A stretch of 64,000 nt of DNA. Origin: an uncultured Phycisphaerales bacterium. GTDB lineage: Bacteria > Planctomycetota > Phycisphaerae > Tepidisphaerales > Tepidisphaeraceae. The position numbers and the translations under genes are program-made. Every line of letters starts with the position of its first letter. Position 1 is the first letter of the stretch. The stretch covers positions 96,001-160,000 of the forward strand of contig CAWJPJ010000006.1 of NCBI GenBank assembly GCA_963844715.1. The letters run 5' to 3'. The notes under the pieces were generated by a model that searched no databases, was not told the origin of the DNA, and worked only from the letters and a program-made list of their open reading frames with translations. This document shows positions 1 through 64,000 of this stretch, in pieces.

Positions 1-874
1 CACGGAGGGGATCGACAAAATCGATAACCGGAGAATCGCCCTTGATGGGAAAGCCGGCTTGCCAGGATTGGCCGCCGTCGTGCGTGGCATAGATGACGCA
101 GAACTCGCCGCGTTCGTCGGAGGCGGCGATGATACCGACGGTTTTGTGTGGGCCAAAGAATTCGGGGAGTGCGATCGGCGCGAAATTAGTGTCGGGCGGG
201 AACCCACTCGGCGGCGGGAGTTTTTGCTCGTTCCAGGTCCGGCCGTCGTCTTTGGTGATGGAGAGAATGCAAGGCGTGGTCGTGGTATCCGCGCCGACGA
301 GCCAGCCGGTGGACGCATCGCGGAAGTAGATTGCACCGCCGCGCGGAAGTCGATCGTTCGTGGCGGCAATTTCGCTCCAGGTCTGGCCGCTATTGGTCGT
401 GTGATAGAGAAATCCCGGCGACGAACTCATTCCATGCTCCGGGACGAGCATGAGCCAACCACGCCGTTCGTCGGCAAAGGCGACAAATGATTGAAATAGG
501 TCTTGGGTATCGGCGAAAAGAAAATCGTCGGCGATCCAACTACTGCCGCCATCGCTCGTGCACTCGATGCAAACGGTCGAGGTCTCATATTTTACATCCG
601 CGATCCAGGCCCTCTGCGAGCCGAGGAATGCGAAATCGCCGCGTTGAAAACCGACGCCGGTCCCGATGTCGAGGCCTTGGGCGGAAGCGAGTTTCTTCCA
701 GGTCTTGCCGCCGTCGGTCGTGCGAAGGACGGCTGAACTCGTCTCGGCCCAACCGGTGTTGCGGTCGAGCATGTGTATGTAAGTAAAATCAGGGATCGTA
801 TCGTCGTCGGCAAGCGATGAGCCGCAGGAACCGACGATCACAATTGCGGCGGCAAGGAGCGCATGATTTCGCAC
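1..874 (-). CDS. Secreted BNR/Asp-box repeat (YCF48-like) beta-propeller protein, runs off the window's left edge
   Basis: Manual minus-strand translation (not in the ORF track): hydrophobic N-terminus, then repeated TxDGGxTW motifs (RTTDGGKTW, CTSDGGSSW, HTTNSGQTW, ITKDDGRTW, ATHDGGQSW) and FxDxxxGW motifs. Confidence 0.8.
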   Translation of the reverse strand, partial: MRNHALLAAAIVIVGSCGSSLADDDTIPDFTYIHMLDRNTGWAETSSAVLRTTDGGKTWKKLASAQGLDIGTGVGFQRGDFAFLGSQRAWIADVKYETSTVCIECTSDGGSSWIADDFLFADTQDLFQSFVAFADERRGWLMLVPEHGMSSSPGFLYHTTNSGQTWSEIAATNDRLPRGGAIYFRDASTGWLVGADTTTTPCILSITKDDGRTWNEQKLPPPSGFPPDTNFAPIALPEFFGPHKTVGIIAASDERGEFCVIYATHDGGQSWQAGFPIKGDSPVIDFVDPLR

Positions 875-901
875 CGGGCACCATCCTTGGCAGCCGAGCA
901 A

Positions 902-1300
902 TCAATTAAACGTCTTCGTCGCGACGTCAACATCGAGGTACATGCGGAACATCGGATCCATGATCGATTCGCGATAGGCGATAAATACGACGCAGCAGCC
1001 GAGAACGATCAGCATATGGAATAATGCCGCATTTCTTCGATCCGTTGAGCGGAGTTGAACCGCGATGGCCCAAATTGCCAACACTCCGGCGACCACCTGG
1101 AAGTTCCACGCCGGCGCATACGACATCCAATTGACCGGCCTGGGCAAAGGCATCTTAAAGTCCTTGTAAACCAGGGCATGCCGGCGGAAATCGTCGGGGA
1201 CATACCACGCGAACAGGCCTAGGCACGCCAGGGCCAGTATCGGCGCCGCCCAGCTCAGGACGCTCGGAGGGCGTTTTTTTTGTTCGGAATCAGCCTCCAC
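902..1300 (-). CDS. Hypothetical membrane protein (about 3 TM helices)
   Basis: 132-aa ORF with three hydrophobic stretches, co-oriented with its neighbours. Confidence 0.6.
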   Translation of the reverse strand: MEADSEQKKRPPSVLSWAAPILALACLGLFAWYVPDDFRRHALVYKDFKMPLPRPVNWMSYAPAWNFQVVAGVLAIWAIAVQLRSTDRRNAALFHMLIVLGCCVVFIAYRESIMDPMFRMYLDVDVATKTFN

Positions 1301-1327
1301 CGAGTTGTATCGCTTGCGGGTGTGCGT

Positions 1328-2356
1328 TTATTGCCGCGAATTTCTGAATTCTCTCAACGTCAAAAATGGTCCATATATTTTTGGGGAATGACAATTTGCT
1401 GCCCTGCGCAGGATCGACCCAAGGGACGGATTGGTTTGCTTCAGCGCATTTTCTGCCGACCGTAGAATCTGGGCATTTTTGGCTTGACCCATCTGATTGG
1501 GCAGGATGCAACAGTAATGCAGTAGGTCGAGTGTGAAAGCGGTTCGCGGCTCGTCGTTCGTCAAGATCACGTACTGGGGGCCTTGCTGCTTAAAGGGACC
1601 GGGGCCGATGTCGGCAGGGTCTATACCCTCCGCCACCCCGGCGGTATCAACGGGACCGGGAACCATTCTCTGACGGATCGTCAACGTAGGATGGTTTGGA
1701 TTGTCGTCGTCCATACCCCAGTCGTCCTTGCTTAGGAGGACAAAGTTGAGTTTTACGGGCGAGGAACTGTCATCCGTCCAGGTGACATCGGCCTCGACGG
1801 ACTGGGAGCGGTATTCACTTATTCCGTCGGCGCCGCTATCCGCTATGGGCCCTTCGCCCAGCAAGTGCCAGTGATGGCTGCCATCGCAGAGGAGGAAAAT
1901 ATTGCGCGTGGTGGTATCGGCACCGCTGCCGGACAGGGGGGCGGAGTTCCAGCAGGTTTGATAAACGACGCCTCGAACGGGATCGCGGGCCACGATTTTC
2001 GGGTTGGGATCGACGCATCGGGTGTATGGAATCCATGGGCGATCCGGCGGATCCAGCCAATTATCGTGCGATTCCAGCAAATACCAAGCCGGTTGTTCCG
2101 GCCCGATTTGCAGATGGTAAGCGCGATTCATTGCGAACCCGACCTTCCCTGCGCTGTCGTGAGTGATCCAGAGCAAGTCCGTGCCGTTCGAGACAAATTT
2201 TGGCTGAGTAATCTGAACCAACGCGTCGACAGTGGCCGCGTGCTGGCGAATCGCCAGGCAATCCAGCTTATCGACCTGCGTGACGCCGATTGGAATGTCC
2301 GCCGTCGCGGGCAGCGTCCAAAAGATAACGACGAAAGGGAGCCAGTATCGAAGCAT
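1328..2356 (-). CDS. Hypothetical secreted protein
   Basis: Signal-peptide-like start MLRYWLPFVVIFWTLPATA-D; C-terminus may be frameshifted. Confidence 0.6.
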   Translation of the reverse strand: MLRYWLPFVVIFWTLPATADIPIGVTQVDKLDCLAIRQHAATVDALVQITQPKFVSNGTDLLWITHDSAGKVGFAMNRAYHLQIGPEQPAWYLLESHDNWLDPPDRPWIPYTRCVDPNPKIVARDPVRGVVYQTCWNSAPLSGSGADTTTRNIFLLCDGSHHWHLLGEGPIADSGADGISEYRSQSVEADVTWTDDSSSPVKLNFVLLSKDDWGMDDDNPNHPTLTIRQRMVPGPVDTAGVAEGIDPADIGPGPFKQQGPQYVILTNDEPRTAFTLDLLHYCCILPNQMGQAKNAQILRSAENALKQTNPSLGSILRRAANCHSPKIYGPFLTLREFRNSRQ

Positions 2357-2410
2357 TTTTCACCGTCCTTGGCAAAACCGGAGGCATCCTTGCCACCAAA
2401 ACGTGCGTCA

Positions 2411-3283
2411 TTATACGTCTATTGCCACAAATTTCTGAATCCGCTCGACGAGTTGCGGCATTTCATATGTCTGCGCCAAATCGACCGGCAGAAAGACCCC
2501 CTGATTGTGATCGGAGGCGAGAATGAGATGCCGATCGCCGTTGACGTGGAATCCGTCTTCCTGCGGCTGATGGCCGGTGACGAGAATTTTCGCGCCGACT
2601 TTATCGGCGAATCGATCGGCTGTGGCGGGGGTCATGTTTCTGCCCCAGATCAACTGATACACCGGGCCGACGCGGCGCTGGTAATCCTTTCCCGTCAGGG
2701 TCCGGTCGAAGATCGTGAAATCGAATCCAACGACCTGCGAATCGGTCGGCAGGCTGTGGCAGAAAAAGAGTCCGTTGGGGCAGCGAATCGCCAGGGGGAA
2801 AGAGAGTAGAAATTCGGTGATGGCGACGTTGACGGCGTCGGCGCGGTCGCCGAAGTCGCGTTTTACGCCGGCGGTGAAGGCCTCGCAGACGCTCAGGCCG
2901 GATTTCATGATCCCTTCGCCGTGGATTTGCGCCAGGTCGTGATTGGCCAGGAGGAAATGAATCTGGTGCGAATAGGCGCTTTTCAATTCCGCGGCCCGAA
3001 AGAGAGTTCGCCAACTGTCTTCGGCTCCGTTGGCGTCGTAATGATCGCCGTGGATGAGTTCGTGGAGGACGAGATGGCGATTGGGATTTTCATCGAGGGC
3101 GGCGGCGCGGATAAATTTGGTGAAATTGGAGCGATGGTCGTGGAAGTCGCCGGTCATCCAGACTTCGCCTTGATCGGGGAGAGCGACAGTCTGGCCATGA
3201 CGCAGGGAGGAGAGATTGTTCTCCTCGGCGCCGTTTTGGAAAATCTCGATGACTTCGTCGGCGGATGGTTCCACGGGAGGCAT
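2411..3283 (-). CDS. Calcineurin-like metallophosphoesterase
   Basis: GDFH, LANHD, FCHS and TGHQP motifs; the second motif is divergent (HELIHG). Confidence 0.75.
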   Translation of the reverse strand: MPPVEPSADEVIEIFQNGAEENNLSSLRHGQTVALPDQGEVWMTGDFHDHRSNFTKFIRAAALDENPNRHLVLHELIHGDHYDANGAEDSWRTLFRAAELKSAYSHQIHFLLANHDLAQIHGEGIMKSGLSVCEAFTAGVKRDFGDRADAVNVAITEFLLSFPLAIRCPNGLFFCHSLPTDSQVVGFDFTIFDRTLTGKDYQRRVGPVYQLIWGRNMTPATADRFADKVGAKILVTGHQPQEDGFHVNGDRHLILASDHNQGVFLPVDLAQTYEMPQLVERIQKFVAIDV

Positions 3284-3371
3284 TTGAAAGGGTATCGAGG
3301 GGGTTCGTCAATGGTTTGCGTCGGACGGCGAATCCCGAGGGATGGCTATCCCTCGGCTTTGACAGAATGGC

Positions 3372-4534
3372 TCATGCGATCGACGTTTTTTTCTTGCGGC
3401 CGCTCAGATAGCTTTCCATTACGCACGACGCCAGTTCGCCGCTGCTGGTGTAGAAGGCCACCCCTTTGGTGAGCTTGGTGAGTTGGTCGACGAAGCCTAC
3501 CCATTCCATGCCCCAATAATCCTCGATGAGCGCGAACGTGCTGATGCGGCAACCCTCGCGCACGGCTAGCACGGCTTCCTTCAAAGTGGCAATCGTGCTG
3601 CGCGAATCGGGGGGATAGAGGAGATAGACGAAGTCGCCTTCGACGTGGGCGGTGGGCTGGCCGTCGGTGACGATGAAGATCTGCTTGTTCTCACCGCCGC
3701 GCTTGCGGAGGATTTGGCGGGCCAGTTGCAGGCCCATGTGCAGGTTTGTGAAATGCTGCGGGGCTTTGGAAATCTGATCGATGGGGACTTTCAGGCGGAC
3801 TTGATAATCATAAATAGTGACGGGTTTAGGCATCGCCAGCGGCAGGGCGATCTCGGGGATTTTGGACGCGCCGGAATAGAAGCCGACGAAATCGAGCGTG
3901 TCCTGGGGAAATTGGCCGCGAACCAGGGCCTGCATGGCCATCGCAACCTTCTTGGCGGAGAGAAATCGGCCGTAGCGCATCATCGAGCCGCTCATGTCCA
4001 GCAGGACGACGGTTGAGCAGCTTGTGAGGCCTTCATGGAGATGAAGCTCCAGATCGCGCTCGTCGAAGCGGATGCGTGATTTGCCGTGCTCGCTGTTCGG
4101 CAGGCCGTGACGAATTAAAGCGTTTTGCAGCGACTGGTGCAGATCGATTTCGCTGACGGCGTCGCCGTATTGGTACGGCTTGGTGCCGTCGAGTCGCTCG
4201 CCGCCCTGGCCGGGAGTGACGCGCTGGTGCCCTTCGCGCTGGCCGTTGCGAAGATTGGAGAAGACCTCAAGCAGCGCCTTGCGCTGCATCTTCCCGACGG
4301 CGCGGGGAGTCGGCGCAAGCGGCCCTGGGAGTCCTTCTCCAAAATGCCATCGTCGAGCAGTTGCTGAATCAGGTCGGCCTGGTTTTGGTTTTTGGGGTCC
4401 TGAAGCATTTGCTGAATGGCTTTCAGCGCCTGCTCGCCGTACTCGACGATGAACTGCATGAGCTGGTCGAAACCGAAAAGCTGGTCCTGGGTGGGGAAAT
4501 CCTCGCCGTCGAACTCGCCGTAGTAATATTTCAT
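3372..4534 (-). CDS. VWA domain-containing protein (frameshift near 4310)
   Basis: ORF 4115..4534 (MKYYYGEFDG) joins the frame carrying MIDAS motif DMSGS, FTNLHMGL and VTDGQPT. Confidence 0.8.
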
Positions 4535-4563
4535 GCGTAGGACCGAATTCCAAAAATCTTATT

Positions 4564-4674
4564 CCCTTTCCCCATGTACTCATGGGGAGAGGGTCAGAGT
4601 GAGGGGCACATTTCGAAGTTCGAAAAATGCCCCTCACCCTAGCCCTCTCCCCGTGAGTACACGGGGAGAGGGGA
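4564..4674. repeat. REP/MITE-like palindromic element (inverted pair of about 45-bp units)
   Basis: Units of type CCCCTCACCCTnnCCCTCTCCCC-hairpin-GGGGAGAGGG in inverted orientation, separated by a TTTCGAA-containing spacer. Confidence 0.85.
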
Positions 4675-4708
4675 CCAGTCGTGCGTATTGTAGGCGTGGG
4701 GCGGCTGG

Positions 4709-5762
4709 TTACGCCACAAGCAGGCGTTCGAGCTTTTCGGGATAGACGGCGTGGGAGACGGCTTCGGCGCGGGTGACATATCCATGGGAGTACAAATGCC
4801 GGATGGAATAATCGAGGCTTTGCATGCCCGCGGCGCGGCTGGTTTCGATGATGTTGGCGATCTCGAAAATGCGGTTTTCGCGGATGCAATTCTTGACGGC
4901 GGTGGTGCACAGCATGACTTCGACGGCGGGGATCATGCCGGGCTGGTCGTTGCGCTTCAGAAGAGTTTGGCTGATGACGCCGACGAGCGCGCCGGCCAGA
5001 AGCGTGCGAATCTGGTTTTGCTCGCTGGTGGGATAGATATCGACGATACGCTCAACCGTTTGCGCAGGCGCCGGATGTGTGCAAGGTGCTGAGCACGAGA
5101 TGGCCGGTCTCGGCGGCGGTGACTGCGGCGCTGGTTGTTTCCAAATCGCGCATCTCGCCCAGAAGAATGACATCCGGGTCCTGCCGGAGCACATGGCGCA
5201 AGCCGCTGGCAAAATCCGGGACGTCCGCTCCGATCTCGCGCTGCTCGATCACGCATTGATCGTTTTGAAACGTAAATTCGATCGGGTCTTCAAGCGTGAC
5301 GATGTGCCCGTGCTCGCGGTGATTGATGGCGTCGATCATCGCGGCGAGCGTCGTGCTTTTTCCGCCGCCCGTCGGTCCGGTGACCAGAACCAGGCCGCGC
5401 GGAACATGCGTGAGCTTGGCGACAACTTCAGGCAGGAGCAATTCGGAGAGCGGGCGCACGCGGGTGTCGATGAGTCGGATCGCCAGGGCGACGGTTCCGC
5501 GCTGGTAGTGAGCGTTGACGCGAAAGCGTCCGACGCCGGATAGCTCGTATGAAAAATCCAGGTCGCGCTTTTGTTCGAAGATCGACCAGCGGTGCTCGCC
5601 CATCATGACCTTGGCGATTCGCGCGGTCATCTCGGCCTCGATGGCGGGGGAGGAGGCGGGTTGAATGGTTGTGGCGATTCTGAGTTGCGGCGGCATGCCG
5701 GCATGGATATGGACGTCCGAGGCTTTGGAATTCGCCGCGTCGCGAAGAATTTCATCGATCAT
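4709..5762 (-). CDS. pilT: Type IV pilus retraction ATPase PilT family (frameshift near 5075)
   Basis: ASDVHI, GRFRVN, Walker A GPTGGGKSTT, TLEDPIE, LRQDPDVILLGEMRD, AETGHLVLSTLHT, GMQSLD. Confidence 0.9.
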
Positions 5763-5842
5763 GAATCCCTGCCCGGTCGGTCCCATAATGTGGCAACGCC
5801 TCCCGACGCCGACTCACCCTTCATCGACCGGCTGTGGGACGT

Positions 5843-7039
5843 TCATGACCCGCCGCACGCGCCGAGAAATTCCGCCGCCACGCCGTCGGCAACGGGCAGG
5901 CCCGACTCCGTGAGACGGATTCCATTGTCGTCCAGATCGAGCAGTCCGGCCCGATTGAAGCGGGCCGCGACATCCGAGAACAGAACCCTGGCGTCATAAT
6001 CCGTTCGCGCCTGAAAATCGGAAAAGTCAATTCCGCGACGGAGGCGAAGCTGGAGCATCGCCAATTCGCCGGCGCGGCGCTTCGGAGAAAGTTGCTCGAC
6101 ATCTGCCGTCGGCAATTCCCCGGCCTCCATGGCGGATTCCCATTGGCCCAGATGGGGCAGATTCTTCCATCGCCAGCCGCTCACATGCGACGCGGCCGAG
6201 GGACCGATGCCGATGTAATTCTCCCCCATCCAGTAGATCAGATTATGGCGGCATTCCTGGCCCGGGGTGGCGTAGTTGCTGATTTCATAGGCGGGCAAAT
6301 TCGCCGCGGCGAGCCGACGTCGCGTTTGGCGAAGCATCTCCAGCTCGGTTGATTCTTCGGTTGGGTGAATCTGGCCCAGGCGCTTGCGCACGGCAAGGGG
6401 CGTATTGGGCTCGTAGGTGAGGCCGTAACAGCTCAAGTGCTGCGTTTTCAGGGACAGGGCGGATTCGAGGTTTGTCATCCAGCCTTGCAGGGTTTGCCCG
6501 GGAACGGCATAGATGAGGTCTACATTCAGGCGCTCGAATCCTGCCTGGCGGACCAGATCGACCGAGCGGGGGACGTCCTCGGGATCGTGGTTGCGCTCGA
6601 GGAGGCGAAGTTCCACCGGGTTGAAGCTTTGTGCCCCCATGCTGATGCGGGTGACGCCGAACTGGCGCAGCATTTCGCAATAGTCGAGGGTGACCGTCGC
6701 CGGGTTTACTTCAACGGTCCATTCATCGCAGTTGGAAAAGTCGATTCTTTCGCGCAAGCCGGCGATGAGTCTCCGCATGCTTTCGAGAGGCAAAAGGGAG
6801 GGTGTACCGCCGCCGAAGAACGCTGTGCGGGGGCGGATTGATTTGCCGGCCCAATCTGCCCAGCCCGCAGCCTCCTGGAGGAGGAGGTCGACAAATCTAT
6901 CCATGCGTTGCGCAGTTTGGCGGGTGATGGAATAAAAGTCGCAATAGCCGCATTTGTGAACGCAGAAGGGGATGTGAACGTAAAATCCCGATATGTTGGA
7001 GTGCGGTAGAGATGCCCGGTCGAGGCCCATATGCATCAT
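5843..7039 (-). CDS. hemW: Radical SAM heme chaperone HemW (HemN-like)
   Basis: YVHIPFCVHKCGYCDF, FFGGGTPS, YEISNY, CRHNLIYW, GIGPSAAS. Confidence 0.9.
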   Translation of the reverse strand: MMHMGLDRASLPHSNISGFYVHIPFCVHKCGYCDFYSITRQTAQRMDRFVDLLLQEAAGWADWAGKSIRPRTAFFGGGTPSLLPLESMRRLIAGLRERIDFSNCDEWTVEVNPATVTLDYCEMLRQFGVTRISMGAQSFNPVELRLLERNHDPEDVPRSVDLVRQAGFERLNVDLIYAVPGQTLQGWMTNLESALSLKTQHLSCYGLTYEPNTPLAVRKRLGQIHPTEESTELEMLRQTRRRLAAANLPAYEISNYATPGQECRHNLIYWMGENYIGIGPSAASHVSGWRWKNLPHLGQWESAMEAGELPTADVEQLSPKRRAGELAMLQLRLRRGIDFSDFQARTDYDARVLFSDVAARFNRAGLLDLDDNGIRLTESGLPVADGVAAEFLGACGGS

Positions 7040-7196
7040 CGTAAGCCCATCGGAAGCCGACGGATAGCCATAGGTTGGCTTGGGCCGTGCCGGGCGCTTA
7101 ATTTTGTTGCCCAAGCTCGGGGCTCATACTAAAGTACATGTGAATCTACTCCGACCGTAACGACGGAGGGTGGGGGTTCAGGCGAGGCTAATTGCG

Positions 7197-7812
7197 ATGC
7201 AGGTTGTATTGGTTATGTTCCGGGCCGATGGGCAGCGGCGGAGCTTCTCCGTCGTGCGGGAATCGACCGTCATCGGCCGCCGCGAGGATTGCGATCTGCG
7301 GATTCCCCTGGCTGAGGTCTCGCGCAAACATTGCCGGCTGGTGCGCGAGGAAAACTCCATCCGCGTCGAGGATATGGGGAGTTCCAACGGCACCTACCAC
7401 AACGAGCAGCGCGTTCAGGAAGCGACTCTTTCTCCGGGGGATACGCTGCGCGTGGGTCCGGTGACGTTCATGATCCAAATCGACGGGGTGCCGGCAGATG
7501 AAGAGATGCAGGCGGCGGTCCAGCCTTCCGAGCGGGAAACCGCGCCGGCGCCCGAGCCCGAACATGCCGATCATGCCGCCCCGACCGAATCGTCGGCGCC
7601 GACGGCGGAGTCGGAAGATCTTTCCGTATTTTTATCGGATGAGTCTGGGGCGGGGGACAAACACGAGGGGTCGGGATCGGAGTCTCACACGGCCTGCGCC
7701 GGGGGCCGAGGATTCGAATCTCGTGCTGCCGCTGGAAGACTCCGCCCACGCCGAGAGTAGCGTTTTTGATCTCCAGGAAGAATCTGCCGAGCGTAGGCCG
7801 CGCCCCTCCTGA
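7197..7812 (+). CDS. FHA domain protein with acidic tail (probable frameshift near 7695)
   Basis: IGRREDCDLRIPLAEVSRKHC and DMGSSNGTY FHA motifs. Confidence 0.85.
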
Positions 7813-7889
7813 CCCGCCCGCATTGCTTTATCAAATCTCGCGAGCGATTCATTTTCCGGCTCTTTTTATTGTTATGATTAAGGGTGCCC

Positions 7890-9093
7890 ATGAGCGATAC
7901 CAGCGAACTTCTGTTGCAGGCGTCTGAGGTTCTGATCCCGAATTACGCGCGTCAGCCGGTCGTGATGATCCGCGGACAAGGGGCGGAGTTGTGGGATTCG
8001 GAGGGAAATCATTACATCGATCTCTTTGCCGGTTTTGGCGCCGGGATTCTGGGCCATGCCCATCCCGAGCTGATTCGCGCGGCGGACACGCAGGCGCAGC
8101 CTCTGGCACGTGGGGAACACCTATCACACCAAGCCGCAGATCGAGCTTGCCCAGCGATTGGTCCGGCACAGCTTTGCCGGCCAGGCGTTTTTCTGCCATA
8201 GCGGCCTGGAAGCCAACGAGGCGGCTTGCAAGCTGGCGCGCTTGAACGGGCAGAATTCGTATCCCAAGCGATGGAAGATTATTTCGCTGGCGCACAGTTT
8301 TCATGGGCGGTCATTGGCGATGATCGCCGCGACGGGAAATCCGGCCGTCAAGGAGGGGTTCGGGCCGGTCGTTCCGGGATTTGTGCAGGTGGAGACCGGG
8401 AACATTCAACTGGTGAAAGACGCGATCGACGCGGAGACGGCCGCGATCATGCTCGAGCCGATTCAGGGGGAGGGCGGCATTCGTCTGCATCCGCCGGAGT
8501 ATGCCCATCAGCTTCGCGAGATTTGCGACGACCGGAATCTGACGCTCATCTTCGACGAAGTCTGGACGGGGTGCGGGCGGACGGGGAAATGGTTCGGCTA
8601 TCAGCATTTCAAATCGCCTGATGGGAAAGCTGTCGAGCCGGATATTATGACGCTGGGCAAGGCGCTGGGCGGCGGGCTGCCGATGGGGGCGATGCTCGCC
8701 AAGCCGCAATTGGCGAAGCAGCTTGTCCCGGGCAAGCACGGGTGTACGCTGGGCGGGAACCCGATCTGCACGGCGGTGGCCAAATCGATATTTGACGTGA
8801 TCGAACGCGATCACCTGGTTGATCGGGCCGCGCGCGTCGGCGAAAAAGCGATGGTGCGATTGCGCGAGCATCCGATGTTGAAAGACAAGGTTCGCGAGGT
8901 TCGCGGGGCGGGGTTTATGATCGGCATCGAACTGGTCCAGCCGCCGGACAAATTCCTTGAACGGGCGCTGGCGAACGGGATTATCGCCAACCTGACGGCT
9001 AAAAACGTGGTGCGGCTGGCGCCGCCGCTGACGATCAGCGAGGATTTGCTGGTTCAGGGCCTGGACCGGCTGGCCAAGACGATCGCTGGATAA
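7890..9093 (+). CDS. argD: Acetylornithine aminotransferase, class III PLP (frameshift near 8100)
   Basis: YIDLFAG-LGHAHP, SGLEANEAA, SFHGRS, EPIQGEGG, FDEVWTGCGRTG, TLGKALGGG, RLAPPL. Confidence 0.85.
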
Positions 9094-9103
9094 GAATCAC
9101 ACC

Positions 9104-9967
9104 ATGAAGACTTCCGTTTGGATGATGCTTGGGACGCTGCTTCTTGTCGGCTGTGCGACGCGGAATCCCGGCCCCACGGCCGGGCAGGCTGCGCCGACGC
9201 CTGCCGCGGCGCCGGCTCCATCGGCGAGCCAGGTTTCCACGGACGGACCGAAAGTCTCGCAAGTAATCTTTGTCAGCATGTACGAATTTACGGTTCCCTA
9301 CGGCACGGTCAGCGCCAATGAGAAATTCTGGAAAGACGTCGATGAGACGGCGCTGGACCTGACGAAATACGATCTGCTGCTGAGAAACGGCGTGCGCGTG
9401 GGCCGGGCGCCGCTTTGGGCGTGGACGCCTTTGGCGAGCGTTATCGACAAGGAAGTCACGCGGTACACATCCGATCGATTCACGACCTTTTCCGGCGGCG
9501 ACAGCCTGAGCGTCCCGATGGCTCCCGAGATGGACGATGAACTGCTCTTCACATTCGATCGGCACGGCGTCACCGGGAGGTGGTTTGACTTCTGCCAGAA
9601 CCGGTTCGACTTTTCATTCCAGTGGGAACGGCACGTGGATGACACGGTGCGCATCAATATTTGCCCGCTGGTGGTGGTGCATCGGATGCGCTGGGATTAT
9701 TTTCTGGCCGACACGCCCGAGGAGCGGAAACTGGTGCAGGATGAATATTACTGGGATTTGGCGATCAAGGCCGATCTGACGCGCAACGATTTCCTGGTGA
9801 TCGCGCCCTCTCCGCAGGCGGACGATCCGTATCGCATCGGCAACAAATTCCTCACCCACGACGGACCGACGTATCGAACTGAACAGGTCTTGATCATCAC
9901 TCGCTCGCCTTTGTTCTTTAATCGAGCCAGGCCAACCACCGCGCCGGCGGTCACGATGGTGCGATGA
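9104..9967 (+). CDS. Hypothetical lipoprotein
   Basis: Lipobox LVGC at the end of the signal peptide; 287-aa ORF within an apparent operon. Confidence 0.7.
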   Translation: MKTSVWMMLGTLLLVGCATRNPGPTAGQAAPTPAAAPAPSASQVSTDGPKVSQVIFVSMYEFTVPYGTVSANEKFWKDVDETALDLTKYDLLLRNGVRVGRAPLWAWTPLASVIDKEVTRYTSDRFTTFSGGDSLSVPMAPEMDDELLFTFDRHGVTGRWFDFCQNRFDFSFQWERHVDDTVRINICPLVVVHRMRWDYFLADTPEERKLVQDEYYWDLAIKADLTRNDFLVIAPSPQADDPYRIGNKFLTHDGPTYRTEQVLIITRSPLFFNRARPTTAPAVTMVR

Positions 9968-10724
9968 TGGCGCAAACCCCCGCCCGAACCGTCGGTGTGC
10001 AAAGCTACTGCTTCCGATATTTCAAGGATTTGCAGAAAGTCTGCCGGCTGGTGCGCGAGATCGGCGTGGACTCCATCGAACTCTGCGGCGTGCATGCCGA
10101 TTTCAACGATCCGGCAAAGTTCGCGGATGTCGTCGCCCAATTGTCCGAGGCGGGAATCCGCATCGTCTCGCTGGGCGTGCAGACATTTACCGGCGACGCC
10201 GCCAAGGAACGCAAATGGTTTGAATGCGCCAGACGGCGGGGGCCGAGTTGATCTCCGCGCATTTTACCGTCGCGACGTTCCAGGCGGCCGTCCCGGCGGT
10301 CGCGCGGATGTGCGATGAATTTGGCGTGCGCGTGGGCATCCACAACCACGGCGGGTACAACTTTGGCGGGTCGCCCGACGTGCTGGATCATCTGCTCAAG
10401 CTAGGCGGCAAGCACATCGGCATCACGCTCGACACCGCGTGGTGCATGCAGATCGGGCCGTATGCGGGGGACCCGGTCAAATGGATTCGCGAAAAATTCC
10501 CCGGGCGGATTTATGGCGTGCATTATAAAGACTTCATCTTCGATCGCCGGGGGCAATGGAGCGATCAGGTGGTGGGCACCGGTAATCTCGACCTGCCGCG
10601 TGTCGTCGCCGCTCTGGAAGAAAGCGGGTTCGACGGACCGGCTTTGATCGAATACGAAGCCAATCCCGAAAACCCCATCGCGGCTCTCACCGAGTGCGTC
10701 CGCCGGTTTTCTCAAGCAACCTGA
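9964..10724 (+). CDS. Sugar phosphate isomerase/epimerase, xylose-isomerase-like TIM barrel (frameshift near 10235)
   Basis: [35 protein letters not shown]. Confidence 0.8.
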
Positions 10725-11172
10725 CGCCGTCGATGACCATGGTTTTGTCGATGGCTTTGCACATGTCGTAAATGGTGAGCGCCGCCGCAAAGACCGCGGC
10801 CAGGGCTTCCATTTCGACGCCGGTTTTGGCGGTGATGGTCGCGACCGATTTGATTCGCAGTTTGAGCGGGTGCTTGCCGTCGATATCCAGGTCCGGCAGA
10901 TCGAACTCGACCTCGACACTTTCGATCGCCAGGGGATGGCAGAGGGGAATCAATTCGCCAGTTCGCTTGGCTGCCATGATTCCGGCCAAGCGGGCCGTGC
11001 CGAGGACTTCGCCTTTGGGGATTTTTTCGTTGGCAATGGCGCGGATCGTTGCCGGCTGGAGGGAGATGTAACCCTCGGCTACGGCGCGGCGACGCGTGGC
11101 GGGCTTTTTACCGACGTCCACCATCCGAGCTTTGCCCTGGCTATCTAAATGACTCAGAGATTTGCGCGCCAT
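10687..11172 (-). CDS. moaC: Cyclic pyranopterin monophosphate synthase MoaC
   Basis: [47 protein letters not shown]. Confidence 0.95.
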
Positions 11173-11180
11173 GAAGGCGA

Positions 11181-12616
11181 TTATATGCCAGACTCAACGC
11201 CGCCCACATCCCCCACATCCAACCGATACTTTCGCATCTTTTTGTAAAGCGTCGTGCGATTGATATCCAATTCCGCCGCGGTGGATTGGCGGTTCCAGGC
11301 ATTTCGCTTCAGCGCCGCCTCGATTATCCGCCGCTCGGGGCCTTCCAGGGCAAATTCCAATGGCATCGGCGAATCCGGCACTTCGCCGGCGGGTTTGCTG
11401 GCGACGGTTTTGCTTTCAACTGTCTGCAAAGTCTCCGGCAAATCCTCGACGTCCACCTGCGGCCGCCGGCAGAGGACGACCGCGCGCTCGATCGCGTTTT
11501 CCAATTCCCGCACGTTGCCCGGCCACTGATAGCGCTGCAGAGCCGCCATCGCCGCCTCGGAAAAGCCCAGTATCTCCCGCCCGCTCTCCTTGCAGAAATG
11601 GCGTAGGAAATGGCCGGCCAGCAGCGGGATGTCGCCCAATCGCTCGCGCAGGTTGGGCAGGCGGATGGTTACCACGTTGATTCGATAATAAAGGTCCTGC
11701 CGGAATTTCTGCTCGCCCACAAGCAGGGCGAGATCGACGTTGCTGGCCAGCAGCACGCGCACGTCGACGGTTTTTGTGTCGCTGCTCCCGACCGGCTCGA
11801 ACGGCCCGCTCCTGCAACACGCGCAGGAGTTTCACCTGCATGGCGGGAGAGGCCGAGTTGATTTCATCCAGAAAAAGCGTTCCGCCGTCGGCGGCCAGGA
11901 AGCGGCCGGGTTTGTCGGCGATCGCGCCGGTGAACGCGCCTTTGACATGCCCGAAGAGTTCGCTCTCCAAGCAGCGTTTCCGGGAGTGCCCCGCAGCTTA
12001 CTTCCACGAACGGCTTATCCCGCCGGGGCGAGCGATGATGAATCGCCCGCGCCAGCAGCGATTTTCCCGTTCCGCTTTCGCCGGTAATCAGCGCCGTCGT
12101 CCGGCTATCGGCGACCGCATCGACCAGGTCGAAAATCTTCAGCATCTTGTAATCATGCCCAACGATATTCTCCAGGCCGAAGCGCAGATCGAGCTGATGC
12201 TTGAGCGTTTGGTTTTCGAATAGAAGCGATTGCTGGCGAGCCGCTTTTTCGACGACCACGCGGATTTCGTCATCGACGATCGGCTTGGTGAGATAATCGA
12301 ACGCCCCCATTTTGGTGGCTTCAACCGCCCCCTCGATGGACCCGTAGCTGGTGATAACGATAGATGACCACATGCGGGAATCGCCGCCGAACGTCGCGTA
12401 AGAAATTCCGCCGGCTTGATGCCGGGCATGTTGACGTCAGCCAAAAGGAGGTCGATCAGACCCGTCTCCATCTGACCGGCCGCGTCGGAGGGAGAATCGC
12501 TGACTCGGACGTCGTATCCCTCCCGGCCCAGGAATTGGGCCAGCGACTGAAGGATGATGCGGTCCTCATCGAGGATTAATACGCGGCGGCTTATGAATAA
12601 CGTTAGATTGCAACAT
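11181..12616 (-). CDS. Sigma-54-dependent response regulator, NtrC family (several frameshifts)
   Basis: Receiver domain ([17 protein letters not shown]), AAA+ domain ([46 protein letters not shown]) and Fis-type HTH. Confidence 0.9.
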
Positions 12617-12983
12617 AGAGCCCGAATCCCACGTGTTTCAGGAACGCAACGCGTGCTTCCGATTCTCTCCATCGGCATACCGCGACGTTGACGCTAAACA
12701 TCAATTAGATTTTCACCCAGGTTTGGCAGATTTGAGCGATGCGTTTTATTGGACGACTAACGAGCGAGGAATTTTATCGGCTGAATCGACGTTGCTCCGA
12801 AGACGTTTTCGCCTGTATACGATTAAGAGAATGCGGGCAGGAAATTGTCTGCGCAAACAACTCTTTGCGGGTTATTTTGGCGATTTCCGCATCCGATTCC
12901 TTTTTAGAGAGTTTCCCTGCATACTACGGGCCGCAGGAACCACAGCCGCGAGCCAATGCAGATAGCTTTAGGATAAACAAGTC

Positions 12984-14098
12984 ATGCGCATAGGCGTTCC
13001 CAAGGAAATAAAACCGGACGAATATCGAGTCGCGTTGATGCCCGTTGGGGCGGAAGTATTGGTCAAGGCGGGGCATCAGGTTTTGGTCGAAAGTTCCGCC
13101 GGGACATCCAGCGGCTTCACCGATGACAGCTACAGGGCGGCGGGGGCGACGATTGTGCCAAGTCACGCCGACGCCATCGGCGGAATGGACCTGGTCATCA
13201 AGGTCAAGGAGCCGCAGTCGTCGGAGATCGCGCTCTTTCGGCCGGGGCAGATCATATTCACGTACTTTCATCTGGCGGCTTCGCCGGAACTGACGCAGGC
13301 GTGCCTGGAATCGGAAATTATCGCCATCGCGTATGAGACGATCAAAGACCGGAACGGCCGATTGCCTTGCCTGATTCCGATGAGCGAGATCGCCGGGAAG
13401 ATGAGCATTCAGGAGGGGGCCAAGTATCTTGAGAAGCCGATGATGGGGCGCGGGATTTTGCTTGGGGGCGTGCCTGGCGTTGCGCCGGCGAATGTGCTGG
13501 TGCTGGGCGGGGGAACTGTGGGCACGCACGCCGCCGCGTTGCGGCGGGTTTGGGGGCGAGCGTCGCCCTCATGGATACGAATCTCGACCGCCTGCGATAT
13601 CTGTCCGAAGTGATGCCGGCGAACGTGAAGACGATCTTCAGCGATCCGCACAACGTGCGCGACTATCTCCGCAACGCGGATCTGATCATCGGCGCGGTGC
13701 TCATCCCCGGCGCTAAGGCGCCTCGTCTGGTGACACGGCAGAACCTCGTGGAAATGCGCAACGGCGCGGTGATCGTGGACGTGGCGATCGACCAGGGCGG
13801 ATGCGTGGAGACCAGCCGCCCGACGACGCACGCGCAGCCGACATTTGTCGTGGAGAACATCGTGCATTATTGCGTCGCCAACATGCCCGGCGCGGTGGGG
13901 CGGACCAGTACGATCGCCCTTTGCAACGCGACGCTGCCTTACGCCGTGAGGATCGCCAATCGCGGGTACGAGAAAGCCGCTTTGGAGGATCCCGGCTTGA
14001 TGGAAGGGATCAACCTGGTTGGCGGCCGCATCACCAACGCGCCGGTCGCCGAATCGCTCCACATGCCTTACAAGCCGTTGAAGCCTAAAGTGGCGTAG
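12984..14098 (+). CDS. ald: Alanine dehydrogenase (frameshift near 13540)
   Basis: MRIGVPKEIK-EYRV, KVKEP, FTYFHLA, PMSEIAG, VAIDQGGCVETS, YCVANMPGAV. Confidence 0.95.
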
Positions 14099-14105
14099 GC
14101 ACACC

Positions 14106-14426
14106 ATGCCCGATTCTTCAGACCGTCTCGATAAGCTGCAAAAGCTTTTGGAAAAGTCGCCCGGCGACACGTTCTTGCTTTATGCCATGGCGATGGAGCA
14201 TAAAAAGTCGGGCAATTCCGCTGCCGCGCTGGAATATTTCGACCAGGTGATTCTGCACGATTGGGGATACTGCTACGCCTATCACCAGAAGGGTTTGCTT
14301 TTGGAATCGCTGGGAAAGACCGAAGAAGCCAAGGCGGCGTATCGCCACGGGATCGATGCCGCGACGAAGAAGAACGACCATCACGCCCGGGAGGAAATCG
14401 CCGCCGCGCTGCAGATGGTGGAATGA
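14106..14426 (+). CDS. Small TPR protein
   Basis: RLDKLQKLLEKSPGDTFLLYAMAME and YAYHQKG TPR-like helices. Confidence 0.8.
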   Translation: MPDSSDRLDKLQKLLEKSPGDTFLLYAMAMEHKKSGNSAAALEYFDQVILHDWGYCYAYHQKGLLLESLGKTEEAKAAYRHGIDAATKKNDHHAREEIAAALQMVE

Positions 14427-14430
14427 GCGT

Positions 14431-14572
14431 CCCCTCTCCCCGTGTACGCACGGGGAGAGGGTCAGGGTGAGGGGCCGATTTCGAATTTCGAGGGATGCCC
14501 CTCACCCATCCTGCGGAAACTAAAGGAAGGGGACAGGAAGTGCTCTCCCCACGAGTACGTGGGGAGAGGGGA
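14431..14572. repeat. REP/MITE-like palindromic element (same family as 4564-4674)
   Basis: CCCCTCTCCCCGTGTACGCACGGGGAGAGGGTCAGGGTGAGGGG, a TTTCGAA spacer, then an interrupted inverted unit. Confidence 0.85.
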
Positions 14573-14589
14573 CCTGAGACTGGGAGACA

Positions 14590-15504
14590 ATGCTCGACGA
14601 CCTGCTCAAGTTCCTCGATAGCCCAAGATGGGGCCGCCAGAATGTCTGGCGGACCGCCATTTGGAAAAATATGTCGCGCCTGGGCCTGAGCGGGATGCAC
14701 GCGCTGCCTGTGAACAGGCGCTGGGTGGAGATTCATCGCCGCGACATGTGCCTGCCAAATCTCGATCCGGCGCTGGCGGGCCTCAAGATCGTGCAAATAT
14801 CCGATCTTCATTACAGCCCGGTTGTTTGGCAAAAATATCTGATCCAATATTTGCGGTGGGTGAATGAAATCAAACCCGCCCTGGTCGTCGTCACAGGGGA
14901 CTTGATCACCGGCGGGTATCGCTTCGCTCCGCGCGTCGCGACGCTTCTGTCGCACCTGAAAGCAACGCACGGCATCGTCTGCACATTCGGCAATCACGAC
15001 TACAGCATCTACGGCAAACGCACCAACGGCGAAGGCCAGCGCCGGGCTGATTATCTGGAAGAATGCCTGAAGAAGCGCGGGCTGATTGTCCTACGCAACG
15101 AAGTCATGCAACTCAAGCCCGACAACGGCGGCACGCCGCTGAACATCGTCGGCCTGGACGATGAATGGTCGGGCAACATCGATCCCGAAAAGGCCTTTGC
15201 CAACCTCGATCCGAACAGCCCCACGATTTGTCTGAATCACAATCCCGCCAATGTGAAACAGCTTCTAAAATTCGCCTGGCAATGGATGCTGAGCGGCCAC
15301 ACGCACGGGCGGCAAGTCGCGACGAGCCCAATCGGGCGGACGATGTATCCCAATCGGTACCGGCACTACACGCATGGGCATTACCTTGTCGCGGGGCGGA
15401 ATCTTTACGTAAATCGGGGGATCGGCTACGGCCAGCGCGACCAGCAATGGTGCCGGCCGGAGATATCTGTATTTGCACTCCAGCCCGAAAAACGCGACGG
15501 ATAG
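14590..15504 (+). CDS. Metallophosphoesterase (YkuE-like)
   Basis: ISDLH, TGDL, GNHDY, NHNP, SGHTHG and VNRGIG motifs. Confidence 0.9.
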   Translation: MLDDLLKFLDSPRWGRQNVWRTAIWKNMSRLGLSGMHALPVNRRWVEIHRRDMCLPNLDPALAGLKIVQISDLHYSPVVWQKYLIQYLRWVNEIKPALVVVTGDLITGGYRFAPRVATLLSHLKATHGIVCTFGNHDYSIYGKRTNGEGQRRADYLEECLKKRGLIVLRNEVMQLKPDNGGTPLNIVGLDDEWSGNIDPEKAFANLDPNSPTICLNHNPANVKQLLKFAWQWMLSGHTHGRQVATSPIGRTMYPNRYRHYTHGHYLVAGRNLYVNRGIGYGQRDQQWCRPEISVFALQPEKRDG

Positions 15505-15579
15505 CTATCCGGTGGCTTTGGACGGAAGTGCATTCGATATTTGTAATTCGTCGCCCCATGCCGTATTCTCTTTTTTTTA

Positions 15580-16113
15580 ATGCGGAACGTGTACGATGAG
15601 TCGGACGTCCGGCGGACTATTTCCGCCCTGGTCGGCCGTATTGCTTCCGCGTTTTCCCCCGATTCCACGCTGAATATCGTCGGCATCCGCACCCGCGGCG
15701 AAGTGCTGGCGGCTCGAATCACCCAGATGCTCAAGGATCGCGGCTTCGCCCATATCGGGCGCGGGGTTTTGGATATCACGCTTTATCGCGATGATCTTTC
15801 GGAGATCGGGCCGCGGCCGCTGGTCCGTCCGACGGATATTCACATCGATATCGACCAGCACCCGCTTCTGCTCATCGACGATGTGCTTTTTACGGGCAGG
15901 TCCGTCCGGGCCGCGCTGGATGCCCTCAGCGACTTCGGCCGGCCTGGGGCGATTCGCCTGGCGGTGCTGGTCGATCGCGGCGGGCGCGAGCTGCCGATTC
16001 AGGCGGATTTCGTCGGGCTGACGCTTGCGGATATTCCGCGAGATCATCGGGTGAACGTGAAATTGGTGGAAACGGACGGGCGGGACGAAATTCTTGTGGA
16101 GCCGCGGGAATGA
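15580..16113 (+). CDS. pyrR: PyrR pyrimidine regulator/uracil phosphoribosyltransferase
   Basis: GIRTRG, LDITLYRDDL, DDVLFTGRSVRAA, LVDRGGRELPIQADFVG. Confidence 0.95.
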   Translation: MRNVYDESDVRRTISALVGRIASAFSPDSTLNIVGIRTRGEVLAARITQMLKDRGFAHIGRGVLDITLYRDDLSEIGPRPLVRPTDIHIDIDQHPLLLIDDVLFTGRSVRAALDALSDFGRPGAIRLAVLVDRGGRELPIQADFVGLTLADIPRDHRVNVKLVETDGRDEILVEPRE

Positions 16114-17075
16114 AAAAAGAGCGTGCACATTCCGCCGGGCATGAACCGCTCCGCTGGACGCGAAAGCATTTGCTGGCGCTTCAGGAACTTTCGGCGGCGG
16201 AAATCGAACTTTTGCTCAACACCGCCGATTCGTTCAAGGAAGTGTCGACGCGCAGCGTGAAAAAAGTTCCCGCGTTACGCGGCCGCGTGATGGTCAACGC
16301 CTTTTTCGAGGACAGCACGCGTACGCGGACGAGTTTTTCCCTCGCGGCGTCCCGACTCTCGGCGGACGTGATCGACTTTTCGGAAAAAGGCTCTTCAGTC
16401 AGCAAGGGCGAAACGCTCATCGATACCGCTCGAAATATCGAAGCGATGGGGATCGACATTATTGTTCTGCGCCATCAGGCGGCCGGAGCGGCGGAGATTC
16501 TTTCCCGCAGCGTGCAATGCAGCGTGGTGAACGCCGGCGACGGGGCGCATGAGCATCCGACTCAGGGGTTGCTTGATCTTTACACGATTCGCGAGCGATT
16601 TGGGAAAATCGCCGGATTGAAAGTGGCGATCGTCGGCGATATCGCCAACAGCCGCGTGGCGCGGTCGAATTTATGGGGATTATCGAAGATGGGCGCGGAA
16701 GTGATTCTGGTCGGCCCGCCGACGCTTTTGCCGAGGTCTTTTGAATCTCTGGGGCGCGGTGCGTGAATGATTTTGATTCCGTCGTCGGGGAAGTGGACGT
16801 GGTGAACATGCTGCGCGTGCAATTTGAGCGCATCGCGTCGCAGCCAATTTCCTTCGGTGCGGGAATTCACGAAATTCTTCGGCTTGACGCACGAGCGATT
16901 CCGGCGGTGCAAGAAGGACGTGTTTGTGATGCATCCGGGGCCGATGAATCGGGGAATAGAAATCGGCTCGGAAATCGCGGATGGGCCGAACAGCGGAATT
17001 CTGACGCAAGTGACAAACGGCTTGGCGGTGCGCATGGCGGTTTTGTATTTGGTTGCCGGTTCGGGAGGAAACTAA
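16110..17075 (+). CDS. pyrB: Aspartate carbamoyltransferase catalytic subunit (frameshifts near 16760-16850)
   Basis: [49 protein letters not shown]. Confidence 0.95.
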
Positions 17076-17101
17076 ATGCACTGCGAATCAAAACAAAGAA
17101 T

Positions 17102-17198
17102 TCTCTGTATGCTCTGTGTCCTCTGTGCTCTCTGTGCCAATGCTGTTGAATTTAAAAGAGCCGGCACAGAGGACACAGAGAGCACGGAGGACACAGAG
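17102..17198. repeat. Inverted cluster of CTCTGTG/CACAGAG short repeats (MITE-like hairpin)
   Basis: ctctgtgtcctctgtgctctctgtgcc ... ggcacagaggacacagagagcacggaggacacagag between pyrB and pyrC. Confidence 0.8.
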
Positions 17199-17207
17199 TA
17201 AGAAAAT

Positions 17208-18486
17208 ATGGCTTCAATACTGATTCAAAACGGGACGATTCTTGATCCTTCGCAGGAGATGCAAAGGCGTGGGGATTTGCTGATTCGCGATGGGAAGATT
17301 GCCGCTGTGGGGGAGAATCTTGGCAAAGCGGATCGGGTGATTGAGGCGGCGAATTGTTTTGTTACTCCGGGGCTGATCGATATTCATGTGCATTTTCGGG
17401 AGCCTGGCGATGAAGAGGAAGAAACGATCGCCAGCGGATCGGCGGCGGCTGTGGCCGGGGGATTTACTTCCGTTTGTTGCATGCCGAATACTAAACCGCC
17501 GCTGGATAATGAGGGGCAGATTGAATTGGTGCTGCAGAGAAGCGCAGCGGGTTTCGCTGGCGAATGTTCATCCGATCGGGGCGATCACCAAAGAGCGAAA
17601 GGGGAAGGAACTGGCGGAAATCGGGTCGATGCTTCAGCGCGGGGCGATCGCGTTTAGCGATGACGGCGTGGGCGTGGCCGACCCGTCCGTCATGCGCAAG
17701 GCGCTTCAGTATTGCAAGATGTTCGATGCGCTGATCATGCAGCACTGCGAGGAGCCGACGCTTTCTGGCGGGTCGATGCATGGGGGAATCGTTTCGACGG
17801 AACTGGGTTTGTCGGGGATTCCGGCCGAGGCGGAACAGCTGATGATCGCGCGCGATCTGCTGCTGAATCGCCGGATCGATTGCCGGTATCACATTCAACA
17901 CATCAGCACGGCCTGGAGCGTGGAGCTGGTGCGGCGGGCGAAGAAGGATGGGCAAAAGGTGTACGGCGGAGGCTTCGCCGCATCATCTTGCTGCTGACGG
18001 ATGAGTCGTGCCGGGGATATGACGCGGATTTCAAGATGAATCCGCCACTGCGAACGGCGGCGGATGTGGCGGCGTGCATCGCGGGAGTCAAGGACGGCAC
18101 GATCGACTGCCTGGCGACGGATCATGCGCCGCATCTGAGGGAAGAGAAAGAGGTCGAGTTCGCGGCGGCTTCGTTTGGGATTATCGGGTTGGAATGTGCG
18201 CTGCCGCTGTATGTGAAGGCGCTGGTTGAGCCGGGGCATGTGACGTGGATGAAGCTGATCGAGCTGATGTCGATGCGGCCGGCGAAGAATCGTCAAGCTG
18301 GATCGCGGGTCGCTACGCGTGGGGGCGGCGGCGGATGTGACTGTGATCGATCCGAATCGAAAGTGGCGGATCGATTCGGAGAAGTTTGTTAGTAAGAGTC
18401 GGAACTGTCCGTTTGATGGGTGGGAAGTGGTGGGGAAGGCGGTGGGGACGGTGGTGGGAGGGGTGGTGAGGCACGACGGGATGTAG
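17208..18486 (+). CDS. pyrC: Dihydroorotase (several frameshifts)
   Basis: PGLIDIHVHFREPG, MPNTKP, FSDDG, HCEE, KMNPPLR, ATDHAPH, SKSRNCPF. Confidence 0.93.
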
Positions 18487-18507
18487 GCACGAAGGGGTGC
18501 GGTCAAG

Positions 18508-18563
18508 TCCGAAACCAGAAACCAGAAATCCGAATCAAGCCCGAATGGCCGAGGGTTCGAATC
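18508..18563. repeat. Degenerate short tandem repeat tract (CCAGAAA/CCGAAT type)
   Basis: Shares GAAACCAGAAATCCGAAT with the tract at 30551-30616. Confidence 0.7.
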
Positions 18564-18578
18564 GGGTGCCGGCCGCGA

Positions 18579-21365
18579 TCAATTAAGTGAGTCCGCGCCG
18601 CTAGGAACTGACGTGGATGCGGGTCGCGTGGTGGCACCATCAACCGATTGAGATAGAACTTGATTCGACACCGATTGACCCCGCCAGAAAGCTGCCTGTT
18701 CAGGTTTACCACTTTCGGCGTAGTACTCGACCAGGTCTTCGAGCGCTGCGTGAATTTCGCCTGCATCGAGATCTTTTGCCGTTGCCAGGTCTCGCTTGAG
18801 AAGGAATGATATTGTAGTACCGAGACAACCCGCAGCGCGGACGGTGATCGCATTACTAACGCCAAGCTTTGGCCGGGATAACTTCAACGTCTGGTCCGAT
18901 AGCAGGAGTGCTTCGCTAAACCTTGTTGCATCCCGATATGCGTCGCACAGATTGTTGGCGGTATTCAGTGCGCGGGGGTGATCGGCACCCAACACTTGTT
19001 TCATCCGGATGAGCGCTTCCTCCAACATTGGCACCGCCAGCCCCAACTGGCCTTCCACGCGATAGGCAAGGCCGAGATTGTTCATCACGTCCAGCGTGAG
19101 GGGGTCATCGGCGCCCATTTTCCCTTTGGTCAATTCAAGTGCCTTGACAAGGATGGTTACCGCATCGGCCGGCCTACCAGCGGCGCGGTAACTGTCCCCC
19201 AGAGCATCCATCGTATTCAGCGTATCCTGATGCTCGGGTCCAAATTTGGCTTGACACAGCGGCAGTGTTTCTTCGAGCAATTGCACGGCGTCGCGAGGGC
19301 GGCCGGCGATACGGTAAGCGCTTGCAAGATTGGTTGAGGTATTGAGAGTTTCTCGATGGGTCGGACCGTATTTGATTTTAATCAACGTGAGTGTACGTTC
19401 AAACAAGGCGGCCGCGTCATCGATGCGCCCTGTTCCCTCATAGGCCAGCGCAAGATTATTCATTGTGGCCAGGGTTAGCGGATCGTCGTCCTTCAAATTA
19501 GCCTGGCAACGTTTCAGCGCGTCCTCAAGCATCCTCACAGAATCCTCCGGCCTGCCGGCGGAGTGATAGGCATCTCCGAGGTCCTTCATCGTACAGAGGG
19601 TGATCTTGCCATTCGGGCCACATCTTGCTTCGGAAAGTTGCAGCGTTTGCTCTAAAAAAGGCACTTCTTCCGCCAGCCGTCGATCGATGCGGTAAACCTG
19701 CACAATATCAAGATCAATACCAAGGGTATCGGGATGGTCGGCGCCGAGCGCGGCCTGATCGATGTTCCTGGCGGTCTGGAGAAGCTCCAAAGCTCTGGTC
19801 GTCCTTCCCAGACCGGCATAGGCTTGGCCCAAAGCGTCAAGCAGCGCCGCCCTAGTCGGCGGCGTACCGGCAAAGGTTCCGTCCAGGTCGGCAGCCGCGC
19901 GATCAAGAACATCGATGGCTTTCAGATTGCCTCCATCGCGATACGGATCGATGGACTGAAACATTTGCAGCAAGTGCTTGCTCGCAGCCTGCGCCTGGGT
20001 TCGGGCTTTTTCAGAGTCGCTAAGGGCGATCTCCACCTGTCGCGCGGCGCGGGCGACCCGTAGAGCTTGCCAGGTGCTTACGAGCGCGGCCATCAAGAGC
20101 GATGCGCCGACCAAGGATGCGGCGCCAAAGGCGAGTCTGTTGCGGCGCACTAATTTTCGAAAGCGATAGACCGCGCTGGGCGGTCTGGCCATAATTGTTT
20201 CGTCGCTCAAGTAGTGTTGAATGTCGATCGCCAGTGAACTAGCCGTGTCATAACGCCTGGCGCGATCCTTCTCGAGGCACTTCATCACGATCCAGTCCAG
20301 GTCGCCGCGGAGCATTTGATGCAATCGCCTGGGATCGCAGCGGCGCTGATCGGCCAGGGCGGTCAGCCGGTCATGCGCCAGTGTGCTGAGGCGAGTGCTG
20401 GGCCTCGGCGGCTCAACTTCGCGGATGAACCGCTGAATCTCGGCGTAACCGGCCTTCATCAATTCGTTGGGGTCAAAGGGAGTGCTTCCGGTGAGCAGCT
20501 CGTAGAGCAGAACGCCCAAGCTGTAGATGTCGCTTCGTGTATCGACATCCAACCCGCTCATTTGTGCCTGCTCCGGGCTGATGTAGGCGGGGGTGCCCAT
20601 CATTTGACAAAATCCCGTGAACAGTGTGCGCTCGGTTAACCGGCTTTGTGTGGCCTTGGCGATGCCGAAGTCGATGACTTTTGGCACGGCCTTGTCATCG
20701 TGCATCGTCACCAGAACATTGGTTGGTTTGATGTCGCGATGAATGATCCCCTTCTGGTGGGCATGCTGAACTGCGCTACAAATCTGGACAAAGAGGTCCA
20801 ACCGCTGGCGCGTGCTGAGCTTGTTGACGTCGCAGTATTCGGTTGCCGGTACACCCTTGACCAACTCCATGACAAAGTAGGGCCTGCCGGTCTCAGTTGT
20901 GCCGGCATCGAAAACCTTGGCGATGTTAGGATGATCCATCATCGCCAGCGCTTGCCGCTCGGCCTCAAAGCGAGCGATGACCTGCCTGGTATCCATGCCC
21001 GGTTTGATGATCTTGACGGCGACCTTGCGTCGGACGGGGCTGGCCTGCTCGGCCATGAAGACGCAACCGAATCCCCCTTCGCCAATCTGTTGAAGAAGCT
21101 TATAGCGGCCGATCTGGCTGCCCGGGCCTTCAGAGACTCTTCCCGAGAACGCCGCACCCAGAGGCGGATCTACGCCAACGGTCGGGTTGGCCAGAAAATC
21201 GCTTTCTGCGGTCTGGAGCGCTGATAAAAGCGATTCGACCTGGGCTCTCAAATCGGCGGCTTCGCCGCAGGCTTGGTCCAGGAACTGACTACGCTGTTCG
21301 GCGGGCAATTCCAGGGCCTTGGCGAACACGTCGCGAAGCTTCGGATGATCGGGTTGCTCCTTCAT
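18579..21365 (-). CDS. Ser/Thr protein kinase with TM helix and C-terminal kinesin-light-chain-type TPR repeats
   Basis: [40 protein letters not shown]; repeated GxDHPxTL...MNNLA. Confidence 0.95.
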
Positions 21366-21922
21366 GGTTCGTCCATCAGTTGACGCTTCAGCCAGGCCCG
21401 GGCAAAGGTCCAGTCGCGCCGGACCGTGGAAGCCGATACCCCCAGGACATGGGCCGTCTCATCCACACTCAAACCGCCGTAAAAGCGGAGTCGCACAATC
21501 TGCGCAAGATCGGGCGACTCCTTCTCTAGGCGAGAAATCGCTTCATCAACCGCCAGGAATTCCGGGAATCGGTCCTCCATGGCCAGATCGAGTACGTTGT
21601 TCATAGGAACGCGTTTGCGAGCGCCGCCTCGCTTAGGGCCACCGCGGGCACGGGCATGATCGATCAGGATTCGCCGCATCGCTTCGGCGGCGGCGAAGAA
21701 GAAGTGGCTGCGACTGGACCAGCGAATATCTCGATTGCCCAGCAGCTTCAGATACGCCTCGTGCACCAAAGCCGTTGCCTGGAGCGTGTGCCCCGCCCGC
21801 TCGGACTTCATGCGGCTCCGCGCCAAGCCGCGTAGCTGTTCATAGACCAGGGGCAGGAGCCTTGCGGCTGCCGATGCATCACCTTGCTGAGCCTGGTCGA
21901 GCAAGCGAGTGAAGTGTTGCAT
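21362..21922 (-). CDS. ECF sigma factor, planctomycete kinase-associated type
   Basis: [59 protein letters not shown]; 4-bp overlap with the kinase gene. Confidence 0.92.
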
Positions 21923-23064
21923 TGGCGCAGATGACACGTCCCACCATACTTTTCGCATGCAAACGGGTTCTAGCACGAGAGTTCTGAATGAAGGGCTAGG
22001 GGGGTAGTCTACGCCGTTCGCACGCACGAAAGCAAGCTCCATTCGGCATCAATGAGAGACATGGCTAACAAAAGCAACAAATCTTGATTGGTCCGCAAGG
22101 CGTTTCTCGCCTTTATCCATGTTGGCTTGTTTTGCGCGAGCGGAGCGGTAAATGGACCGGAACCAGGCACGTAGGGTGAAAGAAGAATGAAATGCCTCGA
22201 TCGAACCTACTTCATCGTGCCAAAGTCGCGACTCTGGGGGGTGCTGCATTGCGAAGCAATCGAGGGTTGCCGGTTGCAGCATCTATAGTGGTGCTATTGA
22301 GTATGGCGATTCCCGCGCATGCGTTGGTAATCAATCCGACCTTTGACAGTTCGTTGACAAGCCTCGCAAACGCGGCGCAGTGGGAATCTGCAATCAACTA
22401 TGCGGACGGGCAAATTGCCTCGCTTTTCACCAACCCGATTACCATTAACATTACGTTCAAGGCGGATTCGAGCACGGACGTCAATGGACATAATGACTTC
22501 AACGGTCAATCGGTTGGCAGTTATGCCACGGTGAAGACCATCCTGGCCGCTCACGCCACGTCGGCGGATGACGCAACATCGGTTGCCAATCTTCCGATTT
22601 CAGATCCGACGGGCGGCGGGAACTTTATATTTGCGGATGCTCAAGCGAAGGCTTTGGGCGTTCGTAGCGCCAATAACTCAAGCACGGATGGCACCATCAC
22701 CTTTGGTGACGAGTATCCCTATACATTCGACCCCAACAATCGGGCGGTCAGCGGTTCCTTCGATTTGATCGGCATCGCGGAACATGAGATCACGGAGGTC
22801 ATGGGTCGAGTGGGCGACGCAAACATCTCCGGCGGCAATTTCGGAGTCCTTGACTTGTTCGGATACCAATTCGGCCCAGGCGGCACGGGTATCGGAGTCC
22901 TTAACGTTGCCCAGAATCAGGATAACAATTATTTCTGCATAGACGGCGGTGTTACACCCCTGAAGCTGTACAACAACCACTCCGACGGCGGGGACGATAA
23001 AGATTCGGCGCCCGGAACCGACGACTCGTTCGATTCAAACATTTCATCCGGCGCCGCCTACTTA

Positions 23065-23958
23065 GAGCCTCTAACAAAAATGCGAATGAAGCCTGTTCCA
23101 ACAGATCATTGCCTCACCCACGGTCATGAACGCGGCGTGGATGTCGGGCCGTTTTTCGTAACGGACTCGCAGTCGGCGATTCTGATGCAACCAACTCAGC
23201 GTACGCTCCACCGGCCAGCGGGTTTTGCCAAGACCACTTCCGTGCGGGCGGTTGCGTCGGGCCAGCAACGGGCGGCTGCCACGCTGACGCAACGCCTTTC
23301 GGTGCGGTTCGGAGTGATACGCCCGGTCTCCCTGCACCACCTCGAACCGCCAGCGCGGCCGGCCCGGTTTGCCCGAGACCTTTGGAATCGCATCGATCAG
23401 CGGCAGCAGTTGCGTGATGTCGTGGCGGTTGGCCGCCGTCAGGAGGGCAACCATCGGCGTGCCGTTGCCATCGGTCAATACATGGTGCTTGGAACCGTTT
23501 TTCCTGCGATCTACCGGGCTCGGACCCGTTTTTTTCCCCCGTGCACGGCCCGCACGGAAGCAGAATCCACCAAGGCCCGCGACCAGTCGATGGCATTCGA
23601 CCGCCGCAATCGATTCAGCAATAGTCCGTGCAGCTTCGTCCAAACCCCACGATGGTTCCAATCGCGCAGTCGACGCCAGCAACTCATGCCGCTGCCGCAT
23701 CCCATCTCCTGGGGAAGGTATTCCCACGGAATGCCGGTTTTGAGCACGAACAGAATACCCGACAACGCCGCGCGATCGTCCAGCGGCGGCCGGCCGCGCT
23801 TTCCTGGACCACTGCGGTGCTTGGGAAGCAGGGGTCGGATCAACTCCCAAAGCTCGTCGGTCACCAACGGCTTGGTCATAAAGCCCTCCATGGCTAAGAC
23901 CAAGCCGTATTGTCCGATCAACCATAAACATGGGGAAGTGCATTTTTGTTAGAGGCTC
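23065..23958 (-). mobile_element. IS5-family insertion sequence, 894 bp
   Basis: Perfect 19-bp TIRs GAGCCTCTAACAAAAATGC (23065-23083) and its reverse complement (23940-23958); TTA duplication at 23062-23064 and 23959-23961. Confidence 0.95.
23071..23879 (-). CDS. IS5 transposase as OrfA/OrfB, probable programmed -1 frameshift at GGGGGAAAAAAA near 23530-23540
   Basis: OrfA TDELWELIRPLLP...GIPWEYLP...CWRRLRDW; OrfB GSKHHVLTDGNG, GDRAY, RWPVERTLSWL, RLRVRYE. Confidence 0.9.
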
Positions 23959-24274
23959 TTAATGTCTCCGGTGGACATCCGCGAGATGGACGTGATCGGC
24001 TACGACTTGGCGGTTCCTGAGCCGTCTTCATTCGTCCTGCTGACGATGGGTATGGGGTTGCTAGTGAGACGAAGCCGCCGTGGAGCGCGTAGGCCACTTC
24101 GGCCTCGTTCCCTCGACGCTGCGGTGCGCCGTTGACGCCGGCCCACAATGCTCGTTCTTCCGTGGGTTCCCTTACGAGGAGGGGCCGGGGCGATGTAATC
24201 GTTTGTATCGCGGTGGTTTATCGATTTTATTATTTCGCTCTGAAATGCGCGTGGCGTGTCGATAAAATAGGTAG

Positions 24275-24291
24275 TTGCAACTGAGTCTCAA
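24275..24291. promoter_or_regulatory. Candidate Fur-like operator
   Basis: Imperfect 7-1-7 palindrome TTGCAACTGAGTCTCAA directly upstream of an iron permease gene. Confidence 0.45.
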
Positions 24292-24330
24292 TTGCGTTAA
24301 TTTGGTTTCCGGCGGGCATGATGCCCCTTA

Positions 24331-25461
24331 TTGTCGGAGACTTTGATGAGTTTGGATGGTCAGGCCGTTGGTGGTTCGAGCATTTCGCTGCCTCAGAGTG
24401 GGTCTGGGCGGCGGGGGAGTGCGCAGGGGCGGTGGATTCGGCAGGCGGGGATCATTGCCAGCGCGATGCTGATCCTGGCGATCTTTGTCTGGCAGGCGTT
24501 TACCTCGGCGGGGAATCCTGATCCGACTATTTCGGGGATTAGTCGGACGGCAGCCGTGCTGGATACGGGGATTTTGGTTTTTCGGGAGGGGTTGGAAGCG
24601 ATTCTGGTTCTGGCGGCGCTGACGGCTAGTTTGGTGCGGACGGATGAAGGGTATTGGGAGCCGGTGGCGCTGGGGGCGGGGATTTCGTTTTTGGCGACCG
24701 TGGCGACTTGGTTCATCGTGGTCGCGCTGATTTCGGATATCAATGCTCCGGCGCTGGATATTCAAGCTGGGACGGGATTGCTGGCAGTGGTCGTGCTGCT
24801 GGTGATCATGAACTGGTTCTTCCACAAGATTTACTGGACGGGTTGGATCACGCATCACAATCGGCGTAAGCGGGCGCTGACGGAGCAGCCGGGGCAGACT
24901 CGGGCGAAGGTGTTTCGGGGGCTAGCGGTGATTGGGTTCACTTCGGTTTACCGCGAGGGGTTTGAGGTTGTGCTGTTTTTGCAGTCGATTCGATTGAAGG
25001 TCGGATCGCATCTGGTTCTTGAAGGCGTGGTGGTGGGGCTGGCGCTGACGGCGATCGTGGCGATGCTGACTTTTGTTGCGCATTACAAGTTGCCTTACAA
25101 GAGAATGCTGGTGCTGACGGGGATCATGATCGGCGTGGTGCTGCTGGTCATGGTTGGGGAGCAAGTGCAGGAGATGCAGCAGGCGAACTGGATCGGGACG
25201 CATACGCTGAATATCAACATGCCGGATTGGCTGAATACCTGGTTCTCGATTTATCCGACCGTGGAGAGCCTGGGGGCGCAGGGGGCGGCGGCGCTGTTTG
25301 TGATCGGGTCATATTATCTGGCGCGGCGGGTTTGCGGGAAGGTGAAGAGCGGGAAAGTGGGGGAAGAGATCTGCGTGGTGCAGGATTGCGAGAATTGTCC
25401 GGTGGGGCAGACGGATGGGCAGGGGGCGGGGGCGGGGTCTTCGGGGCATATCAATCGTTGA
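24331..25461 (+). CDS. FTR1-family iron permease
   Basis: Two RExxE motifs (FREGLEA, YREGFEV) and multiple TM helices. Confidence 0.9.
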   Translation: MSETLMSLDGQAVGGSSISLPQSGSGRRGSAQGRWIRQAGIIASAMLILAIFVWQAFTSAGNPDPTISGISRTAAVLDTGILVFREGLEAILVLAALTASLVRTDEGYWEPVALGAGISFLATVATWFIVVALISDINAPALDIQAGTGLLAVVVLLVIMNWFFHKIYWTGWITHHNRRKRALTEQPGQTRAKVFRGLAVIGFTSVYREGFEVVLFLQSIRLKVGSHLVLEGVVVGLALTAIVAMLTFVAHYKLPYKRMLVLTGIMIGVVLLVMVGEQVQEMQQANWIGTHTLNINMPDWLNTWFSIYPTVESLGAQGAAALFVIGSYYLARRVCGKVKSGKVGEEICVVQDCENCPVGQTDGQGAGAGSSGHINR

Positions 25462-25544
25462 AATTTAATTTGGCGGGCGCAGTTGGGTTTGCGTTCTTTG
25501 CGTTGGGGGGGCCTTCGCTTTTCGGGGGGTGTCGGGGGAAATGC

Positions 25545-25600
25545 GATTAAGATTAAGATTATGATTAAGAAGAGGAGTAGGAGCAGGATTAAGAGTAGGA
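25545..25600. repeat. Degenerate hexamer tandem repeat (GATTAA/GAGTAG)
   Basis: gattaa gattaa gattat gattaa gaagag gagtag gagcag gattaa gagtag. Confidence 0.75.
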
Positions 25601-25663
25601 CGGGGGGACTTGGGATTTAGAGGGGACGGGGGATGCGCAAGGGGTTGGGGAATCTTAGGTTAA

Positions 25664-25736
25664 TACCCCCTAGGGGAGTCGAACCCCTGTCCTCTGGCTG
25701 AGAACCAGATGTCCTAGGCCACTAGACGAAGGGGGC
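25664..25736 (-). tRNA. tRNA-Glu (anticodon CTC)
   Basis: Reverse complement folds as a cloverleaf: GCCCCCTTCGTCTAGTGGCCTAGGACA TCTGG-TTCTCAG-CCAGA GGACAGGGGTTCGACTCCCCTAGGGGGTA; CCA not encoded. Confidence 0.97.
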
Positions 25737-25954
25737 CACAAGAACTTTGCGGATGGTACGGGTGGGGGAGTAGTAGTTCAAGCTTGCGGCGATTCGAAAT
25801 GCTGCGCGGCGCCGCCGCGGGCGTTTTTTTGCGCCGAGGGTCGCTCGACAGCAGTGTGCGGCGCGGCGTTATCGCGGTTTGCGGGCGGTGGCTGTGAGTT
25901 GGTTTCCTTTTTGTCTTAGGCGGCTCTGAATGGCGGCGAGGTGCAGGGCGGGTT

Positions 25955-26870
25955 TCAGGCGGAGCCAGGGGTCCCATTTTTCTTTTCGCGGCGGGTGAGC
26001 TGTTTGACGCTTTTGGCTAGCCAGCTTGTGCGGGTGGACTGGCGGACGTCGATGGAGCGGAAGCCGGCGGATTCCAGGAGATTGCGCAGGGATTGTTGGG
26101 TGAAATGGATGAGGTGTCGCGGGAGTTCTAGGGTGAGGGAGGCGTCGCCGAAGTATTGGATTTCCCAGCTGTCGAAATTGGGGACGGCGATGAGGAACAT
26201 GCCGCCGGGGCGGAGGAGATCGAGGGCTGCGGTGACGATTTCCTTGGGGTTGGGGACGTGCTCGAGTGCCTGGCGCATGGTGATGACGTCGAAGGATTGG
26301 GGTTTGAGGTCGGGATGGGGGAGTGAGCCGAGGTGGACGGGGATGCCGTCGGCTTTGACGGCGTCGACGGCTTGTTGGCTGAAGTCAATGCCGGTGCAGT
26401 TCCAGCCTACGGCTTTCATGCGTCTTAGGAAGGTTCCGTTTCCGCAGCCGAAGTCCAGGAGTTTTCCGGTGCCCTGGTAGGGGACGCCGAAGCCGAATTG
26501 CCTCGAGGGGCTGGACGAGCATGACGACTTTTGCGACGGCGCGGCGCCAGCCGGTGGGTTTGTTGGCCGGGGCGCCGTAGGCGAGGGAGAGGACCCAGGT
26601 GCGGAGGGAAGTAGAGGCGGCCGAGGAGCGTTTGATTTCGCCGCGTTGTTTGGCGTAGGGGGCGTATTCGGTGGGGTAGTAGGAGCCGAGGTGGTCCTTG
26701 TCTGGGCGGGGGTTGGTGAAATTCAGGCCGCATTGCTCGCAGCGGACGATTTGGATGGTTTGGTCGTTGTGGAGGATCCAGTCGCGGCCGGTGAGGGAAG
26801 GCTTATAGCGAGCGGACCCGCAGGCGGGGCAGTTGACGAGTTCGAATCCTTCCGGGATGGGTTGGTCCAT
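25955..26870 (-). CDS. Class I SAM-dependent methyltransferase with N-terminal Zn ribbon (frameshift near 26500)
   Basis: CPACGS...CEQCGL...NPRP, LLDFGCGNG, FDVITMRQALEHVPNP, PRHLIHFT. Confidence 0.85.
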
Positions 26871-27019
26871 TGGGGTTGGGGAGTTTAACGGGTGCGCGGG
26901 TGGGGGCAAAAACCCCACGGCAGCGCGCGGTTCGACTGGGCTCACCGAAGTCCGCGGGCGTTAAGGGGATGGGCGAGGGAGAGGTTCAGGGAAGTTTGTG
27001 TTGTGTCGATAAAGTTTGA

Positions 27020-28226
27020 ATGGGAACGAGTGAGTGTTCATGTCTCGTGGATCGAATTGTGACGTACCGGCGGGTGCGGGGGATTTCGTTGATCATCGCG
27101 ATCGTGGCGGTGGGGATGCTGGTGCTTGCGTTTGCGACTTCCAAGGGTGGGCGGACGCGGGTGGGGACGGTGGTGGCGGCGGATTTTCCGCAGTTTTATG
27201 TGGCGGCGGGAATTCTGTCTGATCCGGGGCCGGGGAGGCTTTACGATTTGGCGCTGCAATCGCATCGGCAGGTCGTGCTTTTTCCGGGGGAAGATAGGGC
27301 GCTGCCTTATGCGTATCCGCCGATTGTGGCGTATCTGTTTCGACCGTTTACTTATTTTTCTTATACGACGGCGGCGGGAATCTTTGTCGCTTACGTGGCG
27401 ATGTTTTATACGATTGGGGTGATGGCGCTTTTTTGGCGTGCACGAATATTCCTGTGCGCGGGAGGTGGCTGGGGGGTTTGGTTTGTGTGGCGTTTGAGCC
27501 GTTTGCGATTGAGTGTTTGCATGGGGGTCAGGTTTCGACGTTTGCGTTTGCTTGTGTGAGTCTGGCGATTTTGTTTGACAAGCGGGGGAGGGAGATCGCG
27601 AGCGGGGTTTGTCTGGGGCTGCTGGCTTATAAGCCGACGTTGCTGGTGATTTTGCTGCCGGCGTTGGTGGTGGGAAAAAGATGGAGGATGGTGGTGGGAT
27701 GTTTGGGGACGATTGCGGCGGGAGCGCGCTGAGCCTGGCGGTGGCGGGGCCGGTGGCTTGCGGACAATTTGTGAGGATGGCGGGGACGTATGGGGGCGCG
27801 GTGGCGGGGAATGACGGGTTTCGGACCTGGAAATACGTGGATTTGTCGGCATTTTTGCGGCTGTTGCACGTGCCGGGGGAGGTCGCGTTTGTTCTGCCGG
27901 TGCTGGGAATCGTGGCGGCGTGGGCGTGGCTGGGGCGGCGATTTGATTGGGCCACCGCGATCGCGGCGACGCTGGTGCTGAATCTTTATGTGGCGGTTTA
28001 TGATTCGGTTTTGATCGGGGCGGCGTTTTGGGCGGCGGCGGATTCGATTTATGCGCGAGAGAGGAATTGTCCGCGGGGTTCAAGAGGTTGGCGGCGGCGG
28101 TGTTTTTGGCGCCTTGGGTTTCGCCGGCGCTGGCGGTGACGATGGGGTTTCAGGTTTATACGGTGGCGCTGGGGGCGGCGGTGGTTTGGTTCGCGGGCGC
28201 ATGGCGCGAAATTAAATCCACTGATC
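27020..28226 (+). CDS. GT87/DUF2029-like membrane glycosyltransferase (several frameshifts; 3' end approximate)
   Basis: ADFPQFYVA, GRLYD, PYAYPP, GGQ, LAYKPT, YVAVYD; highly hydrophobic. Confidence 0.75.
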
Positions 28227-28701
28227 TCGAATCAGCTTCAGTTGCAGCCCAGTCTTCATCACTGAACCAGTCGGGGCGGCGGTCGCCCATTCCCACGAGA
28301 TCGCCGAAGAAGATTTCGGCTTCGCTTTCGAGGGTCTCGCGGATCGATCCCATTTGCAGGCGGGTGGCATAGAGATCGTCCTCGGTGCTGGCGAGGCGAA
28401 GGGCCTCGCGGCCGGCGTATTGGCGGACAAGATCGGCCAGCTCGCGGTAGAAGACCCAGACGGGTTCGTCGGGGACGGGCGGCGGGACGCAATGGCGATT
28501 CAGGGCGTGCTGAAAATAGCGAAGTTTGGAATTCCAATCGAGATGGGGATCGAGGCCGAGGGTGATGTACTGGCCGACCTTGGCGGCTTCGTGGGCGAAG
28601 GGATTTCCGGCGGCGTCGGCTTCGCGGACGAGCTTGGAATACTCGGACTCGGGAAGCCCGATGGTCGGCATCGACGGAAATACGTGGCGCTGCTGAAGCA
28701 T
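28212..28701 (-). CDS. Hypothetical protein (frameshift near 28245)
   Basis: Protein-like ORF MPTIGLPESEYSKL...AKVGQYITLGL...; C-terminus LKLIRDQWI is in the adjacent frame. Confidence 0.6.
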
Positions 28702-28854
28702 CCCGGCTACCTCGCCAAGGGACGTTCGCCTGCACACCCGGTCTGAGCAGCCCTATTCCGCAATGCTAATTTACCTTTCGGAGGCAAGCGGTTACAAGAG
28801 CAATGTGCGGAATTCGCGTAGTTTTCGCCCCTATTTTCGGACCGGCGGGTGCTC

Positions 28855-30546
28855 ATGAGTGAAACCCTTGGCGCATTATGTATCGTCCTGCACGGGCATC
28901 TGCCTTACGTTCTGAACCATGGAAAAACGCCGCACGGGGAGGCCTGGCTGTACGAGGCGGCGGCGGAGACGTATTTGCCGATCCTGGACATGATCGGGCA
29001 GGCGGCCCTGTATAAGGCGCGGCCGGCGATCACCATCGGGTTGACGCCGATATTGCTGGAACAACTGGCGCACGACCGGTTCCGGGTTGGGCTAGTGGAA
29101 TATCTTCTGGAGCGCGCGGGGCGGGCGAAGCAGGATCGGGAGGAATTCGAGCGGAACAATCAGCCGCACTTGGCGCATCTGGCGTCGAAGTGGGAGGAGT
29201 GGTATCACGCGCGGCTGGATCATTTCAAACGGATCGACGGGGACATTGTGGGCGAGTTTGCGCGGCGCGCGACCGAGGGGCATATTCAGATCCTCACGAG
29301 TTGCGCGACGCACGTGTATCTGCCGCTGGTTTTGCAGGATCAGACGATCCGGGCGCAACTGGCGGCGGGAATGGCGACAAGCCGGCGGCGGCTGGGGTTT
29401 GCGCCGCGGGGATGTGGCTGCCGGAGTGCGCATATCGGCCCGAGTGGGATCATTGGGTGCCGTCGGTTTTGTATGGCGATGCGCGGAAGCGCCAGGGGCT
29501 GGAGAAGTTTATTGGGGACGCGGGGGTGACGCATTTTTTTGTGGATACGCATTTGATCACCGGGGCGCAGCCGCTGGGGACGCTGGACGGGGGGCATTTC
29601 AACGCGGTGGTCGAGGAGCAGTTGCATTGGGATACGAAGCGCGGCTGGCGGGACGTGCTGGAGCCGGTGGGGGTGCAGAGTTATCCGGAGATGCCGCGGG
29701 TGTTTGCACTGGGTCGGCATCCGCGCGTGAGCGAGCAGGTTTGGAGCGGGTCGATCGGATATCCGGGGTCGGGGACTTATCTTGAGTTTCACAAAAAGCA
29801 CGGGGAGCGCGGGCTGAGATACTGGAAAGTGACGGACAACAAGGCGGGGCTTGGCGACAAGGATATGTATTATCCCGATGATGTGGCGGGGAAGGTTTTT
29901 GAACACGCCCATCACTTCTGCTCCGTGGTGCGAGAAGTGCTTGCGGAATATCACGGCCGCACCGGACGCAAAGGCGTCTGCGTGGCCCCATTCGACGCGG
30001 AATTGTTCGGCCACTGGTGGTTCGAGGGGCCGCAGTTTCTCCGCGATGTCATCCTCACCCTTTCGAACGCTCCGGACATCGAATTATTGACGGCGGAAGA
30101 AGCGCTGACAGCGGCATCCGCCGGATAAAGTCGTGCGGATGCCGGAGGGGTCGTGGGGGGAGAAGGGAAATCACAGCGTCTGGATGAACGACCGGACCAG
30201 GTGGATGTGGGAAATCGAGTACCGGGCGGAAGAGCGGATGGTGAAGATGGTGAGGGAACTACCGTGGCAGACGAGTGAGGCGGTCGCGGAACATTTGGCG
30301 CGGGCCGGGAGGGAGTTGCTGTTGCTACAAGCGAGCGATTGGCCGTTCGTGGTGCACTCTTACGGGGCGGTGGATTACGGGATTCAAAGATTCTCGGGGC
30401 ATGCGACGCAGTTTCATCGGGCCGTCGACATGGCGGAAGATGCGGCCAAGGGGAAGGAGCTGAGCGAGGTTCAGAAAGTCGAGATTGCGGATATGGATTT
30501 GCATGACGGGGTGTTTGGGGAGATTGAGCTTGGTTGGTGGCAATAG
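28855..30546 (+). CDS. GH57 1,4-alpha-glucan branching enzyme with DUF1957 (frameshifts near 29410 and 30110)
   Basis: LHGHLPYV, EAAAETYLP, GMWLPECAY, PFDAELFGHWWFEGP, RELLLLQASDWPF. Confidence 0.92.
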
Positions 30547-30550
30547 GGGA

Positions 30551-30616
30551 AATTCGAAACCAGAAATCCGAATGGCGAATCAAATCCGAATGACCGAATG
30601 GCCGAATGGCAAATCG
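30551..30616. repeat. Degenerate short tandem repeat tract (CCGAATG type)
   Basis: Second copy of the 18508-18563 family, between convergent genes. Confidence 0.7.
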
Positions 30617-30617
30617 A

Positions 30618-32584
30618 CTATTTCTGCGCACAAAAGGTTTGCCACATATGCCGGTAGGCTTTTTCGACGTCGCGAGCAAAGGCCGGGGCATCCATTAGGG
30701 GGCTGGCTTGCATTCTTGGGCGGAGGGTTTGGCGGAGTTGAGCCAGGCGCTGGGGATTGGCGGATAAATCTTTGGCAATCTGCACGTAGTGGTCTGGGGT
30801 TTCGGCGATTAATTCTGGGAGGCCGACGTTGTTCAGGATGCTGGAGCCGGCGCGGCCTGTGGGGAGTTGGCCTTTTAGGGTGATGACGGGGACGCCCATC
30901 CAGAGGGCGTCGCAGGTGGTGGCGCCGCCGCCGAAGGGGAAGGGGTCTAGGGCGATATCGACTTTGTGGTAGGAGGCGAAATAGAGACGCATGGGGACGT
31001 TGGCGTTGAAGGCCAGGCGATTGGGGTCGATGCCTTGGGTTGCGAAGCGGGAGCGAATTGCGTCGCGGTGGGGGCCGTCGCCGGTGAAGACGAAGAGGCG
31101 GGAATTGGGGACGGCGGCGAGGATGTTGGCCCAGGTGTTCCAGACGGAGGGGGTGACTTTGCAGTAGTTATTGAAGCTGCCGAAGGTGATTTGGCCGGAT
31201 TGTTGAGAGGGAGGGGGACGGAACTCGGGCATGATGTCGAGGGGCTCGAAAGTCCAATAGGTTTTGGGGAGGCGGTAGGTTTTTTCGGAGTAGCCGGATT
31301 CGTCGGCGCCGGGGGGATCGAAATAGGGGTCGCTCAGGCGCCAGTCCATGGTCGAGAGGCCGCTGCTGCCGCAGTAGCCGAGATAGGTGACCTGGACGGG
31401 CGCCGGCTTTTGGGCGAAGACAAGGAGGCGGTGGCGCTCGGTGTGGAGAGTGAGATCGACAAGGATGTCGATCTGGTCGTTGCGGATAAGATCGGCGACG
31501 GTCGAGTGGGGCATCCCCTCGATGTGATGCCAAACGTCACAGGATTTGCGGAGGCGTTCGGTCATGGCGTCGGGTTTTTTGATGTCGCTAAAGCAATGGA
31601 TCTGGAATCGGCGGCGGTCGTGATGAGCGAGAAGCGGCGCCATAAATCTGCCAACGGGGTGGCCGCGGAAATCGGGCGAGACGTAGCCGATTCTCAGGGG
31701 GCGGTCGGGGGAGCGATCGTTGGTGAGCGGACGGATGAAGTTTCGCTGGGGCTCGGCGTAGTTTTTATTCCAGGCGCGGAGTTCGGCGGCGATTTGATCG
31801 GGGGTGCAATCGTCGCGGTAGTGCATGGTGAGGATGAGATTGCTGTGGGCGTAGCCGTCGCGACCGTTGGCGGCGACGCTGCGGCGGAAAAGATCGCAGG
31901 CCTCGGGGGCCTCGCCTACGAGCCATTTGACGATGCCGAGATTGAGGAGGGCATCGGCGTAATTGGGACGAAGGGCGACGGCTTTTTCGTAGGCGACGAT
32001 GGATTCGTCCAAACGCCAGATGGCTTTGAGGACGTAGCCGATCTGGTAGTAGGCCTCGGCGTGATCGGGCTGAATGACCAGCGCCTGCGCGCGGCGGCGA
32101 GGGATTCGTGGGGTTCGCCTTTGTCGAAGAGGGCCTCGGCGAGGTGGACGTAATTGGGGACGTATTTGGGAGCGGCGCTGATTCCCTGGCGGTAGGTCGC
32201 GGTGGCTTGATCGAGCTTGTGCATCAGGCGCAGGGTGCGGGCGAGATTGTCGTAGGCTTCGCCGATGTCGGGGCGGCGGGCGATCAGTTTTCGGCAGATG
32301 TCCATGGCCTCGTCATATCGGCCCTGCGAAGTGAGGATAACGGCGAGATTGCAGATGTGATCGGGGCGATTGGGTTCGAGTGAGATGACGCGGCGGATGG
32401 TTTTCTCGGCTTCGTCGTATTGGCCGTTGCCGTGGAGTATGTAGGCGAGGCGGGCGAGGGCTTCGGGTTGGTTTGGCTCCTGGGCGAGAATTTGCCGGAG
32501 GAGAGCTTCGGCGTCGGCATATTTCGCGGCGCGGATGAGCTGCTCGGTCGAGTCGAGAGAGGATTTGATCTGATCTGGGGTCAT
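30618..32584 (-). CDS. TPR + GT41 (SPINDLY/O-GlcNAc transferase-like) protein G (frameshift near 32085)
   Basis: TPRs, then RIGYVSPDFRGHPV, DILVDL, KPAPVQVTYLGY, TFGSFNNYCK, DIALDPFPFGG, ALWMGVPV. Confidence 0.9.
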
Positions 32585-34872
32585 GCGGGAGATTGCAGCC
32601 AGGTTCGCCAGACGCTGCGATAGACGGATTCTACATCGCGCGCGAATTGCCGGGCATCGAGGAGGGGGGATTCCCGCATGGATTGGCGAAGGGAGGCGCG
32701 GAGCTTGGCCAGAACATTACGGTCGGCAGCGATTTGCCGGGCGATCTCGACGTAGCGCGGGGGGGAATCGGCGATGAGATGGGGGAGATTCATGTTGGTG
32801 AGGAGCGAGACGCCGACCCGGCTGACGTGGCGGGAGCCGGCGAGGGTGATGACGGGGACGCCCATCCAGAGGGCCTCGCACGTGGTAGTCGTGCCGTGAT
32901 AGGGGAAGGTGTCGAGGGCGACGTCGACGGAGTTGTAAAGCTCGAGGTGATGGGAGAGGTCTGGGGTTTGGCTGTGAAGCTGAAGACGATCGGGCGATAT
33001 GCCGCCGGAGGCGAAAATTTCCAGCAAGCGCTGGCGCGGCGCGGATTCGGTCAGTCCGCTGTGGCTTTTGATGATGAGGCGGCTGTTGGGAACCGCGCGG
33101 AGAATTTGCGACCAGATTTCGATCATCGGGGGCGTAATTTTTCCGAGGGCGTTGAACGAGCCGAAAGTGAAGGGTTGGCCTTGCGCTGAAGGAAGCGGCG
33201 AGACTTCGGGGGCGTCGGGGCTGGGGGAATAAGAGAGGAAGGTTTTGGGGAGGCGGATGAGTGTTTCGGTGTGGTAGCGCTCGGTTTGTCCGACGGGATC
33301 GGCCAGGGCGTCTGTGAAGCGGTAGTCGATGGTTTGGACGCCGGTGGTATCGGGGTAGCCGAGGTAGGTGATCTGGACGGGGGCGGGCTTGTGGGCGAAG
33401 ACGGGGAGTCGGCTGCCGCCGGCGTGGCCGGAAAGATCGATGAGGATGTCGATTTTGTCGGCGCGGATTTGCTCGACGAGCTGGGGCGTGCCGAGGGGGA
33501 GCGTGTCGCGCCAGAGTTTGGCGGCGATGCGGAAACGGGCGGTCATTTCATCGCTATTGGGGGAATCGGAATAGCAGATCGTTTCCACTTGCTGGGGATC
33601 GTGATTCTCGAGCAGATTCAAGAGGAAGAAGCCGACGGAATGCTGGCGAAAATCCGCGGAGACGTAGCCGACGCGCAGGGGGCGGTCCGGGGAGCGATCG
33701 TTTCCGTGCGGTGGGATGTTGCGTGCGGCGCGGCGGGCGTGGCGCGCGTTCCAGACGAGGTGTTCCTGGAAGATCATGTCGGAGTCGATGCCGTGGGGAT
33801 AGTGAAGGGCGGAGATAAAATTGCTGTGAGGCGTGGGATGGTCGGGGCGGAGATGCATGGCCATGTGAAAATTGAACAGGGAGTCGGAAAGCTGGCGCAT
33901 TTCTTTTTGCACGATGGCGAGGTTGTTATACGCCATGAAATATTTGGGATCGGCGCGGATCGCGAGTTGGAAGGCTGTCGCGGCGTCCTGGAGACTGTTG
34001 GCCATTCGGTAGGCGTTGCCGAGGTTGTAGAAGCCGTCGGCGTAGTCGGTGCGCTCGGCGACGGATTTCAGGAAGGCGTGGATGGCGTCGATGGGGCGAT
34101 GGAGGGCGAGGTAGCAATTGCCGAGATTGTTCCAGGCGAGGTGATAATTGGGACGGATCGCCAGAGCGCGGCGGCAGGAGGCAAGGGCGGCATCGAGCTG
34201 GCCGGTTTTGGCCAGGGCGTCGGCGAGATTGGTATGGACCTCGACATAATCGGGGCGCAGGGAGAGGGATTTTTCGTACGCGGGGATGGCATCGAGTAGG
34301 CGGCCGTCCATGTGGAGGGAATTGCCCAGCGCGAACCAGGCGAGGGGATCTTCGGGGCGGCGCTGGGTGACGGTGCGGGAAACTTCGACGGCTTCGGACC
34401 AGCGGGACTTGGCCTGGAGGGCGTTACCGAAAGCGGCCAGGGCATCAGTCCAGTCGGGGCGAAGCGAAATCACTTTTTGGTAGATGGGGAGCGCTTCGTC
34501 GACGCGGTTTTGTTCGTGGAGGGCGCTGGCGAGAATTTGCAGCGCTTCGGGGGCGTCGGGATTGAGCTTTGTCGCGGTCTGCAGTGCGGCGATGGCTTCG
34601 GCGGGTTTGCGGGCGGCGGCGCAGACTACGCCGAGATGATAGTGGCAATCCCAGGATTCGGGCTGCAGTTGTGCGGCGCGGCGGAGAGCGGTTTCCGAGG
34701 CGTCGAGTTTGCCCATTTGATAATCGAGGATGCCTAGCATCTGGAGGGTGTCGGCGTCGTCGGGATTGGACTGGAGAATTTTGCGGTAGAGGGACTCGGC
34801 TTCGTCGAGGGCGCCGGCCTCATGACGGCTGATGGCGAGTTCGAAAAGTTGGTCGGGGGATTGGTCAGACAT
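32581..34872 (-). CDS. TPR + GT41 protein F (longest TPR tract)
   Basis: Starts MSDQSPDQLFE; SADFRQHSV, FNALGK, FPYHGTTTTCEALWMGVPV; ATGA overlap with G. Confidence 0.9.
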   Translation of the reverse strand: MSDQSPDQLFELAISRHEAGALDEAESLYRKILQSNPDDADTLQMLGILDYQMGKLDASETALRRAAQLQPESWDCHYHLGVVCAAARKPAEAIAALQTATKLNPDAPEALQILASALHEQNRVDEALPIYQKVISLRPDWTDALAAFGNALQAKSRWSEAVEVSRTVTQRRPEDPLAWFALGNSLHMDGRLLDAIPAYEKSLSLRPDYVEVHTNLADALAKTGQLDAALASCRRALAIRPNYHLAWNNLGNCYLALHRPIDAIHAFLKSVAERTDYADGFYNLGNAYRMANSLQDAATAFQLAIRADPKYFMAYNNLAIVQKEMRQLSDSLFNFHMAMHLRPDHPTPHSNFISALHYPHGIDSDMIFQEHLVWNARHARRAARNIPPHGNDRSPDRPLRVGYVSADFRQHSVGFFLLNLLENHDPQQVETICYSDSPNSDEMTARFRIAAKLWRDTLPLGTPQLVEQIRADKIDILIDLSGHAGGSRLPVFAHKPAPVQITYLGYPDTTGVQTIDYRFTDALADPVGQTERYHTETLIRLPKTFLSYSPSPDAPEVSPLPSAQGQPFTFGSFNALGKITPPMIEIWSQILRAVPNSRLIIKSHSGLTESAPRQRLLEIFASGGISPDRLQLHSQTPDLSHHLELYNSVDVALDTFPYHGTTTTCEALWMGVPVITLAGSRHVSRVGVSLLTNMNLPHLIADSPPRYVEIARQIAADRNVLAKLRASLRQSMRESPLLDARQFARDVESVYRSVWRTWLQSPA

Positions 34873-36819
34873 TGCGGCACCAGTGGAGCCACATTTGACG
34901 GTAAGCGGATTCGACGTTCCGGGCAAATCGCGGGCCGTCCATAAGGGGGGATTCGCGCATTTTGTGGCGCAACTGAAGCGCAATCGACTTAAAGCGGACA
35001 CATCACGGGATAGATTGACGGCCAATTGCACGAAACGTTGGGGGGTTTCGGCGACCAGTTGATCGGCCAGGCCGAGGTTACTTGATTGACTCAAGCCGGC
35101 GCGGGCGATCGCGGAATTCCCGCATAAACTGACGACGGGAACGCCCATCCAGAGAGAGTCGAAGCTCGTGGTGTGACCGTTGTAGGGGTAGGTATCCAAT
35201 CCGATGTCGATGCGGTGATAGGCGGCCAGATATTCCGCGCGGCTGCATCGAAAGGAATTGCAGGCGATCGCCGATGTCCAAAGCGTCAGCGAGTAGTTTT
35301 TCGCAATCCTTCGACGGGGTGAGGACGAGCAGGCGGGAATTGGGGACCTGCGCAAGACTTGTTTCCACAATTCGCAGGTTGGTGGAGTAATCTTGGAAAA
35401 TTTGTTCAGGCATCCGAAGGTGATGAAGCCGTCTCGGGAAGCGGGCAGGGGTTGAATTTCGGGGCCTTCGTCGAGAGGATCGTAACACCAAAAGGTGTCG
35501 GGCAATCGGAGGGACTTTTCGGAATAGAACTCGTCGCGCCGGCCGGGCGGATCCAGGTATGGGTCAGTGAGGCGATAGTCCATGGCGGGTAGCCCCGTGG
35601 TGGAGGGATATGCGAGCCAGGCGACTTGGACCGGCGCGGGCTTTTGCGCGAAGAGCATGGGGCGGCCACCACTGGTGTGCATTTGCAAATCGACGAGAAT
35701 ATCGATGCCGTCCTGTTCGATTTGATTGGCGAGTTGCTGGTCGGCGACTGGGAGGGATTTTCGCCAGACATCGGCGTAACCGGCGATGCGGCGGGTGATC
35801 TCGTCTTCCTCCGCCAGGTCGGAATAGCAGTGAACTTCGAAGGCTTCTCGATTGTGGTTGGAGAGGAGTGGAATCGTGAAAAAGCAGCAGCTATGACGCC
35901 GGAAATCCGCCGAGACGTAGCCGATTTTCAAGCGGCGGGTGGGACTGCGGGTGTTGCGGAAATGCGTTTTGGGCCGAATGTGAGGCTGGACTATTTTGTC
36001 GTTCCATCGGCGGTGTTCGCGCAGGAGCTTGGCTGGGTCGTCGTCGGGTTGAAAGTGCAGAATGTAAAGATATGTGCTCCAGACGCTGGTCAGGTGCGGA
36101 TGCCGATCGAGGAGCGATCGCAGAGCTGCGGCGGCGGCCTCGTTGCGTCCGGTTAATTGAAGAGTCAGGGCCAACTCGTGGGCGGCTTCGATGTGGTTGG
36201 GAGAGATTCGGAGGGACGCTCGATAGGCATCGATGGCGGGATTGAGAAAACCGCCGAGGCGAAGGGCACGGGCGAGTTGAAAATGGCCGTGGGCGTTCGA
36301 GGGATCGCGGGCGGTAAACTTGCTCAGCCATTCTACGGCTTGGGAATAGTCGCCGGCCGTGATGAGGGCGATGCCGAGGGCGAGCATCGGTTCGGGAAAA
36401 TCGGGGCGCAGGTTGAGGGCGGTGCGGAGGGAATCGATCGCGTCAGCGGTTTGCCCGCGGAGCATGAAGGTGTTGCCGAGTTCAGCGTGGAGTTCAGGGA
36501 TATCGGGAGCGAGGGCGATGGCCCTTTTAAAGGCGTCGATCGCCTCGTCTAATTTATGCGCCTCGCGGAGGACGGCGCCGAGATGGTATTGACCATCCCA
36601 GGCATCGGGCTGCAGGAATGCGGCGCGGCGGAGAGCGGACTCGGCGGCGTCGAGTTTTCCCAGTTGATGGTTGAGGATGCCCAGCATTTGCAGGGTGTCG
36701 GCGTCGTCAGGATTGGACTGGAGAATCTGGCGGCAGAGAGACTCGGCTTCGTCGAGGGCGCCGGCCTCGTGACGGCTGATGGCGAGTTCGAAAAGTTGGT
36801 CCGGGGTTTGGTCAGGCAC
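34865..36819 (-). CDS. TPR + GT41 protein E (frameshifts in the 3' third)
   Basis: GTG start (PDQTPDQLFE); SADFRRHSCC, LNKFSK, YPYNGHTTSFDSLWMGVPV; natural end QMWLHWCRNV* lies in an alternative frame. Confidence 0.85.
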
Positions 36820-38140
36820 TTCGGCACCAAATCTGCCACATTTTAAGATAGGCTGATTCCATGTGGCGGGCGAATCGATAGCCGTCCATGAGGGGGGAAC
36901 GTTGGAGCATTTGTGTGTGCCGGAGCGGAGTTGGGCGAGGGCGGGGAGGTCGGCGGATATTTTCGTGGCGCGTTCGACGAACTGTTCAGCCGTATTGGCA
37001 ACGAGTTGATCGGCCAGGCCAAGATTCGCGGCGAGGCTCATTCCGGTGCGGGAGACGCCGGTGTTTCCGGCGAGGGTTAGGACGGGGACGCCCATCCAGA
37101 AAGCGTCGAAGCTTTCGGCGGCGCCGTTGAAGGGGAAGGTGTCCAAGGCGATGTCGATTCTGTAATGGGTTTTGAGATCGTCCGGCGCGATTGATCGGGG
37201 ACGAATTGGAGGCGGTCGCCGAAGTTCAGCATTTCGGTCAGGCGAGCTTCGGACGCTTTGCTGGGGGCTCGGACGATGAGGCGAGGTGGGGATTTGGTTG
37301 AGGACTTGGCGCCAGAGGTCGAGCGTTTTTTCGGTGATCTTGGAAAGATCGCTCAGGCAGCCGAAGGTGATTTGGCCGCGTTGAGCAGCGGGGAGGGGCT
37401 GGACGGTGGTTTCGTTGTCGAGTGGGTCGTAGGCCCAGAATGTGTGGGGGAGGCGGACGGAGCATTCGGAGTAAATTTTGTCGCGCGTGCCCAGGGGGTC
37501 GATGTGGACGTCGGTGATGCGGTACCCGATGACGGAGAGGCCGGTGGTTGCGGGGTACGGGAGCCAGGCGAGTTGGAGGGGGGCGGGATTATGGGCGCAG
37601 ACCAGGGGGCGACCGCCGGGGGAATGCACGGCGAGGTTGACGAGAATGTCGATGCCGTCTTCGAAAATCTGGCGGACGAACTGGTCGTCGGTTTTGCCGG
37701 CCATATTGCGCCAGACGTGGGCGACGGAAGCGAAGCGGCGGGTGATTTCATCCTGTTTGTTTGAGTCGGAATAGCAGGTGATGTGAAAAACGTCGCGATT
37801 GTGATTGGAGAACAAGGGGACGAGAAAGCGCGACTGGGGATGGTCGAGGAAATAGGGGGAAACGTAGCCGATCTTGACGACGCGAATGGGGTTTCGGCCA
37901 GCCCAGAATTTTCGACAGGCTTGATACGCGGTTTGACGGCGATCTCTTCGAAGCGGCGGTGCTCACGGAGGATTTCTTCTGGGTCGTCGGAGGAGAGGTT
38001 TAGGACGTGTAGCAGAGCGCTCCAGGCGGTTGCGTCGTCGGGACGAAGATCGACCAGGCGGCGAAGATTGGCAAGGGCTTCGGTGTGGCCGGCAGGGGCG
38101 GCGCTGAGGGTCTGGAGGATTTCCTGGCGCTGGCGGTCAT
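36812..38140 (-). CDS. Divergent GT41 protein D with minimal TPR region (several frameshifts)
   Basis: ATGA overlap with C; IGYVSPYFLDHPQ, PAPLQLAWLPYP, LSDLSK, DTFPFNG...FWMGVPV; ends YLKMWQIWCRSA*. Confidence 0.75.
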
Positions 38141-39689
38141 GATTTCGTTTCGCCAACGATGGAGGCGAGGGCGGCGGCCATCTTTTGGGCGGGGGCTTGC
38201 CAATCGTCAAAATTCTCTTGCCGGAATAGCCGCATCGTTGGGTACCAGGGTGAATCTTCGCGATCGAGCATCCATCGGCAATCGCTGTGTCTGGGAATGA
38301 GAATCCAGGTCGGACGGGCGAGGGCGGCGGCGAGATGGGGCGTGGAGGTGTCGATGCCGATGACGAGATCGAGTTGCTGCATGAGGGCGGCAGTGTCCGC
38401 GAAATCAGTGAATTCATTGGTGAGGTCGAGGGGCTTCATTCCGTCGGGAGGCGGCTGCTTGGAGGCGGGGCCTTTTTGCAGGCTGACGAAACGGACGCCC
38501 GAGACGGAGGCGAGGGGGGCGAAGATGTCGATGGAGTTGGTGCGGCGGGAGCTTTCGCTGCCGGCCCAGACGAGGCCGACGTTCATCAAACCGTCGGCGG
38601 GGATTTTGCGGACCATTTGGCGACGCGATCGGGCGGAGGCGCGAGATAGGGAACCGACGGGGCGAGATTTTCGGGCGTAATTTTCAGGCGATGAGGGAGG
38701 CTTTCCAGCGGCAGGCAGAGATCAAAACTGGGGAGCGGCGAATTTTGGGCGACGACCTGGGCGGGGGAGAGAGAGTGGCGAAGCAGCTCCACGAGCGGCT
38801 CGGGAGATTCAAGAATGACTTGCAGGCCCATATCGAGAACGCGCGGGATGAAGCGGACGAATTGGAGGACATCGCCCATTCCGCCCCAGCCTTCGTAGAT
38901 GAGGAGCGTTTTGCCGGGGGCCGGGGAGCCGTCCCAGAGGGCTTGTGGGAATCGGGGTTTGCCGGTGAGTTGGCGTTCGTACCAGTCGACCCATTCGAGT
39001 TCCTGCCAGCCTTCGGTCCATCGGCCGAGGGAGAGGAGGAGCATGCCGTATTTGGCGTGGGCCATTTCGAGTTTTCCGTCGATGGCATGGCGATAGGATT
39101 CCAAGGCCTGCTCGGGCTGGCGATTTAGTTCGAGTGCGGTGGCGAGGTTGTAGTGAACGTGGGCATTGTGCGGGGCGATAGCGATGCAGCGGCGGTAGTA
39201 GTCGATGGATTGAGGGAGATCGCCCTGGGAGCGCAGGGCGTTGGCGAACATCAGAAGGGCGTCGGGATAATCGGGCTGGATCGCCAGGGCGCGGCGATGG
39301 GAATCGGCGGCGTCTTTGAATTGGCCGGCGGCATGATACGCGCGGCCGAGTTTGCAGTGGACCTCGGCCAGATCGGGTTTCAGGCGGAGGGCGTGTTGAT
39401 ATTCTTCGATCGCCTGGTCGTGCCGAGCGAGGAGTTCGTAGACGTCAGCCAGGCTGGCGTGGGCGTCGGGGGCATCCGGGTTGAGTTGGGCGGCGCGGAG
39501 GGCGTGCCGGAGACCTTCCTGGGGCTGGCCGGATTGAGCGAGGGCGAGGCCCAGGAGTTGCAGGGCATCGGGGTCGTCGGCGTCGCGGGCGAGGATTTGG
39601 CGGAGGAGCGATTGGGCCTGGGCCAGATCGCCGGCGTATTGGCAGCGCAGGGCGGCTTCGAGGAGGTCTTCGGTGGAGAGTTCGGGCAT
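38137..39689 (-). CDS. TPR + GT9-like glycosyltransferase protein C (frameshift near 38620)
   Basis: TPRs, then LWDG, GMGDVLQFVRF, PLESLP, VGLVWAG, FVSLQ, DFADTAAL, IDTSTPHLAAAL, WMLDREDSPWYPTMRLFRQ. Confidence 0.88.
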
Positions 39690-39842
39690 GGGACGGGTTG
39701 TTCCTCGCGCTTGGATGATACTTTATACGCGCGCCGGCCCCCACCCAATCGTGCCGAAACTAGCGGAAGGGGCGGGGAGTGCTCCCCCGGGGTACCGGAG
39801 GAGGGGGAAGAGAAAGCGCGCGGGTTCGTAGGGGAATCGCGA

Positions 39843-41927
39843 TTAGGTCTGGAGCCAAGTTCGCCACATGCGGCGGTAGGCGGCTTCGACGGTGCGGGCG
39901 AATTTTTTGCCGTCTAGCAGGGGCGAGCGGGTCATGCGGTGGCGCAGGTCGGCGCGTAGCTGCCGCAGGCGAGGCAAATCGCCGGCGAGCTGGACGGCGA
40001 GTTCAATATAGTTGTGGGGATCGCGGGCTACTAAATCGGCGAGGCCGACGTTGCTGAGGAGGCTGGCGCCGACACGGCCGGCGTGGCGATTGCCGGAAAG
40101 AGTGACGACGGGGACGCCCATCCAGAGGGATTCGCAGGTGGTGGTGGTTCCGTTATAGGGGAACGTGTCGAGGGCGATGTCGATTTCGTGATAGGTTTTG
40201 AGATGGTCCTGCGGCGAAGGGACGCCTGGGCGCAGAATGATGCGGTCGGAGAGGATCGCGTATTTTGCGAACAGGTCGGTGATGCGGCGGCGCGTGGGGG
40301 GAAATTCCAGGCCGGTGACGCTTTTGATGAGGAGGCGGCTGGCGGGAACTTTTTGCAGGATTCTGGCCCAGGTTTCGATGACGCGCGGGTTGATCTTGGG
40401 GAGATGATTGAGGGAGCCGAAGGTGATGGGATTGGCGGACGACATTGAGACGTCGGGGGAATGTTCCGGCGGGCGATAGGAGAGAAATGTCGGGTATAGG
40501 TGGATCAGCTTCTCCGTGTAGAACTGGCCGGCATCGGCGAGGGGGTCGGCGTGTGAGTCGGTGAAGCGATAGTCCATGGCTTCGAGGCCTGTGGTGTTGG
40601 GATAGCCGAGATAGGTCACTTGAATCGGCGCGGGCTTGTGCGCGAAGACGAGCAGGCGGCTGTTGGCGGTGTGGCCGGCGAGGTCGACGAGGATGTCGAT
40701 TTGATCGTGGCGGATTTGATTGGCGAGGGAGTCGTCGTCGAGGGCGATTGTGTCTTGCCAATGATGCGCGAGGGATTTGAGGTGCTGGGTGACTGCGTCG
40801 GGGTGGAGAGTGTTGGAATAGCAGAAGGTTTCGACGCGATCGGGATTGTGATGGGCGAGGAGGTTCTCGATGAAGTAGCTGACGGAATGGGCGCGGAAAT
40901 CGGGGGAGACGTAGCCGATGCGGAGGGGGCGCGTGGGGGAGAGATCGCGCGGGGGGTTTGGGTTTTCTCCCGCCCCCGGTATTCCGGGGGAGGATTGGGG
41001 AGGGGGCTGAGATATTGATTCATCGGAAGAGCCCCCTCCCGTGCCCTCCCCCGGTTTACCGGGGGAGGGGAAAGAAGGAGAGTGTCTTACGGATTGGGCG
41101 TGGGCTTTGGCCCAGCGGAGATGCTCATCGAAAATTTCGGCGGGGGAGAGATCGTCCTGGAAATGTAGGGCGTAGAGCAGGTTGCTGCCGAAGCGCGGGT
41201 TCCTCGGGTTTTGGGCGACTGATTTTCTGTAGAAGATGATGGCCTGGGGGATGTCCCAGGCGGAATAGAGGGCGTTGGCGAGATTGGCGGCGGCGTCCAC
41301 GTAATTCGGGTCGATCTCCAGGGCGCGGTGGAAATTGGAGATGGCTTCGTCGTAGCGGCCCAGGACATGTTGCACGACGGCCAGATGGGCGAGAGCCGCG
41401 GGGGAATCGGGGCGGAGGGCGAGGTGGGTTTGGCCGGCGGCGAGGGCTTCATCCAAGCGGTCGAGTTCTCGCAAAGTATCGGTCAAGTGCTCCCAGGCTT
41501 CGGGGAGGTCGTGCTCTAATTTGACGGCGGTTTGGAATGCGGCGGCGGCGTCCTGGAGTTTGCCGGAGGTTTGGAGGAGTTTTCCGCGGCCGAGATGGGC
41601 TTCGGCGAAATTGGGCTCCAGGGCGATGGCGGACTCGAAGGCTTGGAGGGCTTCGGCAGATTTTCCGGTTGCGGCGAGGATGACGCCTTGGTGGCAATAG
41701 TAATCGGGAGCGGTGGGGTTGATTTGGATGGCCTTGGTAAGCAGATCGAGGGCGGCGGTGGCGCGGCCGCGGATGAATTCGAGCATGCCTAGCATCTGCA
41801 TGGCATCGGAGTCGGTGGGGTTGGTGTAGAGGATTTGTCTGTAGAGGGATTCGGCTTCGAGGAGGTTTCCCTCCTGGTGGAGTTGGACGGCGCGGTCGAA
41901 GAGGTGCTCGGGGGTTTGGTCGGCCAT
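39843..41927 (-). CDS. TPR + GT41 protein B (intact; carries an in-frame palindromic insertion)
   Basis: SPDFRAHSV, DLAGHT, KPAPIQVTYLGYPNTTG, LNHLPK, FPYNGTTTTCESLWMGVPV. Confidence 0.92.
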   Translation of the reverse strand: MADQTPEHLFDRAVQLHQEGNLLEAESLYRQILYTNPTDSDAMQMLGMLEFIRGRATAALDLLTKAIQINPTAPDYYCHQGVILAATGKSAEALQAFESAIALEPNFAEAHLGRGKLLQTSGKLQDAAAAFQTAVKLEHDLPEAWEHLTDTLRELDRLDEALAAGQTHLALRPDSPAALAHLAVVQHVLGRYDEAISNFHRALEIDPNYVDAAANLANALYSAWDIPQAIIFYRKSVAQNPRNPRFGSNLLYALHFQDDLSPAEIFDEHLRWAKAHAQSVRHSPSFPSPGKPGEGTGGGSSDESISQPPPQSSPGIPGAGENPNPPRDLSPTRPLRIGYVSPDFRAHSVSYFIENLLAHHNPDRVETFCYSNTLHPDAVTQHLKSLAHHWQDTIALDDDSLANQIRHDQIDILVDLAGHTANSRLLVFAHKPAPIQVTYLGYPNTTGLEAMDYRFTDSHADPLADAGQFYTEKLIHLYPTFLSYRPPEHSPDVSMSSANPITFGSLNHLPKINPRVIETWARILQKVPASRLLIKSVTGLEFPPTRRRITDLFAKYAILSDRIILRPGVPSPQDHLKTYHEIDIALDTFPYNGTTTTCESLWMGVPVVTLSGNRHAGRVGASLLSNVGLADLVARDPHNYIELAVQLAGDLPRLRQLRADLRHRMTRSPLLDGKKFARTVEAAYRRMWRTWLQT
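40967..41071. repeat. Degenerate REP pair inside the coding sequence of gene B
   Basis: Two inverted units (40967-41007 and 41031-41071) resembling the 4564-4674 element. Confidence 0.75.
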
Positions 41928-41937
41928 CGGCAAAATT

Positions 41938-41982
41938 GCCCCTCACCCTGGCCCTCTCCCCGGAGTACCGGGGAGAGGGGAA
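41938..41982 (+). repeat. Single 45-bp REP unit
   Basis: GCCCCTCACCCTGGCCCTCTCCCCGGAGTACCGGGGAGAGGGGAA; supplies the stop codon of gene A. Confidence 0.9.
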
Positions 41983-43846
41983 GAATACTGTCGCCACATT
42001 TGGCGGTAGGTAGATTCTATATTTTGTGCGAACTGCGCGGGGTTGGTTAATGGGGATTTTGATAATCGATCTCGGAGCGTGTAGCGGATTTGAGTTAGGC
42101 GAAGGAGATCGGCGGCTAGCTTTGCCGCGATTTGGACATATTCCTCTGGAGTATTGGCGGCGAGATCTTGTAGGCCGGCTGCGGTGAGGAGAGATAGGCC
42201 GACTCGGCTGACATGGGCGGGGCCGAGGAGTGTGATGACGGGGACGCCCATCCAGAGGGCTTCGCAGGTGATGGTTGTTCCGTGATAGGGGTAGGTGTCC
42301 AGGGCGACGTCGACCATGCGGTAGAGTTGGAGATGGCCGCTGGGGTCGGGGACTCGAGTTTGGAGATTGATGCGATCGGAGTCGATGCCGGCGGCGGAGA
42401 AAATTTGGGTGAGTCGCTTTTGGGCTCGGGGGTTATCCAGGCCGGAATTGCTTTTGATGATCATGCGGCTGTTGGGGACGGCGGCGAGGACCTGGGCCCA
42501 GAGTTCTGCGACGCGATCGTTGACCTTTGAGAGGGTGTTGAAGGATGCGAAGGTGATGTAGCCGCGATGGAAGACGCGCGGCGGAGAGACTTCGGGGGCG
42601 TCGGCATCTTTCCTGCGCAAAGGAAGCAGCCGGGGAGGCGGATTAGGCGCTCGGTGTTCCAGGCGTCGGTTTGGCCGGTGGGATCGGCTTGGGCGTCGGT
42701 GAGGCGATAGTCGATTTCGGGGAGGCCGGTGGTGTCGGGGTAGCCTAACCAGGTGACTTGGATGGGAACGGGTTTTTTGTTGAAGAGGGGGAGGCGGTTG
42801 CCGGGGGTGTGGCCGGCGAGATCGACGAGGATGTCGATCTTGTCGGCGTGGATTTGCTCGATGACACGATCGTCGGACTGGCCGGTGATTTCGCGCCAGT
42901 GGGGGGCGAGCTTTTTGAGGTGTTCGGTGATTTCGTCTTTGCGGATGCTGTCGTCGTAGCAATAGACATCGACCTGGGCGGGGTCGTGGGCTTGGAGGAG
43001 ATTCAGGAAAAAAAACGCCACCGAGTGGCGGCGGAAATCTGGGGAGAGGTAGCCGATGCGGAGGACGCGGTCGGGGTTTTTGTCTAAGTCGTGCGCGGGG
43101 TTGGAGCCGGGGATTGCATGGGGGAACTGGGCGCTCCATTTTTTGTGTTCTTCGAAGACGGATTTGGGATCAAAGTCGGGGTGCAAGTGGAGCACGTAGA
43201 GGCGGTGGCTCTGGGCGACCAGGGAGTTGGGACGCAGGGCGAGGTATTTGTCGAACTCGCTGAGGGCGGCGTCGATCTCGCCGAGGTCTTTATAGGCGCT
43301 GCCCATGTAGAGATGGGCTTCCGCGAAATTGGGATCGAGTTCGAGGGCTTTTTCGTAAGCGCCGATGGCTTCGTCGTAGCGACCGGCGGTTCGCAGGGCG
43401 CCGGCGAGACGCTGGCGGATGAAGGAACTTCTGGGGTCGAAATCGGCGGCTTGCCTGAAGGCGTCGGCGGCGTCGGAGAAGCGATCGGCTTTCCACAGGC
43501 ATTCGCCGAGATTGGTGCGGGGGGCGACGAGCGTGGGATTCAATTCGATGGCGCGGCGATAGGCGGCGATGGCGCGGTCGTAGTTGGCTTGAGCGGTTTC
43601 GACCAGGCCGAGGGAATTGAAGAAGTCCCAGCGATTGGGATGGGCGGTAGTGAGCGATCGAAGTTGGTTGACGGCTTCGGTGGGGTTGCCTTGATCCCAA
43701 TTGAGGATGGCAAGGAGATGGCGGGCGTCCGGGTGGTTGGGGTGTTGGGAAAGGATTTCTTTGCAGATGGCGGCGGCTTGGGCGTGGTCGCCGGATTGGC
43801 GAAGCTGCATTGCGGTTTGAAGGCGCGGTTCAAGCATGGGGCTCAC
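41943..43846 (-). CDS. TPR + GT41 protein A (frameshift near 42615)
   Basis: TPRs; SPDFRRHSV, DLAGHT, WLGYPDTTG, FNTLSK, YPYHGTTITCEALWMGVPV. Confidence 0.9.
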
Positions 43847-43875
43847 TGAGCGGAGTCATAGTCACTTTAATTCTC

Positions 43876-43920
43876 GCCCCTCACCCTTGCCCTCTCCCCG
43901 GAGTACCGGGGAGAGGGGAA
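43876..43920 (+). repeat. Single 45-bp REP unit
   Basis: 44/45 identical to 41938-41982, same orientation. Confidence 0.9.
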
Positions 43921-43922
43921 AA

Positions 43923-45373
43923 TCATTGCGCGGCGGGTGACTGGTCTTGCTGGGGCGGTTCGATGTTGATGGTCTCTTGCCGGCCGTCGATTTTGGAGAT
44001 GACGAAGACGATGGACTTATCGGGGCTATTTTTTCGGAAGTCTTCGTAATCCTTTTTGAATTCGTCGATGTCGGTGACGGCCTGGTCGTTCATGCTGGTG
44101 ATCATGTCGCCGAATTCGAGTTTGGCGGCGGCTGCGGCGGCCTGTGGGCGGATCATGGCGATCACTACGCCGGTGGTCGAGGCGGGGAGTTTGCGGCGAT
44201 AGGTATCGATGAAAACGACCTCGCGGGCGACGAAGCCGAGGTCCTTGGCGTAATAACGTCGCGCGGAATAGGCTTGCTCTGGGCGCTCTTCGAGCGTGAC
44301 GGTGACGTCGCGCGGGACGTCGCCGCGATGGCGGACGACGGTCAGGGTGACGAGATCGCCGACTTTCATTCGCTGGATTTTTCGGGAGAGGATTTCGCCG
44401 ATCTCGATGGGCATGTCGCCGCGCTCGAGGGGCTGGCCATTCAGTTTAATGATGATGTCGGTGGCTTGGAGGCCGGCGCGTTCGGCGGGGGAATTGGGGA
44501 CGACGTCGCCGATCTGGACTGCGGGGACGTTGGTCAGGCCGACGAACTCGGCCAGTTCCTTATCGAGCCCCTTGAGTTGCATGCAGCCGATCCAGGGGAT
44601 GATGACCGGGTGATTGGCGTCGGGGGGCGGATTCAGGGTCCAGAGAAAATCGCCGGCGGGGACGAATAACTTTGCTGGGGAATAGACCATGGGGAGATCG
44701 TTGGGGGCTTCGGGATTGTCGAGGAGGGGCCCGAGGTTTCCCTGGAGGGGGACATAGCCGATGGCTTGGCCTTTGGCGTTAAAGACGGGGGAGCCGACGC
44801 CGGCGAGGTCGCCGTCAACGAGATATTGCGGGATGGGGCCGCGCATGGGTGTGGAGGCGGTTGCGGAAGTGATTTGGGCGCGATAGCCGGAGGATTCGGG
44901 GAGGATGCCGACGGAATAGAGCTGGTCGCCGATTTGCGGGGGAAGGTCCACGAAAGTCAGGGGTTTCCAGGTCGGCTGAGTGGTCGCGGAGTTGGGATCG
45001 GGGCGGACGAAGGCGAGTTCGGTTCGCTCGTCGCGAAGAACGAGCGTGGCGTCGATTTCCGTGGTGTCCTGGGTCTCGCTGGGGATGACGATTTTGAAAC
45101 TCTTCAATTGATTGTCGGGGATCAACTGGGGGGTGACGACGGTGATGGGGAACATGACCAGGCCGTCGCTGCCGATGACGATGCCGGCGGCGACGAGTTC
45201 GTGGGATTGCAGCTCATTTGCCCAGGTATATTTCACGGCGACGAGGGAGGGCTTGATGTCTTCGCCCAATTGCTTGAAGGGATTGGCTTCCTGGCGCGGG
45301 AGAGGGGAGCGCTGAAGAGAAAAGCCGCGGCGGCGCTGAGGGCAACGAAGTACGAGCGGAAATGCTGATTCAT
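43923..45373 (-). CDS. HtrA-like protein with two PDZ domains, protease domain probably inactive (frameshift near 5' end)
   Basis: GIVIGSDG, ELAFVR, AGVGSPVFNAKG in place of GNSGG; SPAERAGLQATDII PDZ motif. Confidence 0.8.
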
Positions 45374-45387
45374 GGATTGGGCTCCCT

Positions 45388-46808
45388 TTAGTCCCCCGGC
45401 TCGGTGGCTGGGGCGTATTTTTTCACTTCCAGGACGGCGTCGAATTTGTCGCGGTCGCGCTTGACCTCAAGGAGAACGCGGTCGTCCTTTTCCTTGATGG
45501 TCTGATTATACAAATCTTCGAAAGACTGCATGCCGGAGATGGGGAGGGAATTAATCGAAAGTATGACGTCGCCCTGCAGGAGTTGGGCGCTGTTCGACGG
45601 GATCACCTTCCGCGTCGCTGGTGATCCAGACGCCGGCGACTTTATCGAGCTGATTTTCGACGGCGTAACGGCGCGTGACTTGCCGGAGGGACACTCCCCA
45701 GTGGGAGAAGCCCTTTTCATCGCCGAGATAACCTTCCAGAAGGACGGGGGTGGCGGCGAGAGTCAGCGTTTGCTTTTCGCGCTTGATGGTAAGAGTGACA
45801 GGGGCGCCGACGAGGAGATCGGCCAGGCGTTTGCGGACGGGGGCGAGTTCCTCGGGGAAGCGGACGTTGGTGGCGATGCCGTTGACGGCCAGGAGAATGT
45901 CCTGAGAACGGATGCCGGCGTCGTGGGCGGGGCCGATGCGGTCGACGCTGTCGATGAGCACGCCCTGGTCGAGATTCACGTCGTAGAAGGATTCCAGTTC
46001 GTGGAGGGGCATGAGTTCCATGCCCAGGTCGCTGCGGGTGACGGAGCCTTTTTTATCCGCCGTGGCAGATTGGAGGATGGCGGCGATGACGGGTTTTGCG
46101 GTGTCGATGGGGATGGCGAAGTTGAGGTTCTTGCGCCCCGCCGCGGGTATTGATGCCGACGACTTTGCCGTTCAGGTCGACAAGGGGACCGCCGCTGTTG
46201 CCGGGGTTGATGGGGACGTCCATCTGGATCCAATTGGAGAAGTCGCCGGTTTCGTAGCCGTCGATGTCCATGTCCTTGATGTTGTCGTAGAAGGTTCGGT
46301 CGGTGTTGGAGACGCTGCCGCGCGTGACGGTCCGGGCCAGGCCGTAGGGAGTGCCGAAGGCCATGACGTCCTGCCCGACGAGGACGGCGGAGCTGTCGCC
46401 AAGCTGGGCGATGCTGAAGGTGATGTTTCGTTGCTTAATGACATCCGGGTCCATTTGGATGATGGCCAGGTCGGTCCAGTGATCGTCGCCGATGAGACGG
46501 GCGGGGACGCGCTCCTTGCTGGCGAGGGTGACATAAAGCTCGGCGGCGCGCCCGGCGACGTGATAGTTGGTCAGGATTCTGCCCTGGGAGTCGATGATGA
46601 CGCCCGAGCCGTTGCCGCGGATGAGGGATTGTTTTCCTTCGCGATATTCCGCCTGAGCGACGTCAACGCGGACGACGGCGGGGGAGATCATGGAAGTCAC
46701 TTTGGTGACGCGATCGGGGGTGGCCTGGGGATAAGGCTGGGCATCCTGGCAGGAAGCCAGAGGGGGAAAGACTAGGAAAAGAAAAAGGGACTTTAGGGGG
46801 AGCCTCAT
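45388..46808 (-). CDS. DegP/HtrA family serine protease with PDZ domains (frameshifts)
   Basis: GSGVII, LTNYHV, TDLAI, INPGNSGGPL catalytic-triad motifs; signal peptide. Confidence 0.9.
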
Positions 46809-46919
46809 CCGTTGGGGTAAAGATCGTCGAAGCGGCGTTGTGTAGCAACCCCCGGGGCGAAGATAAAGAATTTGAATCGCGAAGAGCGAAGACGGCGAAG
46901 CTAAGACAGATCATTCGCC

Positions 46920-47460
46920 TCAGCTGAACGTCGCCAGGGTGGAATAGGTCGCGCCTTTGTCGGTCAGTCGGCTCTCTTTGAGAACAAACTCATCGACAGC
47001 GAATTTGAGATTTGAGATCGCCACCGAAGCGAGTTTCGCGCGGGCGTCCGGGTCCACGCGTCTCTTCACGCGCCCCAGCGTCACATGCGGGGTCCACCGC
47101 CGACCCTCTAGCGGAAAACCGGCCTCATGACATGCCCGATCAATTTCTTCGGCCAAATGCGGCGCATCGATTTCCCTCGTCCTCCATCGCCGCGCCCACG
47201 ATATGAATTGGTCCATGCGGCGGAAAGCATAGTACCCCGCATATACGCAAGGAAATCGCCGGCTCAATGTGAACGCCTTTCAAAGCCGCGATAACGCTCG
47301 GCAATTCTCGGTCCTCGGTATCCCCGAGAAATTTTAGGGTCAGATGAAGCTGCTCGGCGAGCGTCCACCTGGCTGGAATCAACGGACGCAATATTTCCTG
47401 CATCTTCTGAAGATGCCTGACAACCGATTCCTGCGGCTCGATGGCGACAAACAGACGCAT
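46920..47460 (-). CDS. thpR: RNA 2',3'-cyclic phosphodiesterase, 2H family (frameshift near 47150)
   Basis: MRLFVAI, HLTLKFLG, PHVTLGR, ESRL...GATY. Confidence 0.88.
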
Positions 47461-47524
47461 TCCCGGCCCCATTCTAATCCGAGCGCTTTCAAAATCGCGC
47501 CTCTCGGATAGAGTGATTTATCAG

Positions 47525-48418
47525 ATGCATCCAATTCGCATCGAGAACAACGCGATTCGCATGGAAGTCTGGCCGCAATTCGGGGGCAAGGTCTCGAGCA
47601 TCGTCGATAAGGCCGATCATTTCGACTTGATGTTTTCCTACCCGATGGAGCTGCCGGACAATCCCTGTTACGACGCCTCTTACGCCGACCACTGGTACTG
47701 CGGCTGGGACGAATGTTTCCCGGCCGTCGGGACCTGCGTTTATCCCTTGCATCCTTATAAGGGCGTCCCGGTCCCGGATCATGGCGAATTATGGGGCATC
47801 CCGACCACGACGGCGGTGCCTACTCAGGACGGCATCACCACCGTCTGGCACGGCCTGCGATTCGGTTACCGCCTCACGCGCAAGCTCTATCTGACCGATT
47901 CCTCGGTCGTCGCCGAGTACACGCTCATCAATCTCGCGCCCTTCGAGTTCCGATTCGTGTGGGCACAGCACGCGCTGATGTCCATGGCTTCGCCGGTCGA
48001 ACTCGGCGCTGGAAAAATCCGGTCCTTCAGATTGAGTCACGACGCCCAGGGAAAGCTCATCGATAAAGACTTCGACTGGCCGAAGACGCCTACTGGCGAG
48101 GATCTATCCAGGCTGGCCGAACTTCCCCCAAAACTTGGTTGGAAATCGTTTAGCACCGAACCAATCTCCGCAGAGTTTCAAATTAACTATCCGAGCCGAA
48201 AACGCTCGGTTCGTATCTCATATAGCTCGGTTGATGGGTTGCAAGCCTATTGGGGCATCTGGATCGGGACCGGCGGGTGGGGCGGTCACAACCATTTCGC
48301 AATCGAGCCTACGACAGGCCGTTACGATCAGTTAGATCGATCCATCCAGGACGATTCCGCAGGCCGCCTTGCTCCCTTTGGCCGCCGCGAATGGGCCCTC
48401 CGCTGGGACCTTTATTAA
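47525..48418 (+). CDS. Galactose mutarotase/aldose 1-epimerase-like protein
   Basis: PQFGGKVSSI, GWDECFP, PDHGELW, WAQH, AIEP. Confidence 0.75.
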   Translation: MHPIRIENNAIRMEVWPQFGGKVSSIVDKADHFDLMFSYPMELPDNPCYDASYADHWYCGWDECFPAVGTCVYPLHPYKGVPVPDHGELWGIPTTTAVPTQDGITTVWHGLRFGYRLTRKLYLTDSSVVAEYTLINLAPFEFRFVWAQHALMSMASPVELGAGKIRSFRLSHDAQGKLIDKDFDWPKTPTGEDLSRLAELPPKLGWKSFSTEPISAEFQINYPSRKRSVRISYSSVDGLQAYWGIWIGTGGWGGHNHFAIEPTTGRYDQLDRSIQDDSAGRLAPFGRREWALRWDLY

Positions 48419-48539
48419 GATTTATTCTAGGCCTTACCCAAACTGTAACTTCCTCCCAGAGGCGCATATAGTTAATTGAACACACAACAAAGCTCTCTTC
48501 TCTCCCCTGAAGCCCCGGACGATTTCCCCGCGTCCGGGG

Positions 48540-49094
48540 TTATTTTTTTACCCGCCCCAAAACCTGCGCGATCGACCATTGTGAAAGAGCCATGTACCCG
48601 CTGATCGCCACCGCCACGGCACAGAAGAGCTGAAACCCGATGACGTTGTAGGTTCGAATCACCACATACAAATTCAGCAATCCTGCCGCCGCGGTCAGGA
48701 AAAACACCGCCAGAATCACGGGCCTGCGAAGGGCCACGAGCAGGGCGATTCCTTCGATGAGAAGCACGACTCCGAACACCGCCATTCCCATATCGGACCA
48801 GAAAAATTCGCTGTGCGATGTAGGGGAGGGGATTCCCCTGGGCATCGTTCACTGGATTGTTTTGCTGGAACGCCGCGGGATTGTGGAGGTATTGAAACGT
48901 GTGCGGAAATACAAAAAGGACGATCAGCCCGATCGCGATGCTGAACCACGCTTCCGCCAGGCGCGGCGCATCAATGGCGCTCGAATATCGGCGGCAACGA
49001 CCGGTTGCGCGGGCGGCGGTGGCACCGGCGGCACAGCAGGTTCCGACGGGGGCTGCGGGGTCTGCGATAATTTCGGCAATTTCGACAGATCCAT
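48540..49094 (-). CDS. Hypothetical membrane protein (frameshifted)
   Basis: MDLSKLPKLSQTPQPP start followed by about 4 TM segments spread over several frames. Confidence 0.6.
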
Positions 49095-49177
49095 GACTTT
49101 CGCCCTCCCCCGTAGATGGGCAACCCACCATCACTGTATAAATGACGGACTGGCGTTGCAAACTATTCAGGAGATGC

Positions 49178-50208
<1,031 letters not shown>

Positions 50209-50246
50209 TCGTACCGGGATCTTGCTTATCGGCGATGGAAAAAACG

Positions 50247-50513
50247 ATGAAAGCCGCCAAACTGCCAATCACGGATTCCATACAGGAACTCGCACGGTTT
50301 TGGGATGCCCACGATTTGACGGACTTCGAGGGCGAACTCGAAGAAGCCACGGAACCGGTCTTCGTTAGCGACGATTCCATATCGCTTCGGCTAAGTTCCC
50401 GTGACGCGAAGGCGGTTCGCCGCCTAGCCGAATCCAAGGGGATTTCTCAGGCCAAACTAATTCAAGAATGGGTCTTACAGGAATTGGGGCGTCGTAAAAG
50501 GCGATCGGGATAG
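50247..50513 (+). CDS. CopG/BrnA-type antitoxin (orphan)
   Basis: LPITDSIQELARFWDAHDLTDF N-terminus plus ribbon-helix-helix ISLRL...LAESKGISQAKLIQEWV. Confidence 0.75.
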   Translation: MKAAKLPITDSIQELARFWDAHDLTDFEGELEEATEPVFVSDDSISLRLSSRDAKAVRRLAESKGISQAKLIQEWVLQELGRRKRRSG

Positions 50514-50573
50514 GGACATTCGGTCCGGAGCGGCGCGGAAGCGCCCGGGTCAACCGGTGGGGGTCGGCCGGCC

Positions 50574-50801
50574 TCAGTTCGTCGACCTCACCAAAGTCAA
50601 CACGATCGCCGCCAGGGCCGCGACGTTCACCCTTGGAAAGGCTCGGACCGTTTGGATTGATTTGTCCAGCGACTGCCCGCAATTTTGGCAATAGGGGCGA
50701 TTCGTCACGTGTGGCTGGATCTCCGGCGATCCCTCGGGGCCGTTCTTCGTGGCGATTCTGCTCCCGCCGCATCGCGGGCAACTGATCTTTTGCTGACGCA
50801 T
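50574..50801 (-). CDS. Small Zn-ribbon membrane protein (hypothetical)
   Basis: CPRCG and CQNCG pairs followed by a hydrophobic segment. Confidence 0.4.
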   Translation of the reverse strand: MRQQKISCPRCGGSRIATKNGPEGSPEIQPHVTNRPYCQNCGQSLDKSIQTVRAFPRVNVAALAAIVLTLVRSTN

Positions 50802-51274
50802 GATTGCTCTCTCTCTGACGGAGCGGCGTTGGTTGAACCGCATCGGCAATCCATTTCAGGCAACGGCGCGCCGTACCCAGCCGCGATCTTCACAGCATCG
50901 GCTAGCCGTTTGCGACGCACCTTTCGAGCCAATCGAAGCTGCACCCAAAGTAGCGGCGGTTAGCCGATTGTGCGACGCTATTTGATGTCAGGCTGGAAAA
51001 TGATCCAGGAGGAACTGCCTCAACCCCGTCAAAGCCGACGCTTACCAAACCCTAGGAAGCGGCACAGCCAATCGGAGGACTCCCGACCCTACGTTTGTGA
51101 TTATGAACGCGCTTTTATTGAAGTCAAAAAAATTCACGTCTTGGAGCGCCGTGTTTCCGGCCAGCCAACGCGATATTCGCACCGCGACAAAAGGACGGGC
51201 CCGCGATCTGGCAGCCCAAAGGGGCGATTCTGGCTTGCCAATGGGGGGGGCTGGCTTTATGCTCGCCGCTTAAT

Positions 51275-51354
51275 CGCTAGGGGTGATGCCGAGTTTTCGG
51301 CATCTGAGAACACACCCTTGCACCTGATCCGGGTGATGCCGGCGTAGGGAAGCG
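51275..51354 (+). ncRNA. TPP riboswitch
   Basis: GGGGTG...CTGAGA...ACCCTTGCACCTGATCCGGGTGATGCCGGCGTAGGGAAG consensus directly upstream of thiC. Confidence 0.95.
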
Positions 51355-51409
51355 AACATGCCTCAAAGAAACTTCGCTGCGCGGGTCCCGGAATTTAAAT
51401 GGAGTTGCC

Positions 51410-53148
<1,739 letters not shown>

Positions 53149-53156
53149 CTCTTCAT

Positions 53157-53235
53157 CCCCTCTCCCTGTACTCGGGGAGAGGGTTAGGGTGAGGGGTGAA
53201 TTTCGAATGTCGATTGCCGCCCCTTACCCCAACCC
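53157..53235. repeat. REP unit plus degenerate inverted partner
   Basis: CCCCTCTCCCTGTACTCGGGGAGAGGGTTAGGGTGAGGGG, TTTCGAA spacer, then CCCCTTACCCCAACCC. Confidence 0.8.
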
Positions 53236-53291
53236 GCCGTGCCGGAGCTGAAGGAGTGGGCGAGAGGGAAAACTGTTATAATCCTTTTCTC

Positions 53292-53450
53292 GTGAAATCG
53301 AAAAACGTCAAAGCACGTGCGAAGCCCACTGACGAGTATGAACGCGCTTGGAGCGTCGAAATCGCCAGGCGCATTGCGGAACTTGATGCCGGCCGCGCAA
53401 GACTAGTTCGTGGGCGCCCGTTCGCCGCAGACTTCGAAACGCAAGCTTAA
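53292..53450 (+). pseudogene. Putative addiction-module antitoxin fragment (TIGR02574-like)
   Basis: ERAWSVEIARRIAELDAGRARLV matches the family's C-terminal half; no toxin gene follows. Confidence 0.55.
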
Positions 53451-53477
53451 GAAAAAAGAGTCCGAAACGGAGCCCCC

Positions 53478-53931
53478 ATGCCCGAAGATAAACCCTCACT
53501 GCACATCGACACAGATTGGAAACGCCAGGCCCAGGAAGAGAAGCAGCAAGCTCGCTGAAGAGGAAGCGAAGAAGAAGGCCGCCGAAACAGTTGCCTCTCC
53601 ACCTACGGCCGCCAGCGTCGGCGTTGGCCCTGCCGCGCCCGGCGTATCCCCCAAAAACCAGGGCCGCAAACCCGAGGCAATTCCCGCCGCCAGTTTCGTC
53701 GGCCTCGTCCAGTCCCTCGTGACGCAGATTCTTTATTACCTCGGCGACCTTTCGGCCCGCGGCTCCGAGCCCGCCGTCAATCTCGACATGGCCAAGCACC
53801 AGATCGACCTGCTAGGCGTCCTCGAGGAAAAAACCCGCAACAATCTGAGCGAAGAAGAAAAGACCATGCTCGACAGCGCCTTGTATGAAACCCGCATGCG
53901 GTACGTTTCGGTCGCCTCCCAATACACGTGA
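53478..53931 (+). CDS. DUF1844 domain protein (frameshift near 53545)
   Basis: LHIDTDWKRQAQEEK...PAASFVGLV...NLDMAKHQIDLLGVLEEKTRNNL...LYETRMRYV. Confidence 0.85.
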
Positions 53932-53943
53932 TATTAAAAAAGC

Positions 53944-55916
53944 ATGCCGGATCAAAACATCGAATCCTCGATGCAAGAGACCCGTGTCTTCGAGCCCGAC
54001 CCCGCGCTCGCCGCCAAGGCCTGGATCAAATCCCGCGAGCAATATGATCAGATGTACCGCCGCTCGATCGATCACCCAGACCAGTTCTGGGGCGAAATCG
54101 CCCAGGAACTGCAATGGTTCCCAAAATGGAAAAATGTCCTCGATTGGAATCTCCCCAACGCCAAATGGTTCGTCGGCGGAAAGACCAACGTTGCCTATAA
54201 CTGTCTCGATCATCAGATCGCGCTAGGCCGCGGAAATAAAACCGCCATTCTTTGGGAAGCAGAGCCCGACCAATCTGCCGGCGCCGGTCCCGAAATCCGC
54301 CGCGTCTCCTATTCCCAACTTCGCGACGACGTCTGCCGATTCGCCAACGGTTTGAAAAAACTCGGCGTAAAAAAGGGCACGCGCGTCACCATTTACGTGC
54401 CCATGGTCCCGGAGGCCGCCGTGGCCATGCTCGCCTGCGCGCGGCTTGCGCACCGCACAGCGTCATCTTCGGCGGTTTCAGCAGCCAGGCCATTGCCGAT
54501 CGCGTCCAGGACGCAGCGAGCGAAATCCTCATCACCGCCGACGGCGGCCGCCGCCGCGGCCAGGTCGTCCCCCTCAAATCCAATGTCGACGATGCCGCCG
54601 AAAAAACCCCGCTCATCAAAAAAGTAATCGTCCTCAAACACGTCGGCCAGCCCATCAATTGGGTCCCCGATCGCGACATCTGGTGGAGCGACGTCACCGC
54701 CGGCCAATCAGCCGATTGTCCCCCCGAGCCGATGGACGCCGAGGACATGCTCTTCGTCCTCTACACCAGCGGGTCGACCGGCAAACCCAAGGGAATCGTC
54801 CACACCACCGGCGGCTACATGGTCGGCGCCTACCTCACCACCAAATATGTCTTCGATCTGCACGACCAGGACGTCTACTGGTGCACCGCCGACGTCGGCT
54901 GGATCACCGGCCACAGCTACGTCGTCTACGGACCCCTCCTCAACGGCGCCACCACGCTCATGTACGAAGGCGCCCCCAACTTCCCTGACTTTTCCAGATT
55001 CTGGTCCATCATCGCCCGCCACAAAGTCACCATCTTTTACACCGCGCCAACAGCCATCCGCGCCTTCATGCGCGCCGGCCGTCAGTTCGTCGAGGGGCAC
55101 GACCTCTCATCATTGCGAGTCCTGGGAACCGTGGGCGAGCCCATCAACCCCGAAGCCTGGATGTGGTATCGCGATGTCATCGGAGGCGGGAAATGCCCCA
55201 TCATGGACACCTGGTGGCAAACCGAAACCGGCGCCATCATGATCACGCCTCTCCCGGGCGTCACCCCCATCAAACCCGGCACCGCCACCCTCCCATTCTT
55301 CGGCATCGACCCCGCCGTCGTCGATCGCGAGGGGAACGTCCTCCCCCCCAATCAAGGCGGCCTCTTGGTCATCCGCAAACCCTGGCCCTCGATGCTCCGC
55401 GGAATATTGAACGACCCCGACCGCTTCGTCCGCCAATATTTCAGCGACGTCAAAGGCGTTTATTTCACCGGCGACGGCGCCCGCACCGACGATCGCGGCT
55501 ACTTCTGGCTCATGGGCCGCGTCGACGACGTCATCAACGTCTCCGGCCACCGCCTGGGCACCGCTGAAATCGAAAGCGCCATCGTCAGCCACCCAGCCGT
55601 CGCCGAAGCCGCCGTGGTAGGCATGCCCCACGAAATGAAAGGCCAGGGCATCGCCGCCTTCGTCACACTCCGAACCGGCTTTCACCCCAGCGAAGAACTT
55701 AAAAAGGAACTCAGCACGGTGGTAACAAAACAAATCGGCTCCCTGGCCCGCCCTGATCAAATAAGATTCACCGAAGCCCTCCCCAAGACCCGCAGCGGCA
55801 AGATTATGCGCCGAGTCCTGAAAGAATTGGCCACTAGCGGCGAGGTGAAGGGAGATACGACCACCCTGGAAGATTTTTCCGTTATCGCTCGTCTCAAGGA
55901 AAAAGACGAAGCCTGA
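53944..55916 (+). CDS. acs: Acetyl-CoA synthetase (frameshift near 54445)
   Basis: [55 protein letters not shown]. Confidence 0.97.
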
Positions 55917-56223
55917 AGAATCTCTTCGCTTGGGATAGTCCGGCTCCGAATCAAACCGGGAAACGCTCTGAGGCTGTCACGGGAGAAGAAAAAGCTTGCC
56001 CAAATGGCGAAGCTGAGTATGCTATGAAAATTTGCAACTACGTTCGTCGGCAGGGAGATTCCACGGGAACCGGAAATCCCCGCCAAAATAAGGGCAATAT
56101 AGATATCATTTGTTCGATCTTCGATGTCGGTAGCAGCGCCGGATCGCTGGAACGCGGTCATATATTGCGGATAACGGCAGCAAAAGGCCGGCGATAACCG
56201 AGCGATTATGCGGGGGCAGAGTT

Positions 56224-56424
56224 ATGCCAGAAAAAAATAACCAGAAGGAGTACGAGTCGCGAGCAGAACCCCTTCGCGTGCATTTGCCCCGTTTCCTTAT
56301 TGAAGACGATATCGGGTTGGGTGATGTCATTAAGCGCGCCACCTATGCGGTCGGCATAAAATCTTGCAAGGGCTGCGAACGCCGCGCGGCTTCGCTCAAT
56401 CGATTCATATCATTTCATCGATAG
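56224..56424 (+). CDS. Small CxxC protein (66 aa) in the PatG-DUF cassette
   Basis: RVHLPRFLIEDDIGLGDVIKRATYAVGIKSCKGCERRAASLNR; first of three co-oriented genes. Confidence 0.7.
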   Translation: MPEKNNQKEYESRAEPLRVHLPRFLIEDDIGLGDVIKRATYAVGIKSCKGCERRAASLNRFISFHR

Positions 56425-56479
56425 GTCGCACAGCGGAAGCGGCGTTATCGGAGGGTCGGAACGGGCAAAGGGAGCTTTT

Positions 56480-57385
56480 ATGGAAGAGCAAGCAACAACT
56501 CAGCCGATTGTGTCGGTAGCCGCACCACCGAGTGGCGGGTCGGGTAAAGCAACCTGTTCGGCATGCGGTGGCAGCTCTCCGCCTCCTGCCATCGGTCGCT
56601 TAGAGCCGGGACCCAGGCAGGCCACGTTGGTTGGGACGGTGACAGCGGCCTTCCCCAGCCTCTCGGTCGAGAAACACTTTGCCCAATTGCTTGGTCAGAA
56701 GGATTTTAAGGGATTCACAGATCGCCAAACCTTGCACGCCGTCCTTCAGAAGCCTGAAAACCGACATCTCGCTCGCAGGATGTGCTTCCTTCATACCCCA
56801 TATGGCAGCGGCGGATCTCCCGCGTACATTTTGGTACCCGAGGAGCGAGAGGACCTGACGCTTCTGGTGGATATCCTCAATCGTCCGCTGAACACCTCAG
56901 AATTTGACGTCGCCTACGGAAGAATCGTGGGAATGGCCCCGCGAGCCATGTGCAACGCACAGGAGTTGCCGATCTTATCCTTTTCCCAACTTTATTCATT
57001 CCGTCTCGAAACGTTTATAAAGTCTATTCCACGCCCAGAGAAGATCCCGGCCAAAGACTTCGAGGCGGCATGCGATGAGCTATTCCATCGGGCCATGCGC
57101 ATCGCAAGCAATGCAACCGGGAGCATGCTGGGACTCTCGTATGCCGTTTTGAGTTACGCCGGCCTATATAAGCTCGTGACCGAGAAATATAGCGAGAACT
57201 CCTCGCTGGCGTACATTGGCGTTAACCAATCCCGCGCCTGCGCGGGCTGCGCTGATATTCGCCTCAAGTTTGTTAAACGAGACACCGGGTTTGCCGAGTC
57301 CTTTGCCTTCTTAGTCAACGTTGATGGACCATTTCAATTTTTAGAGGAGCCCTTGCAACCCTCTTATGATACGTCAACGCCATAG
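56480..57385 (+). CDS. Cyanobactin PatA/PatG C-terminal DUF-like protein lacking the protease domain
   Basis: FPSLSVEKHFAQ, TDRQTLHAVL-PENRHLARRMC, PAYILVP, MCNAQELPILSFSQLYSF, FxVNVDGPFQFL resemble PatG_D/PatG_C (recognised by eye); GGGAG RBS; no S8 motifs. Confidence 0.75.
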   Translation: MEEQATTQPIVSVAAPPSGGSGKATCSACGGSSPPPAIGRLEPGPRQATLVGTVTAAFPSLSVEKHFAQLLGQKDFKGFTDRQTLHAVLQKPENRHLARRMCFLHTPYGSGGSPAYILVPEEREDLTLLVDILNRPLNTSEFDVAYGRIVGMAPRAMCNAQELPILSFSQLYSFRLETFIKSIPRPEKIPAKDFEAACDELFHRAMRIASNATGSMLGLSYAVLSYAGLYKLVTEKYSENSSLAYIGVNQSRACAGCADIRLKFVKRDTGFAESFAFLVNVDGPFQFLEEPLQPSYDTSTP

Positions 57386-57525
57386 CGGCCATTACGCTCC
57401 AAATGCTTGCCCGTTAGGATAAGAGCATGTCAAGTGGATTTACCCCTGGACGCAGAACCGATAGCTCAAGCTCCGTAATATCTCCGTTCCGGCCTAAATA
57501 ATGGCGGGTTGCTGGGAGCAGGAAT

Positions 57526-58689
57526 ATGAAAACGGCTTTGCCTGGATTCACTGCAGAGTACGGTCTCTACCAGTCAGCCGCGACTTACCGCAAGTCGAAT
57601 GCGTCGCCTGGTGCGACGATCACTGGCGCCTTCGACGACGCGGTTGAGCCATCCGGCCTGAGCAATCGAATGGGCTATGCAGGTCCACCGCACCCGGGTC
57701 GAGGCGGGCCATCTGCCTCGACTTTCCCCTTCATATGCGGTGGCGAGATTTGTACAGCGCGAGATGCATGCTGTCACGGCAAATGCACCTATTTGGGCTT
57801 CGACAATAATAATTGCGGAGCGTGTGGAAACGTCTGCAAGAACGGCATGACCTGTTCCCAAGGTTGCTGCGTGTACGCCCCACCCGACGCCGCCGTCCAG
57901 TTCGAGGGGTTTTTCCTTAGCAACTTCAATTACACCCTCTACAACGGCTGCTCGCCGATCAACGATCTAAAAGTCGTTTTCCAAGTCACGAAAGAAATGA
58001 GTGCGCCCGGAGGATTCTCGATACAACTCAACGGTTTCCAAAACAACCCCAGCAGTGCTACTACCGTCGCCGATTATTTGCAGTACGTCGTTTTTGTTAA
58101 TGGCACGGAGCTTCAGGGTGGAATTCAATATTGGAATCTTGAGGGGTATCAGAATTGTTATAACCAGACGCAAAACGCCGACGCTTGCCTTCAGTACCTC
58201 CTATACAATTCGCTGTATCAGACAATCCCCGGCGCGACCACCCCTCTGAACACCCTCCCTGCGGGATCCACAATCGAGATCGACCTCAGCCAAAGCGGCG
58301 GAAACATCACCGGGGCAACGTTTACAGTCAACACCGGCTCTGGGGGCCCTTACTCACTGGTCTTGCCCGTGCCGCAGGCGAATCAGCAATCGTTTTTGGC
58401 GTTTGAAGTGAATGTGGTGGGCTACGACGATGGCGCTTTTGGTGATTTTTCTCCCTTCGGAGCGGGGACGCTCACATATAGCATTCCCAGCGGGCAACTT
58501 ACGGTAGCGGGCACCACCGTTCCCAACCCAACAAATCTATGCACGGCGGCGCCCCAGAGTGGAGGCACGGGCGAGACATCGAATGTTTTCTATGGACCAA
58601 TGAGCCAATGCTCCGGTTCATCCATATCGCAAACGTTAATGGTGCCATACACCCAAATCCTGCCGTTCCAAAGAGACCGCTTCGGCTGA
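57526..58689 (+). CDS. Cys-rich protein with LPGFTAE leader, Stig1-like Cys repeat and beta-rich C-terminal domain
   Basis: MKTALPGFTAEYGLYQSAATYR; CCHGKC...DNNNCGACGNVCKNGMTCSQGCC; FSIQLN, YLQYVV, FEVNVVG, TGETSN; AGGA RBS. Confidence 0.75.
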   Translation: MKTALPGFTAEYGLYQSAATYRKSNASPGATITGAFDDAVEPSGLSNRMGYAGPPHPGRGGPSASTFPFICGGEICTARDACCHGKCTYLGFDNNNCGACGNVCKNGMTCSQGCCVYAPPDAAVQFEGFFLSNFNYTLYNGCSPINDLKVVFQVTKEMSAPGGFSIQLNGFQNNPSSATTVADYLQYVVFVNGTELQGGIQYWNLEGYQNCYNQTQNADACLQYLLYNSLYQTIPGATTPLNTLPAGSTIEIDLSQSGGNITGATFTVNTGSGGPYSLVLPVPQANQQSFLAFEVNVVGYDDGAFGDFSPFGAGTLTYSIPSGQLTVAGTTVPNPTNLCTAAPQSGGTGETSNVFYGPMSQCSGSSISQTLMVPYTQILPFQRDRFG

Positions 58690-58732
58690 TGATTCCCTTG
58701 CTGCCGAACAGGGTGACTTTCGAGCGCGGTTC

Positions 58733-59214
58733 TTATGTTTGTCCGCGCAGACGGCAGATGAGTCCGTCGATGGAAAACACTCCCGCCCCAAACAGCAGCA
58801 CAATCACCGCCGTCGCAAAAAAAGGAAACGCTGTATCGTTCAGCACGATGTTCTGGTTATTCCAGATATTCTGGAATAATTCCTTCATCGAAAAGTCGTA
58901 GTTCGACAATTCCACGCTGAGAATCGCGACCAGAAAATTCCCCGTCAACACCAGAGCGACGATCCGCGACGCGAACCCCACCAAAAGCAGGGCCCCGCCG
59001 ACCAGTTCCGTACCGGCCGACATGATCACGTTCAGTTTCGGCGCTGGAATATGCAAAGTCGCGAAGAACTGCATGTCTGGTCGATGTGATGCAGATGGGC
59101 CCACCCGGAAATGATCGATTGATAGCCGATATAAATTCGAATCAGTAAAAGAAAGAGTGATTGAAAGTGATTCAAAAAGCACGCGTATTTTTGATATAGC
59201 ACCAGTGGCTTCAT
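58733..59214 (-). CDS. DoxX family membrane protein (frameshift near 59075)
   Basis: LLIRIYIG...SGWAHL, FATLHIPAP, ELVGGALLLVG...R, GAGVFSID. Confidence 0.88.
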
Positions 59215-59227
59215 GGGGCGGTCTCCT

Positions 59228-60450
59228 TCACACTTCGGTTTTGGTTAGCTCTCGCAGGAACACAGTGGCAAACGATCCCGCCGGCAGCGTAAACGCCGCT
59301 GTGATATGCGGCCCATGCTCGTCCACTCCGCTGGAAAGTTCCACATCTCCGGGCCGAACCCGCAAACTCCGCCGCGCCCCCTTGACCTTGTGCCTTCCCT
59401 CCAACCGAAAATGCCCGGGTTCCAGCCCATGTGCCGCGAAAATCTCGTGCTCCATCTCCAGCGGCTTCCCTTCGGGCATCGTCATCCGATATCCCACCAG
59501 CGGCCCCGTCGGGCTGATCTCAAACGCATCGGCGCGTGGCTGCTCCGTCGCCGCGCTCTCGACTCGGAAAACCGCCCCGTTCTCATGCTTCTCCGCCAAA
59601 TCTCCGTCAAACAATTTCCCCAGGGTTTCAATGCGCTTCGACACGACTTGATTGAATAGTTCCGATTGCACCGCCGAGATCCACAGCCGCCGAATCCGCT
59701 CTTCCACCGCGCCACAGCCGCCGCCGGCCGTTCCGTCTTGATGAATCGCGCCAAAATTCGCCGCTCCATTCCGCTGCTGCGAGGCCAATGTTTCATGGCG
59801 ATTTCATACTCGCCCTTATCGAACGACTCGCGCGCTAATCGCTGCTTCGGATCGTCCAATTCCGGCTTCGGCGTTCCCAGCAACAATTTGAGTACGCCCA
59901 AATCGTCCCCTCGGATGAGCGCCGCCCCAAGAAGATGATTATCCCCGCGCCTCCCAAACCGCTGCTGCCCGAAATAATTCGGCATTCCCACTTCGGTCAA
60001 TCGCCGAACCAGGGGCGCCAGCCTCACCACATCCGTCGGATTCACGTCGCGGATTTTGATCGCAAAGCGGTTCGCCTTCAGATGCCCCAGCCGGAGCTTA
60101 TTTCCATGCCGGCTCGCCCACAGCACGCGCATCCCAGCAATATTCGCCCCCATCACTGCCGCTTCCGTCGTACCCAAGATCGAGAAGATTTGCCGCGTGA
60201 TCGCCGCCGCGTCCTTCATTCCGGCATACCCGATCCCGCGCGGATCGACGTTCAGCCCCCGCGCCAATCGATCGACCGCCTCGAAGGTGCTGATCCCTAC
60301 TTTCTCCACTTCACAATAAACGTGCTCCCCCTCTCCCGAGGCCTCGTACAGGGGAATTTCCTGCACGAAAAAATCCTCAGGCCGCTGCTTGATTACCCCG
60401 CCGATACCGGGAACGTCGGCGATGAGAAATGGAAGGGGCATGCCGGACAC
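59228..60450 (-). CDS. truD: tRNA pseudouridine(13) synthase (frameshift near 59710)
   Basis: IKQRPEDFFVQE, YAGMKD...TRQ, NRFAIKIR, PNYFGQQRFG, SAVQSELFN, FTLPAGSFATV. Confidence 0.95.
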
Positions 60451-60456
60451 GAATTG

Positions 60457-61137
60457 TCAGTTGTTCGAAGGCGGCCGCACCGTATTATTCGGCGGCGGCT
60501 CCAATGACGTCGGCTGCTGCGGCGTCGGGCTCGCTGGCGGCGGCGGGGCGGGATTCGACGGCGTTGCAACCGCTTCATTATTATCCTGATTCATGGGCCG
60601 ATATCCAAAACTCTGTCCGCCCACCGAAGCTTCAAACATCAATCCGCTCAAACCCCGCACGAAGACTACAACCCCGTTGTCATATTTCGCCGCCGCCGCC
60701 GCGCCGGATGATGCGGCCACCGCCGAGGCCTGTGCCGAAAGCGAAAAATCCCCGCTCTCAAAATTGTTCAGCGCCGTCTTATCCTTGAATACGATCAGTT
60801 CCGCGTAGGATTGCCCGCCAAGCTGCACTCCGAGCGTCCCCTGCGTCATGTCCGTCCAACCGGTCGGAGATCCCTGTTCATACACCACCCCGCGCCCATC
60901 AGCGCCCCCGATCCCGATCGCTCCTTTGCCGATATTTGGAAAGATCGCATAGGCGTGCCCGCTCTTCACGAATTTATCCAAAGTCGGGTCTTCCTTCGTG
61001 AAATCACCGTAGGAGGTCGCCGCATCGCTCAAAAGCTGCGGCTGATCCGAACCCGAAGGCGTCGTCGAACACGCCGTCACGCCCAAACCCAACATGACCA
61101 TTGCAACAGTCGAAACCCACCACATCATCTTCCGCAT
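60457..61137 (-). CDS. Lipoprotein with lipid-binding SYLF/Ysc84 domain
   Basis: Lipobox VTAC; YAIFPNIGKGAIGIGG, GVQLGGQ, GLMFEASVGGQSF. Confidence 0.85.
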   Translation of the reverse strand: MRKMMWWVSTVAMVMLGLGVTACSTTPSGSDQPQLLSDAATSYGDFTKEDPTLDKFVKSGHAYAIFPNIGKGAIGIGGADGRGVVYEQGSPTGWTDMTQGTLGVQLGGQSYAELIVFKDKTALNNFESGDFSLSAQASAVAASSGAAAAAKYDNGVVVFVRGLSGLMFEASVGGQSFGYRPMNQDNNEAVATPSNPAPPPPASPTPQQPTSLEPPPNNTVRPPSNN

Positions 61138-61238
61138 AGTTGATCTCCAAAGGCCTGGAAATCGCGCGTCCATGCGGCTTCCCACGCCGACACCTTATCA
61201 TCCCGTCTGTTTTAAAGACAGATACACCCGATCAATGG

Positions 61239-61625
61239 TTATTGATCGGTAAACTGACTCCATTTCGTCCCGTTGATATACCATGCCCGCCCCGTCGAAA
61301 CATCTATCCGCAGTGCGGTAAAGGTTTTAGCATCGGGGAGGGGAAGCATGGTCAAATCATACACCCCCGGCCCCGGCGGCGCGTCGTCCCCCAGTTTGAT
61401 CCACTTCCCATTGGCGGCGTACCAGCTGTCCCCGCTCGATGTGTCCACCTTGTATGTCTGAAACGCCCCTCCCTGGGCCAGCGCCTTGATCACAAATTTC
61501 GCCACCGGGGACGGCAGCGCATATTCCGTGTCGGCGTGAGCCGCCGTGCCCAAAATCGCGTCGTCACGACGCTGCTGGCCGCCCCGATCAAAAACGTTGC
61601 CGCGATAACCAAAAGTTTGCGACAT
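61239..61625 (-). CDS. Hypothetical exported protein, paralog 2 (5' part frameshifted)
   Basis: KVDTSSGDSWY and RIDVSTGRAWY internal repeats; GGAGG RBS. Confidence 0.65.
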   Translation of the reverse strand: MSQTFGYRGNVFDRGGQQRRDDAILGTAAHADTEYALPSPVAKFVIKALAQGGAFQTYKVDTSSGDSWYAANGKWIKLGDDAPPGPGVYDLTMLPLPDAKTFTALRIDVSTGRAWYINGTKWSQFTDQ

Positions 61626-61730
61626 GATGTGCCTCCCGTAAGCGTGGTGGGCCGGACCCTCGGTCCGAAGCCGCCCGACAGCCTATCATGGCAGCGCATC
61701 ACGCAACAAGTGCCGAAAAGCACCCTGCGG

Positions 61731-62117
61731 CTATTGCTCCCCGACGGCGCTCCAGTTGGTTCCCATGATGTACCACGTCCGCCCCGTATTCACGTCCCAG
61801 CGGCAGAGGTTGTAAGTCTTCCCATCCGGCATGGGAAGGATCTGCACATCGTACGATCCCGGCCCTAAAGGCACCGCATCGTTGTACTTGACCCATTTGC
61901 CGTTCGACGTGAACCACGCATCCCCGTTCGTCGTATCAATCCGCACCGTAAAGAAAACGTTTCCGACCACGATCGATCGAACGATATAACGCGCCGACGC
62001 CGACGCCATCGAATAAGTAGTCTCCCCGCGCACAGGCGTGTCCACCCAATGCGCCACTCCGGCATAACCAACCGCCCCAATCAATACCGCCCCTGCCAAT
62101 CGAGCAAAACGATTCAT
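61731..62117 (-). CDS. Hypothetical exported protein, paralog 1
   Basis: Signal-like N-terminus; RIDTTNGDAWF and RWDVNTGRTWY repeats; GGAG RBS. Confidence 0.7.
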   Translation of the reverse strand: MNRFARLAGAVLIGAVGYAGVAHWVDTPVRGETTYSMASASARYIVRSIVVGNVFFTVRIDTTNGDAWFTSNGKWVKYNDAVPLGPGSYDVQILPMPDGKTYNLCRWDVNTGRTWYIMGTNWSAVGEQ

Positions 62118-62372
62118 AAACAATCTCCCATAAAAGTGTTGCCCTGATTATGCCCACTCTAAAAAGCGGTTGCCAGTTTGCCGCCGGGGGGGCCCAGCGG
62201 CCTTTGGCATGCCGCAATCACTTGCAACTCGCGACTGGAACTATTTTTGGCCTTTGCGGACCACGCCCATCTTTCGTAATCTGAGGTCGCAGACCCGTCA
62301 AAAGGTTTATAATCCCATGTCGTCGCAATCCATTCACCAATGTTCCCCCAGGACACTAAAGCCAGGTGCTAT

Positions 62373-63416
62373 ATGACAGCACAAACGAAACTCGCGGAAG
62401 CGTTGGCCCATTTAAGCCTCGCTACGCGATGCCTGCACGCCGCCGATGAAAGCGGCGGGAACATTGCCAAAAAGTTCGAGCAATTGGGAGTCCCGGACAC
62501 GCCCGAAAATCGCATCGCTTATCGCGGCGCAATGCTTACGACGCCCGGTTACGGCGAAGTGATCGGCGGCACAATCCTCTTCGACGAGACTTTCCGCCAA
62601 TCTTATGAAGGCAGCACGGTCACCCATATCCTGAAACGCCAGGGCGTCGTGATCGGCGTCAAAGTGGACTCCGGCTTGCAATCTTTCGGTGCTTCAAAGA
62701 TCGAGCAGGTCGGAAAGAATGAGTTGCCCGCTCTTCCAAAGCGTATGGAAGAGTATGCCGCGAAGGATGTTCAATTCACCAAATTCAGAGTTGTAGGGAA
62801 TATCGGCCTCGAGAACGGGAGAGCCCTTCCCAGCGATGAATGCCTGGCGGCTAACGCCGCGATGTTGGCCCAGTACGCCGAAATCTGCCACCGCTTCGGC
62901 GTCGTGCCGATCGTCGAGCCGGAAGTGCCGATGGAAGGATCGCATTCCCTGGAGGACTGCCGTCAGGCCACCGAGCGTTTCCTGCTGGCGACTTTCGCAG
63001 CCTTGAGAAAGCGGCAGATTGCCCTGCCGGGAGTTATTTTAAAGACCAATATGGTCCTTTCCGGCCTCGAAGGACCGAAGGCCAACGAGGCTGACTGCGT
63101 TAAGCAAACGATCTTGACTCTCGCGACGACAGTGCCGCCGGATATCGGCGCGGTCGTATTTCTATCGGGGGGTCAAGAGACCGAAGATGCAATGAGGCGG
63201 TTGGAAGCGATACGCATCGCCGCGGCGCAAAGCGGCCTGCCTTTCACCGTCAGCTCGTCCTTCAGCCGTGCCTTGCAGGGCCCCGCGTTGGAAGAATTCG
63301 CCGCCGCGGTGCGAGAGGGCGCGAACGCGGCCGATATCAAAACGCGGACCCAATCCAAATTCGCCGAAGCTCTCAAATTGAACGGGATGGCACTGAGCAA
63401 TTCGGTCAGACATTGA
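62373..63416 (+). CDS. Class I fructose-bisphosphate aldolase (eukaryote-like type)
   Basis: AADES, ILFDET, GVKVDSG, VPIVEPEV, Schiff-base LKTNM, FLSGGQ, SFSRALQ. Confidence 0.9.
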   Translation: MTAQTKLAEALAHLSLATRCLHAADESGGNIAKKFEQLGVPDTPENRIAYRGAMLTTPGYGEVIGGTILFDETFRQSYEGSTVTHILKRQGVVIGVKVDSGLQSFGASKIEQVGKNELPALPKRMEEYAAKDVQFTKFRVVGNIGLENGRALPSDECLAANAAMLAQYAEICHRFGVVPIVEPEVPMEGSHSLEDCRQATERFLLATFAALRKRQIALPGVILKTNMVLSGLEGPKANEADCVKQTILTLATTVPPDIGAVVFLSGGQETEDAMRRLEAIRIAAAQSGLPFTVSSSFSRALQGPALEEFAAAVREGANAADIKTRTQSKFAEALKLNGMALSNSVRH

Positions 63417-63556
63417 GGGGATTCGAATCCAAAGCGCTCAATCCCGTCGTCCACGATGCGCAATCTGGCGGACTGAAAACCAATCCGGTAGGATCGCTCG
63501 AATCCTTCGGTGCAACCGGCGAAACCCGCGGTTTTACCGCAGGAAAATTACATAAC

Positions 63557-63640
63557 GGCCTCTTGGCGGAATTGGCAGACGCGATGGACTCAAAATCCAT
63601 TGCCCGAAAGGGCGTATCGGTTCAACTCCGATAGAGGCCA
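63557..63640 (+). tRNA. tRNA-Leu (anticodon CAA)
   Basis: GGCCTCT/AGAGGCC acceptor stem, ATGGA-CTCAAAA-TCCAT anticodon arm, long variable arm, ATCGG-TTCAACT-CCGAT T arm. Confidence 0.97.
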
Positions 63641-64000
63641 TCCCCCATCTTGCACGATTTCGCAAGGTGCAGAATCACTCGGAAAAACCGAGTGATTTTT
63701 GTTTGGTGACTGAACGGGTTGCGAAGCATTTCCACCCTTTTCGTGCGGTTGCTGTGCCGGATTCTGTGCCGCGCTGTCCGAAGTCGCTACAGGCGTAGCC
63801 GCTGCCCGGTCGAAATGGGCTTGAGTGACTTGCAGATAGTGGGCCTGGGCGACAGCTTGGGTATTTCCGAGCCACGCGCAAACGACATGGGCCGGAAATG
63901 TCTCGGCAAGCTCGGTCTGACGGCTCGACCGCAGATTGTGGAAAAGCTTCGGCCACGGCTCGATGCCAGCCCGACTGATTATCCGTTTGAAATGTGTCCG
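63590..64000 (-). CDS. Tyrosine recombinase/integrase, C-terminal part (5' end beyond the window)
   Basis: Manual translation: [49 protein letters not shown] (HxLR box, LG-N, catalytic Y); frame open to TGA at 63592-63590. Confidence 0.88.
63673..63700 (+). terminator. Intrinsic terminator-like hairpin after tRNA-Leu
   Basis: AATCACTCGG-AAAAA-CCGAGTGATT followed by a T run. Confidence 0.7.

Follow-up and report, generated by a model that had tools for sequence, protein, structure and literature searches.

A protease-less form of a split-PatA cassette family, with a stand-alone PatG-type DUF and a PGFTAE-leader cargo, in an uncultured Phycisphaerales bacterium

Three genes within the 64,000-nucleotide stretch of DNA analysed here (the window) make up a derived, protease-less form of a widespread and apparently undescribed split-PatA cassette family. 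They encode a small GLGD/CxxC protein of 66 aa (56224..56424), a stand-alone PatA/PatG-DUF of 301 aa without a protease domain (56480..57385), and a cargo protein of 387 aa that bears a PGFTAE leader (57526..58689). All three ORFs lie on the + strand, are uninterrupted, and have a purine-rich, ribosome-binding-like stretch 5' of each, so that the first-pass annotation was right to describe co-oriented genes free of frameshifts. The locus amounts to a natural experiment that isolates the DUF from its protease: the protease has been lost, whereas DUF, small protein and leader have all been retained, and the DUF must consequently do more than assist its protease. No function has been assigned to the cyanobactin DUF since its structure was determined (PMC4259220), and a paper of 2025 still lists it as of unknown function (PMC12639078).

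The cassette occupies a variable slot between acs (AMP-binding) and doxX, with truD also nearby; in a genome of the same genus (G401) the acs–doxX slot holds an unrelated TPR/GT41 gene instead. The assembly splits acs, doxX and truD by frameshifts while all three cassette frames are whole. The GC content of the cassette (0.51–0.58) is below that of acs (0.62–0.64) and truD (0.59–0.62), as had been noticed earlier, and doxX is likewise low (0.50). Short error-free contigs from soil sequencing runs span the junctions between acs and the small gene, between the DUF and the cargo, and between the cargo and doxX; these contigs may derive from the source sample and are therefore not independent support for the junctions. 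Promoter and terminator scans of the locus stayed at chance level with nothing on the + strand, and a search of the locus for insertion-type repeats found none. No RNA run was listed as containing the cassette. The source genome (G000), which is 85% complete, contains one PatG_D match, one leader ORF and one cargo domain. Profile searches bear out the absence of an S8 protease and of YcaO at the locus, and the same 85% complete genome returned no match to YcaO (PF02624). The search for an S8-PatA partner elsewhere in it, which had been proposed, yielded three unrelated S8 matches, all on other contigs, and neither a TIGR03895 match nor a member of the S8 group that belongs to the cassette family.

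The 301-aa protein belongs to the PatA/PatG DUF domain family by sequence signature as well as by fold. PatG_D is matched at E 3.3e-14 (53.7 bits, cut-off 27) and PatG_C at E 1.7e-5 (25.2 bits, 0.7 bit below the 25.9 cut-off), and a profile search for Peptidase_S8 gave no match in the protein; the PatG-domain identity first proposed for this ORF, without a fused protease, thus holds. The AlphaFold model (mean pLDDT 87) matches the PatG-DUF structure 4uvq only (Z 18.8, rmsd 3.4 A, 243 residues), the next structure standing at Z 5.8, and Foldseek recovers 4uvq at E 8.7e-12. Likenesses to EspG3 and VirB8 (Foldseek E of at least 0.02) and to an OB-fold or toxin subunit (Z ~5) were at background level and were rejected. 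Four cysteines mark the protein, an N-terminal C26-x-x-C29 and the core residues C102 and C158; C102 is invariant, and conservation of the other three across clades reaches 90% or more. The PatG-DUF equivalents of C102 and C158 are Ile and Phe, and because both are replaced together the two could be a structural pair. The DUF of the locus is without the family motif [VIL]xPQ, a putative cleavage motif, ahead of its CxxC. Its relatives comprise 36 proteins at 52–73% identity followed by a gap down to ~40%, and judged by sequence it falls in a divergent group within the family.

The small protein contains an LPRF motif at aa 21–24 (LPGF in the family), a GLGD helix and C48-x-x-C51. Among 79 family sequences P22, F24, G31 and G33 are invariant, C48 and C51 are at least 90% conserved, and a conserved RVRLPGF stretch is present. 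There is no Pfam or NCBIfam match at E<=1, and phrog_32048, a family of unknown function, matches 78 of the 79 members. Searches with the small protein gave one match among viral contigs and none among annotated phage records; the one phage relative that was fetched has the GLGD and CxxC motifs without the LPGF. The LPGF of the small protein aligns with the MPGF of the leader (hhalign E 0.0028) over 11 columns at a probability of just 11%, the proline and phenylalanine being invariant in both.

The cargo begins with a leader of aa 1–43 (57526..57654, + strand) that follows the family consensus, reads LPGFTAEYGLY...Y and ends in AVEPS. Model confidence is low here (pLDDT <50 at residues 14–60), the leader is likely disordered, and a hydropathy scan found no hydrophobic signal stretch in it; a leader profile has this single match in the source genome (E 5.7e-8). 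A prepilin-type reading of the G-F-T-A-E residues was discarded, as its Glu is spaced differently from that of the prepilin motif and is not followed by a hydrophobic segment. The leader is followed by a Cys-rich STIG1-like segment at aa 71–118 (57736..57879, + strand; PF04885 at E 6.6e-7, above cut-off), which also gives a weak NF041328 match. In plants, STIG1-like repeats are extracellular disulfide modules.

The remainder of the cargo, aa 120–387 (57883..58689, + strand), is a beta-sandwich with an eqolisin (G1)/neprosin/YncM-like fold and without any Pfam or PDB sequence match. In the cargo model (pLDDT 82) this domain finds scytalidoglutamic peptidase at the top of the Foldseek list (E 3e-6), and VIA gives YncM at Z 10.5 (rmsd 3.6, 179 aligned), neprosin at Z 8.9 and aspergilloglutamic peptidase at Z 8.2, values that overlap those of lectin and GH16 folds close behind. 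The domain has relatives in 1024 clusters at E<=0.001, in which Q167, N169 and Q186 are invariant and E350 is near-invariant. It has the sandwich itself in common with eqolisin, neprosin and B. subtilis YncM, and its invariant Gln/Asn and conserved Glu are candidates for the catalytic Gln/Glu or Glu/Glu dyad of the glutamic peptidases; it differs from them in having no sequence-level match and in being fused to the STIG1-like segment and a PGF leader. There may also be a resemblance to a thermopsin-like motif. The modelled fold makes a peptidase plausible. The first reading of the cargo as large and folded is sustained.

A scan of species-representative genomes gave 257 relatives, of which the best 80 loci underlie the genome-locus counts. 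These loci lie in Acidobacteria, Proteobacteria, Nitrospira, cyanobacteria, actinomycetes and one archaeon. The usual gene set runs S8, small protein, DUF and then arrays of leader ORFs encoding short Cys-rich precursors. A separate PatA-like S8 gene of ~290 aa is found in 71 of the best 80 loci, a contig end cutting 6 of the 9 that lack it; a small-protein homologue in 67 of the 80 and in 19/19 metagenome loci; and one or more ORFs that begin with the leader in every one of the 80. The expected co-occurrence of the three families across genomes was therefore observed. The S8 scores best against mycosin (type VII secretion) and PatA models, below cut-off in each case, and 13 of 16 longer matches are S8-DUF fusions. 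Across 104 loci there are 283 leader matches, of which the complete ones number 272 and have a median length of 86 aa; two of the 283 are DUF frames (L091, L092), false positives that lie outside the short-precursor counts. The consensus MxxPGFTAEASLYxxxxxY...VxP confirms the shared PGFTAE leader with variable C-termini, and VxP(Q/A/S) stands at the leader end in 172 of 245 short leader ORFs. Leader ORFs may also be scattered in trans (13 matches in genome G439), and in L020 a leader stands in front of a Cys-poor Fic domain. Every further gene family is confined to 5 or fewer of ~100 loci, and therefore the cassette includes no heterocyclase, transporter or oxidoreductase; no flavoprotein or membrane protein recurs either.

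The distribution of the cassette is rare and patchy: it occurs in 2 of 141 genomes of the host's taxonomic family, 4 of 401 of its phylum and 17 of 401 from other classes, and on four plasmid records. The same sets of 141, 401 and 401 genomes held no further loci of the close clade.

Given that the family normally pairs a PatA-like S8 with arrays of short Cys-rich precursors, the description "protease-less" fits only a minority, derived variant; as first applied it stands for the locus itself and fails for the family as a whole. The closest relatives of the locus (L085–L089, all five loci of the group with DNA context) have the order small protein, DUF and leader-bearing cargo without an S8, with ~620–4250 bp of upstream DNA available in four and ~50 bp in one. 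This S8-less trio recurs at 56–66% identity. Other DUF types also have S8-less trios (L020, L075, L093, L094, L127, L148), and by identity the S8-less loci fall into three or more sequence groups. Loss of the S8 goes with loss of the DUF PQ motif and with large cargo, in a set of relatives that are not independent. By hand count, "PQ" occurs within 16 residues before the DUF CxxC in 58 of 71 S8-positive against 1 of 12 S8-less DUFs, excluding loci cut by a contig end, a single duplicate locus and those DUFs that have no CxxC in this place; a broader scripted window gives 57/79 against 3/10 (Fisher p 0.012, kin not being independent). A leader ORF of at least 300 aa is found in 1 of 75 S8-positive loci and in 7 of the 9 S8-less loci that allow a judgement (long in the window, L075, L085, L088, L093, L094 and L127; short in L020 and L148; not judgeable in L069, L086, L087, L102 and L103). 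The exceptions are a large cargo next to an S8 in L009 and short cargo without one in L020 and L148. Three S8-less genome loci were checked for a family S8 elsewhere in the genome, which was present in two (G437 and G439, the genomes of L075 and L069) and absent from G438, that of L020, as it is from the genome of the window; the two positive genomes count against full independence from the S8. In an S8-less Streptomyces precursor only "IPGF" remains of the leader.

The locus is not a cyanobactin cluster. Such clusters are recognized by a pair of S8 proteases, A and G, both of which carry a fused DUF, by a PatE-type precursor, and by PatB/PatC (PMC4663559). Here an S8 is absent at the locus and TIGR03895 absent in the source genome; in place of short cores between RSII and RSIII there is a 387-aa cargo with another leader and no NCBIfam precursor match; the small protein, as noted, resembles no B or C gene profile at E<=1; and the optional YcaO occurs neither in the source genome, at 85% completeness, nor among recurring neighbours. 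A cyanobactin remnant can be set aside, since cyanobactin genes occur in none of the loci. What the locus does contain, in order, is the core of the split-PatA/PGFTAE-leader cassette, namely the small gene, the stand-alone DUF and a leader-bearing Cys-rich ORF; it lacks the adjacent S8 and the PQ in the DUF N-terminus of the usual form, and this defines the variant.

The cassette nonetheless resembles PatA/PatG (4uvq; PF18047/PF18065; TIGR03895) in its DUF fold (Z 18.8) and, in the usual form, in an S8 placed before the DUF as in PatA, with actual S8-DUF fusions. Cyanobactin and cassette-family precursors are also alike: in both, a leader that is conserved and a short motif resembling a recognition site go with cores that vary. 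Unlike in PatA/PatG, the cassette DUF is a separate protein, has 14% identity and family-specific cysteines, and at this locus comes without a protease; in contrast to cyanobactin clusters the locus is without PatE, PatB/C, heterocyclase and prenyltransferase, and its cargo is folded and rich in Cys, where cyanobactins have a short core that is macrocyclised. PatG-DUF was monomeric, and NMR showed no binding of PatE' to it (PMC4259220). That result counts against leader binding, yet the identity to the DUF of the locus is low and PatE' is a different precursor.

The precursors themselves are distinguished by their cysteines. Among 253 short complete precursors 208 have an even Cys count and 40 an odd one, a bias that persists after clustering (145 against 25) and among precursors with at least three Cys (135 against 23), whereas control ORFs gave 504 even and 790 odd. 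Counts of 4, 6 and 8 dominate, and two-Cys cores make up 19 of the 253. Metal sites, or disulfides made after export, would give even counts as well. The cargo of the locus has 16 Cys. Of the best 150 cargo-domain relatives, the leader is present in 41, whose median Cys count is 40, against a median of 5 in 55 leaderless relatives (those with a Met start and at least 340 aa, 54 shorter or fragmentary ones being left out). The cysteine pattern as a whole favours disulfide maturation over export or assembly alone.

The shared LPGF, the even Cys counts and the conserved cysteines of the DUF and small protein lead us to favour leader-guided disulfide maturation over its rivals. On this tentative reading, to which we would give somewhat less than an even chance, the DUF and small protein would bind the [LMI]PGF leader and drive or chaperone disulfide pairing in the cargo, with a predicted Sec-independent release to follow. 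The PGF-binding site would be the DUF, because the leader and the LPGF of the small protein persist without the S8 and the DUF is the sole other conserved partner; the leader recognition by the DUF that the first-pass annotation proposed has this indirect support. The small protein may dock via its own LPGF and so present its CxxC to the cysteines of the DUF in a thiol relay. In the usual form the S8 would cut at VxP(Q/A/S), freeing short disulfide peptides, and may trim the DUF N-terminus too; in the variant the large multidomain cargo would retain its leader or have it removed by a host protease. The cargo, a probable glutamic-peptidase-fold protein, would act outside the cell. Flavoproteins, membrane proteins and transporters are all missing from the recurrent neighbours at ~100 loci, which leaves no electron sink or exit route in sight.

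It is unlikely, though worth serious attention, that the helpers are a secretion chaperone or adaptor only, with the cargo held unfolded and passed to host export or lysis, the disulfides forming outside and the leader replacing a Sec/Tat signal. Judged by eye, Sec-, Tat- or lipoprotein-like starts are present in 9 of the 109 cargo-domain relatives that have no leader, and many others are without any signal. The leader ORFs in trans in G439, the leader on the Cys-poor Fic domain and the mycosin model as the best NCBIfam match of the S8, below cut-off, would also suit an exporter, but a transporter or membrane protein recurs at none of ~100 loci. Such an adaptor further leaves unexplained why the DUF has four cysteines and the small protein two, with core cysteines absent from the PatG-DUF, and why the leader is associated with high Cys counts.

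Improbable in our view is a Zn, Cu or Fe-S chaperone pair, formed by the DUF and small protein, that loads a leader-tagged Cys-rich cargo. A CxxC in both helpers, the dominance of 4, 6 and 8 Cys in precursors and the Zn in PatG-DUF crystals are all consistent with metal, but the paper on those crystals describes the Zn ligands as not conserved (PMC4259220). Two-Cys cores and STIG1-like repeats also suit disulfides better. Slightly more doubtful still is a cassette that relies on a family S8 in the unassembled part of the genome, in which case nothing here would be protease-independent. The 85% completeness of the source genome and the S8 genes in trans in G437 and G439 leave room for this, as do the VEPS site kept in the cargo and the strict VxP(Q/A/S) found in 20 of 41 large leader-bearing relatives; G000, however, has just one leader ORF and no match to the S8 family, G438 is without the S8 too, and PQ loss in the DUF tracks the absence of the S8. 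A functionless leftover of a mobile cassette or cyanobactin cluster would account for the patchy distribution and lower GC, but is highly improbable with three whole frames beside frameshifted neighbours in one assembly, an S8-less trio recurring at 56–66% identity, 36 close DUF relatives, and no cyanobactin genes in any locus.

Sublancin- and glycocin-type disulfide RiPP clusters carry a dedicated thiol-disulfide oxidoreductase. Their leader-bearing precursors, paired cysteines and CxxC-bearing accessory proteins find a likeness in the cassette, which in contrast has no thioredoxin-fold protein, peptidase-containing ABC transporter, double-glycine leader or glycosyltransferase, and whose helpers are without signal or membrane segment. 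By this analogy we infer that the cassette acts like the leader-directed disulfide-peptide systems, minus their usual parts. Leader-guided disulfide maturation could be extended, speculatively and with low probability, to a soluble relay that works without thioredoxin fold, transporter or protease, in which a ~20-residue PGFTAE tag on any protein would suffice for oxidative folding and Sec/Tat-free release; the cyanobactin DUF would then have descended from this leader-handling module with loss of the cysteines. If the relay is true, bacteria and archaea would have a new route to disulfide-rich proteins that uses a transferable tag, and a large, so far unexplored pool of disulfide peptides would come within reach.

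In the literature covered, which included few subscription papers, no description of the cassette, the PGFTAE leader or a stand-alone DUF was found, and PGFTAE/MPGFTA gave spider-silk matches only. The locus makes DUF function testable alone, as its pair of helper genes and its single cargo lend themselves to reconstitution in E. coli. Cultured carriers exist for both forms, Sinorhizobium mexicanum ITTG R7 with the S8 and Streptomyces xanthophaeus KPP03845 without it.

Several precursor cores, the variable parts that follow the [LMI]PGF-type leader, are kept across phyla (L042, L048, L051, L052, L055 and other loci). Examples include a six-Cys family of 11 members that starts with IPxCxNCD and a two-Cys family of nine members carrying LRCRANGG, and such conserved cores would be good first targets for isolation. 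In one genome (G439) the 13 leader matches are scattered across many contigs, and its precursors may therefore be served in trans.

At L020, a locus lacking the S8 protease gene, a Fic domain lies in frame with a PGFTAN leader (6025–6666); this ORF matches PF02661 (E = 2e-20), contains the HPFSDGNGRTAR motif and has three cysteines, and may represent either a leader-tagged enzyme or a fusion that arose by chance. An ORF judged by eye to be TIR-like lies upstream of the same cassette.

Genome G455, which belongs to the window's own family, carries a second trio (L127:1–1464) that appears S8-less, with only 388 bp of upstream DNA; the trio's DUF is of a different type and its cargo joins the leader to a DUF3238-like domain and STIG1-like repeats. 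An RHS-repeat gene (L088:1699–2760) lies upstream of another S8-less trio, and two BTAD regulators with a ferritin-like gene (L148:2792–5447) lie upstream of a Streptomyces copy. In three proteins (P0276, P0277 and P0281) a poly-gamma-glutamate hydrolase domain (PF05908) replaces S8, with the DUF fused behind it and LVTPSQ preceding CxxC. The GLGD...CxxC module recurs in a 46-aa phage protein (L146:2974–3114) without LPGF, and look-alike clusters dominated by viruses are listed in Atlas.

Within the window, several housekeeping genes (pheS-like, thiC-like, acs, doxX and truD) are split across frames at 49512–60450, a pattern that points to indels introduced during assembly or sequencing errors of that kind; in doxX, near 59072, a soil-run contig has an extra base. 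On the minus strand, 61239–62123 contains a tandem pair of paralogous ORFs, each ∼130 aa long, in which an (R/K)xDxxTGxAW motif is repeated.
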